Source: Escherichia coli
GTDB lineage: Bacteria; Pseudomonadota; Gammaproteobacteria; Enterobacterales; Enterobacteriaceae
NCBI RefSeq assembly: GCF_003790525.1
Contig: NZ_CP033636.1
Length of the DNA stretch: 64,000 nucleotides
Direction: 5' to 3' (one strand)
The translations under genes were made by a program, and so were the position numbers. Below the pieces are notes generated by a model. The model did not search any database, was not told the DNA's origin, and saw only the letters and a program-made list of their open reading frames with translations. How positions within the stretch are numbered: the first letter of the stretch is position 1; each line of letters begins with the position of its first letter. This document shows positions 1-64,000 of this stretch, one piece after another.

Positions 1-1
1 T

Positions 2-448
2 GCTGCCGGGACCGTCGCGCCAAGCCAGATTCTGCGGAAACTCGCCTCCTATCCGCGGCAGAACGAGCTCGCGACAGCCCTGCGGGAAGTCGGTCGCGTC
101 GAGCGCACCCTGTTCATGATCGACTGGATTCTGGATGCCGAACTCCAACGGCGTGCCCAGATCGGGCTCAACAAAGGCGAAGCTCATCATGCGCTGAAGC
201 GGGCAATCAGCTTCCACCGCCGCGGTGAAATCCGCGACCGTTCCGCCGAAGGCCAGCATTACCGCATCGCCGGCATGAATCTGCTCGCCGCCATCATCAT
301 CTTCTGGAACACCATGAAGCTCGGCGAGGTCGTTGCAAACCAGAAACGCGATGGAAAGCTGCTATCGCCCGATCTCTTGGCCCATGTTTCGCCGCTCGGA
401 TGGGAACACATCAATCTCACCGGAGAATATCGCTGGCCAAAGCCTTAG
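2..448 (+). CDS. tnpA: Tn3-family transposase TnpA, C-terminal fragment (5' part lies outside window); Tn5393-like
   Basis: Frame open from window edge, ends ...[19 protein letters not shown]; same C-terminal motif as the other Tn3-family TnpA copies in this window; stop abuts a Tn5393-type terminal repeat. Confidence 0.8.
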   Translation, partial: AAGTVAPSQILRKLASYPRQNELATALREVGRVERTLFMIDWILDAELQRRAQIGLNKGEAHHALKRAISFHRRGEIRDRSAEGQHYRIAGMNLLAAIIIFWNTMKLGEVVANQKRDGKLLSPDLLAHVSPLGWEHINLTGEYRWPKP

Positions 449-481
449 CGTAGGATTCCGCCCCCTCCCGCAAACGACCCC
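401..481 (-). repeat. Tn5393-type terminal inverted repeat (about 81 bp, 38-bp core 444-481, GGGG terminus at 481)
   Basis: Reverse complement reads GGGGTCGTTTGCGGGAGGGGGCGGAATCCTACGCTAAGGC...; near-identical to the repeat at 2592-2672. Confidence 0.7.
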
Positions 482-1393
482 GTGATGACCCTGCAGGCAT
501 CCCCTGAGACCCGGTTAATGCGCGCCGAGGTGCAGCGGCATTATCCGCACATCTGGCAGGAGCTGGAGGGGCTGGCGCAGGGACTGGAGGCCACTGTTGA
601 TCAGGTCTTTGCCTGGAACTGCCGTGGCGATCTGGTGCGCTCAACGTCGGATGGCTGTACGACGGTGGCCGGGGTAAACGCCGCAGGCGAGCGGATTATC
701 GCGCATAATGAAGACGGTTTTCCTCAGTTACGGGATGAATGCTTGCTGGCTACCATTACTCCGAGTCGCGGTCTGAGCTTTACGAGTTTTGCCTATCCGG
801 GGTCGATTTGCGGCCACACCTTTGCGGTAAATGAAAAAGGTATCGTTAACACGGTGAATAACATCCGTGCAGTGTATCGTCCGCAGGGATTACCGCGTCA
901 GATCCTGGCTCGCGCCTCGCTGAATGCGAACACCCTCGACGAGGCCATCACTATACTTACCGGCCAGCCGCGATCCGGGGCGTTTCACCATACGCTCGGG
1001 CAGCTGGGCGATGCGCGGCTGTTCAGCGTTGAGGCCACCGGTCAAGGCTGTTCCGTTCTACCCCTGACGACGGTAACCGGGCATGCCAACCATCTGGTGC
1101 ATGCGGCACTGGCTGGCGTTGAGCAGATCGTTACCGACAGTTCAGCGTCGCGGCAGTTACGCCTCGTGCAGTGGCGGGAAACGCAACCTCCGTTTGACGC
1201 CGCGGCGGCAAAAACCATTCTCTCAGATACCCATGACGCAGAACTGCCAATTTACCGGCTGGCTGCCGACGATCCGGATGAGGAGAACACCCTCGCCACG
1301 GCAGTTTTCACCCTCGATGCCAACCACGTCAGGTGGCAAATTTTCGACATTAACCGCGACGATGCTAAATTTCATGGAGAAGTGCGTGGGTGA
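482..1393 (+). CDS. Ntn-hydrolase (peptidase C45 / acyl-CoA:6-APA acyltransferase-like) protein, probably 5'-truncated at the transposon end
   Basis: 303-aa ORF starting inside the IR; contains SDGCTTVAG nucleophile-like motif typical of Ntn hydrolases; assignment from motif memory only. Confidence 0.4.
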   Translation: MMTLQASPETRLMRAEVQRHYPHIWQELEGLAQGLEATVDQVFAWNCRGDLVRSTSDGCTTVAGVNAAGERIIAHNEDGFPQLRDECLLATITPSRGLSFTSFAYPGSICGHTFAVNEKGIVNTVNNIRAVYRPQGLPRQILARASLNANTLDEAITILTGQPRSGAFHHTLGQLGDARLFSVEATGQGCSVLPLTTVTGHANHLVHAALAGVEQIVTDSSASRQLRLVQWRETQPPFDAAAAKTILSDTHDAELPIYRLAADDPDEENTLATAVFTLDANHVRWQIFDINRDDAKFHGEVRG

Positions 1394-1546
1394 AATAGCC
1401 GGTCGTCAGTCATAAAGGGCAGGGGAGTACCGTTGGCCCGGCGTTCGATAGTACCGTCCGGATACTGCCAGATATCGGCGTCCAGGGAGATGTCCTGAAG
1501 CGCGGTGTCCGGAATTTCAGGTTTGTGTCTCTACAAAGACTAACTA

Positions 1547-2362
1547 TCAGAAAAACTCATCGAGCATCAAATGAAACTGCAATTTATTCATATCAGGATT
1601 ATCAATACCATATTTTTGAAAAAGCCGTTTCTGTAATGAAGGAGAAAATTCACCGAGGCAGTTCCATAGGATGGCAAGATCCTGGTATCGGTCTGCGATT
1701 CCGACTCGTCCAACATCAATACAACCTATTAATTTCCCCTCGTCAAAAATAAGGTTATCAAGTGAGAAATCACCATGAGTGACGACTGAATCCGGTGAGA
1801 ATGGCAAAAGCTTATGCATTTCTTTCCAGACTTGTTCAACAGGCCAGCCATTACGCTCGTCATCAAAATCACTCGCATCAACCAAACCGTTATTCATTCG
1901 TGATTGCGCCTGAGCGAGACGAAATACGCGATCGCTGTTAAAAGGACAATTACTAACAGGAATCGAATGCAACCGGCGCAGGAACGCTGCCAGCGCATCA
2001 ACAATATTTTCACCTGAATCAGGATATTCTTCTAATACCTGGAATGCTGTTTTCCCGGGGAGCGCAGTGGTGAGTAACCATGCATCATCAGGAGTACGGA
2101 TAAAATGCTTGATGGTCGGAAGAGGCATAAATGCCGTCAGCCAGTTTAGTCTGACCATCTCATCTGTAACATCATTGGCAACGCTACCTTTGCCATGTTT
2201 CAGAAACAACTCTGGCGCATCGGGCTTCCCATACAATCGATAGATTGTCGCACCTGATTGCCCGACATTATCGCGAGCCCATTTATACCCATATAAATCA
2301 GCATCCAGGTTGGAATTTAATCGCGGCCTCGAGCAAGACGTTTCCCGTTGAATATGGCTCAT
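1547..2362 (-). CDS. aph(3')-Ia: aminoglycoside 3'-phosphotransferase APH(3')-Ia (kanamycin/neomycin resistance, Tn903 type)
   Basis: 271-aa translation MSHIQRETSCSRPRLNSNLDADLYGYKWARDNVGQSG... matches the Tn903 kanamycin resistance protein. Confidence 0.95.
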   Translation of the reverse strand: MSHIQRETSCSRPRLNSNLDADLYGYKWARDNVGQSGATIYRLYGKPDAPELFLKHGKGSVANDVTDEMVRLNWLTAFMPLPTIKHFIRTPDDAWLLTTALPGKTAFQVLEEYPDSGENIVDALAAFLRRLHSIPVSNCPFNSDRVFRLAQAQSRMNNGLVDASDFDDERNGWPVEQVWKEMHKLLPFSPDSVVTHGDFSLDNLIFDEGKLIGCIDVGRVGIADRYQDLAILWNCLGEFSPSLQKRLFQKYGIDNPDMNKLQFHLMLDEFF

Positions 2363-2466
2363 AACACCCCTTGTATTACTGTTTATGTAAGCAGACAGTT
2401 TTATTGTTCATGATGATATATTTTTATCTTGTGCAATGTAACATCAGAGATTTTGAGACACAACGT

Positions 2467-2591
2467 GGATTTGTTGAATAAATCGAACTTTTGCTGAGTT
2501 GAAGGATCAGATCACGCATCTTCCCGACAACGCAGACCGTTCCGTGGCAAAGCAAAAGTTCAAAATCACCAACTGGCCCACCTACAATAAA
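2467..2591. mobile_element. IS903 terminal fragment (about 125 bp) upstream of aph(3')-Ia
   Basis: GGATTTGTTGAATAAATCGAACTTTTGCTGAGTTGAAGGATCAGATCACGC... matches IS903 end as found in Tn903; cut off by the Tn5393 IR. Confidence 0.7.
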
Positions 2592-2672
2592 GGGGTCGTT
2601 TGCGGGAGAGGGCGAAATCCTACGCTAAGGCTTTGGCCAACGATATTCTCCGGTAAGATTGATGTGTTCCCA
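2592..2672 (+). repeat. Tn5393 terminal inverted repeat (IRR, about 81 bp) downstream of strB
   Basis: GGGGTCGTTTGCGGGAGAGGGCGAAATCCTACGCTAAGGCTTTGGCCAACGATATTCTCCGG... Confidence 0.8.
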
Positions 2673-2697
2673 GGGGATAGGAGAAGTCGCTTGATAT

Positions 2698-3534
2698 CTA
2701 GTATGACGTCTGTCGCACCTGCTTGATCGCGGCCGCGATAGCTAGATCGCGTTGCTCCTCTTCTCCATCCGCGTTCCAAGCTGCGGAAAGGCACCCATAA
2801 GCGTACGCCTGGTCGAGCAGGCGACGCGGATCGACGTCCAGCGCACGAGAGAATGCGTCCGCCATCTGTGCAATGCGTCTAGGATCGAGACAAAGGTCGT
2901 CTCTGTCAGCCGGATCGTAGAACATATTGGCGGCGCCAAAGCCCACTTCACCGACCAGACCGACGGGATCTATCACCAGCCAGCCGCGACTGGAGAACAT
3001 GATGTTTTCATGATGCAGATCGCCATGTAGCCCACGCAGTTCCGAGGCATTGCTCATCATTTGATCGGCTATAATCGCCGCGTGGACGTAGTCAGTTTGA
3101 CAACCTGCGTTTTGATCATCGCGCGCCCGCTGAAACAAAGCTGCAAAGCGATCCCGGATCGGGAGAAGGGCAGAAGGCAGGGGTTCCTCAGATGCGGCAT
3201 ACAGCTTCGCCATTAGTTCCGCTGCAATTTCGGTCGCCTGGTAGTCGCCGTGCTCGGCAACGATGTGAGAGAGCATTCGCTCCCCGGCATATTCGAGCAA
3301 CATCAGATTGTTCTCACGACCGAGCAACCGGACTGCTCCCCTCCCATTGCGCCATACCAGATAGTCGGCCCCGCGCAGTTCATCAGCAATGTCTTCTATA
3401 GGTTTCAATTCCTTGACGATTGCAGGAGTCCCGTCTGGCAATGAAACTTTCCAAACGAGGCTGGAAAAGGTGTCCGCAATGAGAACAGGTTGCGAAACGT
3501 GCCAATGAGCAGGAAAAACAGGCGGCATGAACAT
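2698..3534 (-). CDS. strB: aminoglycoside 6-phosphotransferase APH(6)-Id (streptomycin resistance)
   Basis: Translation MFMPPVFPAHWHVSQPVLIADTFSSLVWKVSLPDGTPAIVK... (278 aa from internal ATG); overlaps strA stop by 1 nt. Confidence 0.95.
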   Translation of the reverse strand: MFMPPVFPAHWHVSQPVLIADTFSSLVWKVSLPDGTPAIVKELKPIEDIADELRGADYLVWRNGRGAVRLLGRENNLMLLEYAGERMLSHIVAEHGDYQATEIAAELMAKLYAASEEPLPSALLPIRDRFAALFQRARDDQNAGCQTDYVHAAIIADQMMSNASELRGLHGDLHHENIMFSSRGWLVIDPVGLVGEVGFGAANMFYDPADRDDLCLDPRRIAQMADAFSRALDVDPRRLLDQAYAYGCLSAAWNADGEEEQRDLAIAAAIKQVRQTSY

Positions 3535-4337
3535 CAACCCCAAGTCAGAGGGTCCAATCGCAGATAGAAGGCAAGGCGTTCGCGGTCGGGGGCTTCGATC
3601 CCCAATACATTGAATAGGACAGCGAAGGCGCGCTCTGCTTCATCTGGCGCTGCCCAGTTCTCTTCGGCGTTAGCAATCATGAGTGCCAAATCGGCATAGC
3701 GATCTGCTGTTCCGAGCCGCCCAAGGTCGATCAGACCCGTGCATTGAAGAGTTTTAGGGTCCACCATGAAGTTCGGCATGCAGGGATCACCATGGCAAAC
3801 AACCATATCGGTGCGCTCTTGGTCGAGCCGCACCGGTAGCTCTCGTTCGACACGAGCCAAAAGATCGAGCTGCGGCGTACTCTTGTCCTCGTCCGGTAAG
3901 AAGTCGGGATTGACGGCATTGCGGGACACCACATCAACGGCGCGTCCGAACATTCGCGACAGCCTGCGCTCAAACGGACATTGATCAACCGATAGGCTGT
4001 GAACAGCGCCAAGTTGCTGCCCCATTGACGGCCACGCTTTGAGCAAATCCGCTCCAGACAGATCAGCCGCCGGTACTCCCGGAATTGCCGTTATCACCAA
4101 GCATGCACCCTCCTGTTCCTCCTGCCAGTTGATCACCTCGGGGCAAGCCACACCTCGACCTTTGAGCCAAATGAGGCGGTCACGCTCTCCAGCGAGCTCA
4201 CCGCGGCGGGAAGCAGGTGCGATTTTCGCGAAGGCATGCCCGTCACCACGTCGAAAAACAAAATCACCAGATTCTCCGCCTCTGACAGGCAACCAGTCAG
4301 AATGCGATTCACCAAAAAAAATATTAGTTCGATTCAA
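3534..4337 (-). CDS. strA: aminoglycoside 3''-phosphotransferase APH(3'')-Ib (streptomycin resistance), TTG start
   Basis: 267-aa product LNRTNIFFGESHSDWLPVRGGESGDFVFRRGDGHAFAKIAPASRRGELAGERDRLIWLKG... within longer ORF. Confidence 0.95.
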   Translation of the reverse strand: MNRTNIFFGESHSDWLPVRGGESGDFVFRRGDGHAFAKIAPASRRGELAGERDRLIWLKGRGVACPEVINWQEEQEGACLVITAIPGVPAADLSGADLLKAWPSMGQQLGAVHSLSVDQCPFERRLSRMFGRAVDVVSRNAVNPDFLPDEDKSTPQLDLLARVERELPVRLDQERTDMVVCHGDPCMPNFMVDPKTLQCTGLIDLGRLGTADRYADLALMIANAEENWAAPDEAERAFAVLFNVLGIEAPDRERLAFYLRLDPLTWG

Positions 4338-4629
4338 TGGAGGTTCCTTCAGTTTTCTGATGAAGCGCGGAGGTGGCTCAACCTGCGAAAAGAAACGAGT
4401 TGCTATGGACTTGCACCGGTTGTGTTCCGGTCTATCTCTCATTTTAAGCGGCTTTTTTCTCAAATGCCACCGGCGATTTCCAGCCGAGTGTTGAATGTCT
4501 TCGGCGTGGATTATAAAAGCCATTTACCCATATAATGCGCCTACTTATCAGCCTTTGGGACGTTGGGACGGTATTTTTCACTATATACCCCCAAGTTTTT
4601 AGACATGAAAAAAGGGTAATGACTCCAAC

Positions 4630-5133
4630 TTATTGATAGTGTTTTATGTTCAGATAATGCCCGATGACTTTGTCATGCAGCTCCACCGATTTTGAGAACG
4701 ACAGCGACTTCCGTCCCAGCCGTGCCAGGTGCTGCCTCAGATTCAGGTTATGCCGCTCAATTCGCTGCGTATATCGCTTGCTGATTACGTGCAGCTTTCC
4801 CTTCAGGCGGGATTCATACAGCGGCCAGCCATCCGTCATCCATATCACCACGTCAAAGGGTGACAGCAGGCTCATAAGACGCCCCAGCGTCGCCATAGTG
4901 CGTTCACCGAATACGTGCGCAACAACCGTCTTCCGGAGCCTGTCATACGCGTAAAACAGCCAGCGCTGGCGCGATTTAGCCCCGACGTATCCCCACTGTT
5001 CGTCCATTTCCGCGCAGACGATGACGTCACTGCCCGGCTGTATGCGCGAGGTTACCGACTGCGGCCTGAGTTTTTTAAGTGACGTAAAATCGTGTTGAGG
5101 CCAACGCCCATAATGCGGGCTGTTGCCCGGCAT
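4630..5133 (-). CDS. insB: IS1 InsB
   Basis: 167-aa [61 protein letters not shown]... Confidence 0.9.
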
Positions 5134-5327
5134 CCAACGCCATTCATGGCCATATCAATGATTTTCTGGTGCGTACCGGGTTGAGAAGCGGTGTAAGTGA
5201 ACTGCAGTTGCCATGTTTTACGGCAGTGAGAGCAGAGATAGCGCTGATGTCCGGCGGTGCTTTTGCCGTTACGCACCACCCCGTCAGTAGCTGAACAGGA
5301 GGGACAGCTGATAGAAACAGAAGCCAC
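5052..5327 (-). CDS. insA: IS1 InsA
   Basis: 91-aa [46 protein letters not shown]... Confidence 0.9.
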
Positions 5328-5382
5328 TGGAGCACCTCAAAAACACCATCATACACTAAATCAGTAAGTTGGCAGCATCACC

Positions 5383-5561
5383 CGACGCACTTTGCGCCGA
5401 ATAAATACCTGTGACGGAAGATCACTTCGCAGAATAAATAAATCCTGGTGTCCCTGTTGATACCGGGAAGCCCTGGGCCAACTTTTGGCGAAAATGAGAC
5501 GTTGATCGGCACGTAAGAGGTTCCAACTTTCACCATAATGAAATAAGATCACTACCGGGCG
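5383..5561. promoter_or_regulatory. Tn9 catA1 upstream/promoter remnant (cat gene itself absent)
   Basis: ...ACGTAAGAGGTTCCAACTTTCACCATAATGAAATAAGATCACTACCGGGCG matches the region between IS1 and cat in Tn9/pACYC184-type sequences; ends at the IS10 junction. Confidence 0.6.
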
Positions 5562-6120
5562 CTGAGAGATCCCCTCATAATTTCCCCAAAGCGTAACCAT
5601 GTGTGAATAAATTTTGAGCTAGTAGGGTTGCAGCCACGAGTAAGTCTTCCCTTGTTATTGTGTAGCCAGAATGCCGCAAAACTTCCATGCCTAAGCGAAC
5701 TGTTGAGAGTACGTTTCGATTTCTGACTGTGTTAGCCTGGAAGTGCTTGTCCCAACCTTGTTTCTGAGCATGAACGCCCGCAAGCCAACATGTTAGTTGA
5801 AGCATCAGGGCGATTAGCAGCATGATATCAAAACGCTCTGAGCTGCTCGTTCGGCTATGGCGTAGGCCTAGTCCGTAGGCAGGACTTTTCAAGTCTCGGA
5901 AGGTTTCTTCAATCTGCATTCGCTTCGAATAGATATTAACAAGTTGTTTGGGTGTTCGAATTTCAACAGGTAAGTTAGTTGCTAGAACCCATGGCTCCTT
6001 TGCCGACGCTGAGTAGATTTTAGGTGACGGGTGGTGACAATGAGTCCGTGTCGAGCGCTGATTTTTTCGGCCTTTAGAGCGAGATTTATACAATAGAATT
6101 TGGCATGAGATTGGATTGCT
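5562..6120 (-). mobile_element. IS10 fragment (inside end plus 3' part of transposase gene), truncated by IS26
   Basis: CTGAGAGATCCCCTCATAATTTCCCC end; 172-aa ORF 5575-6093 matches IS10 transposase C-terminus (...EETFRDLKSPAYGLGLRHSRTSSSERFDIMLLIALML...). Confidence 0.8.
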
Positions 6121-6940
6121 GGCACTGTTGCAAAGTTAGCGATGAGGCAGCCTTTTGTCTTATTCAAAGGCCTTACATTTCAAAAACTCTGCTTACCAGG
6201 CGCATTTCGCCCAGGGGATCACCATAATAAAATGCTGAGGCCTGGCCTTTGCGTAGTGCACGCATCACCTCAATACCTTTGATGGTGGCGTAAGCCGTCT
6301 TCATGGATTTAAATCCCAGCGTGGCGCCGATTATCCGTTTCAGTTTGCCATGATCGCATTCAATCACGTTGTTCCGGTACTTAATCTGTCGGTGTTCAAC
6401 GTCAGACGGGCACCGGCCTTCGCGTTTGAGCAGAGCAAGCGCGCGACCATAGGCGGGCGCTTTATCCGTGTTGATGAATCGCGGGATCTGCCACTTCTTC
6501 ACGTTGTTGAGGATTTTACCCAGAAACCGGTATGCAGCTTTGCTGTTACGACGGGAGGAGAGATAAAAATCGACAGTGCGGCCCCGGCTGTCGACGGCCC
6601 GGTACAGATACGCCCAGCGGCCATTGACCTTCACGTAGGTTTCATCCATGTGCCACGGGCAAAGATCGGAAGGGTTACGCCAGTACCAGCGCAGCCGTTT
6701 TTCCATTTCAGGCGCATAACGCTGAACCCAGCGGTAAATCGTGGAGTGATCGACATTCACTCCGCGTTCAGCCAGCATCTCCTGCAGCTCACGGTAACTG
6801 ATGCCGTATTTGCAGTACCAGCGTACGGCCCACAGAATGATGTCACGCTGAAAATGCCGGCCTTTGAATGGGTTCATGTGCAGCTCCATCAGCAAAAGGG
6901 GATGATAAGTTTATCACCACCGACTATTTGCAACAGTGCC
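6121..6940 (-). mobile_element. IS26 copy 1 (820 bp)
   Basis: 14-bp terminal IRs GGCACTGTTGCAAA / TTTGCAACAGTGCC at exact 820-bp spacing; flanks ggattgct / acttgacc (no target duplication). Confidence 0.95.
6173..6877 (-). CDS. tnpA: IS26 transposase Tnp26 (IS6 family), G184 reference form
   Basis: 234-aa [35 protein letters not shown]... with ...[10 protein letters not shown]... Confidence 0.95.
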   Translation of the reverse strand: MNPFKGRHFQRDIILWAVRWYCKYGISYRELQEMLAERGVNVDHSTIYRWVQRYAPEMEKRLRWYWRNPSDLCPWHMDETYVKVNGRWAYLYRAVDSRGRTVDFYLSSRRNSKAAYRFLGKILNNVKKWQIPRFINTDKAPAYGRALALLKREGRCPSDVEHRQIKYRNNVIECDHGKLKRIIGATLGFKSMKTAYATIKGIEVMRALRKGQASAFYYGDPLGEMRLVSRVFEM

Positions 6941-6984
6941 ACTTGACCTGATAGTTTGGCTGTGAGCAATTATGTGCTTAGTGC
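6941..6984 (-). other. First ~44 bp of class 1 integron 3'-conserved segment, truncated by IS26
   Basis: Reverse complement GCACTAAGCACATAATTGCTCACAGCCAAACTATCAGGTCAAGT follows a GTTAGAT cassette boundary (6985-6991). Confidence 0.6.
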
Positions 6985-7029
6985 ATCTAACGTCAAAATC
7001 AGCGGCGCGTTTTTATGCGTCCGCTGGAT

Positions 7030-7851
7030 TTACTTGTTGTGCGGCGTCGCAGACTCATTGAACAACCTTTTTGCCTGCGCAATTACAGTTCTCGGAAGCT
7101 CGATATTCAGAGGTTCTGTCACGCTCTTGAACAATTCGAGACTCCACGTCCACGTTTGATGATAGGCTGCACATAGTGCTCTTGGTTCTGCACTGCTTGT
7201 GCATGCCAGATAGCGATTATACGAGTCCTCCGAGATATCCTTTTCGAGCGCGCGTGAAGGTGTCGGCCAGTGGTCTGTTGCCCCTTCGTGGAGTCGAACC
7301 AGCTTGAGTAGGTTTTCATGTGCTTTGCTGAGCAAAGCCCAGGCGCGAGCGTACTCTCCCCGATTTAAAAGATTGGCCCCAAAGAGCATCAGGCTGATGA
7401 GGTTCAACACAAGCCCTTCCACCAGCGGCGCGCCTTCACGTATCGGGGGACCGCCCACGAGAGCGCTTGCGTACCTTGACAACTCTCCTGATCGGTCCAA
7501 CAAAACAGCCGCCTCAAGCGAGGGAAACCACCCATAGCCTTGCCAAGTGGAAATGACCGGTATGTCCGATTTTCGCATGAAATGGAATTCACCGCGAATG
7601 CCGTTTTCAAAAAGTGCGGTGTGGTGGCCGAAGTCGTCCGGAAAGTAAGCAGCAACCGGACTTACGGCATTAAGCCACGAGCGCTGATCGAAATTTTCAA
7701 AATGGTCATCCTGGATGAACACTGCGAATTCGATATCAGAGAACTCGTCACCCTCTCCGATAGCAAATGAGCCGAACATCAATGCCGCGATTATTCGTGC
7801 ATCCTCATGACAACCTTCCTTGAAGAGTTCGATCATTTTCAGTTGAAGCAT
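7030..7851 (-). CDS. lnu(F): lincosamide nucleotidyltransferase Lnu(F) (gene cassette 2 of integron 1)
   Basis: 273-aa MLQLKMIELFKEGCHEDARIIAALMFGSFAIGEGDEFSDIEFAVFIQDD...; cassette context after aadA2 attC. Confidence 0.85.
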   Translation of the reverse strand: MLQLKMIELFKEGCHEDARIIAALMFGSFAIGEGDEFSDIEFAVFIQDDHFENFDQRSWLNAVSPVAAYFPDDFGHHTALFENGIRGEFHFMRKSDIPVISTWQGYGWFPSLEAAVLLDRSGELSRYASALVGGPPIREGAPLVEGLVLNLISLMLFGANLLNRGEYARAWALLSKAHENLLKLVRLHEGATDHWPTPSRALEKDISEDSYNRYLACTSSAEPRALCAAYHQTWTWSLELFKSVTEPLNIELPRTVIAQAKRLFNESATPHNK

Positions 7852-7923
7852 AGAAATATCCTTTTATTGAAGCCACAGATTATGAGGAAAGGTATACGCA
7901 GATTTTTGTTTTTTTTCGTCAGC

Positions 7924-7983
7924 ACAACGCCGGAGTTAAGCCGCCGCGCGTAGCGCGGTCGGCTTGAACGAATTGTTAGACAT
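7924..7983 (-). other. attC (59-be) of aadA2 cassette
   Basis: Reverse complement GTCTAACAATTCGTTCAAGCCGACCGCGCTACGCGCGGCGGCTTAACTCCGGCGTT, imperfect palindrome typical of aadA attC. Confidence 0.6.
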
Positions 7984-8774
7984 TATTTGCCGATTACCTT
8001 GGTGATCTCGCCTTTCACGTAGTGGACAAATTCTTCCAACTGATCTGCGCGCGAGGCCAAGCGATCTTCTTCTTGTCCAAGATAAGCCTGTCTAGCTTCA
8101 AGTATGACGGGCTGATACTGGGCCGGCAGGCGCTCCATTGCCCAGTCGGCAGCGACATCCTTCGGCGCGATTTTGCCGGTTACTGCGCTGTACCAAATGC
8201 GGGACAACGTAAGCACTACATTTCGCTCATCGCCAGCCCAGTCGGGCGGCGAGTTCCATAGCGTTAAGGTTTCATTTAGCGCCTCAAATAGATCCTGTTC
8301 AGGAACCGGATCAAAGAGTTCCTCCGCCGCTGGACCTACCAAGGCAACGCTATGTTCTCTTGCTTTTGTCAGCAAGATAGCCAGATCAATGTCGATCGTG
8401 GCTGGCTCGAAGATACCTGCAAGAATGTCATTGCGCTGCCATTCTCCAAATTGCAGTTCGCGCTTAGCTGGATAACGCCACGGAATGATGTCGTCGTGCA
8501 CAACAATGGTGACTTCTACAGCGCGGAGAATCTCGCTCTCTCCAGGGGAAGCCGAAGTTTCCAAAAGGTCGTTGATCAAAGCTCGCCGCGTTGTTTCATC
8601 AAGCCTTACGGTCACCGTAACCAGCAAATCAATATCGCTGTATGGCTTCAGGCCGCCATCCACTGCGGAGCCGTACAAATGCACGGCCAGCAACGTTGAT
8701 TCCAGATGGCGCTCAATGACGCTTAGCACCTCTGATAGTTGGTTCGAAATTTCGATGGTCACCGCTACCCTCAT
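7983..8774 (-). CDS. aadA2: aminoglycoside (3'') adenylyltransferase AadA2 (streptomycin/spectinomycin), cassette 1 of integron 1
   Basis: MRVAVTIEISNQLSEVLSVIERHLESTLLAVHLYGSAVDGGLKPYSDIDLLVTVTVRLDE...; start chosen at internal ATG of longer ORF that reads through attI1. Confidence 0.9.
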   Translation of the reverse strand: MRVAVTIEISNQLSEVLSVIERHLESTLLAVHLYGSAVDGGLKPYSDIDLLVTVTVRLDETTRRALINDLLETSASPGESEILRAVEVTIVVHDDIIPWRYPAKRELQFGEWQRNDILAGIFEPATIDIDLAILLTKAREHSVALVGPAAEELFDPVPEQDLFEALNETLTLWNSPPDWAGDERNVVLTLSRIWYSAVTGKIAPKDVAADWAMERLPAQYQPVILEARQAYLGQEEDRLASRADQLEEFVHYVKGEITKVIGK

Positions 8775-8922
8775 GATGTCTAACTTTGTTTTAGGGCGAC
8801 TGCCCTGCTGCGTAACATCGTTGCTGCTCCATAACATCAAACATCGACCCACGGCGTAACGCGCTTGCTGCTTGGATGCCCGAGGCATAGACTGTACCCC
8901 AAAAAAACAGTCATAACAAGCC
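8775..8922. other. attI1 recombination region of integron 1 (approximate)
   Basis: Lies between intI1 start (8923) and first cassette; contains the ORF-11-like leader translated as ...PRASKQQARYAVGRCLMLWSSNDVTQQGSRPKTKL. Confidence 0.55.
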
Positions 8923-9720
8923 ATGAAAACCGCCACTGCGCCGTTACCACCGCTGCGTTCGGTCAAGGTTCTGGACCAGTTGCGTGAGCGCATACGCTAC
9001 TTGCATTACAGCTTACGAACCGAACAGGCTTATGTCCACTGGGTTCGTGCCTTCATCCGTTTCCACGGTGTGCGTCACCCGGCAACCTTGGGCAGCAGCG
9101 AAGTCGAGGCATTTCTGTCCTGGCTGGCGAACGAGCGCAAGGTTTCGGTCTCCACGCATCGTCAGGCATTGGCGGCCTTGCTGTTCTTCTACGGCAAGGT
9201 GCTGTGCACGGATCTGCCCTGGCTTCAGGAGATCGGAAGACCTCGGCCGTCGCGGCGCTTGCCGGTGGTGCTGACCCCGGATGAAGTGGTTCGCATCCTC
9301 GGTTTTCTGGAAGGCGAGCATCGTTTGTTCGCCCAGCTTCTGTATGGAACGGGCATGCGGATCAGTGAGGGTTTGCAACTGCGGGTCAAGGATCTGGATT
9401 TCGATCACGGCACGATCATCGTGCGGGAGGGCAAGGGCTCCAAGGATCGGGCCTTGATGTTACCCGAGAGCTTGGCACCCAGCCTGCGCGAGCAGCTGTC
9501 GCGTGCACGGGCATGGTGGCTGAAGGACCAGGCCGAGGGCCGCAGCGGCGTTGCGCTTCCCGACGCCCTTGAGCGGAAGTATCCGCGCGCCGGGCATTCC
9601 TGGCCGTGGTTCTGGGTTTTTGCGCAGCACACGCATTCGACCGATCCACGGAGCGGTGTCGTGCGTCGCCATCACATGTATGACCAGACCTTTCAGCGCG
9701 CCTTCAAACGTGCCGTAGAA
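8923..9720 (+). pseudogene. intI1: class 1 integron integrase intI1, 3'-truncated by IS26 (about 266 of 337 codons retained)
   Basis: [44 protein letters not shown]... reading frame runs into IS26 IR at 9721. Confidence 0.9.
9010..9038 (-). promoter_or_regulatory. Pc cassette promoter, weak PcW configuration (-35 TGGACA, 17-bp spacer, -10 TAAGCT)
   Basis: Reverse strand reads TGGACATAAGCCTGTTCGGTTCGTAAGCT inside intI1 5' region. Confidence 0.6.
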
Positions 9721-10540
9721 GGCACTGTTGCAAAGTTAGCGATGAGGCAGCCTTTTGTCTTATTCAAAGGCCTTACATTTCAAAAACTCTGCTTACCAGG
9801 CGCATTTCGCCCAGGGGATCACCATAATAAAATGCTGAGGCCTGGCCTTTGCGTAGTGCACGCATCACCTCAATACCTTTGATGGTGGCGTAAGCCGTCT
9901 TCATGGATTTAAATCCCAGCGTGGCGCCGATTATCCGTTTCAGTTTGCCATGATCGCATTCAATCACGTTGTTCCGGTACTTAATCTGTCGGTGTTCAAC
10001 GTCAGACGGGCACCGGCCTTCGCGTTTGAGCAGAGCAAGCGCGCGACCATAGGCGGGCGCTTTATCCGTGTTGATGAATCGCGGGATCTGCCACTTCTTC
10101 ACGTTGTTGAGGATTTTACCCAGAAACCGGTATGCAGCTTTGCTGTTACGACGGGAGGAGAGATAAAAATCGACAGTGCGGCCCCGGCTGTCGACGGCCC
10201 GGTACAGATACGCCCAGCGGCCATTGACCTTCACGTAGGTTTCATCCATGTGCCACGGGCAAAGATCGGAAGGGTTACGCCAGTACCAGCGCAGCCGTTT
10301 TTCCATTTCAGGCGCATAACGCTGAACCCAGCGGTAAATCGTGGAGTGATCGACATTCACTCCGCGTTCAGCCAGCATCTCCTGCAGCTCACGGTAACTG
10401 ATGCCGTATTTGCAGTACCAGCGTACGGCCCACAGAATGATGTCACGCTGAAAATGCCGGCCTTTGAATGGGTTCATGTGCAGCTCCATCAGCAAAAGGG
10501 GATGATAAGTTTATCACCACCGACTATTTGCAACAGTGCC
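9721..10540 (-). mobile_element. IS26 copy 2 (820 bp)
   Basis: Exact IS26 IRs; flanks ccgtagaa / attctcac (no target duplication); truncates intI1. Confidence 0.95.
9773..10477 (-). CDS. tnpA: IS26 transposase Tnp26, G184 form
   Basis: Identical 234-aa product to copy 1. Confidence 0.95.
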
Positions 10541-10829
10541 ATTCTCACATGCGATCTCGAGTAGCCAGTTGTGGAAAACCGACATAAACATCCCCTGTTA
10601 CCCTGAAACTCTACTCACCATTTTTTCATAATTATATACAAACAGCCAGAAAGGCTGTTACAGGCGATTTGATCTGCAACCTATTGGTTAAATTAATGTA
10701 TCAAAAACGATGGTTTCTGTGACACATCCCTATAAGCAGTTGCCTATACAATAAAACGCTCTCCGGCTGTAACAAAACCCGTTACAGTATCAATACAACA
10801 AAAACGATGTAACAAAATAGGGTGGCAAA

Positions 10830-10976
10830 ATGATAATCGGCTATGCGCGTAAATCGACACATCTTCAGGATGTAACGCATCAGGTTGATGAACTGACAAA
10901 AGCGGGTTGCGAGCAAATCTATCATGAACAGATCTCACGCGGCGGCACTAAACGCGCCAAAAATGGTGCCCCGGAA
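10830..10976 (+). pseudogene. serine recombinase (resolvase/invertase family) 5' fragment, truncated by IS26
   Basis: MIIGYARKSTHLQDVTHQVDELTKAGCEQIYHEQISRGG... resembles N-terminus of Hin/Gin/TnpR-type recombinases; upstream region carries repeated GTTACAG/TGTAACA motifs. Confidence 0.6.
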
Positions 10977-12193
<1,217 letters not shown>

Positions 12194-12363
12194 TACGCCT
12201 ATTTTTATAGGTTAATGTCATGATAATAATGGTTTCTTAGACGTCAGGTGGCACTTTTCGGGGAAATGTGCGCGGAACCCCTATTTGTTTATTTTTCTAA
12301 ATACATTCAAATATGTATCCGCTCATGAGACAATAACCCTGGTAAATGCTTCAATAATATTGA

Positions 12364-13236
<873 letters not shown>

Positions 13237-13345
13237 CTGTCAGACCAAGTTTACTCATATATACTTTAGATTGATTTAAAACTTCATTTTTAATTTAAAA
13301 GGATCTAGGTGAAGATCCTTTTTGATAATCTCATGACCAAAATCC

Positions 13346-13383
13346 CTTAACGTGAGTTTTCGTTCCACTGAGCGTCAGACCCC
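13346..13383 (-). repeat. Tn3/Tn2 38-bp terminal inverted repeat (IRR) downstream of blaTEM
   Basis: CTTAACGTGAGTTTTCGTTCCACTGAGCGTCAGACCCC. Confidence 0.9.
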
Positions 13384-13997
13384 GTATATCGCTTGCTGAT
13401 TACGTGCAGCTTTCCCTTCAGGCGGGATTCATACAGCGGCCAGCCATCCGTCATCCATATCACCACGTCAAAGGGTGACAGCAGGCTCAGAAGACGCTCC
13501 AGTGTGGCCAGAGTGCGTTCACCGAAAACGTGCGCCACAACTGTCCTCCGTATCCTGTCATACGCGTAAAACAGCCAGCGCTGACGTGATTTAGCACCGA
13601 CGTAGCCCCACTGTTCGTCCATTTCAGCGCAGACAATCACATCACTGCCCGGTTGTATGCGCGAGGTTACCGACTGCGGCCTGAGTTTTTTAAGTGACGT
13701 AAAACCGTGTTGAGGCCAACGCCCATAATGCGGGCAGTTGCCCGGCATCCAACGCCATTCATGGCCATATCAATGATTTTCTGGTGCGTACCGGGTTGAG
13801 AAGCGGTGTAAGTGAACTGCAGTTGCCATGTTTTACGGCAGTGAGAGCAGAGATAGCGCTGGTGTCCGGCAGTGCTTTTGCCGTTACGCACCACCCCGTC
13901 AGTAGCTGAACAGGAGGGACAGCTGATAGAAACAGAAGCCACTGGAGCACCTCAAAAACACCATCATACACTAAATCAGTAAGTTGGCAGCATCACC
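13384..13997 (-). mobile_element. IS1 fragment (614 bp; insB 3' end and right IR missing), abutting Tn3 IRR
   Basis: Starts inside insB (GTATATCGCTTGCTGATTACGTGCAGC...) and ends with IS1 left IR ...ATCAGTAAGTTGGCAGCATCACC. Confidence 0.85.
13667..13942 (-). CDS. insA: IS1 InsA (within truncated IS1)
   Basis: 91-aa ORF identical in most positions to insA of the complete IS1 at 5052-5327. Confidence 0.85.
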
Positions 13998-14043
13998 CGA
14001 TGCAGCTTTCGTCAATCATGACAGTTATGAGTTTTCCGGTTAC

Positions 14044-14367
14044 TTATCCATTTTTGCCAGCGTGTTCCGCAACATCTGTTTTACTGTTTACACAGCACTC
14101 TTCACGTAAGAATTCGATGATAGCTTCCAGTATTTCGTATTGAGAGACACACATGAGCGTTCGACTCTCCCGGTTTTGTGTGACGAGCCCTACTGATACC
14201 AGGGCTGAAATATGATGACTTAACGTTGATGAGGGAATGCCAAGCTGCTTTTGCAATTCACCTACAGGCAAACCTTGTTCTCCAGCTTTTACAAGATGTT
14301 TGAATATGAACAAACGGGTCGGGTGACCCAGCTCTTTTAGTGCTTTAGCTACTTCTTCCAGTTGCAT
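14044..14367 (-). CDS. arsR: ArsR/SmtB-family metalloregulatory transcriptional repressor
   Basis: 107-aa MQLEEVAKALKELGHPTRLFIFKHLVKAGEQGLPVGELQKQLGIPSSTLSHHISALVSVGLV... winged-HTH signature; divergent from permease gene. Confidence 0.75.
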   Translation of the reverse strand: MQLEEVAKALKELGHPTRLFIFKHLVKAGEQGLPVGELQKQLGIPSSTLSHHISALVSVGLVTQNRESRTLMCVSQYEILEAIIEFLREECCVNSKTDVAEHAGKNG

Positions 14368-14472
14368 GTGACAACCCTCTGTCTAATGATATTTCGATAA
14401 TACCAGAAATATCTTGACCAGAATTATATTTCGATTATTCTAGAAACGTAGATTTTGTCAAGAGGGTTTAGT

Positions 14473-15606
14473 ATGAATAGTTGGATTTCTATGCTGCAAG
14501 ATGCCGCAGAGATGTTTTTGTTTTTGGCCGTCGAGCTATCTTTGCTGTTTATTGTCATCAGTGCCGGTGTGAGCCTGATAAGGCAAAAGGTCCCGGACCA
14601 TAAAATCCAGCAATTGATAGGGGCGAAAAAAGGAAAAGGCTACCTGCTGGCCTCGTTGTTGGGAGCCGTTACCCCTTTCTGTAGTTGCTCAACAATTCCA
14701 ATGCTACGAGGGTTGTTGTCGGCGAAAGCAGGGTTTGGTCCGACACTCACTTTTTTGTTTGTTTCACCGTTGCTTAATCCCATTATCGTGGGGTTAATGT
14801 GGGTTACCTTTGGCTGGAAAGTAACTTTGTTGTACGCGATCATCGCTGCCGGTGTCTCAGTCCTTGCCAGTATCGTATTGGATTTACTAGGATTTGAACG
14901 TCATATTGTTGATCACAAAAACTCAGCATCAAGTGGTTGCACCACGAAATGCGATGATTCCGAAGCTTCGGTAAAAACGTCGGCGGGTTCCAGTTGTTGC
15001 AGCACTAGCTCGACTCAATTGCCTTTAAAAACGAGTTGCTGTACTTCATCAGCGAACCCCATAATTAACTTAAGGACGGTAAAGAACGAGCAGAACGTAT
15101 CAGCGTGTTGTTCATCAATATCATCTGAACAACCAGCTGTTAGCTGTTGCAGCAGCGAGAATCTGGGCAATGTGAATCTCACAACGAATACCACCTCTGG
15201 CCCAATAAAGTTAGCTATGAAAGATGCCTTACAGCAGTTTAAGGATGTTCTGCCTTATCTTTTGTTAAGTGTATTAATAGGTTCATTTATTTATGGCTTT
15301 ATCCCTTCAGAGTGGATTGCAGCTCATGCCGGAGCAGATAATCCCTTAGCCATACCGCTGAGTGCAGTTGTTGGTATTCCGTTGTATATCCGCGCAGAGG
15401 CAGTGATACCACTTGCATCAGTGCTGATGACTAAAGGAATGGGCCTGGGGGCATTAATGGCCTTGATAATCGGTAGTGCTGGAGCGAGTTTGACAGAAGT
15501 AATACTGCTTAAATCAATGTTCAGAATGCCTATGATAGTCGCTTTTCTGACAGTAATCCTGGGTATGGCCATACTTATGGGGTATCTGACCCAATTGCTT
15601 TTTTAA
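14473..15606 (+). CDS. arsP: ArsP-like permease (putative organoarsenical efflux permease) with Cys-rich central insertion
   Basis: Contains TPFCSCS motif (AVTPFCSCSTIPMLRG) recalled as diagnostic of ArsP permeases; multiple TM segments; ~90-aa Cys/Ser/Thr-rich low-complexity segment; SD AGAGGG 6 bp upstream of ATG 14473. Confidence 0.7.
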   Translation: MNSWISMLQDAAEMFLFLAVELSLLFIVISAGVSLIRQKVPDHKIQQLIGAKKGKGYLLASLLGAVTPFCSCSTIPMLRGLLSAKAGFGPTLTFLFVSPLLNPIIVGLMWVTFGWKVTLLYAIIAAGVSVLASIVLDLLGFERHIVDHKNSASSGCTTKCDDSEASVKTSAGSSCCSTSSTQLPLKTSCCTSSANPIINLRTVKNEQNVSACCSSISSEQPAVSCCSSENLGNVNLTTNTTSGPIKLAMKDALQQFKDVLPYLLLSVLIGSFIYGFIPSEWIAAHAGADNPLAIPLSAVVGIPLYIRAEAVIPLASVLMTKGMGLGALMALIIGSAGASLTEVILLKSMFRMPMIVAFLTVILGMAILMGYLTQLLF

Positions 15607-15630
15607 TAATAATAGTAAGGGTCTTCTGGT

Positions 15631-16450
15631 GGCACTGTTGCAAATAGTCGGTGGTGATAAACTTATCATCCCCTTTTGCTGATGGAGCTGCACATGAACC
15701 CATTCAAAGGCCGGCATTTTCAGCGTGACATCATTCTGTGGGCCGTACGCTGGTACTGCAAATACGGCATCAGTTACCGTGAGCTGCAGGAGATGCTGGC
15801 TGAACGCGGAGTGAATGTCGATCACTCCACGATTTACCGCTGGGTTCAGCGTTATGCGCCTGAAATGGAAAAACGGCTGCGCTGGTACTGGCGTAACCCT
15901 TCCGATCTTTGCCCGTGGCACATGGATGAAACCTACGTGAAGGTCAATGGCCGCTGGGCGTATCTGTACCGGGCCGTCGACAGCCGGGGCCGCACTGTCG
16001 ATTTTTATCTCTCCTCCCGTCGTAACAGCAAAGCTGCATACCGGTTTCTGGGTAAAATCCTCAACAACGTGAAGAAGTGGCAGATCCCACGATTCATCAA
16101 CACGGATAAAGCGCCCGCCTATGGTCGCGCGCTTGCTCTGCTCAAACGCGAAGGCCGGTGCCCGTCTGACGTTGAACACCGACAGATTAAGTACCGGAAC
16201 AACGTGATTGAATGCGATCATGGCAAACTGAAACGGATAATCAACGCCACGCTGGGATTTAAATCCATGAAGACGGCTTACGCCACCATCAAAGGTATTG
16301 AGGTGATGCGTGCACTACGCAAAGGCCAGGCCTCAGCATTTTATTATGGTGATCCCCTGGGCGAAATGCGCCTGGTAAGCAGAGTTTTTGAAATGTAAGG
16401 CCTTTGAATAAGACAAAAGGCTGCCTCATCGCTAACTTTGCAACAGTGCC
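15631..16450 (+). mobile_element. IS26 copy 4 (820 bp), G184N variant type, flanked by 8-bp direct repeat CTTCTGGT
   Basis: Exact IS26 IRs; 15623-15630 and 16451-16458 both CTTCTGGT (target site duplication of a simple insertion). Confidence 0.95.
15694..16398 (+). CDS. tnpA: IS26 transposase, G184N variant
   Basis: ...[15 protein letters not shown]... Confidence 0.9.
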   Translation: MNPFKGRHFQRDIILWAVRWYCKYGISYRELQEMLAERGVNVDHSTIYRWVQRYAPEMEKRLRWYWRNPSDLCPWHMDETYVKVNGRWAYLYRAVDSRGRTVDFYLSSRRNSKAAYRFLGKILNNVKKWQIPRFINTDKAPAYGRALALLKREGRCPSDVEHRQIKYRNNVIECDHGKLKRIINATLGFKSMKTAYATIKGIEVMRALRKGQASAFYYGDPLGEMRLVSRVFEM

Positions 16451-16559
16451 CTTCTGGTTTCATGTTGAACAAAGAAGACCCTTTAGCTTCTGTAATCCAT
16501 TTAATCAGTCTGAATGAAATAGATTATAAATTCTGCTCTGCATACCTGCTTAACCAAAG

Positions 16560-16930
16560 TCTCATGATTCTGATTGTCGGTACAGTGCCTGAATGTGGCA
16601 TATCTGGGAGGTGCTGTACCCTGTTGCATCTGCCGTTTCTTTCTTGACCTGCCGGTAGTAAAGTACCTTTTGATGCCGTTCCTGAGCGACCTGTTTTCCC
16701 TGATATTTACCCAGCGTATGTGCGAGTTCAACTCCCTGCTTTTGGCGCTGGCGGTCAATTTGCTCGACCAGCAAAATATCATTGCGGTGACTGTCCATCA
16801 GTAAGCGACCCAGTTCCGGTCGGTCAAGTTTTGTACCGCTGATATTCTCCCGGTAGTAACTGGCTATTTTATGCCCCCGCTCCTAAACAAACTGCTCCAG
16901 CATCTCTTTTGCCCGATCGGTGAACTGATC
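16560..16930 (-). pseudogene. degenerate serine recombinase (resolvase-like) remnant upstream of tnpA
   Basis: Minus-strand translation ...YYRENISGTKLDRPELGRLLMDSHRNDILLVEQIDR... resembles the SG.K.DRP.L..LL...GD.LVV..LDRL core of serine recombinases but frame is interrupted. Confidence 0.35.
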
Positions 16931-17133
16931 TTCCGTCTATGCCCTTAAATAAGTGCTGATGAACATTTTTTCACCGCATTACCGCATTTAGGTTATTGCA
17001 TTTAATCTATCGCATATAGGCTATGTCGTTCATTGTGTGCCGTCACGTTTAGATTATGGTGTCAGGGTATACCCTTATGCGATAACCATTTTTGTTAAAA
17101 ATAACGCATCGAATAATTTATGAGGAAAACTAT

Positions 17134-20121
17134 ATGGCAAGGAGGCAGATTCTTTCTCTGTCGGAAAGAGAATCATTACTGGCATTACCGGACGATGAGT
17201 TAACGCTGACCCGAATGGCCTATTTCAGTGAGCATGATCTGGCGCTTATCAGTGCTCACCGTAAACCCGCCAGCCGTTTTGGTTTTGCCGTCCTTCTTTG
17301 CTATCTGAAAAATGTCGGCTTTGCCCCGGATAAAAAAATCTCTCCCTCTGATGCGCTGCTGAAGCATATCGCCAGCAGGCTAAAGCTTACCGGGGATCTC
17401 TGGCCTGCTTACCTTTCCGGCCGGGATACGACCCGGCGTGAGCATTTAACCGAACTGTACCGCTATCTTGGCGTAAAGGCGTTCACCGGCAAAATACAGC
17501 AGGACTGTATTACGCACCTGTTATCGATGGCGACGCGCACCGATAAAGGCATTCTCCTAGCCGAAGAGTTACTTGTCTATCTCCGGCAGAACAACGTGAT
17601 AATCCCCGCGATTGATGTCGTGGAGCGTACCTGTGCTGAAGTCATGGCAGGCGGCGATAAAATCGTATTTCAGACCCTGAATGCCCCGTTAACTCCGGCT
17701 CACAGGGATGCCCTGGATCATTTACTTGAGTCATCAGATAATCAGCCTTCCAGGCTGACATGGCTTCTGCAACCGCCGGGTAAAATCAATGGTAAGAACG
17801 TGCTGCAACATCTTGATCGGCTCAGCAGCATTGAATCGCTGGCATTACCTGAAGGTATAGATCGTACCATTCACCAGAACCGGTTGCTGAAACTGGCGCG
17901 GGAAGGCCGAAAGATGAGTAGCCGGGATTTGACCCGATTTTCAGCTGCCCGGCGTCATGCGATCCTGGTGTGCGTGCTGGAAGAAGCCAGAGCCACACTG
18001 ACAGACGAAGTGATTGAGCTGCATGAGCGAATGCTGAATAGTCTTTTCAGCAAAGCCAAACGAACACAGGCTGAGCGCCTTCAGCAGACCGGAAAGCTGA
18101 TCCAGTCAAAACTGAGGCAGTACATCGATGTCGGTCAGGCGCTGTCTGATGCCCGTGATTCCGGTGGCGATCCCTGGCTCGCAATAGAAAACATACTCCC
18201 ATGGGCTGAATTTGTCGCCAGTCTGGATGAAACACGCCATCTCGCCAGAAAAAATAATTTTGACCCGCTGCATATTATTACCGAGAAATACAGCACATTA
18301 CGGAAATATGCCCCACGCATGTTGTCCGCTTTACAGTTAGTCGCAACCCCGGCAGCGCAACCTCTGGCTGATGCACTGGTTGTGATCAAGGATATGTACC
18401 GGAAGCAGTCACGTAAAGTTCCGGCGGCAGCGCCGCTTGAGTTTGTCCCTGAAAGCTGGCGCAAGGTGGTGATTACACCTGTGGGTATTGACCGGCAGTA
18501 CTATGAGTTTTGTGCACTCAGCGAGCTTAAGGGGGCGTTGCGCTCCGGGGATATCTGGGTTAAAGGCTCGCGCCGCTACAAAAATTTTGATGATTACCTC
18601 ATACCCGAGAAGGACTTTGACAAACTCACACCGGCACTGCCACTGCCCGTATCTGCTGATTATCATGAGTACATTACCAGCCGTATGACCCTGCTTCAGT
18701 CCAGACTTGAAGAGGTCAATGCCATGGCTGCCCTTGGTGAACTGCCCGATGTGGAAATATCCGACAGGGGCGTAAAAGTCTCTCCGCTGGATAACTGCGT
18801 TCCGGCGCAGGTTTCACCGCTGGCAGAGCTGGTTTACAGCATGCTACCGCGACCTAAAATCACGGAAATTCTCGATGAGGTAAACAGCTGGACGACGTTT
18901 ACCCGACATTTTTCGCATATAAAAAATGACATTACCCGTCCCGATACCCGCTTGCTCCTCACCACCATTCTTGCGGATGGCATCAATCTTGGCCTGACCA
19001 AAATGGCAGAAGCCTGCCCCGGGAGCACCAAATCATCACTCGAAGATATTCAGGCATGGTACATCCGTGACGAAACCTATTCAGCCGCTCTTGCAGAGCT
19101 GGTAAATGCGCAGGGGAAAAGACCGTTGGCGGCATTTTGGGGAGACGGAACAACGTCATCATCAGATGGACAAAATTTCAGAACCGGCAGCTCAGGCCGC
19201 TACGCAGGGCAGGTTAACCCGAAATATGGGCAAGAGCCTGGACGTCAGTTTTATACCCATATTTCGGATCAATACAGCCCGTTTTACACCTGCATAATCA
19301 GTCGGGTCAGGGATTCAACCCATGTTCTCGATGGCTTGCTGTACCACGAAAGCGACCTGGAAATCAGGGAACATTACACCGATACCGCTGGTTTCACCGA
19401 TCATGTCTTTGCCCTGATGCATCTGTTGGGATTTGCGTTCTGTCCGCGAATCAGGGATCTCCACGACAAAAAACTGTTTATCAAAGGGAAAGCAGAGAAA
19501 TACCCGGCGCTTCAGTCACTGATATCAACGACCAGCCTGAATCTGAAAGAGATCGAAATCCACTGGCGTGAAGTGCTGCGTCTGGCAACCTCGATAAAGC
19601 AGGGAACCGTGACGGCATCCCTGATGCTGAAAAAGCTTGCCAGCTATCCCAAGCAAAACGGACTTGCCAAAGCACTGAGAGAAATTGGCCGCATTGAGCG
19701 AACCCTGTTTATGCTCGACTGGTTCCGCGACCCGGCTCTGCGTCGGCGGGTACAGGCGGGGCTGAATAAAGGCGAAGCCCGTAACGCGCTGGCGCGTGCG
19801 GTATTTATGCACCGACTGGGAGAAATCAGGGACAGAAAACCGGAAAATCAGAGCTATCGCGCCAGTGGACTGACGCTGCTGACGGCTGCCATATCCCTGT
19901 GGAATACCGTCTATATGGAAAGAGCGGTCGATGCCCTGAAGCGTAAAGGGGTGAAGATCAACGAGCAACTGCTGTCGCATTTGTCGCCGTTGGGCTGGGA
20001 ACACATCAATCTGACAGGTGATTATATCTGGAAAAGCAACCGGATACCGGCTTCTGGTAAGTTTCGTCGGCTAAGACCAGCTAAAGTCGAAAGGTCAAAA
20101 AACAGCCTTAACGTACAATAA
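17134..20121 (+). CDS. tnpA: Tn3-family (Tn21-subgroup-like) transposase TnpA, apparently intact
   Basis: 995-aa [44 protein letters not shown]... to ...[45 protein letters not shown]; SD GAGGA upstream; stop inside 38-bp IR. Confidence 0.9.
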   Translation: MARRQILSLSERESLLALPDDELTLTRMAYFSEHDLALISAHRKPASRFGFAVLLCYLKNVGFAPDKKISPSDALLKHIASRLKLTGDLWPAYLSGRDTTRREHLTELYRYLGVKAFTGKIQQDCITHLLSMATRTDKGILLAEELLVYLRQNNVIIPAIDVVERTCAEVMAGGDKIVFQTLNAPLTPAHRDALDHLLESSDNQPSRLTWLLQPPGKINGKNVLQHLDRLSSIESLALPEGIDRTIHQNRLLKLAREGRKMSSRDLTRFSAARRHAILVCVLEEARATLTDEVIELHERMLNSLFSKAKRTQAERLQQTGKLIQSKLRQYIDVGQALSDARDSGGDPWLAIENILPWAEFVASLDETRHLARKNNFDPLHIITEKYSTLRKYAPRMLSALQLVATPAAQPLADALVVIKDMYRKQSRKVPAAAPLEFVPESWRKVVITPVGIDRQYYEFCALSELKGALRSGDIWVKGSRRYKNFDDYLIPEKDFDKLTPALPLPVSADYHEYITSRMTLLQSRLEEVNAMAALGELPDVEISDRGVKVSPLDNCVPAQVSPLAELVYSMLPRPKITEILDEVNSWTTFTRHFSHIKNDITRPDTRLLLTTILADGINLGLTKMAEACPGSTKSSLEDIQAWYIRDETYSAALAELVNAQGKRPLAAFWGDGTTSSSDGQNFRTGSSGRYAGQVNPKYGQEPGRQFYTHISDQYSPFYTCIISRVRDSTHVLDGLLYHESDLEIREHYTDTAGFTDHVFALMHLLGFAFCPRIRDLHDKKLFIKGKAEKYPALQSLISTTSLNLKEIEIHWREVLRLATSIKQGTVTASLMLKKLASYPKQNGLAKALREIGRIERTLFMLDWFRDPALRRRVQAGLNKGEARNALARAVFMHRLGEIRDRKPENQSYRASGLTLLTAAISLWNTVYMERAVDALKRKGVKINEQLLSHLSPLGWEHINLTGDYIWKSNRIPASGKFRRLRPAKVERSKNSLNVQ

Positions 20122-20144
20122 TTTTCGATATCCAAACTGACCCC
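20107..20144 (-). repeat. 38-bp Tn3-family terminal inverted repeat belonging to the tnpA at 17134-20121
   Basis: Reverse complement GGGGTCAGTTTGGATATCGAAAATTATTGTACGTTAAG; differs from the Tn3, Tn21, Tn1721 and Tn5393 repeats present elsewhere in the window. Confidence 0.75.
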
Positions 20145-20403
20145 GAATACAAGGACAATGCCGGTACCGCCTGATTACTTCTGGCGTCGTCTACAATGTT
20201 ACTCCAGGCATATGCTGCGTCGTCCGGGGTTTGTTTTGGATCTATGTCCAATGTCGGCCAGACGTGGCCCTGATGATTCTTGCCCTTTGTACAGGAAGTG
20301 ATTAAGTGTACTGAGCGTTCAGAGAACATTATCTTCCTTACATACCCATAGAACAGCTTTCTAAGAACGGTGGGCTCGGCTGAAAATTACAAATCAGCCC
20401 CTT

Positions 20404-20766
20404 TCACGGCATCATTTTGATTCTTCGCGTCTGCCCCAGTAAGATGACCGGTTTTCTGCATGACAGTGTTATTCCTAACAAACGCAACACAAAACCACGC
20501 CAGCCAGAGCAAATTTTTTCATTTGCTGCGTAAAGCCTATTGTTTTCTCTTTTAAGCTTCGCCCACTCGTTACAGAGGGTAACATCATCAAGCGCTGTTA
20601 TATGCTTCGCCTCACCTTCGACGATAACGGTATGGATACCGTATGCTGTAAATCTCATACTATTTTCCAGAACCCAGTTGCGGTATTCGTCGAGTCCACC
20701 TTCGGAACCGGTAGCTCTGCGCCACATTTCAATTTGCTTGTGTGATGGGTCAAGTGTACTTGTCAT
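20404..20766 (-). CDS. hypothetical protein (120 aa)
   Basis: ORF only; no recognisable motif. Confidence 0.3.
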   Translation of the reverse strand: MTSTLDPSHKQIEMWRRATGSEGGLDEYRNWVLENSMRFTAYGIHTVIVEGEAKHITALDDVTLCNEWAKLKRENNRLYAANEKICSGWRGFVLRLLGITLSCRKPVILLGQTRRIKMMP

Positions 20767-21408
20767 TGAAGCCTCGTCTCAGCGATAACGCTTGAAATAG
20801 CCCGCTTTGGTCATCATGAAATTAGCCATCTGACTGGCGATTTGATTGTATCTTACTCATAGTGCCCTACCTATAGGTTAAAAAGGGGCATTTTCGCTTT
20901 ATAGCGTGTTCAGCAGCATCAATCCTCCCAAGAAAGGCTGGCTTATTAAGCCGGTCCATCATTTTCTGTATATCTCTCATCAATTTTTATATCCGCCCTG
21001 GAGTGCACCGTTCAAGCACACCGATTAGGCAGATAGTCACTAGTTAACTCTTTACTAGTGACTAAATTCCATTGATATACGTGACAACGTCACGTCATGA
21101 AAGCTTTTAAATGCCTATTTTTCATACAATGGGATTTAATTAGGAGTAAATCCCATAGGCTTACATAAGGATGACAATTAAAAGCGTTAAATATCAACCA
21201 GATAGAATGATTACCCCCAATTAATGGGCTCATCACATTATTTCACTGGCTGGGGTTATTGCTGGCATATCTGAAAGTGCTAATATGTTAGTCATTAGTA
21301 ATTAGTAAAGCCTTTACTAAACGCGTTTCTACGTAATTTCTATAGGTTTTATAGTGTCCTACCTTTGCTCAAATCAAAATGTTCTGACATACCAAAATGG
21401 AGTGTAAA

Positions 21409-22227
21409 ATGACTCAAAACCAGGGTTCTGAGCCAGTACCGGCGAGCCGGACAGGGCAGCTCATCAGCGCCCGGGATATGGCCATGCAGAAATTCGAAGA
21501 AGGGATGCGGTTAATCTCGGAAGCGTCGGAACTGTGCGGTCTCTCTCTCTTCACCAGCAGAATTATGCAGCCCAACGCATTTGGTCTTCCGTCGTCACTG
21601 GATCGCACCATCGAGGAGGGGCGTAAGGAAATTGACCGTAAAACGTGGAAAAGGCTCTTTGAAGAAACAGGTATGGACCGGTACTGGAACCATAAGCAAA
21701 AAGAAGCCTTTAACGAATCCCTTCGTACGGATCCGCCCGTCGCTTCCCTGGAGATTGTTAAGGGAACATTACAGCATGCACTGGCTAACAGACGAGACAC
21801 CCTTGCAGAAGGTTTCGTTGATGTTCTCAACAAGCTTGACCGAAGTTTCAAAAGCAATGCCAGGCAATATACAATGCCAAAAAAGCTTGTTCTTCGGGGG
21901 ATTTTTCCTGGTGTGAACGTGCTGAGGTACAACGGTTTCTCGCAGGACAATCACTTTTGTTTACGCGACTTTGAGAATATTGTATGCATCTGTTCTGATA
22001 CTCCAACACCTGCAACCGGCGGTGGGCTGAGTATGGTCGACAGGCTGACGGCCATGAGAAATACAGAATTCACAGGCGAGGTCAGTGATGAGAATGGCTG
22101 GCGGTGTCGCCTGTTTGAGAATGGAAACGTTCATATTTGCATCGACAGTATCTCGCTTCTGAATGCTCTGAACGATCTTATCAGCATATATTTTGCAAAC
22201 CAGCTTCCGGCCGCAGGAAAAAAATGA
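21409..22227 (+). CDS. hypothetical protein (272 aa), first gene of a two-gene operon
   Basis: ATG at 21409 preceded by GGAG; stop overlaps next start (ATGATGA); low-GC island. Confidence 0.5.
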   Translation: MTQNQGSEPVPASRTGQLISARDMAMQKFEEGMRLISEASELCGLSLFTSRIMQPNAFGLPSSLDRTIEEGRKEIDRKTWKRLFEETGMDRYWNHKQKEAFNESLRTDPPVASLEIVKGTLQHALANRRDTLAEGFVDVLNKLDRSFKSNARQYTMPKKLVLRGIFPGVNVLRYNGFSQDNHFCLRDFENIVCICSDTPTPATGGGLSMVDRLTAMRNTEFTGEVSDENGWRCRLFENGNVHICIDSISLLNALNDLISIYFANQLPAAGKK

Positions 22228-23429
22228 TGATTGAAAATGATAAAGAAAAAAGCCTGAACGATGCTACCCCGCCAGAGGTGCAGAATGACATCCGCAGCGA
22301 ATCCACTGAAAAATCAAAGGAAATGGGTCGTTCAAGGTACTCATCTATCGCGATGATCGATTACTTCAATGCAATCGAACGTCTGTGCAAAGAGAAAGAA
22401 ATTAACCCGGAAAATATCGATCTGAGCTTCAAAGTTCACTGGCTCAGAAACGCTGTTGGCGGCTCGTTTGCAAGGTCACAGGAGATGTTCGCGGAGTACC
22501 AGAAGTATGTTAAAGAGGTTCCTGAAGAGGCCCGTTACCTGGATATACCCGATGAGGTAAAGGTTGCACTCGGCGATATTATCTCGTACATCACCTGGCA
22601 CTACCGTAGAAGCTATACCGCAATACAGAATGATAGTGTTAAAAAAGCTGAAGCACGTAGCATGCAGCTGGAGGAGGAGGTAACGCAGCTGTTACAGCGG
22701 CTTGAGCAAAGCGCTACCGATATGGATGAGCTGAAACTTGAGAATCAGGCACTACAGGGTCGATTAGAGATCCGGGACAGTACCGTCAAGGAGTTAGAAA
22801 CAAGGCTGAATGTTGCCGAAGCAGAACTCGAAACCTGCCATCACCAGTTAGATAGCACACGGCATGAATTGAGCCTCGCACAGCAGTCAAATGACTCACT
22901 CTCCCAGCAACTGGCTGAACGTAAAACAGAGATCGCTGGTCACCTTGAATATCAAAAAAAGCTGAACGAAGAGATCAACACGCAGCGTTCTGATAACGCC
23001 GGTCTTTCCAGACAATGCGACCAGTTAAGTCAGACTGTGTCAGATACAAAGGCAGAGAGGGACAGGTTTGAACAGGAATTGATTGCTGCACAGAACCTTT
23101 GTACTGAGCTGAAAAGTGCACTGTCCGGGAAAGAGGGTGACCTGGTGGCGGTGAATGCCGAGCTTACTGAACTCCATAAACTAAACGAGTCGCTGAGCGC
23201 CGACCTGAATAAAGTAACTTTGGTCAGCCAGGGCTATGAAGCGGAAGTGGCTGAACAAAGCAATGAACTCAAAACGCTCCAGGCCAAAGTAATGAAGCTG
23301 GAAGCTACCCTGGAGGCGGAGAAAACAATCTCAGAATCCCTAAAAGGCACCATTGATACATTAACTGGTGCAATGGCAGGGGGAGGTACTGGAAAGTCAA
23401 AACAGCCGCGTAGCAGAAAAACATCATGA
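22224..23429 (+). CDS. coiled-coil protein (401 aa), KfrA-like architecture
   Basis: Long heptad-rich, Q/E/L/K-rich central region (…LEEEVTQLLQRLEQSATDMDELKLENQALQGRLEIRDSTVKELETRLNVAEAELE…) after a globular N-terminus; translationally coupled to upstream gene. Confidence 0.5.
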   Translation: MMIENDKEKSLNDATPPEVQNDIRSESTEKSKEMGRSRYSSIAMIDYFNAIERLCKEKEINPENIDLSFKVHWLRNAVGGSFARSQEMFAEYQKYVKEVPEEARYLDIPDEVKVALGDIISYITWHYRRSYTAIQNDSVKKAEARSMQLEEEVTQLLQRLEQSATDMDELKLENQALQGRLEIRDSTVKELETRLNVAEAELETCHHQLDSTRHELSLAQQSNDSLSQQLAERKTEIAGHLEYQKKLNEEINTQRSDNAGLSRQCDQLSQTVSDTKAERDRFEQELIAAQNLCTELKSALSGKEGDLVAVNAELTELHKLNESLSADLNKVTLVSQGYEAEVAEQSNELKTLQAKVMKLEATLEAEKTISESLKGTIDTLTGAMAGGGTGKSKQPRSRKTS

Positions 23430-23482
23430 TAAATGAAGCCAGGTTGATACACTTCTCTGCATCCCCTGGCACATAAGAACTT

Positions 23483-23507
23483 CTGCGGACATTCAGCCCG
23501 TCCGCAG
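23483..23507 (+). terminator. putative rho-independent terminator after the coiled-coil gene
   Basis: CTGCGGAC-ATTCAGCCC-GTCCGCAG stem-loop followed by GAGTTTTCG. Confidence 0.45.
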
Positions 23508-23708
23508 GAGTTTTCGTCCTTCAGTCAACAAATGCACTACCTTTTTTGAGTCTCCACTTTCCAGAGCAGAAAACACGTTACCGATTCTACCAACAGCTTG
23601 TATCTGAGTGATAACCCCAGTCTTGTAATCATCTAGGATCCCTGACAGGAAAGCGTTCAGTTTTGTCTGTTCGCTTAGCGAAAGCATGTAGGACATTTTT
23701 TCTCCATT

Positions 23709-25028
23709 TTAAGCAGGTGTGTCAGTTGAAAGAGGTTTGCGTGATTCTGGAAAATGAGGCAGCACCATAGTTTCAGATGCTGTGGTCGCATCCCAGTGCC
23801 ACCATCCATAAGGCCCATATTCACGGTTGTAATAATCTTTTTTGAGTTGCTTTCGGGCCAGATAAGCAGGAGTGGCCATACCAAATACTTCCATCGGGAA
23901 CGGCTTATCGCTTTTTGTGTCGAGCAGGTAGAAGTCAGGGAACACCTCACTAATACTCGCATCATAACGCATGGGCTTAACGTACTGCCGGTGCTCTGCA
24001 TCCAGCTTTTCTGCAACAACCGCCTCATAGGAGGAGTCCAGAGGTATCCAGTTCTCGCTAACGTGCATCAGCACAATTTGATGAGCTCTTACAGAAGGGC
24101 CTCTGCCGGTTACCGCAGCTGGTGACGTCAACGCAAAGACAACTATTTTCGCCCCGGATTTCCATGCTGCGTACTCCGATGAAAATCGTTTCTTTACGCT
24201 ATCCCAATGGACTTCTGAATTGAAAAAAATCAGCGGTAGCCCCCCAAAATTCCGCAGGGGTAAAAATTTAAGTGGCTTCTCATGCTTTTCAGCATCGTAG
24301 CGAGGTAAAACTGACAGGAGCATGAGACGTTTATCACTCATCGCCTGTGATGAAAGACGCTGAATTTGCGACTGAGCGACAGGTTGTTTCGGGTCAGGTA
24401 CACCAATGAATAAATGGTCACCTATGCAGGCTCTGCCGGTACGAATTTGTTTAGCGGTTTCAAGCAGACGATACCGTACCAGTGAATCGTTACGTTTCCC
24501 TGCCATTTTCGGGTACCAGACATTCAGACCAGACTCTGTCCACAAAAGACTAAGCAAGCCCAGGAGGGTCATTGAGGCCTGACCTCCTTCTGGTCGCTGA
24601 ACATGGGGCAGGGGAGGCACTTCTGATTTTTCAGGAGGATCTTTCTCTGTCATACCGATACCGAGCCTTACAGCCATATCACCTTCGGTTGTAATCCGGA
24701 CCACACCACTCGCATATCCTTTCAGGCCGGTATGCCGGGCATCAAGGGAGAAGAATACACAGGAAGGATCATGCTCAATGCCCGTGTTAGCGGCTTTGAC
24801 GAGAATAAAGGCATCACCGTTCGGTAAAGCACGAACATAAAGTCGCTTTTCTCCTTTTCCACGACATCCGCAGGTGATGACTGATTTTTGACCTGAGGTG
24901 TGGTGTGCCTTTTTAAGAGCCGACTGCCACCCTTTAGCAAACTCATCCTGCGTTTGAAAGTCAGGTGAATACCTTTTGACGTTTGGATCGTCGTCGTAAG
25001 CAATCATCACTGCGAATTTTTGGCTCAT
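23709..25028 (-). CDS. hypothetical protein (439 aa), last large gene of methyltransferase operon; candidate effector/restriction component
   Basis: SD AGGAGA 8 bp upstream of ATG; contains CGCRGKG and other Cys/His-containing segments; no confidently recognisable nuclease motif by eye. Confidence 0.6.
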   Translation of the reverse strand: MSQKFAVMIAYDDDPNVKRYSPDFQTQDEFAKGWQSALKKAHHTSGQKSVITCGCRGKGEKRLYVRALPNGDAFILVKAANTGIEHDPSCVFFSLDARHTGLKGYASGVVRITTEGDMAVRLGIGMTEKDPPEKSEVPPLPHVQRPEGGQASMTLLGLLSLLWTESGLNVWYPKMAGKRNDSLVRYRLLETAKQIRTGRACIGDHLFIGVPDPKQPVAQSQIQRLSSQAMSDKRLMLLSVLPRYDAEKHEKPLKFLPLRNFGGLPLIFFNSEVHWDSVKKRFSSEYAAWKSGAKIVVFALTSPAAVTGRGPSVRAHQIVLMHVSENWIPLDSSYEAVVAEKLDAEHRQYVKPMRYDASISEVFPDFYLLDTKSDKPFPMEVFGMATPAYLARKQLKKDYYNREYGPYGWWHWDATTASETMVLPHFPESRKPLSTDTPA

Positions 25029-25050
25029 AGTAGTCTCCTAAACAGGAAGT

Positions 25051-25218
25051 TTAATATCCCAACCAGAGCAACACTTCCTGAGCGTCATACTGTTCCTTTA
25101 CGCCCATGTCGCTAAAGAATTCTTCGAAATCTGTTTCGGGAACGCAATGCCTGGACAGTTCTTGTAATGCTCGTTCTTTAGATACCGTCTCACCTTCAGC
25201 TGATTCGAAATACGTCAT
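25051..25218 (-). CDS. small hypothetical protein (55 aa) between methyltransferase and 439-aa gene
   Basis: Own translation of minus strand: MTYFESAEGETVSKERALQELSRHCVPETDFEEFFSDMGVKEQYDAQEVLLWLGY; not in supplied ORF track (below length cut-off). Confidence 0.4.
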   Translation of the reverse strand: MTYFESAEGETVSKERALQELSRHCVPETDFEEFFSDMGVKEQYDAQEVLLWLGY

Positions 25219-25278
25219 GGTTGACCTCTGACATTATTACAACAATCTTAAGCATTTAAATTGATGAAGGAGCTCAGG

Positions 25279-26706
25279 TCAGCTGACTTCGTCGTAAAAC
25301 TGCCGCAAGCGCTGGGAGGCTGCAAATTCAATTCGTGACTTCAGCAGTTTGGCGACGGCCGCAAAGACATCAACGACCACGGAGTTCCCAAACTGTCTGT
25401 AAGCCTGTGTATTGGACACAGGGATACGGAAAACACTTTCCCCGGGTTTATCGAAGCCCATTAGCCTGCTGCATTCACGTGGCGTTAGCATGCGTGGCCG
25501 ACGGTCCATGTTGTATGTGTTATGGAAATCAGTTTCTCCCAGTTCATGAGACCAGCCCCGATCAATAAGAATTTCAGATCCGTCTTTCATATAGCGGCTT
25601 GAGAGGGTTCTGGTGACACTATTAACATTGGAAGGATCTACTAGTCCAAAACCAAAACCATTGCCTTTTGCCGCATGTTTCTTTGCATAGTTGTATAAGT
25701 ACTCCCAGAGTTTAGGGGAGAGGATGTATTTACTATCTACGCTCGGATCCAGTAAATCTGAGAGAGAAGGGCGCTTGTCCGGATAAAAGTCTTTAATGTC
25801 TCTCAGAGTAAAACCGTCTTTCAGACGTAGGTCGCGGCGAAAACCAATAAGGACGATACGTTCACGGTGCTGGGGTCGGAAATGACGGCCATCGATGACT
25901 TTAGGATCATCCGCGCCCGTGCTTTCGCTGTTTGCGACGTCGTAGCCAAGCTCATCGAGCGTTTTCATGATGATGTTAAAGGTATTACCCTTATCGTGAC
26001 TCTTCAGATTTTTTACGTTTTCCAGAACAAAAATTGCAGGTTGTTTTGCCCGGATGATCCTGGCCACATCAAAGAAGAGCGTACCCTGAGTGTCGCACTC
26101 GAAACCGTGTTTGCGACCCATAGAGTTCTTTTTACTGACACCGGCGATGCTGAATGGCTGGCATGGAAATCCCGCAAGAAGAACATCATGATCCGGGATA
26201 GAGGCATCGATAAATTTGTATGCCTCGTCATCAGTAACCTCGGGCCGGTTGCTAAGAGTGATGTCACGGATGTCTGAATTGAAGCGGTGCTCGTTCTCAT
26301 CGCAATACCAGTTCGCCCGGTAAGTACGGCTGGAATAAGTATTCCATTCGCTCGTGAAAAGACATTTACCACCGATGGCATCAAATCCGCTTCGCAGTCC
26401 ACCTATCCCTGCAAACAGATCGATAAAGCTAAAGTGCCTGTCCTCATAATCAGCAGGTCGTGAAGGTATTAAAGTCTGTAGATAGCGTCCATCTGCGATA
26501 CTCAGCTCACAATGCTCAGGTATGCATGTAACCTGACGTTTAAGGGATGCACGGGACCAATTACTGCCATTTTCATCATTTAATACCTGAGCCAGATATT
26601 TCAGGTCATAAATGGTCGAAGCTGTTAACAAAGTTTTGTGGATCAGAGATGGTGTTTTATCCACATCATTCAGGTCTGTCTCAAGATCATGAGTGTAACG
26701 TTTCAT
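25279..26706 (-). CDS. DNA (cytosine-5)-methyltransferase with ~100-aa N-terminal extension
   Basis: Motif [16 protein letters not shown], motif [13 protein letters not shown], motif VI ENVKNL, motif X QFGNSV; ATG at 26706 chosen (longer ORF to 26748 uses a GTG). Confidence 0.85.
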
Positions 26707-26917
26707 CCAAACTCTCTCAGGAATAATATCTTTGAGATAGATTAACACGCTTAATTTGGATTATTTTTTGGTTCAGGTTCTAAATTTATTGTGATTATTC
26801 TGCCTTTAAGTTGCAAAAAGATTGGTTTTAAGCCCGCCCATGAAATAATGACTTGTTAAAATACTGCCTGTAAATAGGCTTGTGGATACATGTCTGTACT
26901 CAACAAATCAAGGTGAA

Positions 26918-27436
26918 ATGATGTTTTTTTTAACAAAGTTACTTTTGCCCATCATGATTGTTGTATTCCCAGTGGCGTCCTGGGGGAACTCAACAACTTT
27001 TGAGGCAAAGGTGGTTAAGATTGTTGACGGTGACACCATAACTGCGTTGGATGCTCAAAACACAACCATCAAAATACGGATGTATGGTATAGACGCTCCT
27101 GAATCTAAACAGGCTTTTGGCCAAAAAGCAAAACAGGCCTTAACCACAGCTATAGCAACTAAAATCGTTACCGTGATAGACCATGGTACGGATATCTATG
27201 GCCGTATGTTAGGTACCATCTGGTTAGATGGATATGATATCAATGCCTCTATGGTGGACAGTGGATATGCGTGGGTTTATCGGTTCGAAGATAACGCCAT
27301 TGTCCCTGGCTATATCAAATATGAATCCGCAGCACAAAAGGAGGCAAAAGGGTTATGGGCAGACACCAACCCTGTCCCACCATGGCAGTGGAGACAGGCA
27401 AACGAAAAGCCCAGAAAGGTGAAAGAGAAGAAATAA
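26918..27436 (+). CDS. nuc: secreted thermonuclease (staphylococcal nuclease / SNase family)
   Basis: Signal peptide MMFFLTKLLLPIMIVVFPVASWG; SNase motifs VDGDT, RMYGIDAPE, YGR, GLW; SD AAGGTG upstream. Confidence 0.8.
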   Translation: MMFFLTKLLLPIMIVVFPVASWGNSTTFEAKVVKIVDGDTITALDAQNTTIKIRMYGIDAPESKQAFGQKAKQALTTAIATKIVTVIDHGTDIYGRMLGTIWLDGYDINASMVDSGYAWVYRFEDNAIVPGYIKYESAAQKEAKGLWADTNPVPPWQWRQANEKPRKVKEKK

Positions 27437-27438
27437 CC

Positions 27439-28335
27439 ATGATGAAAGAGCCTCATCCGTTACTTCAGTTGGTACTAAACGATTCCGGTCGTCTAACCAT
27501 GCCTGTTTATTATAGAGATCAACAGTATTGCCCGACTTGCCTTACAAAGGTGTTGAAGAGTGAGGATGGAAGTTTGGCGCACCTCGGGGAAATAAATCAA
27601 AATACATGTAGACCTTCTATTTCAGTAGTTGTGACAAAAGCAATTATTGAAATGTTATGTGACGGGGAAAAAATATATGTAAATCCAATACGACACCGAG
27701 GCCGGGTGCTGGCACCCTCAGTAATTTTTTCTCCCGACACTCACACTTTCAAACCGTTTATAAATACAGACTATCAGCCTGTGGGAGCAAACTGGAAAAG
27801 TGAAAAGGGATATAAACTCGGTCTGTTTTATCTCAAAGATCGAGCCAACTCTATCAATAAAGAGGAATTTGATTTCATTGCCGTTATAGACCCTGAGGCA
27901 ATGCAGAAAGAATTTATTTCGGCCTGGTCTGAGGTTGATGAAAAAAATCCATTGGAAACGCTGAAGCAGATCTTACGATCTAAAAACAACTCTTCTTTAT
28001 GGGTAAAATGGCCTGGCAAAATTGAGCATGCGCAAAAAGGAAATTACAACGAAAATTACTGGTTCGATTATCAATCTGATAATCAGGAAGTGAACTGTAC
28101 GGTCTCTGTTGTAGGTATCGAAGGTAACAGTTCCGGTGAGACAATTTATAGATTGCAAACTTTGCTAAAGCGTAAGCTCAATGAATATCAACTGGTTCGG
28201 TCTTTAGGAACTATTATGCTTCTTGATAATACCGGGAATATGATTCCATCAAACCATCCTTATTTTGAAGTCATCTCAAAAGCATGTATAAATGGAGTGC
28301 GTGACTTTGTTCGTCAAAACCCGTGGGTAGTCTGA
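27439..28335 (+). CDS. hypothetical protein (298 aa)
   Basis: Starts 2 nt after nuclease stop; no recognisable motif. Confidence 0.5.
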   Translation: MMKEPHPLLQLVLNDSGRLTMPVYYRDQQYCPTCLTKVLKSEDGSLAHLGEINQNTCRPSISVVVTKAIIEMLCDGEKIYVNPIRHRGRVLAPSVIFSPDTHTFKPFINTDYQPVGANWKSEKGYKLGLFYLKDRANSINKEEFDFIAVIDPEAMQKEFISAWSEVDEKNPLETLKQILRSKNNSSLWVKWPGKIEHAQKGNYNENYWFDYQSDNQEVNCTVSVVGIEGNSSGETIYRLQTLLKRKLNEYQLVRSLGTIMLLDNTGNMIPSNHPYFEVISKACINGVRDFVRQNPWVV

Positions 28336-28382
28336 CGGTCAACTATAAAGCATAATATAATTAGTAATAACAAGGAACAGAC

Positions 28383-28790
28383 ATGAATGAAAACTCAGTA
28401 ATCTTAATAAGTTTATTTTGGTTTTTTTTGGGATCGAGTGTTGTAGCTGGTTTTATGGATGCATCATTATATTGCTGGATTTTTGCAGCCATAAGCGCAT
28501 TGTTTCTTCTTTCGGTGATACAAACACCAAAGGAGTTAACGGTATCTATTAGTCATATGACAAGCAAAACGCTGATCTCAAAGACAGATGATGGATACAC
28601 ATTTAGCATTTCACCTTACGGAGACGGGTACCGCTTATCAGTCTCGCCTGAAAATCGTCACAATGGTACCCAAAGCTTTGACGGCTGGTTCCCACGTTTT
28701 TTTTCCGAACCACAGTATGCCAAATCATCTTTAACTAAATTTCTCGGTGAGTCCTTAGTATGGGAAGAAGATTCAAGTAATGCTCTATGA
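28383..28790 (+). CDS. hypothetical membrane protein (135 aa, two N-terminal hydrophobic helices)
   Basis: SD AAGGA upstream; hydrophobic N-terminus ILISLFWFFLGSSVVAGF... Confidence 0.45.
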   Translation: MNENSVILISLFWFFLGSSVVAGFMDASLYCWIFAAISALFLLSVIQTPKELTVSISHMTSKTLISKTDDGYTFSISPYGDGYRLSVSPENRHNGTQSFDGWFPRFFSEPQYAKSSLTKFLGESLVWEEDSSNAL

Positions 28791-28835
28791 GATTACTTAT
28801 TATAAATTTTTCTATTAATCTCCATGGAGTGATAT

Positions 28836-29090
28836 ATGAATTTGGCCTATTTTTTATTTTTGTCTATAACTGTTATGCTTACGAGCTTTATTATTAAATC
28901 ACTTGTCGTATTGGTAAAGTTCAAATTACTTCGTGATGAACGTCTCGAATATACCAGCAATAAAAATATTGATGAGATGTACGATTTAATGAATGCGAAG
29001 GAAGAAATCCTCATAAGGCATCATAAGCAGATGTTGGCATTGCATCTTTCACTATTAATATTCGTTCTATTTATTGCTTACATTTACTAA
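28836..29090 (+). CDS. small hypothetical membrane protein (84 aa)
   Basis: SD GGAG upstream; two hydrophobic segments. Confidence 0.4.
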   Translation: MNLAYFLFLSITVMLTSFIIKSLVVLVKFKLLRDERLEYTSNKNIDEMYDLMNAKEEILIRHHKQMLALHLSLLIFVLFIAYIY

Positions 29091-29127
29091 AAATAATTTT
29101 ATTCAACATTTCAACAAAGGGTTTTCA

Positions 29128-29415
29128 ATGGAAAGCTTCGAAACTGAACAAATGATTCAATATGCTTTCTACATAAATATCGTAATAACGACTGGTTTGG
29201 CATGGTTTTGCTTGCGGTCAGGATTGCATTACAATTTTTTCAGAAAAGCAGAGAGTGCCAGAACAAAAGGGCTGAGTAGTACCTCTACTGAACACGGTCC
29301 AGCAATAGTGAGACTAAAGAAGCTACAAGCATTAGTAGATTTTATTAGTAACTGTGCTTTTCTAATCCTTTCAATTGGCACAGCTTATATTTTGTATGTT
29401 TGGAGCCACAGTTAA
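29128..29415 (+). CDS. small hypothetical membrane protein (95 aa)
   Basis: ATG at 29128 within longer TTG-initiated ORF; two hydrophobic segments. Confidence 0.4.
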   Translation: MESFETEQMIQYAFYINIVITTGLAWFCLRSGLHYNFFRKAESARTKGLSSTSTEHGPAIVRLKKLQALVDFISNCAFLILSIGTAYILYVWSHS

Positions 29416-29484
29416 CTCATACGAGGTAACTTCGGCAGGTAACAACTTCTAATGCAGGACTTTAATAACTCTAAGGGATTCTAC

Positions 29485-29682
29485 ATGAAAAAAGACGATC
29501 TAATTACGCGTTGTAAATTACTTAAAGGCGAACGCGATGAGTCTATCTTTACCATATTAATTGGGATAGTAGTAAAGCTGGGGCTGGTAGGCCTGGCATT
29601 CTATCTGTTGCTTGGTTCCACGATTGATTGGTCAAGCTGGAAAACTTATGCCGCCATGTTGATCTTGGGAGCATTTCTCTAA
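29485..29682 (+). CDS. small hypothetical membrane protein (65 aa)
   Basis: MKKDDLITRCKLLKGERDESIFTILIGIVVKLGLVGLAFYLLLG...; SD AAGGGA upstream. Confidence 0.35.
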   Translation: MKKDDLITRCKLLKGERDESIFTILIGIVVKLGLVGLAFYLLLGSTIDWSSWKTYAAMLILGAFL

Positions 29683-29794
29683 AATCTTGAACCTTTTTTC
29701 ACTCATTACAAGCCATGACCTAGTGCGTAGATCATACGATCTTTAAACCTTATGTCATTGATTTATAAGTACATATAACAAAGATTATGTTAAA

Positions 29795-29812
29795 TACTGT
29801 ATGTATGTACAG
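29795..29812. promoter_or_regulatory. LexA-box-like palindrome (CTGT-N8-ACAG)
   Basis: TACTGTATGTATGTACAG about 200 bp upstream of the 30019 gene; could be chance in AT-rich DNA. Confidence 0.35.
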
Positions 29813-30018
29813 CATCAACAGTTGCCCCCCTCATATTGAGGTAATTGCTACATTCATACCACTATTCTTCTTATAGTATCGACATCCTGAATTATTGCAC
29901 CCTACTGCTTTGTCTTTAGCTGTTCCGAATTAAAATTCATTGCTCAATTTGGATCACATGACGATCAGCGTATTCCTTTGCTTTATCAAAGTTAAGTTTT
30001 TAAAACATAAGATATGTA

Positions 30019-30480
30019 ATGACAAATTCTCAATCTGATTTTCCTTTGAACGATCAAAATTTTCAGGCAGATTTGCTGAAAATCAAAAAGGTTTTCGCCG
30101 ACCTTATAACGCAGGCATCAGATGGTAAGATACCCATAAGGTCTTCTCATGTACACGGCTTACACCATTTCGAGGAGCTCTACATCCGGGCAAGAGCAGG
30201 CATGTGTTCGGTCCTGGGATATCCGGTCATGGTTGTTTCAACTATCTCAGTTAAAGAGCCCGGCACAGGCATTTTTAGAGCGCTTCTTGCAGAATTGAAA
30301 TGTATTGCAGATGAACAAAATTACATTTTGAAAATTGAAAATGTACTGCCTCCCCTATTCCGCAAATACCTTATTCAAGAAGGTTTTGTTTTCCCAGGTG
30401 AACCTTGGATGTGTGGTTCCGGCTATTGGTTTAAGAACCCACAAGTACTTCATGAAAATATTGAGTTATTATCTGTTTAA
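30019..30480 (+). CDS. hypothetical protein (153 aa), possible GNAT-like fold
   Basis: Segment VMVVSTISVKEPGTGIFRALLAEL loosely resembles acetyltransferase motif A; weak. Confidence 0.4.
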   Translation: MTNSQSDFPLNDQNFQADLLKIKKVFADLITQASDGKIPIRSSHVHGLHHFEELYIRARAGMCSVLGYPVMVVSTISVKEPGTGIFRALLAELKCIADEQNYILKIENVLPPLFRKYLIQEGFVFPGEPWMCGSGYWFKNPQVLHENIELLSV

Positions 30481-30509
30481 GTCGATCTAACAATTTCACT
30501 GGAGCTAAC

Positions 30510-30917
30510 ATGTCCCCGGAATTGGTATCAGACATTGCAAGAGTGGCGCATGAAAAGCTACTTTCAATTTTAACGGAGTGCGGCATAGAGAAGACGGCAG
30601 GCACTTGCCTTTTTGCAAGCTATCTTGTGTGTTATTTAGCAAAAACTAAAGGTCTAGATGCTGTTGTCCGTGGGGGTAACGGTGCAGATGATGGCGGTAT
30701 ATTTATAGAGTGTGGTGGCTTTGGCCATTATTGGTGTGAGTTGAATTTCGAAGAAGTGCAATATTATATTGACATCACTTCCGAACAGTTTGGGTTTCAT
30801 CCATACATAGTGAAACTCGCCAACGATATAACAGGATGGCCTCGATATATTCCTGGTGATCAGGAAACGGTCGATAGTCATTTAGAACAATTATTACGCG
30901 ACGGCTATACAGAATAG
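30510..30917 (+). CDS. hypothetical protein (135 aa), possible Cys/His hydrolase
   Basis: SD GGAG upstream; candidate catalytic Cys (AGTCLFASY) and His (GGFGHYWCE); speculative. Confidence 0.4.
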   Translation: MSPELVSDIARVAHEKLLSILTECGIEKTAGTCLFASYLVCYLAKTKGLDAVVRGGNGADDGGIFIECGGFGHYWCELNFEEVQYYIDITSEQFGFHPYIVKLANDITGWPRYIPGDQETVDSHLEQLLRDGYTE

Positions 30918-30967
30918 GCTGCGTATACCCTATCGCAGCCTTTCAGGCTCTTAACCCTTGTGACCTG

Positions 30968-31495
30968 TTAACGGAACCACTCAGGATGACGCTGCCGATC
31001 AACTTTGATAACCTGCGAATTAAATTCAACGACATCCGCTGGAGTAAGCATTAATTCATCAGGATTTACAATAAATGGTCTTAAAACCACTTCGCCACCG
31101 TCTTCTTTTGCACCGTAGATATTAATAAGAAAGTGCAGTCGTTGATTTCCTTCAGCATTGCGTTGCCATTCTCTAAAAGTCAAAGTTTGTTTAATATAGT
31201 TTGTTAAAAGAAATGCGAATTCAGATTCTTCCGTTTGTGAGATACCGATTTTGTTAGACATTTTTTTTAGTATCTTTCCGAGCATGGACACACAGGCATC
31301 TAGACTTAACGATGTTGAAATTTTGGTCGTATTAAAATCCTCCTGCGAAAGTGAAATCATCCATGTATTATCTTTATGATAGTCGGTAATATAAATAAAA
31401 TGAGATGTAAAAGGCGTTGAGTGATTGAACTCTCCTAAGTTCCATCCATACTGACTCACTGTATTTGAGCTAAGTTCTTTGTCGGTAATGTTCAT
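30968..31495 (-). CDS. hypothetical protein (175 aa)
   Basis: ORF with plausible SD; no motif recognised. Confidence 0.45.
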   Translation of the reverse strand: MNITDKELSSNTVSQYGWNLGEFNHSTPFTSHFIYITDYHKDNTWMISLSQEDFNTTKISTSLSLDACVSMLGKILKKMSNKIGISQTEESEFAFLLTNYIKQTLTFREWQRNAEGNQRLHFLINIYGAKEDGGEVVLRPFIVNPDELMLTPADVVEFNSQVIKVDRQRHPEWFR

Positions 31496-31661
31496 AATTC
31501 ATACCTTTCGATAAAGTCTGTAATGATAATTAGCTATCTCAAAGGACCAGAACAACTCTTGAAATAACCACACTCGAAGAATTTATCATATTGAACACCC
31601 CTACCTAATAACCTTGCCGACTTAATAAATCACAATAGCCCTCCCCTGACATTTTAAAATG

Positions 31662-32048
31662 CTACTTGAATTTTTGATAGCTTATGGTTGTTTTATGTTC
31701 TTTGTGATACGCATATGTCATCTTCTCTTTCCAGTACCAATCTTGTAGATCCTGCAAGTCTAGCCCATTTTTCTCACGTATGCTTTCGTGTAATTCGCTA
31801 AGCGCGAGTTTATCATTAGGTTTATAAATGGCTAATTTTTCTTCAAATAAATCCAGCCAACGTTTCCCCATCTTACGACGCAAAACAAACACCATCGTGA
31901 TAAATGTAATGAAATGCACAGCAATTAGTTCCAACTTATGCGATTGCTGACCAGATAAAATTACTATTGTAACAACAGGGATGGCCGTATATAAAGCAAT
32001 CAAAGCGACCATAAGTTGGTATGGTTTTTCCCGTATTACCATGTTCAT
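31662..32048 (-). CDS. hypothetical membrane protein (128 aa)
   Basis: Two hydrophobic helices; start lies 41 bp from the Tn1721 IR so promoter may be displaced. Confidence 0.4.
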   Translation of the reverse strand: MNMVIREKPYQLMVALIALYTAIPVVTIVILSGQQSHKLELIAVHFITFITMVFVLRRKMGKRWLDLFEEKLAIYKPNDKLALSELHESIREKNGLDLQDLQDWYWKEKMTYAYHKEHKTTISYQKFK

Positions 32049-32088
32049 GGGTAAACCAGAGGACGCTACTGCTTGCCAAAATCTTAAA

Positions 32089-32126
32089 GGGGAGCCCGCA
32101 GAATTCGGAAAAAATCGTACGCTAAG
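32089..32126 (+). repeat. Tn1721 38-bp terminal inverted repeat
   Basis: GGGGAGCCCGCAGAATTCGGAAAAAATCGTACGCTAAG. Confidence 0.9.
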
Positions 32127-33942
32127 GTTTTCCGGGCATCCGTAAGGGCCGAAACTTCCCGTCTTCCAGTCTGCGGCTCTGCCGCCAGACGTAATCGCCG
32201 GTTAGGTTGATGTGCTCCCAGCCCAGCGGCGACAGGAATTGCAGCAGCTCGCCGTCCACCGGCTTGCCGGCCTCGACCAACCCCTGGGTGGCGCGTTCCA
32301 GGTACACCGTGTTCCACAGCACGATAGCCGCCGTCACCAGGTTGAGGCCGCTGGCCCGGTAGCGCTGCTGCTCGAAGCTCCGATCCCTGATTTCCCCAAG
32401 GCGGTTGAAGAACACCGCCCTGGCCAGCGAGTTGCGCGCCTCACCTTTGTTCAGGCCGGCATGCACGCGGCGGCGCAGTTCAACACTTTGCAGCCAGTCC
32501 AGGATGAACAGCGTGCGCTCGATCCGGCCCAGCTCGCGCAGGGCCACGGCCAGTCCGTTCTGGCGCGGGTAGCTGCCGAGCTTGCGCAGCATCAGCGAGG
32601 CGGTGACGGTGCCCTGCTTGATCGAGCTGGCCAGGCGCAGGATGTCGTCCCAGTGGGCACGCACGTGCTTGATGTTCAGGGTGCCGCCGATCAGCGGGCG
32701 CAACGTCGGGTAGGCTTGCACGCCCTGCGGCACGTACAGCTTGGTTTCGCCGAGGTCGCGGATGCGCGGCGCGAAGCGGAAGCCTAGCAGGTGCATCAGG
32801 GCAAAGACGTGATCGGTGAAGCCGGCCGTGTCGGTGTAGTGCTCCTCGATCCGCAGGTCGGACTCGTGGTACAGCAGGCCGTCGAGCACATAGGTGGAAT
32901 CGCGGACGCCGACATTCACCACGCGGGTGCTGAACGGCGCGTACTGGTCGGAGATATGGGTATAGAACAGCCGTCCCGGCTCGCTACCGTACTTCGGGTT
33001 GACGTGCCCGGTGCTCTCGCCCCGGCCACCCGCGCGGAAGCGCTGGCCATCGGAGGATGAGGTCGTGCCGTCGCCCCAGTGGGCGGCAAAGGCGTGGCGA
33101 TACTGGTGGTTGACCAGCTCGGCCAAGGCCGCCGAATAGGTTTCGTCGCGGATGTGCCAGGCTTGCAGCCAGGACAGCTTGGCGTAGGTCAGGCCGGGGC
33201 TCGACTCGGCCATCTTGGTCAGCCCGAGGTTGATCGCATCACCGAGGATTGCGGACAGCAGCAACGTCCTGTCTTTGGCCTCGGCCCCGTCCTTCAAGTG
33301 GGTGAAGTGGCGGCTGAAGCCCGTCCAGTCGTCCACGTCCATCAGCAGTTCGGTGATCTTGATGCGCGGCAGTAACTGGCTGGTTTGGTCGATCAGCGCC
33401 TGCGCCCGATCCGGCACCGCCGCATCCAGCGGGGTGATTTTCAGCCCTGACTCGGTGAGGATGGCATCGGGCAGCTCGTTGTCCTTGGCCAGGCGGGTGA
33501 CGGTGGCCAACTGCTCGTCCAGCAGCTGCAAACGCTCTTCCAGGTACTGGTCGCTGTTCGGGTTGATCGCCAGGGGCAGGGCCTGCTCGCGCTTGAGTGC
33601 GGCGAACTTCTCGGCCGGCAGCAGGTAGTCGTCGAAGTCGCGGAACTGCCGCGAGCCCTTGACCCAGATGTCGCCGGAGCGCAGGGCGTTCTTCAGCTCG
33701 GACAGGGCGCAGATTTCGTAGAATTTCCGGTCGAGGCCTTCCGGGGTGATCACCAGCGGCTTCCAGCGCGGCTTGATGAAGGCCGTGGGTGCATCGGCCG
33801 GCACCTTGCGCAGGTTGTCGGCGTTCATCTCACGCAGGGTCTGCACGGCTGCCAGCACGCCTTGCGCGGCCGGCCCGTGCTGTTCCCCAACTTTTCGCTC
33901 GGCGAAGAGTATGAACATGCGCCGCCGGCGACGAATCGCCAA
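32122..33942 (-). pseudogene. tnpA: Tn1721 truncated transposase gene (tnpA', C-terminal ~585 codons)
   Basis: ...[74 protein letters not shown]... to ...[36 protein letters not shown]; N-terminal half absent. Confidence 0.85.
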
Positions 33943-34269
33943 ATCTCACCGTATCTCCCGAGCGGACGATTTCGCACCGGTCTGCCCGTCGAAGGGCTTG
34001 CGATCGAACGGGGCGACCTTTTCTATGCATGTCCGCGAGCCAGCGTCTTTTATGGCACGGCGCTCGACGCCGACCTTCGGACGCGCGGCGTAAGCACGCT
34101 TGTCATGGCCGGGATAAGCACCACCGGCGTTGTTCTTTCAAGCGTCGCCTGGGCTAGTGATGCGGACTACGACGTGCGTTTGGTCCAGGACTGCTGCTAC
34201 GACCCGGATCGGGATGCCCACGAAGCTCTGTTGCGTTCCGGGTTCGGCGGACGTGTACAGGTCGTGTAA
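33862..34269 (+). pseudogene. isochorismatase-family hydrolase fragment (Tn1721 tet module)
   Basis: ...YACPRASVFYGTALDADLRTRGVSTLVMAGISTTGVVLSSVAWASDADYDVRLVQDCCYDPD... resembles C-terminus of isochorismatase-like proteins; 5' end overlaps tnpA' junction. Confidence 0.4.
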
Positions 34270-34406
34270 TTTTCGGGCCTCGCATGATCGCGGCCATAGC
34301 CGCAGGTGGATTGGTGCGAGGCAGGGCCAGTCCAAGTCAGGGTGCGGTCATCGCGGCGCCTGCAACTCTCAAAAACCCATCGCCGTAGCGGAGGTCTTGT
34401 AATCGC

Positions 34407-35291
34407 ATGTCATTACGCACGCCCGATTTATTGTTCACAGCGATAGCACCTGCCATTTGGGGCAGCACCTACATTGTCACCACCCAATACCTGCCGAACT
34501 TCTCACCGATGACGGTCGCGATGCTGCGGGCGTTGCCGGCGGGTTTATTGCTCGTGATGATCGTCCGACAGATTCCAACGGGAATCTGGTGGATGCGCAT
34601 CTTCATCCTCGGCGCACTTAATATTTCGCTATTCTGGAGCTTGTTGTTTATTTCGGTCTACCGCCTGCCGGGCGGGGTCGCGGCGACGGTAGGCGCTGTG
34701 CAGCCGCTGATGGTCGTGTTCATCTCTGCCGCTCTGCTAGGTAGCCCGATACGATTGATGGCGGTCCTGGGGGCTATTTGCGGAACTGCGGGCGTGGCGC
34801 TGTTGGTGTTGACACCAAACGCAGCGCTAGATCCTGTCGGCGTCGCAGCGGGCCTGGCGGGGGCGGTTTCCATGGCGTTCGGAACCGTGCTGACCCGCAA
34901 GTGGCAACCTCCCGTGCCTCTGCTCACCTTTACCGCCTGGCAACTGGCGGCCGGAGGACTTCTGCTCGTTCCAGTAGCTTTAGTGTTTGATCCGCCAATC
35001 CCGATGCCTACAGGAACCAATGTTCTCGGCCTGGCGTGGCTCGGCCTGATCGGAGCGGGTTTAACCTACTTCCTTTGGTTCCGGGGGATCTCGCGACTCG
35101 AACCTACAGTTGTTTCCTTACTGGGCTTTCTCAGCCCGGGGACCGCCGTGTTGCTAGGATGGTTGTTCTTGGATCAGACGCTGAGTGCGCTTCAAATCAT
35201 CGGCGTCCTGCTCGTGATCGGGAGTATCTGGCTGGGCCAACGTTCCAACCGCACTCCTAGGGCGCGTATAGCTTGCCGGAAGTCGCCTTGA
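34407..35291 (+). CDS. pecM: PecM-like EamA/DMT family transporter
   Basis: 294-aa multi-TM protein in the expected position of the Tn1721 tet module. Confidence 0.8.
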   Translation: MSLRTPDLLFTAIAPAIWGSTYIVTTQYLPNFSPMTVAMLRALPAGLLLVMIVRQIPTGIWWMRIFILGALNISLFWSLLFISVYRLPGGVAATVGAVQPLMVVFISAALLGSPIRLMAVLGAICGTAGVALLVLTPNAALDPVGVAAGLAGAVSMAFGTVLTRKWQPPVPLLTFTAWQLAAGGLLLVPVALVFDPPIPMPTGTNVLGLAWLGLIGAGLTYFLWFRGISRLEPTVVSLLGFLSPGTAVLLGWLFLDQTLSALQIIGVLLVIGSIWLGQRSNRTPRARIACRKSP

Positions 35292-35322
35292 CCCGCATGG
35301 CATAGGCCTATCGTTTCCACGA

Positions 35323-36522
35323 TCAGCGATCGGCTCGTTGCCCTGCGCCGCTCCAAAGCCCGCGACGCAGCGCCGGCAGGCAGAGCAAGTAGAGGGCAGC
35401 GCCTGCAATCCATGCCCACCCGTTCCACGTTGTTATAGAAGCCGCATAGATCGCCGTGAAGAGGAGGGGTCCGACGATCGAGGTCAGGCTGGTGAGCGCC
35501 GCCAGTGAGCCTTGCAGCTGCCCCTGACGTTCCTCATCCACCTGCCTGGACAACATTGCTTGCAGCGCCGGCATTCCGATGCCACCCGAAGCAAGCAGGA
35601 CCATGATCGGGAACGCCATCCATCCCCGTGTCGCGAAGGCAAGCAGGATGTAGCCTGTGCCGTCGGCAATCATTCCGAGCATGAGTGCCCGCCTTTCGCC
35701 GAGCCGGGCGGCTACAGGGCCGGTGATCATTGCCTGGGCGAGTGAATGCAGAATGCCAAATGCGGCAAGCGAAATGCCGATCGTGGTCGCGTCCCAGTGA
35801 AAGCGATCCTCGCCGAAAATGACCCAAAGCGCGGCCGGCACCTGTCCGACAAGTTGCATGATGAAGAAGACCGCCATCAGGGCGGCGGCGACGGTCATGC
35901 CCCGGGCCCACCGGAACGAAGCGAGCGGGTTGAGAGCCTCCCGGCGTAACGGCCGGCGTTCGCCTTTGTGCGACTCCGGCAAAAGGAAACAGCCCGTCAG
36001 GAAATTGAGGCCGTTCAAGGCTGCCGCGGCGAAGAACGGAGCGTGGGGGGAGAAACCGCCCATCAGCCCACCGAGCACAGGTCCCGCGACCATCCCGAAC
36101 CCGAAACAGGCGCTCATGAAGCCGAAGTGCCGCGCGCGCTCATCGCCATCAGTGATATCGGCAATATAAGCGCCGGCTACCGCCCCAGTCGCCCCGGTGA
36201 TGCCGGCCACGATCCGCCCGATATAGAGAACCCAAAGGAAAGGCGTCGTCGCCATGATGGCGTAGTCGACAGCAGCGCCGGCCAGCGAGACGAGCAAGAC
36301 CGGCCGCCGCCCGAAACGATCCGACAGCGCGCCCAGCACAGGTGCGCAGGCAAATTGCATCAACGCATACAGCGCCAGCAGAATGCCATAGTGGGCGGTG
36401 ACGTCGTTCGAGTGAACCAGATCGCGCAGGAGGCCCGGCAGCACCGGCATAATCAGGCCGATGCCGACAGCGTCGAGCGCGACAGTGCTCAGAATTACGA
36501 TCAGGGGTCTGTTGGGTTTCAC
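35323..36522 (-). CDS. tet(A): tetracycline efflux MFS transporter Tet(A), GTG start
   Basis: 399-aa VKPNRPLIVILSTVALDAVGIGLIMPVLPGLLRDLVHSNDVTAHYGILLALYALMQF...LWSGAGQRADR. Confidence 0.95.
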   Translation of the reverse strand: MKPNRPLIVILSTVALDAVGIGLIMPVLPGLLRDLVHSNDVTAHYGILLALYALMQFACAPVLGALSDRFGRRPVLLVSLAGAAVDYAIMATTPFLWVLYIGRIVAGITGATGAVAGAYIADITDGDERARHFGFMSACFGFGMVAGPVLGGLMGGFSPHAPFFAAAALNGLNFLTGCFLLPESHKGERRPLRREALNPLASFRWARGMTVAAALMAVFFIMQLVGQVPAALWVIFGEDRFHWDATTIGISLAAFGILHSLAQAMITGPVAARLGERRALMLGMIADGTGYILLAFATRGWMAFPIMVLLASGGIGMPALQAMLSRQVDEERQGQLQGSLAALTSLTSIVGPLLFTAIYAASITTWNGWAWIAGAALYLLCLPALRRGLWSGAGQRADR

Positions 36523-36627
36523 GTCTGGCCTCCGGACCAGCCTCCGCTGGTCCGATTGAACGCGCGGATTCTTTATCACTGATAAGTTGGTGGACATATT
36601 ATGTTTATCAGTGATAAAGTGTCAAGC

Positions 36628-37278
36628 ATGACAAAGTTGCAGCCGAATACAGTGATCCGTGCCGCCCTGGACCTGTTGAACGAGGTCGGCGTAGACGGTC
36701 TGACGACACGCAAACTGGCGGAACGGTTGGGGGTTCAGCAGCCGGCGCTTTACTGGCACTTCAGGAACAAGCGGGCGCTGCTCGACGCACTGGCCGAAGC
36801 CATGCTGGCGGAGAATCATACGCATTCGGTGCCGAGAGCCGACGACGACTGGCGCTCATTTCTGATCGGGAATGCCCGCAGCTTCAGGCAGGCGCTGCTC
36901 GCCTACCGCGATGGCGCGCGCATCCATGCCGGCACGCGACCGGGCGCACCGCAGATGGAAACGGCCGACGCGCAGCTTCGCTTCCTCTGCGAGGCGGGTT
37001 TTTCGGCCGGGGACGCCGTCAATGCGCTGATGACAATCAGCTACTTCACTGTTGGGGCCGTGCTTGAGGAGCAGGCCGGCGACAGCGATGCCGGCGAGCG
37101 CGGCGGCACCGTTGAACAGGCTCCGCTCTCGCCGCTGTTGCGGGCCGCGATAGACGCCTTCGACGAAGCCGATCCGGACGCAGCGTTCGAGCAGGGACTC
37201 GCGGTGATTGTCGATGGATTGGCGAAAAGGAGGCTCGTTGTCAGGAACGTTGAAGGACCGAGAAAGGGTGACGATTGA
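36628..37278 (+). CDS. tetR(A): tetracycline repressor TetR(A)
   Basis: MTKLQPNTVIRAALDLLNEVGVDGLTTRKLAERLGVQQPALYWHFRNKRALLDALAEAMLAENHTHSVP...; divergent from tet(A). Confidence 0.95.
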   Translation: MTKLQPNTVIRAALDLLNEVGVDGLTTRKLAERLGVQQPALYWHFRNKRALLDALAEAMLAENHTHSVPRADDDWRSFLIGNARSFRQALLAYRDGARIHAGTRPGAPQMETADAQLRFLCEAGFSAGDAVNALMTISYFTVGAVLEEQAGDSDAGERGGTVEQAPLSPLLRAAIDAFDEADPDAAFEQGLAVIVDGLAKRRLVVRNVEGPRKGDD

Positions 37279-37669
37279 TCAGGACCGCTGCCGGAGCGCA
37301 ACCCACTCACTACAGCAGAGCCATGTAGACAACATCCCCTCCCCCTTTCCACCGCGTCAGACGCCCGTAGCAGCCCGCTACGGGCTTTTTCATGCCCTGC
37401 CCTAGCGTCCAAGCCTCACGGCCGCGCTCGGCCTCTCTGGCGGCCTTCTGGCGCTCCTGCTGCGGCGTCCGCTCGTGGGCCGTGGCGCGGGTCCGCGCGC
37501 CGGCCTCGTGCGCCTGGCGCTCGCGGGCGAGGTCCAGGGCGGCCGTCTTCACGTTCTGCCTTGCGCAGATGAGATAGGAGAGCATGAAAAACCTCGGGGC
37601 AGCCATCGAATGATGCCATCTACAGGGGTTAAAATAACCACCATCATTTCATAACAATACCTGCTGACT

Positions 37670-38260
37670 ATGAAGATCTACGTCATCAAAATAGCAGTTC
37701 ATGGAGTCAGTCCGATGGTCTGGCGTCGGCTGAGAATTGCTGCCGACACGTCACTGGCCGCGCTTCACTTCATTTTCCAGATAGTGCAGGGCTGGGGGGA
37801 CGACCATCTCCATCAATTTCACATTTATGGCAAAGATTACGGTATCTCCTACGAAGGAGGCATCGGTTTTGTCGATAATCCGTTCCGGGTCGTGATTGAT
37901 GATTTTGCTTTTGATGCTGGCGATCGCTTTACCTATGAATACAATTTCTTTGAGCACTGGCTTCATGACATTCGTGTTGAGGCCATTTATGAAAACTCTA
38001 CGCTGAAAGCGCCGTTTTGTATAAGCGGCCATGGTATGCCCGGAGCCACAGCTGCGGATGAGTTCGATAAAACCCTGGCGTTTCTTGAAGCTATCGTTAA
38101 TGCGGATGATGAAACAACGGTCGGCGAGATCCGCCCTTTTGCTGACGACCTGGATGCTGTCAGGTTCAACCGCCACAAAATCAACCGGCAACTGAGCAGG
38201 CTCGACCTTGCATCTCCGGTACTGGAGCCTGAAGTTATCTGGCTGGGCCGTCGTCGCTGA
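37670..38260 (+). CDS. plasmid pRiA4b ORF-3-like protein
   Basis: MKIYVIKIAVHGVSPMVWRRLRIAADTSLAALHFIFQIVQGWGDDHLHQF... matches the remembered IYQLKITL...PIWRR...LH..IQ...GW...HLH.F signature. Confidence 0.55.
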   Translation: MKIYVIKIAVHGVSPMVWRRLRIAADTSLAALHFIFQIVQGWGDDHLHQFHIYGKDYGISYEGGIGFVDNPFRVVIDDFAFDAGDRFTYEYNFFEHWLHDIRVEAIYENSTLKAPFCISGHGMPGATAADEFDKTLAFLEAIVNADDETTVGEIRPFADDLDAVRFNRHKINRQLSRLDLASPVLEPEVIWLGRRR

Positions 38261-38396
38261 CTGATGTCTATAAAGGTATACGTTTTCAGCATGCCTCTCA
38301 GATCCCCGAAAAAATGTCTATAAACCTCCCTAAATCAGTGTTTATGGATTATTCTTTAAATCTCTATGATGTTTAAAGACCTTCCGGAGGTTTTGC

Positions 38397-38969
38397 GTGC
38401 AATATGCCTACATCAGGGTAAGCTCGGCCGATCAGAATACGGCCCGTCAGGAAGAGGCATTGTCAAAGGCGGGTTTTCAGCCTGATAAAATTTGTGTTGA
38501 GCATGCCAGCGCGAAGGACACAAACCGCCCGGGGTTACAGGAACTCCTGGGGCAATTACGCCCTGGTGATACGCTTCTGGTTCATTCCATCGATCGCCTT
38601 TGCCGGAATATGTCGGATATGTGCGCTGTCACCACCCGGCTTCGTGACCAGGGCGTTACCCTTATTTTTCTGAAAGAGCAGCTGACGTTCAGCGCCGGCA
38701 CAAACAATCCGATGCAGGAACTGCAGCTGCACATGATGTCGGCATTCAGCCAGTTTGAACGAGCCTTACTGAAGGAAAGGCAGGCCGACGGCATCGCCGC
38801 GAAAAAAGCACGGGGTGAAAAAACAGGGCGCCCCGGCGCCGATATCAAAAAGATCCAGGAAATTGACGCACTCAGAAGCAGAGGGGTCAGGCTCAGGATC
38901 GCCTGCGACCATGCGGGCCTTGGCGTTTCCACATATTATAAGCTTCGTCACCAGATGAACAACCAGTAG
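38397..38969 (+). CDS. serine recombinase / resolvase
   Basis: MQYAYIRVSSADQNTARQEEALSKAGFQPDKICVEHASAKDTNRPGLQELLGQLRPGDTLLVHSIDRLCR...; upstream direct repeats ATGTCTATAAA x2 (res-like). Confidence 0.8.
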   Translation: MQYAYIRVSSADQNTARQEEALSKAGFQPDKICVEHASAKDTNRPGLQELLGQLRPGDTLLVHSIDRLCRNMSDMCAVTTRLRDQGVTLIFLKEQLTFSAGTNNPMQELQLHMMSAFSQFERALLKERQADGIAAKKARGEKTGRPGADIKKIQEIDALRSRGVRLRIACDHAGLGVSTYYKLRHQMNNQ

Positions 38970-39002
38970 CCGGGAGATAGTCATCCACCACAGCAGGAGG
39001 CA

Positions 39003-40397
39003 ATGATGCAACTGACGCTCCAGATAGTCATCACCGATGAATCAGGCTCCAGTCGAACGGAGGAACTGATGACAATCCAGAAATCAGGGGAGACCCGGAA
39101 CGACATCGGATTATCGGTGTCAGAATCCAAGCTGTTGCTGAATACGGTCCAGCAGTCGGTGGTCCAGCTGCAGGCAGACGAATATACTCAACACCATATC
39201 CGGTGCCCTCACTGCCTTGCTGCGCGCAGAATCAAAGGCAAACAGAAAATACGGTACCGGACGCTGTTTGGCGTTATTCCGGTATCCGGGCTTCGGGTGT
39301 ACCGGTGCCGTTGTGAAGAGAGTGATACAAAGACAGTCAGTTTGCTCAGCGACTGGGCCGGCGATTATTCTCACCCGGCACTGAAATATATTGAAACCCG
39401 CTGGGCCTCGATGATCTCCTATGAAATGACGACTCGTCTGCTGAAAGATATTCTGCCGGTGGGCCACAGCCTGAATGCCTCAACGGTGAGGAATCATTTA
39501 TGCCAGGTGGCGCAGCGTCTTGACGCTGAGGCTGAAGCTCATTCAGGTTTTCTTTCCGGCTGCCCCCGCGACTGGGGGAACCTGCCCAGGCCAGGAAAAC
39601 CGCTTGTGGTGGGTATAGATGGTGGTTATGTTCGCGATCGGGATGACAAAAAGCGTAATTTTGAAATTATTGCCGGGAAGTCTTTTTCCGTTGGTGCGCC
39701 TGCTGACACCCGCCGCTTCGGTTTTGTTCAGAAGGATGACTGTCATCCGGAACGCAGGCTCATGACCCACCTTTCAGCGCAGGGAATGCAGGCCAACCAG
39801 CAGATATTTTTTCTGTCCGACGGCGCGGATAATCTCAGGGACCTCCAGTTCGGTATGTACCCTGAGTCAACGCATGTGCTGGACTGGTTTCATATCACCA
39901 TGAGGCTGAAGGTGCTCATGCAATATGCCCGGGGACTGCTGGTATCAGATCCAGAGGCGGGGAGTAAAGTTCTGGCACTGCTGGAAAGCATTAAACGATA
40001 TCTCTGGCATGGCAATGTTGTCGCTGCGCTGGAACATATTGATAATTGCGTTATGTATTGCGATGACCCTGAACTCAGCTATCCTAGCCTGAAATCCCTG
40101 CAAAAACATCTGGATGAAATGTATACCTACATCCGGAATAATAAGATGATGATCCCAAACTACGGCGAAATGCGTCGGTACGGAGAGCCGGTATCAACCG
40201 CGTTTGTGGAATCCACGATCAATGAAGTGATCGCCAGACGAATGGCCAAAAAGCAGCAGATGCAGTGGAGCAGAAAAGGGGCTCATTATTTGTTACAGAC
40301 CCGGACCGCCGTTTTGAATAACGAACTGCAGGATAAATTTGTCTGCTGGTATCCGGGTTTTCAAAGTGACGGGAAGGGACCAGCGATGGCAGCATAG
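39003..40397 (+). CDS. DDE transposase, ISKra4-family-like (possibly ISKpn19-like element)
   Basis: 464-aa protein with CPHC...C.C zinc-finger-like N-terminal segment and large catalytic domain; family assignment from memory, unverified. Confidence 0.5.
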   Translation: MMQLTLQIVITDESGSSRTEELMTIQKSGETRNDIGLSVSESKLLLNTVQQSVVQLQADEYTQHHIRCPHCLAARRIKGKQKIRYRTLFGVIPVSGLRVYRCRCEESDTKTVSLLSDWAGDYSHPALKYIETRWASMISYEMTTRLLKDILPVGHSLNASTVRNHLCQVAQRLDAEAEAHSGFLSGCPRDWGNLPRPGKPLVVGIDGGYVRDRDDKKRNFEIIAGKSFSVGAPADTRRFGFVQKDDCHPERRLMTHLSAQGMQANQQIFFLSDGADNLRDLQFGMYPESTHVLDWFHITMRLKVLMQYARGLLVSDPEAGSKVLALLESIKRYLWHGNVVAALEHIDNCVMYCDDPELSYPSLKSLQKHLDEMYTYIRNNKMMIPNYGEMRRYGEPVSTAFVESTINEVIARRMAKKQQMQWSRKGAHYLLQTRTAVLNNELQDKFVCWYPGFQSDGKGPAMAA

Positions 40398-40420
40398 CTC
40401 ACGCTGCCCCAATATTTTTT

Positions 40421-40858
40421 ATGCTCTCGGTCGTATGGAAGCTGGACCGCCTCGGTCGTGATCTTCGTCATCTCATTAATACAGTGCACGACCTGACCGC
40501 GAGGGGGACCGGTCTGAAAGTGCTGACCGGTCACGGGGCGACTATCGACACAACAACGGCCGCTGGCAAGCTTGTCTTCGGTATCTTTGCCGCACTGGCG
40601 GAGTTTGAGCGCGAACTGATTGCTGAAAGAACGACTGCAGGTCTGGCATCAGCAAGAGCCCGTGGGCGGAACGGCGGCCGACCTTATAAAATGACGCCAG
40701 TCAAACTGCGACTGGCAATGGCATCAATGGGACAATCAGAAACAAAGGTCAGTACGCTATGCCAGGAACTTGGGATAACCCGGCAAACTTTGTACAGGCA
40801 TATTTCCCCTGTTGGTCAACTGCGGGCGGACGGGATCAAGCTGCTCAACCGTGGATAA
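40421..40858 (+). pseudogene. tnpR: Tn3-family resolvase gene fragment (C-terminal two-thirds)
   Basis: Begins at ...[67 protein letters not shown]...; lacks N-terminal catalytic serine region. Confidence 0.7.
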
Positions 40859-40908
40859 TTTGAACGGACGGAAAAATCTGGGGTTCCGGCGTAGTACCCC
40901 TATCACCT

Positions 40909-40928
40909 CCACATTTTTGCAACAGTGC
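40909..40928 (+). repeat. orphan IS6-family (IS26-like) terminal repeat
   Basis: CACATTTTTGCAACAGTGCC, ending in the exact 14-bp IS26 IR TTTGCAACAGTGCC with diverged subterminal sequence; no adjacent IS body. Confidence 0.4.
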
Positions 40929-41176
40929 CTTATAAATGGCAGCCTTATGTTTACTTGCCAAGATGGGCTACCATATGATGTTTTATACTGAGCAATATTA
41001 ATATTATCTTTAATGGAAAAATTAAGCCCACTAAGTGACCCACTGCTATATGGCTCTATTGTGAAGACGCCTGAGGGTAAAAATTTATACATGGTTGTCC
41101 CTATGTCTATTATTGCAAGGTTGACAATATTATTCGTTTTATAAATTTGAGCGTTTAAAATCACACATCAAAGCAA

Positions 41177-41833
41177 TTAGTCAGGATAAACAACAATACC
41201 CAGTGCTTCGAGAATCAGTTCTTGCTGCCAGGCTGCAATTTTGATACCTGATGTATCGACTTTGCGGGGATCTAAACCGTCGAGTTCGGCGTGGCATAAA
41301 TTGGCACCCTGTAGGCTAAATTGCCCCCAGACATCTTCGGAAAAAACACCTCGACTTAAGTCTGACTCTTTCAGTGATGCACCCGCTAGGTTCGTTCCTA
41401 TCCAGCGATTTTCAAACAACTCACATTTTTCTAAACAAACCCTCTCCATATTGGCATAGGAAAGATTACATCCAGAAATAAATGCTGAGCAAAAGTACAT
41501 ACGATTACTCACTTGATGGGCAAAGTTTGTTCGGGAAAAGTTGGCACCTTTTAAATCACACGCACGGAACTCTATACCGTAGCAATTGGCATTACTGAAG
41601 TTTGCCATCGCAAGTTGGCATTGTTGGAAACTTGCATCACGAAGATCTGCGACATCAAAGTGGCAGCCTTCGATATCACCCTGTTCAATGAACTTGCAGT
41701 TGACGAATGTCGTATCACGCAAGTTAGCACGTCGAAAGTCGCTGCGAATGAATGTGCAAGCGGTGAAGGTGAGATCACTTAAGTCTTTATGTGAAAAGTT
41801 GTGGTGCCGATATGTATGATTGTAGGTTTCCAT
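41177..41833 (-). CDS. qnrS1: pentapeptide-repeat quinolone resistance protein QnrS1
   Basis: 218-aa METYNHTYRHHNFSHKDLSDLTFTACTFIRSDFRRANLRDTTFVNCKFIEQGDIEGCHFDVADLRDASFQQC... Confidence 0.95.
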   Translation of the reverse strand: METYNHTYRHHNFSHKDLSDLTFTACTFIRSDFRRANLRDTTFVNCKFIEQGDIEGCHFDVADLRDASFQQCQLAMANFSNANCYGIEFRACDLKGANFSRTNFAHQVSNRMYFCSAFISGCNLSYANMERVCLEKCELFENRWIGTNLAGASLKESDLSRGVFSEDVWGQFSLQGANLCHAELDGLDPRKVDTSGIKIAAWQQELILEALGIVVYPD

Positions 41834-42136
41834 GAGTACTCCTTGTTGAAAGGAGGGCTAGACTACCATTATACATATGCCAAGACATTAAAATAAAAGC
41901 CTGTTACATCAACACATTACAACCCCTCAATTTACCTGTTTTAAGTGGTCAAATTGGCGCGTAGAGCGCCTATCGCTCTTGCATTGGCACGCGGCCCTGT
42001 TGAAAAAAGTTATTCGCTTTAGATAGGGTTAGGAGAGCCGTGCTTCGCCGGTAAAAAATCGGACTATCCGACGCAGGGCGGACTCATCGGCGGAGAAGCA
42101 AACTTTGACTATATCTCCCTACACTTGGAAGAGGGC

Positions 42137-42847
42137 TAGACTGGCCCCATAGATCACCAGACACTTCGACTCTCTTAAAATAAGAGGTAGTCTTGGAACT
42201 ATGTTTAATACCAGTCAGAACGATAAGATGGTTGAAGTGTTATCAGGACCTGAGCGGCGTCGGCGTCGTACACCGCAGGAAAAAATTGCCATTATTCAGC
42301 AGACTATGGAGCCCGGTATGACCGTGTCTCATGTCGCGCGCCTGCATGGCATCAATGCAAACCAGATATTCAAATGGCGCAAGCAATATTAAGACGGTTC
42401 ACTGACGGCTGTTGCATCGGGCGAGGAAGTGGTGCCGGCCTCCGAACTCGCTGCCGCCAATAAGCAAATTCGCGAACTCCAGCGCCTTCTGGGCAAAAAG
42501 ACGATGGAAGCCGAGATACTCAAAGAGGCCGTGGAGTTCGGCCGGGCAAAAAAATGGATTGCGCATGCGCCCTCGTTGCCTGGGAACGACGAATAAGCGA
42601 CGTTTGCAGAAGTCTTAGCGTGTCGCGTGCGCAGTTGAGCATTCGGGTTCACCGGCCATCTGACTGACAGGATCGCAGACGGCAGCCCCGTTCTGACGAT
42701 ACCACCGTATTGTCCCGGATAAACATGGCGGTGGCTGACCTGCCGACGTATGGTTATCGCCGTGTGTGGGCGCTGCTGCGACGGGAGTCGGAGCGGGACG
42801 GCCTGCCTGTGGTTAATGCAAAGCGGGTGTATCGCATTATGAGAACG
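42137..42847 (+). mobile_element. IS3-family (IS2-group, ISEcl2-like) element fragment: left IR, orfA and 5' part of orfB, truncated by IS26
   Basis: Begins TAGACTGGCCCC...; orfA 42201-42392 [63 protein letters not shown]; downstream frames continue IS2-like OrfB. Confidence 0.7.
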
Positions 42848-43667
42848 GGCACTGTTGCAAATAGTCGGTGGTGATAAACTTATCATCCCCTTTTGCTGAT
42901 GGAGCTGCACATGAACCCATTCAAAGGCCGGCATTTTCAGCGTGACATCATTCTGTGGGCCGTACGCTGGTACTGCAAATACGGCATCAGTTACCGTGAG
43001 CTGCAGGAGATGCTGGCTGAACGCGGAGTGAATGTCGATCACTCCACGATTTACCGCTGGGTTCAGCGTTATGCGCCTGAAATGGAAAAACGGCTGCGCT
43101 GGTACTGGCGTAACCCTTCCGATCTTTGCCCGTGGCACATGGATGAAACCTACGTGAAGGTCAATGGCCGCTGGGCGTATCTGTACCGGGCCGTCGACAG
43201 CCGGGGCCGCACTGTCGATTTTTATCTCTCCTCCCGTCGTAACAGCAAAGCTGCATACCGGTTTCTGGGTAAAATCCTCAACAACGTGAAGAAGTGGCAG
43301 ATCCCGCGATTCATCAACACGGATAAAGCGCCCGCCTATGGTCGCGCGCTTGCTCTGCTCAAACGCGAAGGCCGGTGCCCGTCTGACGTTGAACACCGAC
43401 AGATTAAGTACCGGAACAACATGATTGAATGCGATCATGGCAAACTGAAACGGATAATCGGCGCCACGCTGGGATTTAAATCCATGAAGACGGCTTACGC
43501 CACCATCAAAGGTATTGAGGTGATGCGTGCACTACGCAAAGGCCAGGCCTCAGCATTTTATTATGGTGATCCCCTGGGCGAAATGCGCCTGGTAAGCAGA
43601 GTTTTTGAAATGTAAGGCCTTTGAATAAGACAAAAGGCTGCCTCATCGCTAACTTTGCAACAGTGCC
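42848..43667 (+). mobile_element. IS26 copy 5 (820 bp), V171M transposase variant
   Basis: Exact IS26 IRs; flanks tgagaacg / cactagtg. Confidence 0.95.
42911..43615 (+). CDS. tnpA: IS26 transposase, V171M ([10 protein letters not shown]), G184 form
   Basis: Single substitution relative to copies 1, 2, 6. Confidence 0.9.
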
Positions 43668-44673
43668 CACTAGTGAGGGGCGGCAGCGCATCAAGCGGTG
43701 AGCGCACTCCGGCACCGCCAACTTTCAGCACATGCGTGTAAATCATCGTCGTAGAGACGTCGGAATGGCCGAGCAGATCCTGCACGGTTCGAATGTCGTA
43801 ACCGCTGCGGAGCAAGGCCGTCGCGAACGAGTGGCGGAGGGTGTGCGGTGTGGCGGGCTTCGTGATGCCTGCTTGTTCTACGGCACGTTTGAAGGCGCGC
43901 TGAAAGGTCTGGTCATACATGTGATGGCGACGCACGACACCGCTCCGTGGATCGGTCGAATGCGTGTGCTGCGCAAAAACCCAGAACCACGGCCAGGAAT
44001 GCCCGGCGCGCGGATACTTCCGCTCAAGGGCGTCGGGAAGCGCAACGCCGCTGCGGCCCTCGGCCTGGTCCTTCAGCCACCATGCCCGTGCACGCGACAG
44101 CTGCTCGCGCAGGCTGGGTGCCAAGCTCTCGGGTAACATCAAGGCCCGATCCTTGGAGCCCTTGCCCTCCCGCACGATGATCGTGCCGTGATCGAAATCC
44201 AGATCCTTGACCCGCAGTTGCAAACCCTCACTGATCCGCATGCCCGTTCCATACAGAAGCTGGGCGAACAAACGATGCTCGCCTTCCAGAAAACCGAGGA
44301 TGCGAACCACTTCATCCGGGGTCAGCACCACCGGCAAGCGCCGCGACGGCCGAGGTCTTCCGATCTCCTGAAGCCAGGGCAGATCCGTGCACAGCACCTT
44401 GCCGTAGAAGAACAGCAAGGCCGCCAATGCCTGACGATGCGTGGAGACCGAAACCTTGCGCTCGTTCGCCAGCCAGGACAGAAATGCCTCGACTTCGCTG
44501 CTGCCCAAGGTTGCCGGGTGACGCACACCGTGGAAACGGATGAAGGCACGAACCCAGTGGACATAAGCCTGTTCGGTTCGTAAGCTGTAATGCAAGTAGC
44601 GTATGCGCTCACGCAACTGGTCCAGAACCTTGACCGAACGCAGCGGTGGTAACGGCGCAGTGGCGGTTTTCAT
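43668..44673 (-). CDS. intI1: class 1 integron integrase IntI1 (last ~2 codons replaced by IS26 junction)
   Basis: [19 protein letters not shown]...[20 protein letters not shown] then reads into IS26. Confidence 0.9.
44558..44586 (+). promoter_or_regulatory. Pc cassette promoter, PcW configuration
   Basis: TGGACA-17 bp-TAAGCT within intI1 coding region. Confidence 0.6.
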
Positions 44674-44845
44674 GGCTTGTTATGACTGTTTTTTTGTACA
44701 GTCTATGCCTCGGGCATCCAAGCAGCAAGCGCGTTACGCCGTGGGTCGATGTTTGATGTTATGGAGCAGCAACGATGTTACGCAGCAGGGCAGTCGCCCT
44801 AAAACAAAGTTATGCAGCCAAATCCCAACAATTAAGGGTCTTAAA
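44674..44845. other. attI1 region of integron 2 (approximate)
   Basis: Between intI1 start and first cassette ATG. Confidence 0.55.
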
Positions 44846-45298
44846 ATGGTAAAAGATTGGATTCCCATCTCTCATGATAATTACAAGCAGGTGCAAGGAC
44901 CGTTCTATCATGGAACCAAAGCCAATTTGGCGATTGGTGACTTGCTAACCACAGGGTTCATCTCTCATTTCGAGGACGGTCGTATTCTTAAGCACATCTA
45001 CTTTTCAGCCTTGATGGAGCCAGCAGTTTGGGGAGCTGAACTTGCTATGTCACTGTCTGGCCTCGAGGGTCGCGGCTACATATACATAGTTGAGCCAACA
45101 GGACCGTTCGAAGACGATCCGAATCTTACGAACAAAAAATTTCCCGGTAATCCAACACAGTCCTATAGAACCTGCGAACCCTTGAGAATTGTTGGCGTTG
45201 TTGAAGACTGGGAGGGGCATCCTGTTGAATTAATAAGGGGAATGTTGGATTCGTTAGAGGACTTAAAGCGCCGTGGTTTACACGTCATTGAAGACTAG
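44846..45298 (+). CDS. arr-2: rifampin ADP-ribosyltransferase Arr (arr-2/arr-3 group)
   Basis: 150-aa MVKDWIPISHDNYKQVQGPFYHGTKANLAIGDLLTTGFISHFEDGRILKHIYFSALMEP...; allele number not verifiable here, arr-2 guessed from the cmlA-blaOXA-10-aadA1 array. Confidence 0.8.
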   Translation: MVKDWIPISHDNYKQVQGPFYHGTKANLAIGDLLTTGFISHFEDGRILKHIYFSALMEPAVWGAELAMSLSGLEGRGYIYIVEPTGPFEDDPNLTNKKFPGNPTQSYRTCEPLRIVGVVEDWEGHPVELIRGMLDSLEDLKRRGLHVIED

Positions 45299-45490
45299 TC
45301 CTTTGCATAACAAAGCCATCAAACCGGACGCCAGAGATTCCGCGCCTGTTGCGCATGGCTTCGCCATTTTATGCGCAATAGGCGCGCCACCCTGTCGCCG
45401 TTTATGGCGGCGTTGGGCGCACAATAAGGCTCCTCGCAGAGTTGCTTGAAAGTTGTTACGATTCAAATTCAATCATGAGATAGTCAGCAG

Positions 45491-45520
45491 ATGAGCACTT
45501 CCAAGAACGCAGACAAGTAA
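45491..45520 (+). CDS. cmlA leader peptide (translation attenuation)
   Basis: ATGAGCACTTCCAAGAACGCAGACAAGTAA encodes MSTSKNADK, upstream of cmlA SD AAGGAG. Confidence 0.6.
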   Translation: MSTSKNADK

Positions 45521-45618
45521 GCCGCAGCAACCTTCATTTTTCGGTTGTTGCGGCGTTCTCATGAATCCTTTTGCTCTACGGGAGCGCCGCCAAATCCTTT
45601 GTTCAAGGAGATGGTTTC

Positions 45619-46878
45619 GTGCGCTCAAAAAACTTTAGTTGGCGGTACTCCCTTGCCGCCACGGTGTTGTTGTTATCACCGTTCGATTTATTGGCATCAC
45701 TCGGCATGGACATGTACTTGCCAGCAGTGCCGTTTATGCCAAACGCGCTTGGTACGACAGCGAGCACAATTCAGCTTACGCTGACAACGTACTTGGTCAT
45801 GATTGGTGCCGGTCAGCTCTTGTTTGGACCGCTATCGGACCGACTGGGGCGCCGCCCCGTTCTACTGGGAGGTGGCCTCGCCTACGTTGTGGCGTCAATG
45901 GGCCTCGCTCTTACGTCATCGGCTGAAGTCTTTCTGGGGCTTCGGATTCTTCAGGCTTGTGGTGCCTCGGCGTGCCTTGTTTCCACATTTGCAACAGTAC
46001 GTGACATTTACGCAGGTCGCGAGGAAAGTAATGTCATTTACGGCATACTCGGATCCATGCTGGCCATGGTCCCGGCGGTAGGCCCATTGCTCGGAGCGCT
46101 CGTCGACATGTGGCTTGGGTGGCGGGCTATCTTTGCGTTTCTAGGTTTGGGCATGATCGCTGCATCTGCAGCAGCGTGGCGATTCTGGCCTGAAACCCGG
46201 GTGCAACGAGTTGCGGGCTTGCAATGGTCGCAGCTGCTACTCCCCGTTAAGTGCCTGAACTTCTGGTTGTACACGTTGTGTTACGCCGCTGGAATGGGTA
46301 GCTTCTTCGTCTTTTTCTCCATTGCGCCCGGACTAATGATGGGCAGGCAAGGTGTGTCTCAGCTTGGCTTCAGCCTGCTGTTCGCCACAGTGGCAATTGC
46401 CATGGTGTTTACGGCTCGTTTTATGGGGCGTGTGATACCCAAGTGGGGCAGCCCAAGTGTCTTGCGAATGGGAATGGGATGCCTGATAGCTGGAGCAGTA
46501 TTGCTTGCCATCACCGAAATATGGGCTTCGCAGTCCGTGTTAGGCTTTATTGCTCCAATGTGGCTAGTGGGTATTGGTGTCGCCACAGCGGTATCTGTGT
46601 CGCCCAATGGCGCTCTTCGAGGATTCGACCATGTTGCTGGAACGGTCACGGCAGTCTACTTCTGCTTGGGCGGTGTACTGCTAGGAAGCATCGGAACGTT
46701 GATCATTTCGCTGTTGCCGCGCAACACGGCTTGGCCGGTTGTCGTGTACTGTTTGACCCTTGCAACAGTCGTGCTCGGTCTGTCTTGTGTTTCCCGAGTG
46801 AAGGGCTCTCGCGGCCAGGGGGAGCATGATGTGGTCGCGCTACAAAGTGCGGAAAGTACATCAAATCCCAATCGTTGA
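45619..46878 (+). CDS. cmlA: chloramphenicol efflux MFS transporter CmlA (cmlA5-like), GTG start
   Basis: VRSKNFSWRYSLAATVLLLSPFDLLASLGMDMYLPAVPFMPNALGTTASTIQLTLTTYLVMIGAGQLLFGPLSDRLGRRPVLL... Confidence 0.9.
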   Translation: MRSKNFSWRYSLAATVLLLSPFDLLASLGMDMYLPAVPFMPNALGTTASTIQLTLTTYLVMIGAGQLLFGPLSDRLGRRPVLLGGGLAYVVASMGLALTSSAEVFLGLRILQACGASACLVSTFATVRDIYAGREESNVIYGILGSMLAMVPAVGPLLGALVDMWLGWRAIFAFLGLGMIAASAAAWRFWPETRVQRVAGLQWSQLLLPVKCLNFWLYTLCYAAGMGSFFVFFSIAPGLMMGRQGVSQLGFSLLFATVAIAMVFTARFMGRVIPKWGSPSVLRMGMGCLIAGAVLLAITEIWASQSVLGFIAPMWLVGIGVATAVSVSPNGALRGFDHVAGTVTAVYFCLGGVLLGSIGTLIISLLPRNTAWPVVVYCLTLATVVLGLSCVSRVKGSRGQGEHDVVALQSAESTSNPNR

Positions 46879-47142
46879 GAGAATGTGGCAAGCTATCGCC
46901 CAACAAATCGCTGCAGCCGACCCAAAACCGCTACGCGGTTTCGGTCGGCTGAGCTCAGGCGTTAGGCCTCGCCGAAGCGAAAGATCGCTACTTGAAGTGT
47001 TGACGCCTTTGTTTTAAAGTTTCGCGTCTATCTTTCTGATTTTGTTAAAAAATCAGACTTTGATTAATCATGTTAGACGTCAGAGGTATTTTGACTTAAA
47101 CGCCTCTGAGGTCGAATTAACGTTAGCCACCAAGAAGGTGCC

Positions 47143-47943
47143 ATGAAAACATTTGCCGCATATGTAATTATCGCGTGTCTTTCGAGTACGGCATTAGCTG
47201 GTTCAATTACAGAAAATACGTCTTGGAACAAAGAGTTCTCTGCCGAAGCCGTCAATGGTGTCTTCGTGCTTTGTAAAAGTAGCAGTAAATCCTGCGCTAC
47301 CAATGACTTAGCTCGTGCATCAAAGGAATATCTTCCAGCATCAACATTTAAGATCCCCAACGCAATTATCGGCCTAGAAACTGGTGTCATAAAGAATGAG
47401 CATCAGGTTTTCAAATGGGACGGAAAGCCAAGAGCCATGAAGCAATGGGAAAGAGACTTGACCTTAAGAGGGGCAATACAAGTTTCAGCTGTTCCCGTAT
47501 TTCAACAAATCGCCAGAGAAGTTGGCGAAGTAAGAATGCAGAAATACCTTAAAAAATTTTCCTATGGCAACCAGAATATCAGTGGTGGCATTGACAAATT
47601 CTGGTTGGAAGGCCAGCTTAGAATTTCCGCAGTTAATCAAGTGGAGTTTCTAGAGTCTCTATATTTAAATAAATTGTCAGCATCTAAAGAAAACCAGCTA
47701 ATAGTAAAAGAGGCTTTGGTAACGGAGGCGGCACCTGAATATCTAGTGCATTCAAAAACTGGTTTTTCTGGTGTGGGAACTGAGTCAAATCCTGGTGTCG
47801 CATGGTGGGTTGGGTGGGTTGAGAAGGAGACAGAGGTTTACTTTTTCGCCTTTAACATGGATATAGACAACGAAAGTAAGTTGCCGCTAAGAAAATCCAT
47901 TCCCACCAAAATCATGGAAAGTGAGGGCATCATTGGTGGCTAA
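47143..47943 (+). CDS. blaOXA-10: class D beta-lactamase OXA-10 type
   Basis: 266-aa [81 protein letters not shown]... Confidence 0.9.
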
Positions 47944-47959
47944 AACAAAGTTAAACATC

Positions 47960-48751
47960 ATGAGGGAAGTGGTGATCGCCGAAGTATCGACTCAACTATC
48001 AGAGGTAGTTGGCGTCATCGAGCGCCATCTCGAACCGACGTTGCTGGCCGTACATTTGTACGGCTCCGCAGTGGATGGCGGCCTGAAGCCACACAGTGAT
48101 ATTGATTTGCTGGTTACGGTGACCGTAAGGCTTGATGAAACAACGCGGCGAGCTTTGATCAACGACCTTTTGGAAACTTCGGCTTCCCCTGGAGAGAGCG
48201 AGATTCTCCGCGCTGTAGAAGTCACCATTGTTGTGCACGACGACATCATTCCGTGGCGTTATCCAGCTAAGCGCGAACTGCAATTTGGAGAATGGCAGCG
48301 CAATGACATTCTTGCAGGTATCTTCGAGCCAGCCACGATCGACATTGATCTGGCTATCTTGCTGACAAAAGCAAGAGAACATAGCGTTGCCTTGGTAGGT
48401 CCAGCGGCGGAGGAACTCTTTGATCCGGTTCCTGAACAGGATCTATTTGAGGCGCTAAATGAAACCTTAACGCTATGGAACTCGCCGCCCGACTGGGCTG
48501 GCGATGAGCGAAATGTAGTGCTTACGTTGTCCCGCATTTGGTACAGCGCAGTAACCGGCAAAATCGCGCCGAAGGATGTCGCTGCCGACTGGGCAATGGA
48601 GCGCCTGCCGGCCCAGTATCAGCCCGTCATACTTGAAGCTAGACAGGCTTATCTTGGACAAGAAGAAGATCGCTTGGCCTCGCGCGCAGATCAGTTGGAA
48701 GAATTTGTTCACTACGTGAAAGGCGAGATCACCAAGGTAGTCGGCAAATAA
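47960..48751 (+). CDS. aadA1: aminoglycoside (3'') adenylyltransferase AadA1 type
   Basis: MREVVIAEVSTQLSEVVGVIERHLEPTLLAVHLYGSAVDGGLKPHSDIDLLVTVTVRLDE...EFVHYVKGEITKVVGK. Confidence 0.9.
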   Translation: MREVVIAEVSTQLSEVVGVIERHLEPTLLAVHLYGSAVDGGLKPHSDIDLLVTVTVRLDETTRRALINDLLETSASPGESEILRAVEVTIVVHDDIIPWRYPAKRELQFGEWQRNDILAGIFEPATIDIDLAILLTKAREHSVALVGPAAEELFDPVPEQDLFEALNETLTLWNSPPDWAGDERNVVLTLSRIWYSAVTGKIAPKDVAADWAMERLPAQYQPVILEARQAYLGQEEDRLASRADQLEEFVHYVKGEITKVVGK

Positions 48752-48752
48752 T

Positions 48753-48812
48753 GTCTAACAATTCGTTCAAGCCGACGCCGCTTCGCGGCGCGGCTTAACT
48801 CAAGCGTTAACC
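48753..48812 (+). other. attC (59-be) of aadA1 cassette
   Basis: TGTCTAACAATTCGTTCAAGCCGACGCCGCTTCGCGGCGCGGCTTAACTCAAGCGTTAAC. Confidence 0.6.
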
Positions 48813-48816
48813 CAGG

Positions 48817-49299
48817 ATGAGAACCTTGAAAGTATCATTGATGGCTGCGAAAGCGAAAAACGGCGTGATTGGTTGCGGTCCAGACATACCCTGGTCCGCG
48901 AAAGGGGAGCAGCTACTTTTTAAAGCATTGACCTACAATCAGTGGCTTCTGGTGGGTCGCAAGACGTTTGAATCTATGGGCGCACTCCCCAATAGGAAAT
49001 ACGCGGTCGTTACCCGCTCAGGTTGGACATCAAATGATGACAATGTAGTTGTATTTCAGTCAATCGAAGAGGCCATGGACAGGCTAGCTGAATTCACCGG
49101 TCACGTTATAGTGTCTGGTGGCGGAGAAATTTACCGAGAAACATTACCCATGGCCTCTACGCTCCACTTATCGACGATCGACATCGAGCCAGAGGGGGAT
49201 GTTTTCTTCCCGAGTATTCCAAATACCTTCGAAGTTGTTTTTGAGCAACACTTTACTTCAAACATTAACTATTGCTATCAAATTTGGAAAAAGGGTTAA
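48817..49299 (+). CDS. dfrA14: trimethoprim-resistant dihydrofolate reductase DfrA14
   Basis: [80 protein letters not shown]... Confidence 0.9.
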
Positions 49300-49482
49300 C
49301 AAAGCTATGCAATCGACGGCAAAAAGCTTCGTTCGCTTCGCGCACTACGCCTTTTCCGCGATTGATAGCGACGTTATGTGAATATTGAAATGAGCATTCC
49401 AAAGAAAGGAAGTAGAAAAATTATCGTGGGCGAAAATGAGTTTTTGTGGCTCATTAGGTCAAAACTCACATATTCGCAGGAC

Positions 49483-50721
<1,239 letters not shown>

Positions 50722-50830
50722 CTGTCAGACCAAGTTTACTCATATATACTTTAGATTGATTTAAAACTTCATTTTTAATTTAAAAGGATCTAGGTGAAGA
50801 TCCTTTTTGATAATCTCATGACCAAAATCC

Positions 50831-50868
50831 CTTAACGTGAGTTTTCGTTCCACTGAGCGTCAGACCCC
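50831..50868 (-). repeat. Tn3/Tn2 38-bp IRR (second copy)
   Basis: CTTAACGTGAGTTTTCGTTCCACTGAGCGTCAGACCCC, followed directly by tet(A) internal sequence. Confidence 0.9.
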
Positions 50869-51770
50869 ATATCGGGCGGATCGTGGCCGGCATCACCGGG
50901 GCGACTGGGGCGGTAGCCGGCGCTTATATTGCCGATATCACTGATGGCGATGAGCGCGCGCGGCACTTCGGCTTCATGAGCGCCTGTTTCGGGTTCGGGA
51001 TGGTCGCGGGACCTGTGCTCGGTGGGCTGATGGGCGGTTTCTCCCCCCACGCTCCGTTCTTCGCCGCGGCAGCCTTGAACGGCCTCAATTTCCTGACGGG
51101 CTGTTTCCTTTTGCCGGAGTCGCACAAAGGCGAACGCCGGCCGTTACGCCGGGAGGCTCTCAACCCGCTCGCTTCGTTCCGGTGGGCCCGGGGCATGACC
51201 GTCGTCGCCGCCCTGATGGCGGTCTTCTTCATCATGCAACTTGTCGGACAGGTGCCGGCCGCGCTTTGGGTCATTTTCGGCGAGGATCGCTTTCACTGGG
51301 ACGCGACCACGATCGGCATTTCGCTTGCCGCATTTGGCATTCTGCATTCACTCGCCCAGGCAATGATCACCGGCCCTGTAGCCGCCCGGCTCGGCGAAAG
51401 GCGGGCACTCATGCTCGGAATGATTGCCGACGGCACAGGCTACATCCTGCTTGCCTTCGCGACACGGGGATGGATGGCGTTCCCGATCATGGTCCTGCTT
51501 GCTTCGGGTGGCATCGGAATGCCGGCGCTGCAAGCAATGTTGTCCAGGCAGGTGGATGAGGAACGTCAGGGGCAGCTGCAAGGCTCACTGGCGGCGCTCA
51601 CCAGCCTGACCTCGATCGTCGGACCCCTCCTCTTCACGGCGATCTATGCGGCTTCTATAACAACGTGGAACGGGTGGGCATGGATTGCAGGCGCTGCCCT
51701 CTACTTGCTCTGCCTGCCGGCGCTGCGTCGCGGGCTTTGGAGAAATTCTTCAAATTCCCGTTGCACATAG
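50869..51770 (+). pseudogene. tet(A): tet(A) fragment lacking ~124 N-terminal codons, with altered 3' end
   Basis: Starts ...IGRIVAGITGATGAVAGAYIADITDG...; ends ...LPALRRGLWRNSSNSRCT instead of ...LWSGAGQRADR; one internal difference from full copy (MTVVAAL vs MTVAAAL). Confidence 0.9.
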
Positions 51771-52342
51771 CCCGGCAATTCCTTTCCCTGCTCTGCCATA
51801 AGCGCAGCGAATGCCGGGTAATACTCGTCAACGATCTGATAGAGAAGGGTTTGCTCGGGTCGGTGGCTCTGGTAACGACCAGTATCCCGATCCCGGCTGG
51901 CCGTCCTGGCCGCCACATGAGGCATGTTCCGCGTCCTTGCAATACTGTGTTTACATACAGTCTATCGCTTAGCGGAAAGTTCTTTTACCCTCAGCCGAAA
52001 TGCCTGCCGTTGCTAGACATTGCCAGCCAGTGCCCGTCACTCCGCGGTCTTCACTGCGTGATCGAGTTGATCGACACCCGCCGTGACACGCTCCATGAAG
52101 TGCCTGCCTGCGTCTGTTAGCCGAACGCCCCGCGCATGGCGCTCAAATAGCAGGACACCAAGGTTATCCTCCAGCGCTTTCACACGCGCGCTGACGCTCG
52201 ACTGGCTGATACCAAGTGCCTTGGCCGCATGCCGAAAATTCAGATGCTCGGCGACGGCGATGAACTGAACAAGGGAAATGAGCGGTATCCTGCCAGACAG
52301 GATACCGACATTCACGAGGTTTCGATGGTTAGTGCGCCGCAT
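51771..52342 (-). pseudogene. truncated LysR-family regulator gene downstream of floR
   Basis: 101-aa ORF 52037-52342 carries the N-terminal HTH (…ISLVQFIAVAEHLNFRHAAKALGISQSSVSARVKALEDNLGVLLFERHARGVRLTDAG…); effector domain missing. Confidence 0.6.
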
Positions 52343-52369
52343 CGGAGCGGGCCTGCTACCAGTCGTCGG

Positions 52370-53584
52370 TTAGACGACTGGCGACTTCTCGGTGGCAGCC
52401 CCACGGAGCCGAAGGAGCACCAGCCCCAACGAAACCAGTACCGCCATCGCCGTGGCGTAACAGATCACGGGCCACGCTGTGTCACCGTTTAAAAGTGCCA
52501 CCGCCAATGTCCCGACAATGCTGACTATCAGGCTTTGAACGCAGAAGTAGAACGCGACCGCTGATCCCGCGATGTCGTCGAACTCTGCCAAAGCGCCGTT
52601 CGCGGTAACGGACACCGTGAAGACAATACCGACCGCGACAACCCACATCGGTAGGATGAAGGTGAGGAATGACGGCGAGCCGTAAAGTTCGCCGATCCCC
52701 AACAGGACCGCTCCGCAAACAAGCAACGCCATCCCACGCGCCACGCATCCTGCGATGCCCCATCTGGCGACAAAGGACTTCGCGAAACGGGTTGTCACGA
52801 TCATTACAAGCGCGACAGTGGCGAAGGCAAAGCTGAATCCGATCTCGGAATATTCCGCTTGGCCTATGAGCACACGGGTAGCCGTCGAGAAGAAGACGAA
52901 GTAGGTGCCCATACCGGCGCTAAAGCCGACAGTGTAAACCCAAAAAGCCGGACTCGCGAAGATCGGCAAGACAGATCGGCGCGTCTTGACTTGATCCAGA
53001 GGGCGGGTTTCGTGCCACCTGAAACCCGCATTTAGGAGTGCGAGCATCGCCAGTATAGCCAAAGTAATGAATATCGCCTGCCATCCCAAGAACTCGCCGA
53101 TCAATGCTCCGGCGATAGGGCCGAGCGCAGGCACGAACGCCAGCATCGAACTGAAAAGGCCGTAGATGACGACACCCTCAGGACGGTTGGCATAAACGTC
53201 GCGAACCGTCGCGAACGTCGCCACCAGCATGGCCGACGCGCCCACTGCTTGAAGTAGACGGAAAGCGACAAAGGCCGGTGCAGTTGAAGACCAAGCTGCT
53301 CCCAGAGACGCAATGACGAAAGCCGTTGCGCCCGCAAGTAGAATTGGCCGTCGCCCGATTCTGTCTGAGAGCGGACCAAAAATCACCTGGCCCACGCCGA
53401 GCATCACCATATAGAGGCTCAACGTGAGTTGGATCATAGCGGGCGTCGTGTTCAGGATGCCGGGCATCGCTGGAACGACAGGGAGATAAATATCCATCGC
53501 CAGTGAAGCGAGGATGTCGAAAGGAGCCATCAGCAGCAGTGCTGCCGGCAGCGTATAGGCCCACGCGGGGCGTGTGGTGGTCAT
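52370..53584 (-). CDS. floR: florfenicol/chloramphenicol efflux MFS transporter FloR
   Basis: 404-aa MTTTRPAWAYTLPAALLLMAPFDILASLAMDIYLPVVPAMPGILNTTPAMIQLTLSLYMVMLGVGQVIFGPLSDRIGRRP... Confidence 0.95.
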   Translation of the reverse strand: MTTTRPAWAYTLPAALLLMAPFDILASLAMDIYLPVVPAMPGILNTTPAMIQLTLSLYMVMLGVGQVIFGPLSDRIGRRPILLAGATAFVIASLGAAWSSTAPAFVAFRLLQAVGASAMLVATFATVRDVYANRPEGVVIYGLFSSMLAFVPALGPIAGALIGEFLGWQAIFITLAILAMLALLNAGFRWHETRPLDQVKTRRSVLPIFASPAFWVYTVGFSAGMGTYFVFFSTATRVLIGQAEYSEIGFSFAFATVALVMIVTTRFAKSFVARWGIAGCVARGMALLVCGAVLLGIGELYGSPSFLTFILPMWVVAVGIVFTVSVTANGALAEFDDIAGSAVAFYFCVQSLIVSIVGTLAVALLNGDTAWPVICYATAMAVLVSLGLVLLRLRGAATEKSPVV

Positions 53585-53800
53585 GACGAATCAACCCTCG
53601 ATTAAGGAATACCGGGCGACGTCTGCTCGTCAGCAATCAGATGAGACTAGCCTTACAGAGCGCCGCAACAACAATACTGGTTGTTGCGGCTTACTTGTCT
53701 GCTGACTTGGAATTTCCCATCTGATTACTCCACGCTTACGAATATGAATTGCTACATTTTATCCGATTATCTTTTGCTTCGCAATGCGGCATGGGCGCAC

Positions 53801-54685
53801 TCAGCGTTCCAGCCCCCTCTGCCGCCCTAACTGCCACGACACCGACCCGCCCTGCACGATGCCCATAACCTCGCGGCCGAGTTGGCGGTCGATGATCGGC
53901 CGCCACGGGACAAGGGTGAACTCATGGGATTTCTCGACCACGGCGAACTTGCCGCTCGATAGATGCACGGTTCCGGTAAACTTGCCGCTGACGCTCTCGC
54001 CGTCCGTGGCGGCGCGGAACGGCAGGCCCTTACTCAAAGCCATATCCGATCCGACGCCGGCTACCTCGCGCTCCCGCAGGATGGCGAGAAGGTTGCGCCG
54101 GTAGAAGACGCGGCTGTCCCGGCTGCGGGTGGCGTCGCCCTGTTCGATATGGTGCTCGCGGCGCTGGTCCATGGCTTCGCGGACTTGTTGCCCGAAGCCG
54201 GTTGGCGCAAGGTCGGCCGTCTCGCCGTGGATCAGCCGCCGGTCCAGCCAGGTCGCGCCGTCCGATCCGATCTGTTTGTTCAGATCGACCGGGGAAAGGA
54301 CGCGAACGCTGGCCTGACTGTCTCGGCCGGCGTCATGGGCGGCGGCACGGCTGACCAGATCATCGGGGATGCGCCATTGGTCGGCGTCGATCCGCTCGAC
54401 GATACCGGCCCGGCGTAGCGCCTCCAGCCGGCGCACATGGGCATCGACATAGCCCTCATAGTCGCCGCCTGGAACGCGGCACGTATAGGAAGAATAAACG
54501 CCCTTTTCACCCAAGTCCAACAGCTTTGGACCGCAGTTGACTCTTTCGACACCCCTGCGATGCAACCCAATCCGGCTGACGGGGAGCCAGCAACGCTGAA
54601 AATTTACCCTCCTCTTTCCCACTAGCGGCTCCTTTTCCGACAACCAGCACGGCGGATCCCTGCCGCGGCGCTGTGAACGCAGCAT
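53801..54685 (-). CDS. hypothetical protein of the floR module (position of the ORF often labelled virD2-like)
   Basis: 294-aa high-GC ORF between ISCR2 remnant and floR; product not confidently assignable. Confidence 0.4.
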   Translation of the reverse strand: MLRSQRRGRDPPCWLSEKEPLVGKRRVNFQRCWLPVSRIGLHRRGVERVNCGPKLLDLGEKGVYSSYTCRVPGGDYEGYVDAHVRRLEALRRAGIVERIDADQWRIPDDLVSRAAAHDAGRDSQASVRVLSPVDLNKQIGSDGATWLDRRLIHGETADLAPTGFGQQVREAMDQRREHHIEQGDATRSRDSRVFYRRNLLAILREREVAGVGSDMALSKGLPFRAATDGESVSGKFTGTVHLSSGKFAVVEKSHEFTLVPWRPIIDRQLGREVMGIVQGGSVSWQLGRQRGLER

Positions 54686-54715
54686 TTTGATTGGTATCGT
54701 TGGCCTTCAGGCTCG

Positions 54716-55547
54716 TCAGTCAAACAGACCCAGGAGCAGCTCAGCCGGTGGCGCCCGGCTTTCGGGTAACGCCCTGGTCCCGCTGGTTTCGGCTTTGTGC
54801 TTCAGGTGATCAAGGATCTGCTTGATCACTATAGGGTCTTCAATGCAGGCGATGACTTTCATGGCGCCGCCGCAGCCGCTGCAGGTCTCGATGTCGATAT
54901 TGAAAACACGCTTGAGCCGTTGCGCCCATGTCATCGACGCTCGCCGTTGTGCTGGTGTTGCCGGTTCATCAGCCACCCTGACCTTGTTGCCCCTGCCCCG
55001 TTTTGCCGGCGTGACCAACGCCCGGTGCCGACTGTTGGGTGCGAACACCCCGTGGAAGCGGGTTAGGTTGACTCTGGGCTTCGGTACCAGGGCGGCCAGC
55101 CTTGCAATGAAATCCAATGGTTCGAAAATGACGTGCGTGGTGCCGTCCCGGTACGGCGTCTTGAGCTGGTAGCGCACGTTGCCGCCTCGTGTTAACGACA
55201 GCCGCTTCTCGGATACCGCCGGGCGGCTGATGTACCGGCACAGCCGTTCGAGCTTCTTGCGTTCATCGGCCCTGGCCGCCACGCCGGCGTGCAGGCTGGA
55301 CCCGGCTACCTTGCCAATCCCGTCACCGAACGGATCACCACTGGTCGGCAGAGTTTGCAAAGTGAACACCTTTCGCCCCGCCTGTGAACCGACAGCGATA
55401 CGGTAAGTGATCGAGTGCCCCAGCAGGGGTGTCATCGGGTCGTCATCCACCGCATCCGAGGCCAGATAGCTGTTTTCGACATCCCGTTCCAGCAGGCCTT
55501 GCCGTTCCAGATAGCGACCCACCCGGTGGGCGATGGTGTGCGTCAGC
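54716..55547 (-). pseudogene. ISCR2 (IS91-family) transposase gene, 3' portion only; 5' part removed by IS1006-like insertion
   Basis: ...RLSLTRGGNVRYQLKTPYRDGTTHVIFEPLDFIARLAALVPKPRVNLTRFHGVFAPNSRHRALV...; reads into IS IR at 55548. Confidence 0.75.
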
Positions 55548-56366
55548 GGCACTGTTGCAAATAACCACGAATGGTAAGCTGAAGACTGTTTTAGCTAAAG
55601 GTGCAGCATATGAATCCTTTCCATGGTCGGCATTTTCAGGGCGAAATCATTCTTTGGGCTGTGCGCTGGTATTGTAAATATGGCATTAGCTATCGTGAAC
55701 TGCAGGAAATGCTGGCCGAACGGGGTGTGAATGTTGATCACACGACTATTTACCGTTGGGTTCAACGTTATGCTCCTGAAATAGAAAAACGTTTACGCTG
55801 GTATTGGCGTAATCCTACAGATCTGAGCTCGTGGCATATTGATGAAACCTATGTAAAAGTGAATGGACGATGGTCTTATCTGTATCGTGCAGTCGATCAA
55901 CGTGGCGATACCATTGATTTTTATCTTTCTTCTAGACGTAATACCAAATCAGCATATTGTTTTCTTGGAAAAATTTTAAATAATGTGAAGAAGTGGCAAA
56001 TTCCACAAGTGATCAACACGGATAAAGCACCCACATATGGACGTGCTTTATCACGGTTAAAACGGGAAGGTAAATGTCCACCAGACCTTGAGCACAGGCA
56101 GATTAAGTATAAAAATAACGTGATTGAATGTGATCATGGCAAGCTAAAGCGGATCATCAGGGCCACATTAGGATTCAAATCTATGAAGACGGCTTATGCC
56201 ACAATTAAAGGTATTGAAGTCATGCGTGCACTACGTAAAGGACAAGCATCGTCATTTTATTATGGTCAGCCTCAGGGTGAAGTGTGTCTAATCAACAGGG
56301 TTTTCGGTCTCTAAGTACTTTTTAAAGGGAACATCATCGACTCAAATCTCTATTTGCAACAGTGCC
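55548..56366 (+). mobile_element. IS6-family element, IS1006/IS1008-like (819 bp), sharing the IS26 14-bp terminal repeat
   Basis: Ends GGCACTGTTGCAAATAACC... / ...TTTGCAACAGTGCC; internal sequence and transposase clearly diverged from IS26. Confidence 0.8.
55610..56314 (+). CDS. tnpA: IS1006-like transposase (IS6 family)
   Basis: [105 protein letters not shown]... Confidence 0.85.
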   Translation: MNPFHGRHFQGEIILWAVRWYCKYGISYRELQEMLAERGVNVDHTTIYRWVQRYAPEIEKRLRWYWRNPTDLSSWHIDETYVKVNGRWSYLYRAVDQRGDTIDFYLSSRRNTKSAYCFLGKILNNVKKWQIPQVINTDKAPTYGRALSRLKREGKCPPDLEHRQIKYKNNVIECDHGKLKRIIRATLGFKSMKTAYATIKGIEVMRALRKGQASSFYYGQPQGEVCLINRVFGL

Positions 56367-56400
56367 AAAAAAACCAACTTCAAGTTGGTTTTTCTTTTTT
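56367..56400. terminator. bidirectional rho-independent terminator-like hairpin
   Basis: AAAAAAACCAACTT-C-AAGTTGGTTTTTCTTTTTT: 9-bp stem flanked by A-run and T-run. Confidence 0.5.
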
Positions 56401-56731
56401 AATCATCAGTGGCGACCTTAACACCATATCCAATTAAACCTGCAAGGCTAGCATAGGCTATTTTGGCATAAATCGAACCCCACCAGACCGTAATTTTACT
56501 GGCACCAAATTCCCGAACCGTTTGCCCCATAAAATTAGTGGTTTCATAGAAATTTTTAGCAGAATAACCTAACGCAATATGATCAAGGACAGGGAATAAA
56601 CTAAAAGCTAAACCTACTGCTGCTGCGGGGAAAGTAAACTCTCTTGATAGACCGAATTTTCCAGTAATAAATACAAGCGATACCACGATAATTAATCTAA
56701 TGATAGTCCATAGCATCACTGTGAAAGGCAA
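56399..56731 (-). CDS. hypothetical small membrane protein (110 aa)
   Basis: Hydrophobic N-terminal helices; ORF only. Confidence 0.35.
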   Translation of the reverse strand: MPFTVMLWTIIRLIIVVSLVFITGKFGLSREFTFPAAAVGLAFSLFPVLDHIALGYSAKNFYETTNFMGQTVREFGASKITVWWGSIYAKIAYASLAGLIGYGVKVATDD

Positions 56732-56797
56732 GTTAAAGATGCCTGCTCCCTGCCACGCAAGACCGCAAACAACTAGGGGTCGTCTCAGAAAACGGAA

Positions 56798-58124
56798 TCT
56801 ATGGTCACTCCCGTTTTTGCAACACCGATTTTGACGACAAGTTGGCTTGCTTGAATCTATCCGGCGTCTGAATGGGATTTTATTCCCGCGCCTCGATGAG
56901 TTCCGCGCCTGATGAACCTCCAGAAAATATACGGCTTCAATGAGCCTTTCCGTTTTACAGGTTCCTCAACAGGCCGGTGGGCCGTTAGTATCATCAATAT
57001 CAGTATTCGCAAAACCAGATGAATGATTGTTTAAACTGGTGTATTTCTGCCTTTATGCTTCGTAAGTTTGCTGTCGCGCCGTCAGTGCCCAGGCTATTCT
57101 GGCCAGCTTGTTTGCCAGAGCACAGGTGACGACAAAGTTGCTTTTCCGACACAACAACTCCCTGACCCAGTCGGCCAACTTGCCAGACTGGTGTTCCAGT
57201 TTTTGTATGAATACCCTGGCACACTGAACCAACAAAGTTCGGATCTTTTTGTTGCCCCGCTTGCTAATCCCTAACAATGTCGTCCGACCTCCCGTGCTGT
57301 ACTGTCGGGGTACCAGCCCTGTTGCCGCCGCAAAGTCACGGCTGCTGGCGTACTGCTTCCCGTCGCCAATCTCAGTTGAAATAGTACTGGCAGTCAGCGT
57401 TCCAACGCAGGGAATACTCAGCAAGCGCTGTCCAACCTCATCTTCGTCCAACTTTCGTTTCAACTGAGATTCCAGATCTTTAATCTGCTCAACAAGATAG
57501 TGATAATGCTGTTGTAATTTCAGCAGTAACTGGCTGAGATAAAGAGGCAAACTACTGTCCTCAAGAAGGGTACTCAGTCGACTAATAACGGCAGCACCTC
57601 GCGGAACGCTGATACCAAATTCCAGCAGAAAAGCATGCATCTGATTAGTTGTTTTCACCTTATCCTGAACCAGGGATTCACGGACACGATGCAGAGCTCG
57701 CATTGCCTGCTGAGATTCGGTTCTGGGCTGCACGAAACGCATAGATGGACGTGATGCTGCTTCACAGATAGCTTCAGCATCAACGAAGTCATTTTTGTTG
57801 CTTTTAACGAATGGGCGGACAAATTGCGGTGATATCAGCTTTGGAAAATGCCCTAACTCTTCCAGCTTGCGTGCCATAAAGTGAGAACCGCCACAGGCTT
57901 CCATCGCGATGGTTGTTGCCGGGCATGTCGCCAGAAATTCGATTAGCTTTGGTCGGGTGAATTTTTTACGGTAAACGGCCTTCCCACGATGATCCTGACA
58001 ATGAATATGGAAAGAGTTCTTACCCAGATCGATACCAATAAGCGCAATGTTTTCCATGATGGTTCTCCGAATGAAAGCCTGTCCTCAGCATAGTACTGGG
58101 AAGGAGGGAGTGACCATCTCATTA
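56798..58124 (-). mobile_element. IS4321/IS5075-like element (IS110 family, 1327 bp) inserted in the 38-bp IR of a Tn21-family transposon
   Basis: Interrupts GGGGTCGTCTCAGAAAACGGAA (56776-56797) | AATAAAGCACGCTAAG (58125-58140), the Tn21 IRtnp; 1327-bp length matches IS4321/IS5075. Confidence 0.85.
57053..58057 (-). CDS. IS110-family transposase (IS4321/IS5075 type)
   Basis: 334-aa MENIALIGIDLGKNSFHIHCQDHRGKAVYRKKFTRPKLIEFLATCPATTIAMEACGGSHFMARKLEELGH... Confidence 0.85.
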   Translation of the reverse strand: MENIALIGIDLGKNSFHIHCQDHRGKAVYRKKFTRPKLIEFLATCPATTIAMEACGGSHFMARKLEELGHFPKLISPQFVRPFVKSNKNDFVDAEAICEAASRPSMRFVQPRTESQQAMRALHRVRESLVQDKVKTTNQMHAFLLEFGISVPRGAAVISRLSTLLEDSSLPLYLSQLLLKLQQHYHYLVEQIKDLESQLKRKLDEDEVGQRLLSIPCVGTLTASTISTEIGDGKQYASSRDFAAATGLVPRQYSTGGRTTLLGISKRGNKKIRTLLVQCARVFIQKLEHQSGKLADWVRELLCRKSNFVVTCALANKLARIAWALTARQQTYEA

Positions 58125-58135
58125 AATAAAGCACG

Positions 58136-61087
58136 CTAAGCCGGTTGCAGAGGCCGTAGCGGCCTGAACTTCCCCGCGCCGATCTTGGCGCTGCTGCGCC
58201 ATAGGTAATCACCGGTCAGGTTGATGTGCTCCCAGCCGAGTGGCGACAGGTACTGCAATAGCGAGTCATCGACGGCATGACCATTGCCGCGCAACGCATG
58301 CGCCGCACGCTCCAGGTAGACCGTGTTCCACAGCACGATGGCCGCCGTCACCAGGTTGAGGCCGCTGGCCCGGTAGCGCTGCTGCTCGAAACTGCGGTCA
58401 CGGATTTCACCAAGGCGGTTGAAGAACACGGCACGGGCCAGCGCATTGCGCGCCTCGCCCTTGTTCAGCCCGGCATGCACGCGGCGGCGTAGCTCGACGC
58501 TTTGCAGCCAGTCGAGGATGAACAGCGTGCGCTCGATGCGGCCCAACTCGCGCAGCGCGACGGCCAAGCCGTTCTGGCGCGGGTAGCTGCCGAGTTTCCT
58601 GAGCATCAGCGAGGCCGTCACCGTGCCCTGCTTGATCGAGGTGGCCAGCCGCAGGATTTCGTCCCAATGGGCGCGGACGTGCTTGATGTTGAGCGTGCCG
58701 CCGATCATCGGCTTGAGCGCGTCATAGGCGGCATCGCCCTTCGGGATGTAGAGCTTGGTGTCGCCCAGGTCGCGGATGCGCGGCGCGAAGCGGAAGCCCA
58801 AGAGGTGCATCAGGGCGAAGACGTGATCGGTGAAGCCCGCCGTGTCGGTGTAGTGCTCCTCGATCCGCAGGTCGGATTCGTGGTACAGCAGGCCGTCGAG
58901 CACGTAGGTTGAGTCGCGCAGGCCGACATTGACCACCTTGGTGTGGAATGGCGCGTATTGGTCGGAGATGTGGGTGTAGAAAGTCCGTCCTGGGCTGCTG
59001 CCATATTTTGGGTTGATGTGCCCCGTGCTCTTTGCCTTGCTAGCGGTTCGGAAATTCTGTCCGTCCGATGATGATGTGGTGCCATCGCCCCAGTGCCCGG
59101 CAAAGGGATGCCGAAACTGAGCGTTGACCAGTTCAGCCAACGCTGTCGAGTACGTTTCGTCGCGGGTATGCCAGGCTTGCAGCCAAGCGAGCTTCGCGTA
59201 GGTCGTGCCGGGGCAGGACTCGGCCATCTTGGTCAGGCCCAGGTTGATCGCGTCGGCCAGGATCGTGGTCAACAACAGGTTCTTGTCCTTGGCCAGATCG
59301 CCCGATTTCAAGTGCGTGAAGTGCCGGGTGAAGCCCGTCCACTCATCGACTTCGAGCAGCAGTTCGGTGATCTTGACGTGCGGCAGGACCATGGCTGTCT
59401 GGTCTATCAGCGCCTGCGCGGTGTCGGGCACCGCCGCATCCAGCGGCGTGATCTTCAAGCCCGACTCGGTGATGATGGCATCCGGCAGGTCGTTGGCTGC
59501 CGCCATGCGGTTGACGGTGGCAAGTTGTGCTTCCAGCAGCGTCAGCCGCTCATGCAGATATTGTTCGCAGTCGGTGGCCACGGCCAGCGGCAATTCGCTG
59601 GACTGCTTGAGGCTGGTGAACTTCTCGGGCGGTACCAGGTAGTCCTCGAAGTCCTTGAACTGGCGTGAACCCTGCACCCAGATGTCGCCCGAGCGCAGGG
59701 AGTTCTTCAACTCGGACAGCGCGCACAGTTCGTAGTAGCGCCGGTCGATGCCGGCGTCGGTCATCACCAGTTTCTGCCAGCGCGGCTTGATGAAGCCGGT
59801 CGGTGCATCGGCTGGCAGCTTGCGGGCGTTGTCGGTGTTCATGCCGCGCAGCACCTCAATGGCATCAAGCACGTTTTTGGCGGCGGGCGCGGCCCGCAGC
59901 TTGAGCACGGCAAGGAATTCCGGTGCATAGCGGCGCAGGGTGGCGTAGCTCTCGCCGATGCGATGCAGGAAATCGAAGTCATCGGGTTGCGCGAGCTTCT
60001 GCGCCTCGGTGACGCTCTCGGCAAAGGAATCCCAGGACATGACGGCCTCGATGGCGGCAAACGCATCGCGGCCTGATTGCTTGGCGTCGATCAGCGCCTG
60101 ACCGATGCGCCCGTACAGACGTACCTTGGCGTTGATGGCCTTGCCTGACGCCTGGAACTGCTGCTGATGCTTATTCTTGGCAGCGTTAAACAGCTTACCC
60201 AGGATGCGGTCGTGCAGGTCGATGATTTCGTCGGTGACGGTGGCCAGCGCCACGAGAGTGGCGTAGCGCCGTTGCGGCTCGAATTTGGCCAGGTCGGCGG
60301 GTGTCATCTGGCCGCCCTCGCGGGCAATCTTGAGCAGGCGGTTCTGGTGAACCAGCCGCTCGATGCCGGTAGGCAGATCGAGTGCCTGCCATGCCTTGAG
60401 GCGTTCGATGTGTTCCAGCATATGCCGCGAATTTGGCTTGGCCGGAGACTGGCGCAACCAAGCCAACCAGGTCGTCTTGCCGTTGTCCCGGCGCTTGAGC
60501 AGATCGTCGAGGCGGCGGCGATGCGCGTCCGCCAGTGGTTCGGCCAAGGCGTCGTAGATGCGCCGGTTAGCACGGGTGATCGCCTCGGCACTCGCCCGCT
60601 CGACGGCGTTGAGGGCGGGCAGAATGACCGACTGCCGCCGCAGGTGCCCGATCAAGGCGCTGGCCAGCACGATGCCTTTGTCGGTTTGCATCGCCAGCTC
60701 GGTCAGCATCTGGACGGCCTGCCGGTAATGGCTCATGGTGAAGGGCCGGAAACCGAACACGGTTTGCAGCTCGCTCAGGTGCTCGCGCCGGGTCTGCTCC
60801 CGCTGGCCGTACTCGTTCCAGCTTTCGACGCCGACCTTGAGCTGGTCGGCGACCAGCTTCAACAAGGGCGGGAACGGTAGTTCATCGACGCCCAGGATGA
60901 CGCCGGGAAAGCGCAGGTAACAGAGCTGCACCGCGAAGCCCAGCCGATTGGCTGGCCCGCGCCGCTGTCGGATGATCGAGAGGTCGGTATCGTTGAATGT
61001 GTAATGTCGGATCAGGTCGTCCTTGGAGTCCGGCAACGCCAGCAGGCTTTCCCGCTCGGCGGCGGACAGGATGGAACGACGTGGCAT
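58136..61087 (-). CDS. tnpA: Tn21-family transposase TnpA
   Basis: 983-aa [66 protein letters not shown]...; stop within IRtnp. Confidence 0.9.
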
Positions 61088-61089
61088 AT

Positions 61090-61502
61090 TTACTGATCCG
61101 TTCTCAAGTATTGATACAGGGTTTCGCGACTGATTCCGAATTCACGAGCAAGCTTGGTCTTTTGCTCGCCAGCCTCGACACGTTGGCGCAGTTCGGCAAT
61201 ACGCTCAGACGACAGGGATTTCTTCCTGCCACGGTAAGCCCCGCGTTGCTTGGCGAGCGCAATACCCTCGCGCTGACGCTCGCGGATCAGGGCGCGCTCG
61301 AACTCGGCGAACGCGCCCATCACCGAGAGCATCAGGTTCGCCATCGGAGAGTCTTCGCCAGTAAAACTGAGGTGTTCCTTGACGAATTCGATATGCACGC
61401 CGCGTTGTGTCAGCGTTTGCACGATCCGGCGCAAATCATCGAGATTGCGCGCCAGGCGATCCATGCTATGCACCACCACGGTGTCGCCGGTGCGGGCGAA
61501 GC
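61090..61502 (-). pseudogene. tnpR: Tn21-family resolvase tnpR, 5'-truncated by IS26
   Basis: ...FARTGDTVVVHSMDRLARNLDDLRRIVQTLTQRGVHIEFVKEHLSFTGEDSPMANLMLSVMGAFAEFERALIRERQREGIALAKQRG...YLRTDQ. Confidence 0.85.
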
Positions 61503-62322
61503 GGCACTGTTGCAAATAGTCGGTGGTGATAAACTTATCATCCCCTTTTGCTGATGGAGCTGCACATGAACCCATTCAAAGGCCGGCATTTTCAGCGTGA
61601 CATCATTCTGTGGGCCGTACGCTGGTACTGCAAATACGGCATCAGTTACCGTGAGCTGCAGGAGATGCTGGCTGAACGCGGAGTGAATGTCGATCACTCC
61701 ACGATTTACCGCTGGGTTCAGCGTTATGCGCCTGAAATGGAAAAACGGCTGCGCTGGTACTGGCGTAACCCTTCCGATCTTTGCCCGTGGCACATGGATG
61801 AAACCTACGTGAAGGTCAATGGCCGCTGGGCGTATCTGTACCGGGCCGTCGACAGCCGGGGCCGCACTGTCGATTTTTATCTCTCCTCCCGTCGTAACAG
61901 CAAAGCTGCATACCGGTTTCTGGGTAAAATCCTCAACAACGTGAAGAAGTGGCAGATCCCACGATTCATCAACACGGATAAAGCGCCCGCCTATGGTCGC
62001 GCGCTTGCTCTGCTCAAACGCGAAGGCCGGTGCCCGTCTGACGTTGAACACCGACAGATTAAGTACCGGAACAACGTGATTGAATGCGATCATGGCAAAC
62101 TGAAACGGATAATCAACGCCACGCTGGGATTTAAATCCATGAAGACGGCTTACGCCACCATCAAAGGTATTGAGGTGATGCGTGCACTACGCAAAGGCCA
62201 GGCCTCAGCATTTTATTATGGTGATCCCCTGGGCGAAATGCGCCTGGTAAGCAGAGTTTTTGAAATGTAAGGCCTTTGAATAAGACAAAAGGCTGCCTCA
62301 TCGCTAACTTTGCAACAGTGCC
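61503..62322 (+). mobile_element. IS26 copy 7 (820 bp), G184N variant type
   Basis: Exact IS26 IRs; flanks ggcgaagc / aatcttcc. Confidence 0.95.
61566..62270 (+). CDS. tnpA: IS26 transposase, G184N variant
   Basis: ...[15 protein letters not shown]... Confidence 0.9.
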   Translation: MNPFKGRHFQRDIILWAVRWYCKYGISYRELQEMLAERGVNVDHSTIYRWVQRYAPEMEKRLRWYWRNPSDLCPWHMDETYVKVNGRWAYLYRAVDSRGRTVDFYLSSRRNSKAAYRFLGKILNNVKKWQIPRFINTDKAPAYGRALALLKREGRCPSDVEHRQIKYRNNVIECDHGKLKRIINATLGFKSMKTAYATIKGIEVMRALRKGQASAFYYGDPLGEMRLVSRVFEM

Positions 62323-62580
62323 AATCTTCCCGCCTTTACCATCGAAAGCGATAAACCAGAAATCGTCCGTGCCAGTTTCAAGATTTCTGCAACGTTTCAG
62401 ATGCCATCCGCCTTCTCTCGCCCAGATGGTACGGTTATTTCTGGCATTCGTTTTGTCATACCCGTGCTCGTCAAGCCAGCTATCAAAGCTGGTCAGCCCC
62501 AGGTCCTGAACCTCCAGAGAAGGTACACGAATGACCTGCAAGGTATGGCGTGGTCTTGGCTCTCTCATCTTGATCTCTTC

Positions 62581-62991
62581 CTAGCGCTGGTCTGGGAAAT
62601 ACGGATATTGCGGGCCATATTCATAATCATGCGGGCCTGGCTCAACTTCCCAGAATGGACGGCCGCTAATTGTCTTTGGACCGCGCTCGTTTACGATGTC
62701 TTCTACATCCTGAATATTAAATGGCATCGTTGCCAGTAACAGCTGATCTTCGGGTGTCAGCGTCACAGTTGCACCGTCGATACGGCTGTAAAGGTCGGCA
62801 AACTGTTTACCTGCACCGTGCAACCGGTGCTCCGCTACACTTCTGATTGCGTGTAAGTCCAGCTCCGCCGCTTCCATGCGATCCACGTATAGTTTCATTT
62901 CTTTACGCAAAGCGCTCAGCTCACGGGTTTTAATAAATCCGTAGGCGTACCCACCCAGGGCGATAACTGCAATGATTGCTAAAATAGCCAT
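62581..62991 (-). CDS. hypothetical protein (136 aa) with N-terminal membrane anchor
   Basis: MAILAIIAVIALGGYAYGFIKTRELSALRKEMKLYVDRMEAAELDLHAIR...; single N-terminal TM then helical region. Confidence 0.4.
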   Translation of the reverse strand: MAILAIIAVIALGGYAYGFIKTRELSALRKEMKLYVDRMEAAELDLHAIRSVAEHRLHGAGKQFADLYSRIDGATVTLTPEDQLLLATMPFNIQDVEDIVNERGPKTISGRPFWEVEPGPHDYEYGPQYPYFPDQR

Positions 62992-63092
62992 TTATTTTCT
63001 CTTACGTTACTGCGGCCGCCGCTTTAGTCTTAATGTGAAGCCTGGGAATTCGCTGAATGAAGAATACGTTTTCACCCCCAGGCCGACAGCTG

Positions 63093-63299
63093 TTAAGGCG
63101 CGATCCCAACACTCCATTTGTAAGTATCAGGCCCATCTTCTCCGCTGGTGGCATCAGCTACAATCTGTGCATAACGTTCTCCAGCAAGTTCTCTTACCAT
63201 CTGATCCACGACCCATTGCAGATGATGCATTTCATCGGTTCCGCCGTAACGACAAGCCAACTCAATAGCCCGCTCTATTCTTTTTTGTTCTTCAGTCAT
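63093..63299 (-). CDS. small hypothetical protein (68 aa)
   Basis: ORF only. Confidence 0.3.
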   Translation of the reverse strand: MTEEQKRIERAIELACRYGGTDEMHHLQWVVDQMVRELAGERYAQIVADATSGEDGPDTYKWSVGIAP

Positions 63300-63359
63300 A
63301 CTGAATCCTCACGCTTACATCAGCTATTCTGAAAACATGCACACTATAAATTGCGGCTG

Positions 63360-64000
63360 TCATTTCTCAGCCAGGCGCCTGCATTGCTGCCTCATTCCAT
63401 CAAAAATACTTTCCGCAAGCTGCTGGGGGAACTGGTCCGGAAGAAGCCCGCTAACACGTTCAATGACACCTGGGGTTCTGGCGATGATTTCCTCTATCAT
63501 CGCCTCTGTCTGCTGTTTACTCAGGCCGGTTATCTCACCATGCCTGATCCAGTGGCGTCGTTGTATTCGATATATCTGGTAATAGTTGCTACTGCCACGT
63601 ACGGCCATCGCCAATTTGCACTTCTGCCAGGATATCTGATTGTTCCCATGACCGATCACCGGCCATGCCGACAACACATCATAGTTTGGTGTAAGGTGAT
63701 AACGTCCCTGTGGCCCAATAGAAATACTGAAATTTTTAGCGTGGCCATCTGTTGCGGCCATCATCCAGAAAATTATCTGCGTCATAAAAAACTGCGCTTT
63801 GTCACGCTCAGCACGGTCTGAATTACTCAGAACCTCCATAATTTCCGATATACCTGGCCCGCCGTCCGCCTGATATTTTCGTAATGGCGAAACGCCCAGG
63901 GCCTGACACATATCCTCCTGGGGTAAACGAATGATCCATTGTCCGTCTCCTGACCATTTTCGGTCAAAACGTTCTACCACCAGCGCTTTCTGATCTTCAA
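63360..64000 (-). CDS. hipA: HipA-family serine/threonine kinase toxin, C-terminal part (gene continues beyond window)
   Basis: ...ERFDRKWSGDGQWIIRLPQEDMCQALGVSPLRKYQADGGPGISEIMEVL...ATDGHAKNFSISIGPQGRYHLTPNYDVLSAWPV... closely parallels E. coli HipA C-terminal kinase core including the DGHAKN motif; frame open to window edge. Confidence 0.75.
   Translation of the reverse strand, partial: EDQKALVVERFDRKWSGDGQWIIRLPQEDMCQALGVSPLRKYQADGGPGISEIMEVLSNSDRAERDKAQFFMTQIIFWMMAATDGHAKNFSISIGPQGRYHLTPNYDVLSAWPVIGHGNNQISWQKCKLAMAVRGSSNYYQIYRIQRRHWIRHGEITGLSKQQTEAMIEEIIARTPGVIERVSGLLPDQFPQQLAESIFDGMRQQCRRLAEK

Follow-up and report, generated by a model that had tools for sequence, protein, structure and literature searches.

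IS5075 in the end repeat of a Tn21 remnant

The window, a stretch of 64,000 nucleotides of Escherichia coli DNA (contig NZ_CP033636.1), contains a Tn21 remnant that lies in the resistance region of an IncHI2-type multidrug-resistance plasmid. The IRtnp of this remnant is split by a complete copy of IS5075 (1327 bp, 56798-58124), which carries its transposase gene on the minus strand (Table 1). The outer part of the repeat, GGGGTCGTCTCAGAAAACGGAA, and the inner part, AATAAAGCACGCTAAG, give the exact 38-bp Tn21 IRtnp when joined; the uninterrupted IRtnp of R100 is at NC_002134 19693-19730. After removal of the element in silico, 56776-61502 aligned to Tn21 of R100 (NC_002134 16316-19730) with 0 mismatches in 3400 bp, the sole difference being one 15-bp deletion inside tnpA, which is in frame (60246|60247), shortens TnpA by 5 residues (983 versus 988 aa) and lies between 9-bp direct repeats. 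Because removing the IS restores the R100 sequence exactly, the insertion has no target-site duplication and the match is beyond chance. The outer half-repeat is of the IRtnp type; IRmer of Tn21 differs from it at three of positions 5-8 (GGGGGCACCTCAG...).

The original prediction of a 38-bp IR split into 22 + 16 bp proved to be exact, with a junction ambiguity of only 1 bp. Since the A at 56797 equals the A at 58124, a 21+17 split is formally equivalent to 22+16 (16+22), which is the convention in the literature (PMC5725488). The element was also predicted to occupy the canonical position in Tn21-family repeats, and the same position is indeed occupied in pRMH760 and is given as 16+22 in the study that sets the convention. 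All ten copies compared in terminal repeats of the Tn3 family (the window copy, two in R751, three in pRMH760, and L005, L006, L010 and L011) have one orientation, with the left end adjoining the inner part of the repeat. We found no other occupied or empty Tn21-type target in a terminal repeat of the window when up to 2 mismatches to the 13-bp core were allowed. At least 2,372 plasmid records contain the 62-bp junction between repeat and IS at ≥99% identity, and the IRtnp/IS5075 junction ranks with the most frequent ones in resistance plasmids. The 10-kb context is shared over ≥80% of its extent by at least 47 plasmid records.

The Tn21 backbone at this locus is a remnant and not a complete Tn21. 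IRtnp, tnpA and tnpR have the sequence of R100 except for the 15-bp deletion, and the set of res, full-length tnpR, integron In2, mer operon and IRmer that makes up a complete Tn21 is not present. IS26 truncates tnpR, as was originally noticed, with the cut at 61502/61503, and replaces everything beyond it. No res, mer or IRmer adjoins the fragment, and no second Tn21-type IR was found in the window with up to 6 mismatches, which together with the deletion in tnpA supports the earlier description of this Tn21 as a fossil. As to nomenclature, we rejected the name TnAs3, the PGAP label for the fragment, since the Tn21 TnpA of R100 itself bears the same label. TnAO22, a name used for a similar block (PMC6052338), and Tn5051 were excluded, as they share only about 90% tnpA identity with Tn21 (PMC2663772).

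Table 1. Features of the IS5075 insertion and the adjoining Tn21 remnant (window positions)
Feature	Position	Strand	Remarks
Outer 22 bp of Tn21 IRtnp, GGGGTCGTCTCAGAAAACGGAA	56776-56797	.	Equals R100 19709-19730, reverse complement
Right-end extension AGA, 3 bp	56798-56800	-	Kept in nearly all relatives
255-bp non-coding region 3' of tnp	56798-57052	-	Predicted source of seekRNA/bridge RNA; consensus structure
Right subterminal inverted repeat, GGGAGTGACCAT	56801-56812	-	12/12 complementary to 58106-58117
TTGCAA, -35 half of putative joined-ends promoter	56817-56822	-	
AUAGAU, candidate donor-binding segment	56855-56860	-	Conserved, single-stranded; equals right/left-end junction ATAGA|T
CUCAU, candidate donor-binding segment	56896-56900	-	Conserved, single-stranded; complementary to ATGAG of left-end extension
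AGGUUC, 3' stem half closing predicted target-binding loop	56914-56919	-	
Predicted B guide, UAUUUUC	56923-56929	-	Equals top strand TATT|TTC; pairs with bottom strand across insertion point
Hairpin between guide segments, GGCUCAUUGAAGCC	56933-56946	-	Stem pairing kept by compensatory changes
Predicted T guide, AAAACGGAAA	56947-56956	-	Complementary to top strand T|TTCCGTTTT across insertion point
GAACCU, 5' stem half closing predicted target-binding loop	56959-56964	-	
IS5075 transposase gene (tnp), 334 aa, intact	57053-58057	-	PF01548 + PF02371
Left subterminal inverted repeat, ATGGTCACTCCC	58106-58117	-	Pairs with 56801-56812
Left-end extension TAATGAG, 7 bp	58118-58124	-	Gives TAAT of circle-junction -10 hexamer
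Inner 16 bp of Tn21 IRtnp, AATAAAGCACGCTAAG	58125-58140	.	Overlaps tnpA stop codon
Tn21 tnpA, 983 aa	58136-61087	-	Otherwise 100% identical to R100 tnpA; NF033527, 1313 bits
Tn21 tnpR remnant, 3' 413/561 bp	61090-61502	-	5' end with catalytic serine region and res gone
IS26 cutting tnpR	61503-62322	+	820 bp; 14-bp terminal repeats, GGCACTGTTGCAAA at both ends

Identity and integrity of the element

The original prediction described a 1327-bp IS110-family element of the IS4321/IS5075 type, to be told apart by alignment to both. Length and family held, and on its sequence features the element is an intact IS5075 of the IS1111 group of the IS110 family, in canonical position and orientation in the Tn21 IRtnp. 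The transposase contains the domains PF01548 (DEDD_Tnp_IS110, 74 bits) and PF02371 (72 bits) and scored 342 bits with NF033542, 'IS110 family RNA-guided transposase' (cut-off 140). D10, E53, D90, D93 and S254 were invariant in an alignment of 15 transposase sequences (alignment A1).

The element combines a DEDD transposase with the other traits of the IS1111 group: subterminal repeats in the range of 11-13 bp, extensions of 7 bp at the left and 3 bp at the right end (a criterion taken from PMC11187229), a non-coding region that is longer downstream of tnp (255 bp) than upstream (67 bp), and a site- and orientation-specific insertion with no target duplication. The ends of the IS relatives were fixed by anchoring on ATGG...CCAT. 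A further trait of the group is a promoter across the joined ends, which at the sequence level consists of TTGCAA and GATAAT separated by 17 nt; such a junction promoter has been described for ISEc11 (PMC11187229). In the inserted element, no promoter-like site was found ahead of tnp.

IS4321 shares its length, ends, target and guide loops with the window element, and the transposases are 97.6-98.5% identical. IS4321 in R751 and the two copies in pRMH760 measure 1326-1327 bp, are like IS5075 in ends, target position and orientation, and have T and B loop sequences identical to those of IS5075. At the DNA level, however, the four IS4321 copies (two each in R751 and pRMH760) were only 93.1-93.3% identical to the window element, a difference of about 7%, and IS4321 matches in its subterminal repeats at 11/12 positions versus 12/12 in the window IS5075. 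In contrast, the pRMH760 copy annotated as IS5075 (NC_023898 134539-135865) was identical at 1327/1327 bases, which leaves no room for an IS4321/IS5075 mosaic. The DNA alignments thus refuted IS4321 as the identity of the element, and we assign a vanishingly small probability to IS4321 or a hybrid of the two. The pRMH760 IS5075 also has the same 22|16 position and orientation in the Tn21 IRtnp and differs from the window only in the DNA outside the transposon end and in a tnpA without the 15-bp deletion. At least 3,701 plasmid records match the element at ≥99% identity; in all 30 matches listed the identity was 100%, and most of these are annotated as IS5075. The lack of a promoter ahead of tnp in the inserted element could mean that this IS5075 is a dead, immobile relic, which we consider very unlikely. 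A missing resident promoter is normal in this family, whose promoter arises where the ends of the circle are joined. Moreover, the copy has an intact ORF, perfect subterminal repeats and a complete non-coding region; both the high number of plasmid records and the base-for-base copy in pRMH760 argue against decay, as does the documented activity of IS5075 in outbreak isolates, where ongoing transposition was reported (PMC8269217).

Predicted guide RNA and history of the insertion

The non-coding region downstream of tnp is predicted to give rise to a seekRNA (bridge RNA). The consensus RNA structure built with 43 relatives has 28 pairs, 13 of them with compensatory changes, and RNAfold placed both guide segments in an internal loop. 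The T segment precedes the B segment and together they span the insertion point, the order described for IS1111-type seekRNAs (PMC11187229). A T match of this length across the junction occurred in 13/3000 shuffles and a comparable pair of T and B matches in 3/3000; the B match alone (163/3000) was not significant. We also compared 25 distinct guide pairs from relatives with other targets (61-99% amino-acid identity). The loops matched their own flanks at 9.9/16 informative positions versus 5.5 for the flanks of other elements, and none of 20,000 permutations reached the observed value; where the target of a relative contains a long run of T, the fixed-register T-loop score was modest. A scan of 56500-58400 against Rfam 15 at E≤1 gave no match; hence, no curated bridge RNA or seekRNA family covers the candidate RNA.

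Two further segments might bind the donor. AUAGAU is a candidate by its match to the junction of the ends, and CUCAU could perhaps have such a role by its complementarity to the left-end extension. A single compensatory case was seen for CUCAU, in the relative L082, where a left end TAATGAA goes with CTTTCAT. Covariation is uninformative for the donor loop because the IS ends are nearly invariant, and both segments are short. The candidate donor-binding nucleotides of IS5075 lie around a multiloop, as was noted for IS1111 members (Durrant et al. 2024, PMC11208160).

We propose the following course of events. IS5075 would excise as a circle with the predicted joined ends ...GACCATAGA|TAATGAGATGG, and end-joining would build the promoter that drives expression of the DEDD transposase and of the 255-nt region downstream. 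This region would fold into a structured RNA, in whose internal loop AAAACGGAAA would pair with the top strand T|TTCCGTTTT and UAUUUUC with the bottom strand of TATT|TTC. Jointly, the two guides would set both position and orientation of an insertion into Tn21-family repeats between bases 22 and 23, with no duplication of the target. For the window copy, the circle, the RNA with its ends and the binding of this RNA by the transposase are inferred from the family.

The proposed RNA has counterparts with experimental support. In ISEc11, ISKpn4, ISPa11 and ISPst6 the RNA is made, is bound by the transposase and is needed for transposition (Siddiquee et al. 2024, PMC11187229). These four elements resemble IS5075 in the downstream non-coding region, the subterminal repeats, the 7-bp and 3-bp extensions and the circle-junction promoter, and also have two short segments, for the top and then the bottom strand, that overlap at the insertion point. 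They differ in their targets and guides, and in that their RNA is experimentally established whereas that of IS5075 is predicted. IS621 of the IS110 group (Durrant et al. 2024, PMC11208160) likewise has a DEDD recombinase and a structured RNA with separate target and donor loops; in IS5075 the donor loop is a candidate feature. However, the RNA of IS621 comes from the left end and its subterminal repeats have 2-3 bp, while the predicted IS5075 RNA comes from the right end and the repeats have 12 bp.

The default view before 2024 was that the transposase reads the DNA of the repeat directly, in which case the matches in the non-coding region would be coincidental, and the B match alone, found in 163/3000 shuffles, would be compatible with this. 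The covariation of loops and flanks over 25 guide pairs (0/20,000 permutations), the conservation of the RNA structure with compensatory changes and the experiments that proved RNA guidance for four further members of the IS1111 group (PMC11187229) make direct reading highly improbable. Hence, a seekRNA encoded in the non-coding region is the likely targeting mechanism of IS5075, and our explanation as a whole, which joins the IS5075 identity, RNA-guided insertion and a lost end function, is held with high confidence. The specific code, in which AAAACGGAAA in the 5' loop and UAUUUUC in the 3' loop read a target of about 13 bp, TATT|TTCCGTTTT, is probably correct for the IS5075/IS4321 clade. 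As to history, recombination between two IS5075 copies could have joined a foreign outer half-repeat and flank to the inner half and tnpA of Tn21; this bears on the history of the junction only and not on the identity of the element. The outer flank is AACAACTA|GGGG here versus CCATAATA|GGGG at the location of Tn21 in R100 and pRMH760, with IS and Tn21 identical, and IS5075 copies are abundant, occurring at >9,700 places among the top 5,000 plasmid records. However, both half-repeats belong to the Tn21 IRtnp type and together restore IRtnp exactly, and the data fit equally well with a history in which Tn21 first transposed to this site and IS5075 inserted later and independently. We regard recombination as unlikely.

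Consequences for Tn21 and for the targeting of IS5075

The split IRtnp should no longer be able to act as an end for transposase binding and cleavage, and it is reasonable to suppose that IS5075 immobilises this end of Tn21. Loss of end function by a split repeat has been asserted previously (PMC5034289). The immobilisation could be reversed by precise excision. For the transposon as a whole the loss of this end is moot, since tnpR has lost its 5' end to IS26, along with res and all that lay further out. IS5075 and the Tn21 fragment would then be carried along passively with the plasmid, as one of its fixed modules.

IS5075 at its usual spot in the end repeat of Tn21 is an already known and very common insertion. 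For annotation, it is a landmark of a Tn21 end that is presumably no longer able to act, and the fixed block of IS1006, IS5075-IRtnp, tnpA, tnpR remnant and IS26 can serve to trace the resistance region among IncHI2 and related plasmids. As an active and, by prediction, RNA-guided element, IS5075 finds a safe harbour in the ends of resistance transposons, which is also already known. Occasionally it hits look-alike sites in chromosomes, for example ureC in K. pneumoniae (PMC8269217).

The explicit guide code for IS5075 and IS4321 is only mildly new, as the general principle was published in 2024; we did not find the code spelled out for IS5075 in the literature examined. If true, it would explain how these elements insert into many different Tn3-family repeats and into look-alike sites (ureC of K. 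pneumoniae, the chromosomal sites of L004 and L007), and why the specificity of relatives such as L011 is shifted.

IS5075 in the IRtnp repeat of Tn21

The original prediction had named an IS110-family element and proposed its alignment to IS4321 and IS5075. The single IS5075-annotated copy of plasmid pRMH760 (NC_023898), which has the same position in Tn21 IRtnp, was identical to the element (1327/1327), whereas the two IS4321 copies of plasmid R751 matched it at 1236/1327 and 1238/1327 positions (93.1% and 93.3%) and the two IS4321 copies of pRMH760 at 1237/1327. Hence, the element is IS5075, and IS4321 was rejected on all four copies. Partridge and Hall reportedly studied pRMH760, from which IS5075 is said to have been first described. 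A megablast search of PLSDB with the element, with counts covering the best 5,000 records, returned at least 3,701 records at ≥99% identity and at least 1,253 further records at 90-95%. The matches listed were 100% identical in 30/30 cases, most of them annotated 'IS5075 family'.

The family assignment was likewise borne out, as the only ORF combines the domains DEDD_Tnp_IS110 and Transposase_20 and matches NCBIfam NF033542 ('IS110 family RNA-guided transposase') with 342 bits. Outside the subterminal repeats lie TAATGAG (7 bp, on the transposase-proximal side) and AGA (3 bp, on the opposite side), and the non-coding DNA comprises 255 bp downstream and 67 bp upstream of the gene. Subterminal repeats, 7-bp/3-bp extensions, and a downstream non-coding region are the hallmarks that Siddiquee et al. 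2024 (PMC11187229) restate for the IS1111 group. In the inserted state we found no sigma-70-like promoter ahead of the transposase gene. Once the right end is joined to the left, the sequence reads TTGCAA, 17 nt, and GATAAT, and ISEc11 is reported to have the same promoter arrangement across its joined ends (PMC11187229).

As an empty-site control we used plasmid R100 (NC_002134), the original Tn21 host. The two half-repeats join to the 38-bp repeat GGGGTCGTCTCAGAAAACGGAAAATAAAGCACGCTAAG. With the 1327 bp removed in silico, positions 56776-61502 aligned to R100 16316-19730 with 0 mismatches over 3400 bp; the match comprises part of tnpR, the whole of tnpA, and an uninterrupted IRtnp (R100 19693-19730), the sole exception being a 15-bp deletion inside tnpA. 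The mer-end repeat (GGGGGCACCTCAG...) differs from the split repeat at three of positions 5-8, and the latter is therefore IRtnp specifically. The insertion duplicated 0 bases of target, and one A common to both junctions (56797 = 58124) leaves the breakpoint uncertain by 1 base. The 22+16 split is also the one described in the literature (PMC5725488). The R100 match thus confirms the earlier observation of a Tn21 38-bp repeat split 22 + 16 bp by a 1327-bp element, and the interpretation finds support, with the element now narrowed down to IS5075.

Features of the window that bear on the IS5075 insertion
Feature	Position (strand)	Length	Remark
IS26 terminal repeats	6121, 9721, 10977, 15631, 42848, 49483, 61503, with partners		
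Tn3-family end repeat	20107-20144 (minus)		GGGGTCAGTTTGGATATCGAAAATTATTGTACGTTAAG, unoccupied
Tn1721/Tn501-type end repeat	32089-32126		GGGGAGCCCGCAGAATTCGGAAAAAATCGTACGCTAAG, without IS5075
Solo IS26 end	40916-40929		
IS1006	55548-56366	819 bp	14-bp terminal repeat shared with IS26
DNA between IS1006 and Tn21 repeat	56367-56775	409 bp	abuts outer end of the repeat
ORF in this segment	56399-56731	110 aa	predicted membrane-like; no Pfam match
Tn21 IRtnp, outer part	56776-56797	22 bp	GGGGTCGTCTCAGAAAACGGAA
IS5075	56798-58124 (minus)	1327 bp	
IS5075 subterminal inverted repeats	56801-56812 / 58106-58117	12 bp	perfect
Predicted B guide (3' loop)	56923-56929		UAUUUUC
Predicted T guide (5' loop)	56947-56956 (minus)		AAAACGGAAA
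IS5075 ORF	58057-57053 (minus)	334 aa	
Tn21 IRtnp, inner part	58125-58140	16 bp	AATAAAGCACGCTAAG
tnpA	58136-61087 (minus)	983 aa	
IS26 truncating tnpR	61503-62322		

Plasmid setting and state of the Tn21 remnant

IRtnp::IS5075 is already known and is among the commonest junctions of resistance plasmids. A 62-bp junction query, made up of the outer half-repeat and 40 bp of IS sequence, hit at least 2,372 plasmid records at ≥99% identity, and all of the best 5,000 records covered at least 80% of it. The entire 64-kb window, with its seven complete IS26 copies, solo IS26 end, and IS1006, is collinear (99.99%) with the IncHI2 plasmid pNDM33-1, whose multiresistance region carries floR, tet(A), blaOXA-10, cmlA5, arr-2, qnrS1, blaTEM-1, aadA22, and lnu(F). 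A block consisting of floR, a truncated IS91-like gene, IS1006, the 409 bp, IS5075-IRtnp, tnpA, the tnpR remnant, and IS26 recurs in farm-animal plasmids of E. coli, Klebsiella, and Salmonella. The IS5075 copy came along with this module and was not freshly inserted. Its outer flank (AACAACTA|GGGG) differs from that of the R100/pRMH760 site (CCATAATA|GGGG). Tn21 may have been at the present site first and then received IS5075 in a separate event, or the flanks may have been swapped when two IS5075 copies recombined. The choice between these histories leaves the identity of the feature unaffected.

IS5075 puts 1.3 kb between the outer 22 bp and the inner 16 bp of the repeat, and such disruption is stated to leave a transposon deficient in further mobilisation (PMC5034289). 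Loss of mobilisation through this Tn21 end can soundly be inferred, and the disruption is in principle reversible by precise excision. The transposon is a remnant irrespective of IS5075: tnpR lacks its first 148 bp, which IS26 has removed along with res and all beyond, and we found no second Tn21-type repeat in the 64-kb window and no mer operon adjoining the Tn21 fragment. Together with the deletion in tnpA, this upholds the prediction of a fossil Tn21 backbone with IS26-truncated tnpR. Compared with R100 Tn21, tnpA has lost 15 bp (TGGCCACCGAGGGCA) in-frame at 60246|60247, a deletion flanked by 9-bp direct repeats (TGGCCACCG) that shortens TnpA from 988 to 983 aa. The 988-aa form is kept in the near-identical pNDM33-1, and the 983-aa form occurs in the Salmonella plasmid pZ1323SSL0063-2. 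The PGAP label 'TnAs3 family' reflects a naming habit, as R100's own Tn21 transposase is labelled likewise, and TnAO22, a name given to a similar block elsewhere, was excluded on account of a tnpA sharing only 90% identity with that of Tn21.

Target choice by IS5075 and its relatives

Work from 2024 showed that IS1111-group elements choose their target by an RNA (seekRNA) from the downstream non-coding region, in which a short segment complementary to the target top strand is followed 3' by a bottom-strand one, the two overlapping at the insertion point (PMC11187229); the related IS621 bridge RNA works in the same way (PMC11208160). With the IS5075 target written in IS orientation (CTTAGCGTGCTTTATT|TTCCGTTTTCTGAGACGACCCC), the T guide is fully complementary to T|TTCCGTTTT, and the B guide, located 27 nt further downstream, reads as TATT|TTC and therefore pairs with the bottom strand. 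Shuffled sequences gave a junction-spanning match of ≥10 nt in 13/3000 cases and a comparable ordered pair in 3/3000. RNAfold placed both guides in one internal loop, with GAACCU/AGGUUC as its closing stem and the hairpin GGCUCAUUGAAGCC between the guides. RNA from this region would read the top strand with its 5' loop and the bottom strand with its 3' loop. A second conserved domain contains single-stranded CUCAUCG and GGAUAGAUU, candidate donor-binding segments by their match to ATGAG at the left end and to ATAGA|T where the joined ends meet; the IS ends are too invariant among relatives for covariation to be informative here. The right end also carries AAAACGG directly inside the subterminal repeat (56811-56817 vs 56950-56956, minus), the same 7-mer as the T guide start and the target bottom strand, which may be chance or have a bearing on donor recognition.

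We compared 80 relatives (61-99% amino-acid identity), drawn from a collection with one genome per species and each bounded by its own subterminal repeats. Their ends, TAATGAG-ATGGTC and GACCAT-AGA, are near-invariant, and the right flank nearly always starts with TT; the targets are otherwise widely different. With the register held fixed, each element's 5' loop is complementary to the right flank of that same element, and its 3' loop equals the left one, as in the relatives at loci L014 (AGCAUGAAAA vs flank TTTTCATGCT; ACACUUUUU vs ACACT|TTTT) and L023 (GGGAGUUUU vs GGGAGT|TTT). Across 25 distinct guide pairs, own flanks matched at 9.9 of 16 informative positions and the flanks of others at 5.5, and permutation reached the observed sum in 0/20,000 trials. 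The consensus structure of 43 aligned distinct non-coding regions has 28 pairs, 13 with compensatory changes, and leaves both guide segments unpaired.

A non-palindromic target read by RNA should be entered in a single orientation, exactly as seen in ten copies in Tn3-family terminal repeats (the window copy, two in R751, three in pRMH760, and the relatives L005, L006, L010, and L011), where the IS left end adjoined the inner part of the repeat in 10/10. IS5075-like copies (98-99% aa) were also observed at look-alike sites other than transposon ends, in the Edwardsiella anguillarum chromosome (L004, CTATATT|TTCTGTTTAAC) and in Serratia marcescens (L007). These sites are not recognisable Tn21-family repeats, yet they keep the core ATATT|TTC(C/T)GTTTA and illustrate off-target use, in agreement with the reported 13-bp target consensus and with ureC as a frequent insertion site in K. 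pneumoniae (PMC8269217). The window itself holds two end repeats free of IS5075, a Tn1721/Tn501-type one that deviates at several positions from the core matched by the guides and a Tn3-family one similar to the target of L011. This Serratia relative (89% aa) has loops (UAUCGGAAU / AUAAUUUUUC) that depart from those of IS5075 in a way matching its target, which looks like a natural switch of target to a different repeat family. The guide loops assigned here for the IS5075 clade are a modest side result, the principle having been published in 2024; RNA-guided target choice is most likely how IS5075 works.

Follow-up and report, generated by a model that had tools for sequence, protein, structure and literature searches.

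In Escherichia coli K-12, free HipA is a Ser/Thr kinase that phosphorylates GltX, whereupon growth halts. HipB acts at two levels, neutralising HipA and repressing the operon at repeated promoter palindromes, and is itself proteolytically labile. The HipA-family kinase core is common to this system, to HipBST (E. coli O127), to HipH/YjjJ, and to the HipA protein of IncHI2 plasmids considered here.

On IncHI2 plasmids, hipA and hipB have been named, at the level of annotation, among the maintenance and stability genes of the backbone (PMC4855149, PMC6617520, PMC6306219, PMC9019673). In a pangenome study, again at annotation level, hipBA marks a plasmid-bearing lineage of Salmonella (PMC11271444).

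The locus described here occupies the right flank (positions 62323-64000) of a 64,000-nucleotide stretch of DNA, the whole of which is called the window. This flank is, with high probability, backbone of an IncHI2 conjugative multiresistance plasmid, beginning at the end of an IS26-bounded resistance region. It carries the distal part of hipA from a classical hipBA type II module together with three unrelated neighbours, one of which, an HNH gene, has been inactivated by IS26. As such it is an already catalogued feature of a very common plasmid family.

Features of the flank

The ORF list and the sequence place all four coding features of the flank on the minus strand, beside a complete copy of IS26:

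61503..62322, plus strand: IS26, 820 bp, with the tnp26 ORF at 61566-62270 and 14-bp inverted repeats at both ends
62323..62568, minus strand: HNH endonuclease gene remnant, the first 82 codons of a 271-aa HNH_2-type gene
62581..62991, minus strand: orf136 (WP_000985911.1), a 136-aa ORF for a conserved hypothetical protein with a predicted N-terminal transmembrane helix
63093..63299, minus strand: orf68 (WP_000134171.1), a 68-aa ORF for a small conserved hypothetical protein
63360..64000, minus strand: 3' part of hipA, codons 230-441 of 441 plus the stop codon, encoding the kinase core of HipA_C
63678..63680, minus strand: Asp336 codon of hipA (in NYD), which aligns to K-12 HipA Asp332
63732..63749, minus strand: DGHAKN catalytic-loop motif in hipA, from sequence and alignment
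63747-63749, minus strand: Asp313 codon of hipA, which aligns to K-12 HipA Asp309

The hipA coding sequence in the window comprises 63360-63998, plus 2 nt up to position 64000. Successive gaps from hipA through orf68 and orf136 to the HNH gene are 60, 101, and 12 nt, the last separating the end of orf136 from the HNH start.

A preliminary description of the window had proposed much of this arrangement: the C-terminal kinase core of a HipA homologue at the right edge, then, on the same strand, a 68-aa ORF, a membrane-anchored 136-aa protein, and an 82-codon ORF cut by IS26. The details bear it out. The kinase core matches HipA_C and contains DGHAKN; the 68-aa ORF is present on the minus strand; residues 2-20 of the 136-aa protein are strongly hydrophobic (Kyte-Doolittle mean 2.23), which fits a transmembrane helix; and the 82-codon ORF begins with ATG at 62568 and runs to 62323, where it abuts the IS26 repeat at 62309-62322. 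Calling this IS26 "copy 7" holds if complete 820-bp copies only are counted, of which the window has seven. The phrase "HipA gene fragment" is right in that the gene is partial in the window, but there is no biological break: hipA is intact in relatives, so the truncation is an effect of the window edge alone.

The HipA kinase

The 212 HipA residues encoded in the window match Pfam HipA_C (PF07804) with E=9.2e-34 (117.4 bits, against a cut-off of 30.5), and the best sequence hits in PDB are to chains of E. coli HipA (E ~4e-43). They equal residues 230-441 of WP_000088046.1 with no differences. Codons 1-229 lie outside the window, and the N-terminal Couple_hipA domain (PF13657, 75.9 bits) was accordingly read from relatives with an identical C-terminal half; a full-length relative scores 174 bits on HipA_C. 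The IncHI2 protein thus read has both domains in 441 aa, much like K-12 HipA, which has the same two in 440 aa. Identity between the two is 41% over 425 aligned amino acids.

Three K-12 HipA residues serve as landmarks: the catalytic Asp (D309), the Mg-binding Asp (D332), and the P-loop Ser that is autophosphorylated (S150). All three are conserved. D313, in DGHAKN, corresponds to D309; D336, the Asp of the YD pair, corresponds to D332; and S156 of the full-length relatives (in RLSIAGAQEKT) aligns to S150. By homology with the K-12 enzyme, plasmid HipA is probably an active kinase. Its target, however, need not be GltX, given a mere 41% identity.

One relative differs at a residue covered by the window. 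HipA of plasmid pNDM33-1 (L013 6098-7423), the nearest of the colinear relatives, carries P277L, with A rather than G at the site matching window position 63856; the window HipA, unlike that of pNDM33-1, keeps the common Pro at 277. Identity with YjjJ/HipH was considered and rejected, as the score on the NCBIfam YjjJ equivalog model, 25 bits, falls far short of its cut-off, 401.

HipB and its candidate operators

Because hipB and the N-terminal half of HipA both fall outside the window, the integrity of hipBA in this molecule is assumed from its closest relatives. The preliminary description had suggested looking for hipB beyond position 64000. In every relative examined it is indeed there, a 97-aa HTH_3 gene ending 4 nt before the 441-aa hipA. 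Farther out, the relatives encode small hypothetical proteins and a vWA protein, and they carry the ter tellurite-resistance operon.

Across the HTH, IncHI2 HipB and K-12 HipB share 32% identity; the NCBIfam HipB equivalog model gives the plasmid protein 41.5 bits, under the cut-off of 79. Its annotated start deserves a remark. In relative L004 the RefSeq CDS begins (8661-8664) with an ATC codon. The preceding in-frame codon is ATG, has GAGG 8 nt ahead of it, and would yield a 98-aa protein; this ATG is the more plausible start, judged from these signals.

A search of the DNA upstream of L004 hipB for the K-12 HipB operator, TATCC-N8-GGATA, found no copy, even when 2 mismatches were tolerated. 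Operator sequence does not define the family, so this does not exclude membership of HipBA. Instead, within 150 bp upstream of hipB there are four palindromes of the form ACAGC-N6-GNTGT, spaced 27-28 bp apart (L004 8692-8790; L005 6689-6787). The pattern has 5 strand matches there, against 0.07 expected. A diverged IncHI2 lineage keeps the same half-sites, while its spacer bases vary and its DNA further upstream is unrelated. A promoter-like sequence, TTGATA-17-TATGTT, overlaps the palindromes. This layout is what autorepression by HipB and HipA would be expected to show, and the palindromes are candidate HipB operators. They are the sole mildly new observation of this analysis, and they lie outside the window.

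Placed side by side, the two modules share gene order (hipB b1508 then hipA b1507 in K-12), the conserved P-loop Ser and both Asp residues of the kinase, an HTH_3 HipB, and a promoter region with four spaced palindromes. They differ in several respects: identity is low for both proteins; hipB and hipA are separated by 4 nt in IncHI2, whereas the K-12 genes overlap; the candidate half-sites (ACAGC/GNTGT, with a 6-bp spacer) are unlike the K-12 operator; and the K-12 module is chromosomal, whereas that of IncHI2 is plasmid-borne.

Could these differences extend to function? IncHI2 HipB might work through an operator of its own, the four ACAGC-N6-GNTGT sites. The drug tolerance that hosts of IncHI2 plasmids (pHXY0908, for example) are reported to show might then owe something measurable to the kinase, perhaps acting on a target other than GltX. 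That IncHI2 HipBA is functionally distinct in this way is a tentative idea, which we regard as possible and rather doubtful.

Plasmid backbone and relatives

The 1,678 bp from 62323 to 64000 were used as a query against PLSDB. They match 1,160 plasmids. Identity is at least 99% for 690 of these, and hundreds of large conjugative plasmids agree with the flank at 99.9%; 976 of the matching plasmids are predicted to be conjugative, and the hosts are chiefly Escherichia, Salmonella, and Enterobacter. Each matching plasmid that was inspected (including pNDM33-1, pHNTH9F11-1, and pCombat11I9-1; R478 and pHXY0908 were considered via cited papers) types as IncHI2A / MOBH / MPF_F, and flank identity to the inspected IncHI2 relatives is 99.8-99.9%. 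No PLSDB plasmid matches the flank at 100%. (Position 63082, between orf68 and orf136, is G in the window; L001, L004, and L013, the three relatives aligned to it at single-base level, all have A.) The gene neighbourhood agrees as well: the window has the same neighbours, orf68, orf136, and HNH, as hipAB of the IncHI2 backbone, in which ter genes lie beyond hipB.

The initial proposal that the flank is plasmid backbone is therefore well founded, by the PLSDB matches and their IncHI2A typing, and the flank does not map predominantly to chromosomes. Among 5,426 complete E. coli genomes the segment is found at 289 places, 285 on plasmids and 4 on chromosomes. Those four places bear on another explanation, namely that an IncHI2-derived flank was integrated by IS26-mediated cointegration, making the toxin gene chromosomal in this isolate. 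Integrated IncHI2 plasmids with hipA and hipB have been described in Salmonella (PMC9019673), and the replicon cannot be read directly from the window; the IncHI2 assignment comes from near-identity and synteny with typed plasmids. Against integration stand the overwhelming share of plasmid locations and the colinearity of 49.2 kb of the window (14799-64000), at 99.96%, with the conjugative IncHI2A plasmid pNDM33-1 (NZ_CP076648.1). A chromosomal location is very unlikely.

Read as plasmid backbone, the flank ties the right-hand end of the IS26-rich resistance region to IncHI2 DNA and places the molecule in a pNDM33-1-like lineage with a common IS26|HNH junction.

The IS26|HNH junction

In IncHI2 relatives lacking this IS26, the HNH gene is intact and encodes 271 aa, with the HNH_2 domain (PF13391) at residues 176-222. 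The window retains residues 1-82 only, and a Pfam search of these finds no match. The reading frame continues into IS26 for 53 unrelated codons. RefSeq labels the truncated form in relatives a pseudogene, "missing C-terminus". The window gene is a remnant, not a functional member of its family.

The IS26 at 61503-62322, which carries the same annotation in relatives, lacks an 8-bp target-site duplication: the 8-mers that adjoin it are GGCGAAGC and AATCTTCC, and a search of the window for further occurrences of AATCTTCC or its complement found none. Also missing from the window are the remainder of the HNH gene and the 6 kb of backbone beyond it; neither is present in the 50 kb of pNDM33-1 beside the junction. 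This state of the flanks fits a history of IS26-mediated deletion, rearrangement, or cointegrate formation. The same junction is present in at least 50 PLSDB plasmids. Taken together, the lack of a target duplication, the missing sequence, and the number of plasmids sharing the junction indicate that it arose by IS26-mediated deletion or rearrangement and is now inherited in the plasmid lineage.

On the other side of this IS26, at 61090-61502, lies a Tn3-family resolvase gene whose 5' end has been lost to IS26. Relative to IS26 the segment is inverted in comparison with pHNTH9F11-1, though the IS26|HNH junction is common to both; this suggests either that IS26 mediated an inversion or that the resistance region was assembled differently.

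The neighbours orf68 and orf136

Neither small protein is matched above threshold in Pfam, NCBIfam, PADLOC, or PHROGs. The only matches, both weak, are DUF4272 for orf136 (E 0.072) and a PHROG of unknown function for orf68 (E 6e-4). Both have distant homologues, and these indicate that orf68 and orf136 are real conserved genes.

The orf68 family consists strictly of 68-aa proteins, found in Enterobacterales on diverse plasmids. Its invariant positions include H26, D32, Q33, R36, Y43, G53, G56, T59, and a C-terminal GIAP. The structural model is a helical hairpin (pLDDT 80), and a Foldseek search of this model against PDB gives no match at E<5.

In orf136, the N-terminal helix is followed by a long helix and a conserved C-terminal motif, VNERGPKTIxGRPFWEVEP...YEYGPQYP; the model has pLDDT 64, with a disordered C-terminus. 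Homologues that are 44-89% identical have the N-terminal membrane helix, an invariant RMEA..LDLH.IRSV, and a C-terminal (R)GP.TI.G.P.W..EP...YEY.P.Y. A substitution comparison of two IncHI2 lineages yields 2 changed codons in orf68 and 5 in orf136, too few to inform.

It is tempting to join these genes to the toxin. In such a scheme, orf68, orf136, and the HNH gene would form one functional unit with hipBA, as an extended operon or as a third component of the kind seen in HipBST. The four genes do share a strand and are separated by short gaps; the whole block is conserved across IncHI2 lineages; and a scan of the DNA 3' of hipA finds no convincing terminator. (Across the flank as a whole, promoter and terminator predictions are not above the counts in shuffled sequence.) The distribution of homologues points the other way. 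Relatives of orf68, at 37-75% identity, occur on non-IncHI2 plasmids among unrelated small genes with no hipA nearby. The two most divergent copies of orf136, at 44-62% identity, occur on an IncFII-type contig and a phage-like contig that both lack hipA and an HNH gene. Moreover, HipA is full length with its own N-terminal domain and so needs no HipS-like partner, and the HNH gene is broken in at least 50 plasmids that nonetheless persist. A common unit thus seems highly improbable. Rather, since homologues occur elsewhere without hipA, orf68 and orf136 are concluded, from these comparisons, to be independent accessory genes of unknown function, probably neighbours that lie outside the toxin module. 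(Identity of the module with HipBST itself was rejected: IncHI2 HipA is unsplit and full length, and there is no HipS-like gene.)

Addiction, persistence, or defence

A mechanism for the plasmid module can be outlined by homology. HipB, as an HTH protein, would neutralise HipA and repress the operon via the promoter palindromes. HipA freed from HipB would phosphorylate a translation factor (GltX in K-12) and stop growth. If the replicon were lost, the labile antitoxin would decay, leaving plasmid-free segregants growth-arrested; this is addiction. Drug tolerance might then be a side effect. The persistence or addiction role suggested for plasmid hipBA draws on 41% identity to K-12 HipA and on papers that treat the genes at annotation level; we infer likewise that plasmid HipB would be labile and that hipBA may stabilise its plasmid.

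A competing proposal gives hipBA a main role other than plasmid addiction, either in phage defence (abortive infection or an anti-phage kinase system) or in persistence of the host. HipA weakly matches the PADLOC candidate defence family PDC-M03A (E=4e-5), and HipB resembles HTH regulators of defence systems such as RmrA and CapH. The literature search also leaves room for this proposal: it returned annotation papers, with no functional experiment on IncHI2 HipBA and no plasmid-stability test. However, the PADLOC matches are weak and partial, and in architecture, domain content, and residues the module matches classical HipBA. Fixation of hipBA in the backbone of both IncHI2 lineages examined fits either role and is usual for maintenance genes. 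A principal role in defence or host persistence is thus unlikely, and plasmid addiction remains the favoured reading.

IncHI2 plasmids carry mcr, oqxAB, and NDM genes, so any stabilisation of the plasmid, or tolerance of the host, through hipBA would be of practical relevance.

Other IS6 and Tn3 elements in the window

The IS6-type inventory of the window comprises the seven complete 820-bp IS26 copies, one 819-bp IS1006-type relative, and one lone IS26 inverted repeat. The copy at 61503-62322 has all the marks of IS26: a length of 820 bp; the 14-bp terminal inverted repeats, GGCACTGTTGCAAA; and the Tnp26 ORF.

The copy at 15631-16450 is the only one with an 8-bp direct duplication, CTTCTGGT on both sides, which indicates a simple insertion. 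The remaining copies have no target duplications, as expected after IS26-mediated rearrangements. The lone repeat, at 40916-40929, has no partner 820 bp away and is a truncated IS26 end.

The 819-bp element at 55548-56366 has the exact 14-bp terminal repeats of IS26, yet it is a different element: compared position by position, it agrees with IS26 at a near-random level, and blastn detects no match between the two. Its 237-aa transposase is Tnp26-like by eye, and the element is annotated as "IS1006 family" in pNDM33-1.

Finally, the segments 32176-33837 and 58190-59851 each match, besides their own counterpart in pNDM33-1, the counterpart of the other, at ~81% identity. The second lies within a 983-aa Tn3-family transposase ORF (58136-61087). 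A pair of related Tn3-family transposase genes is suggested, with ~81% identity as seen via the pNDM33-1 counterparts rather than head-to-head.
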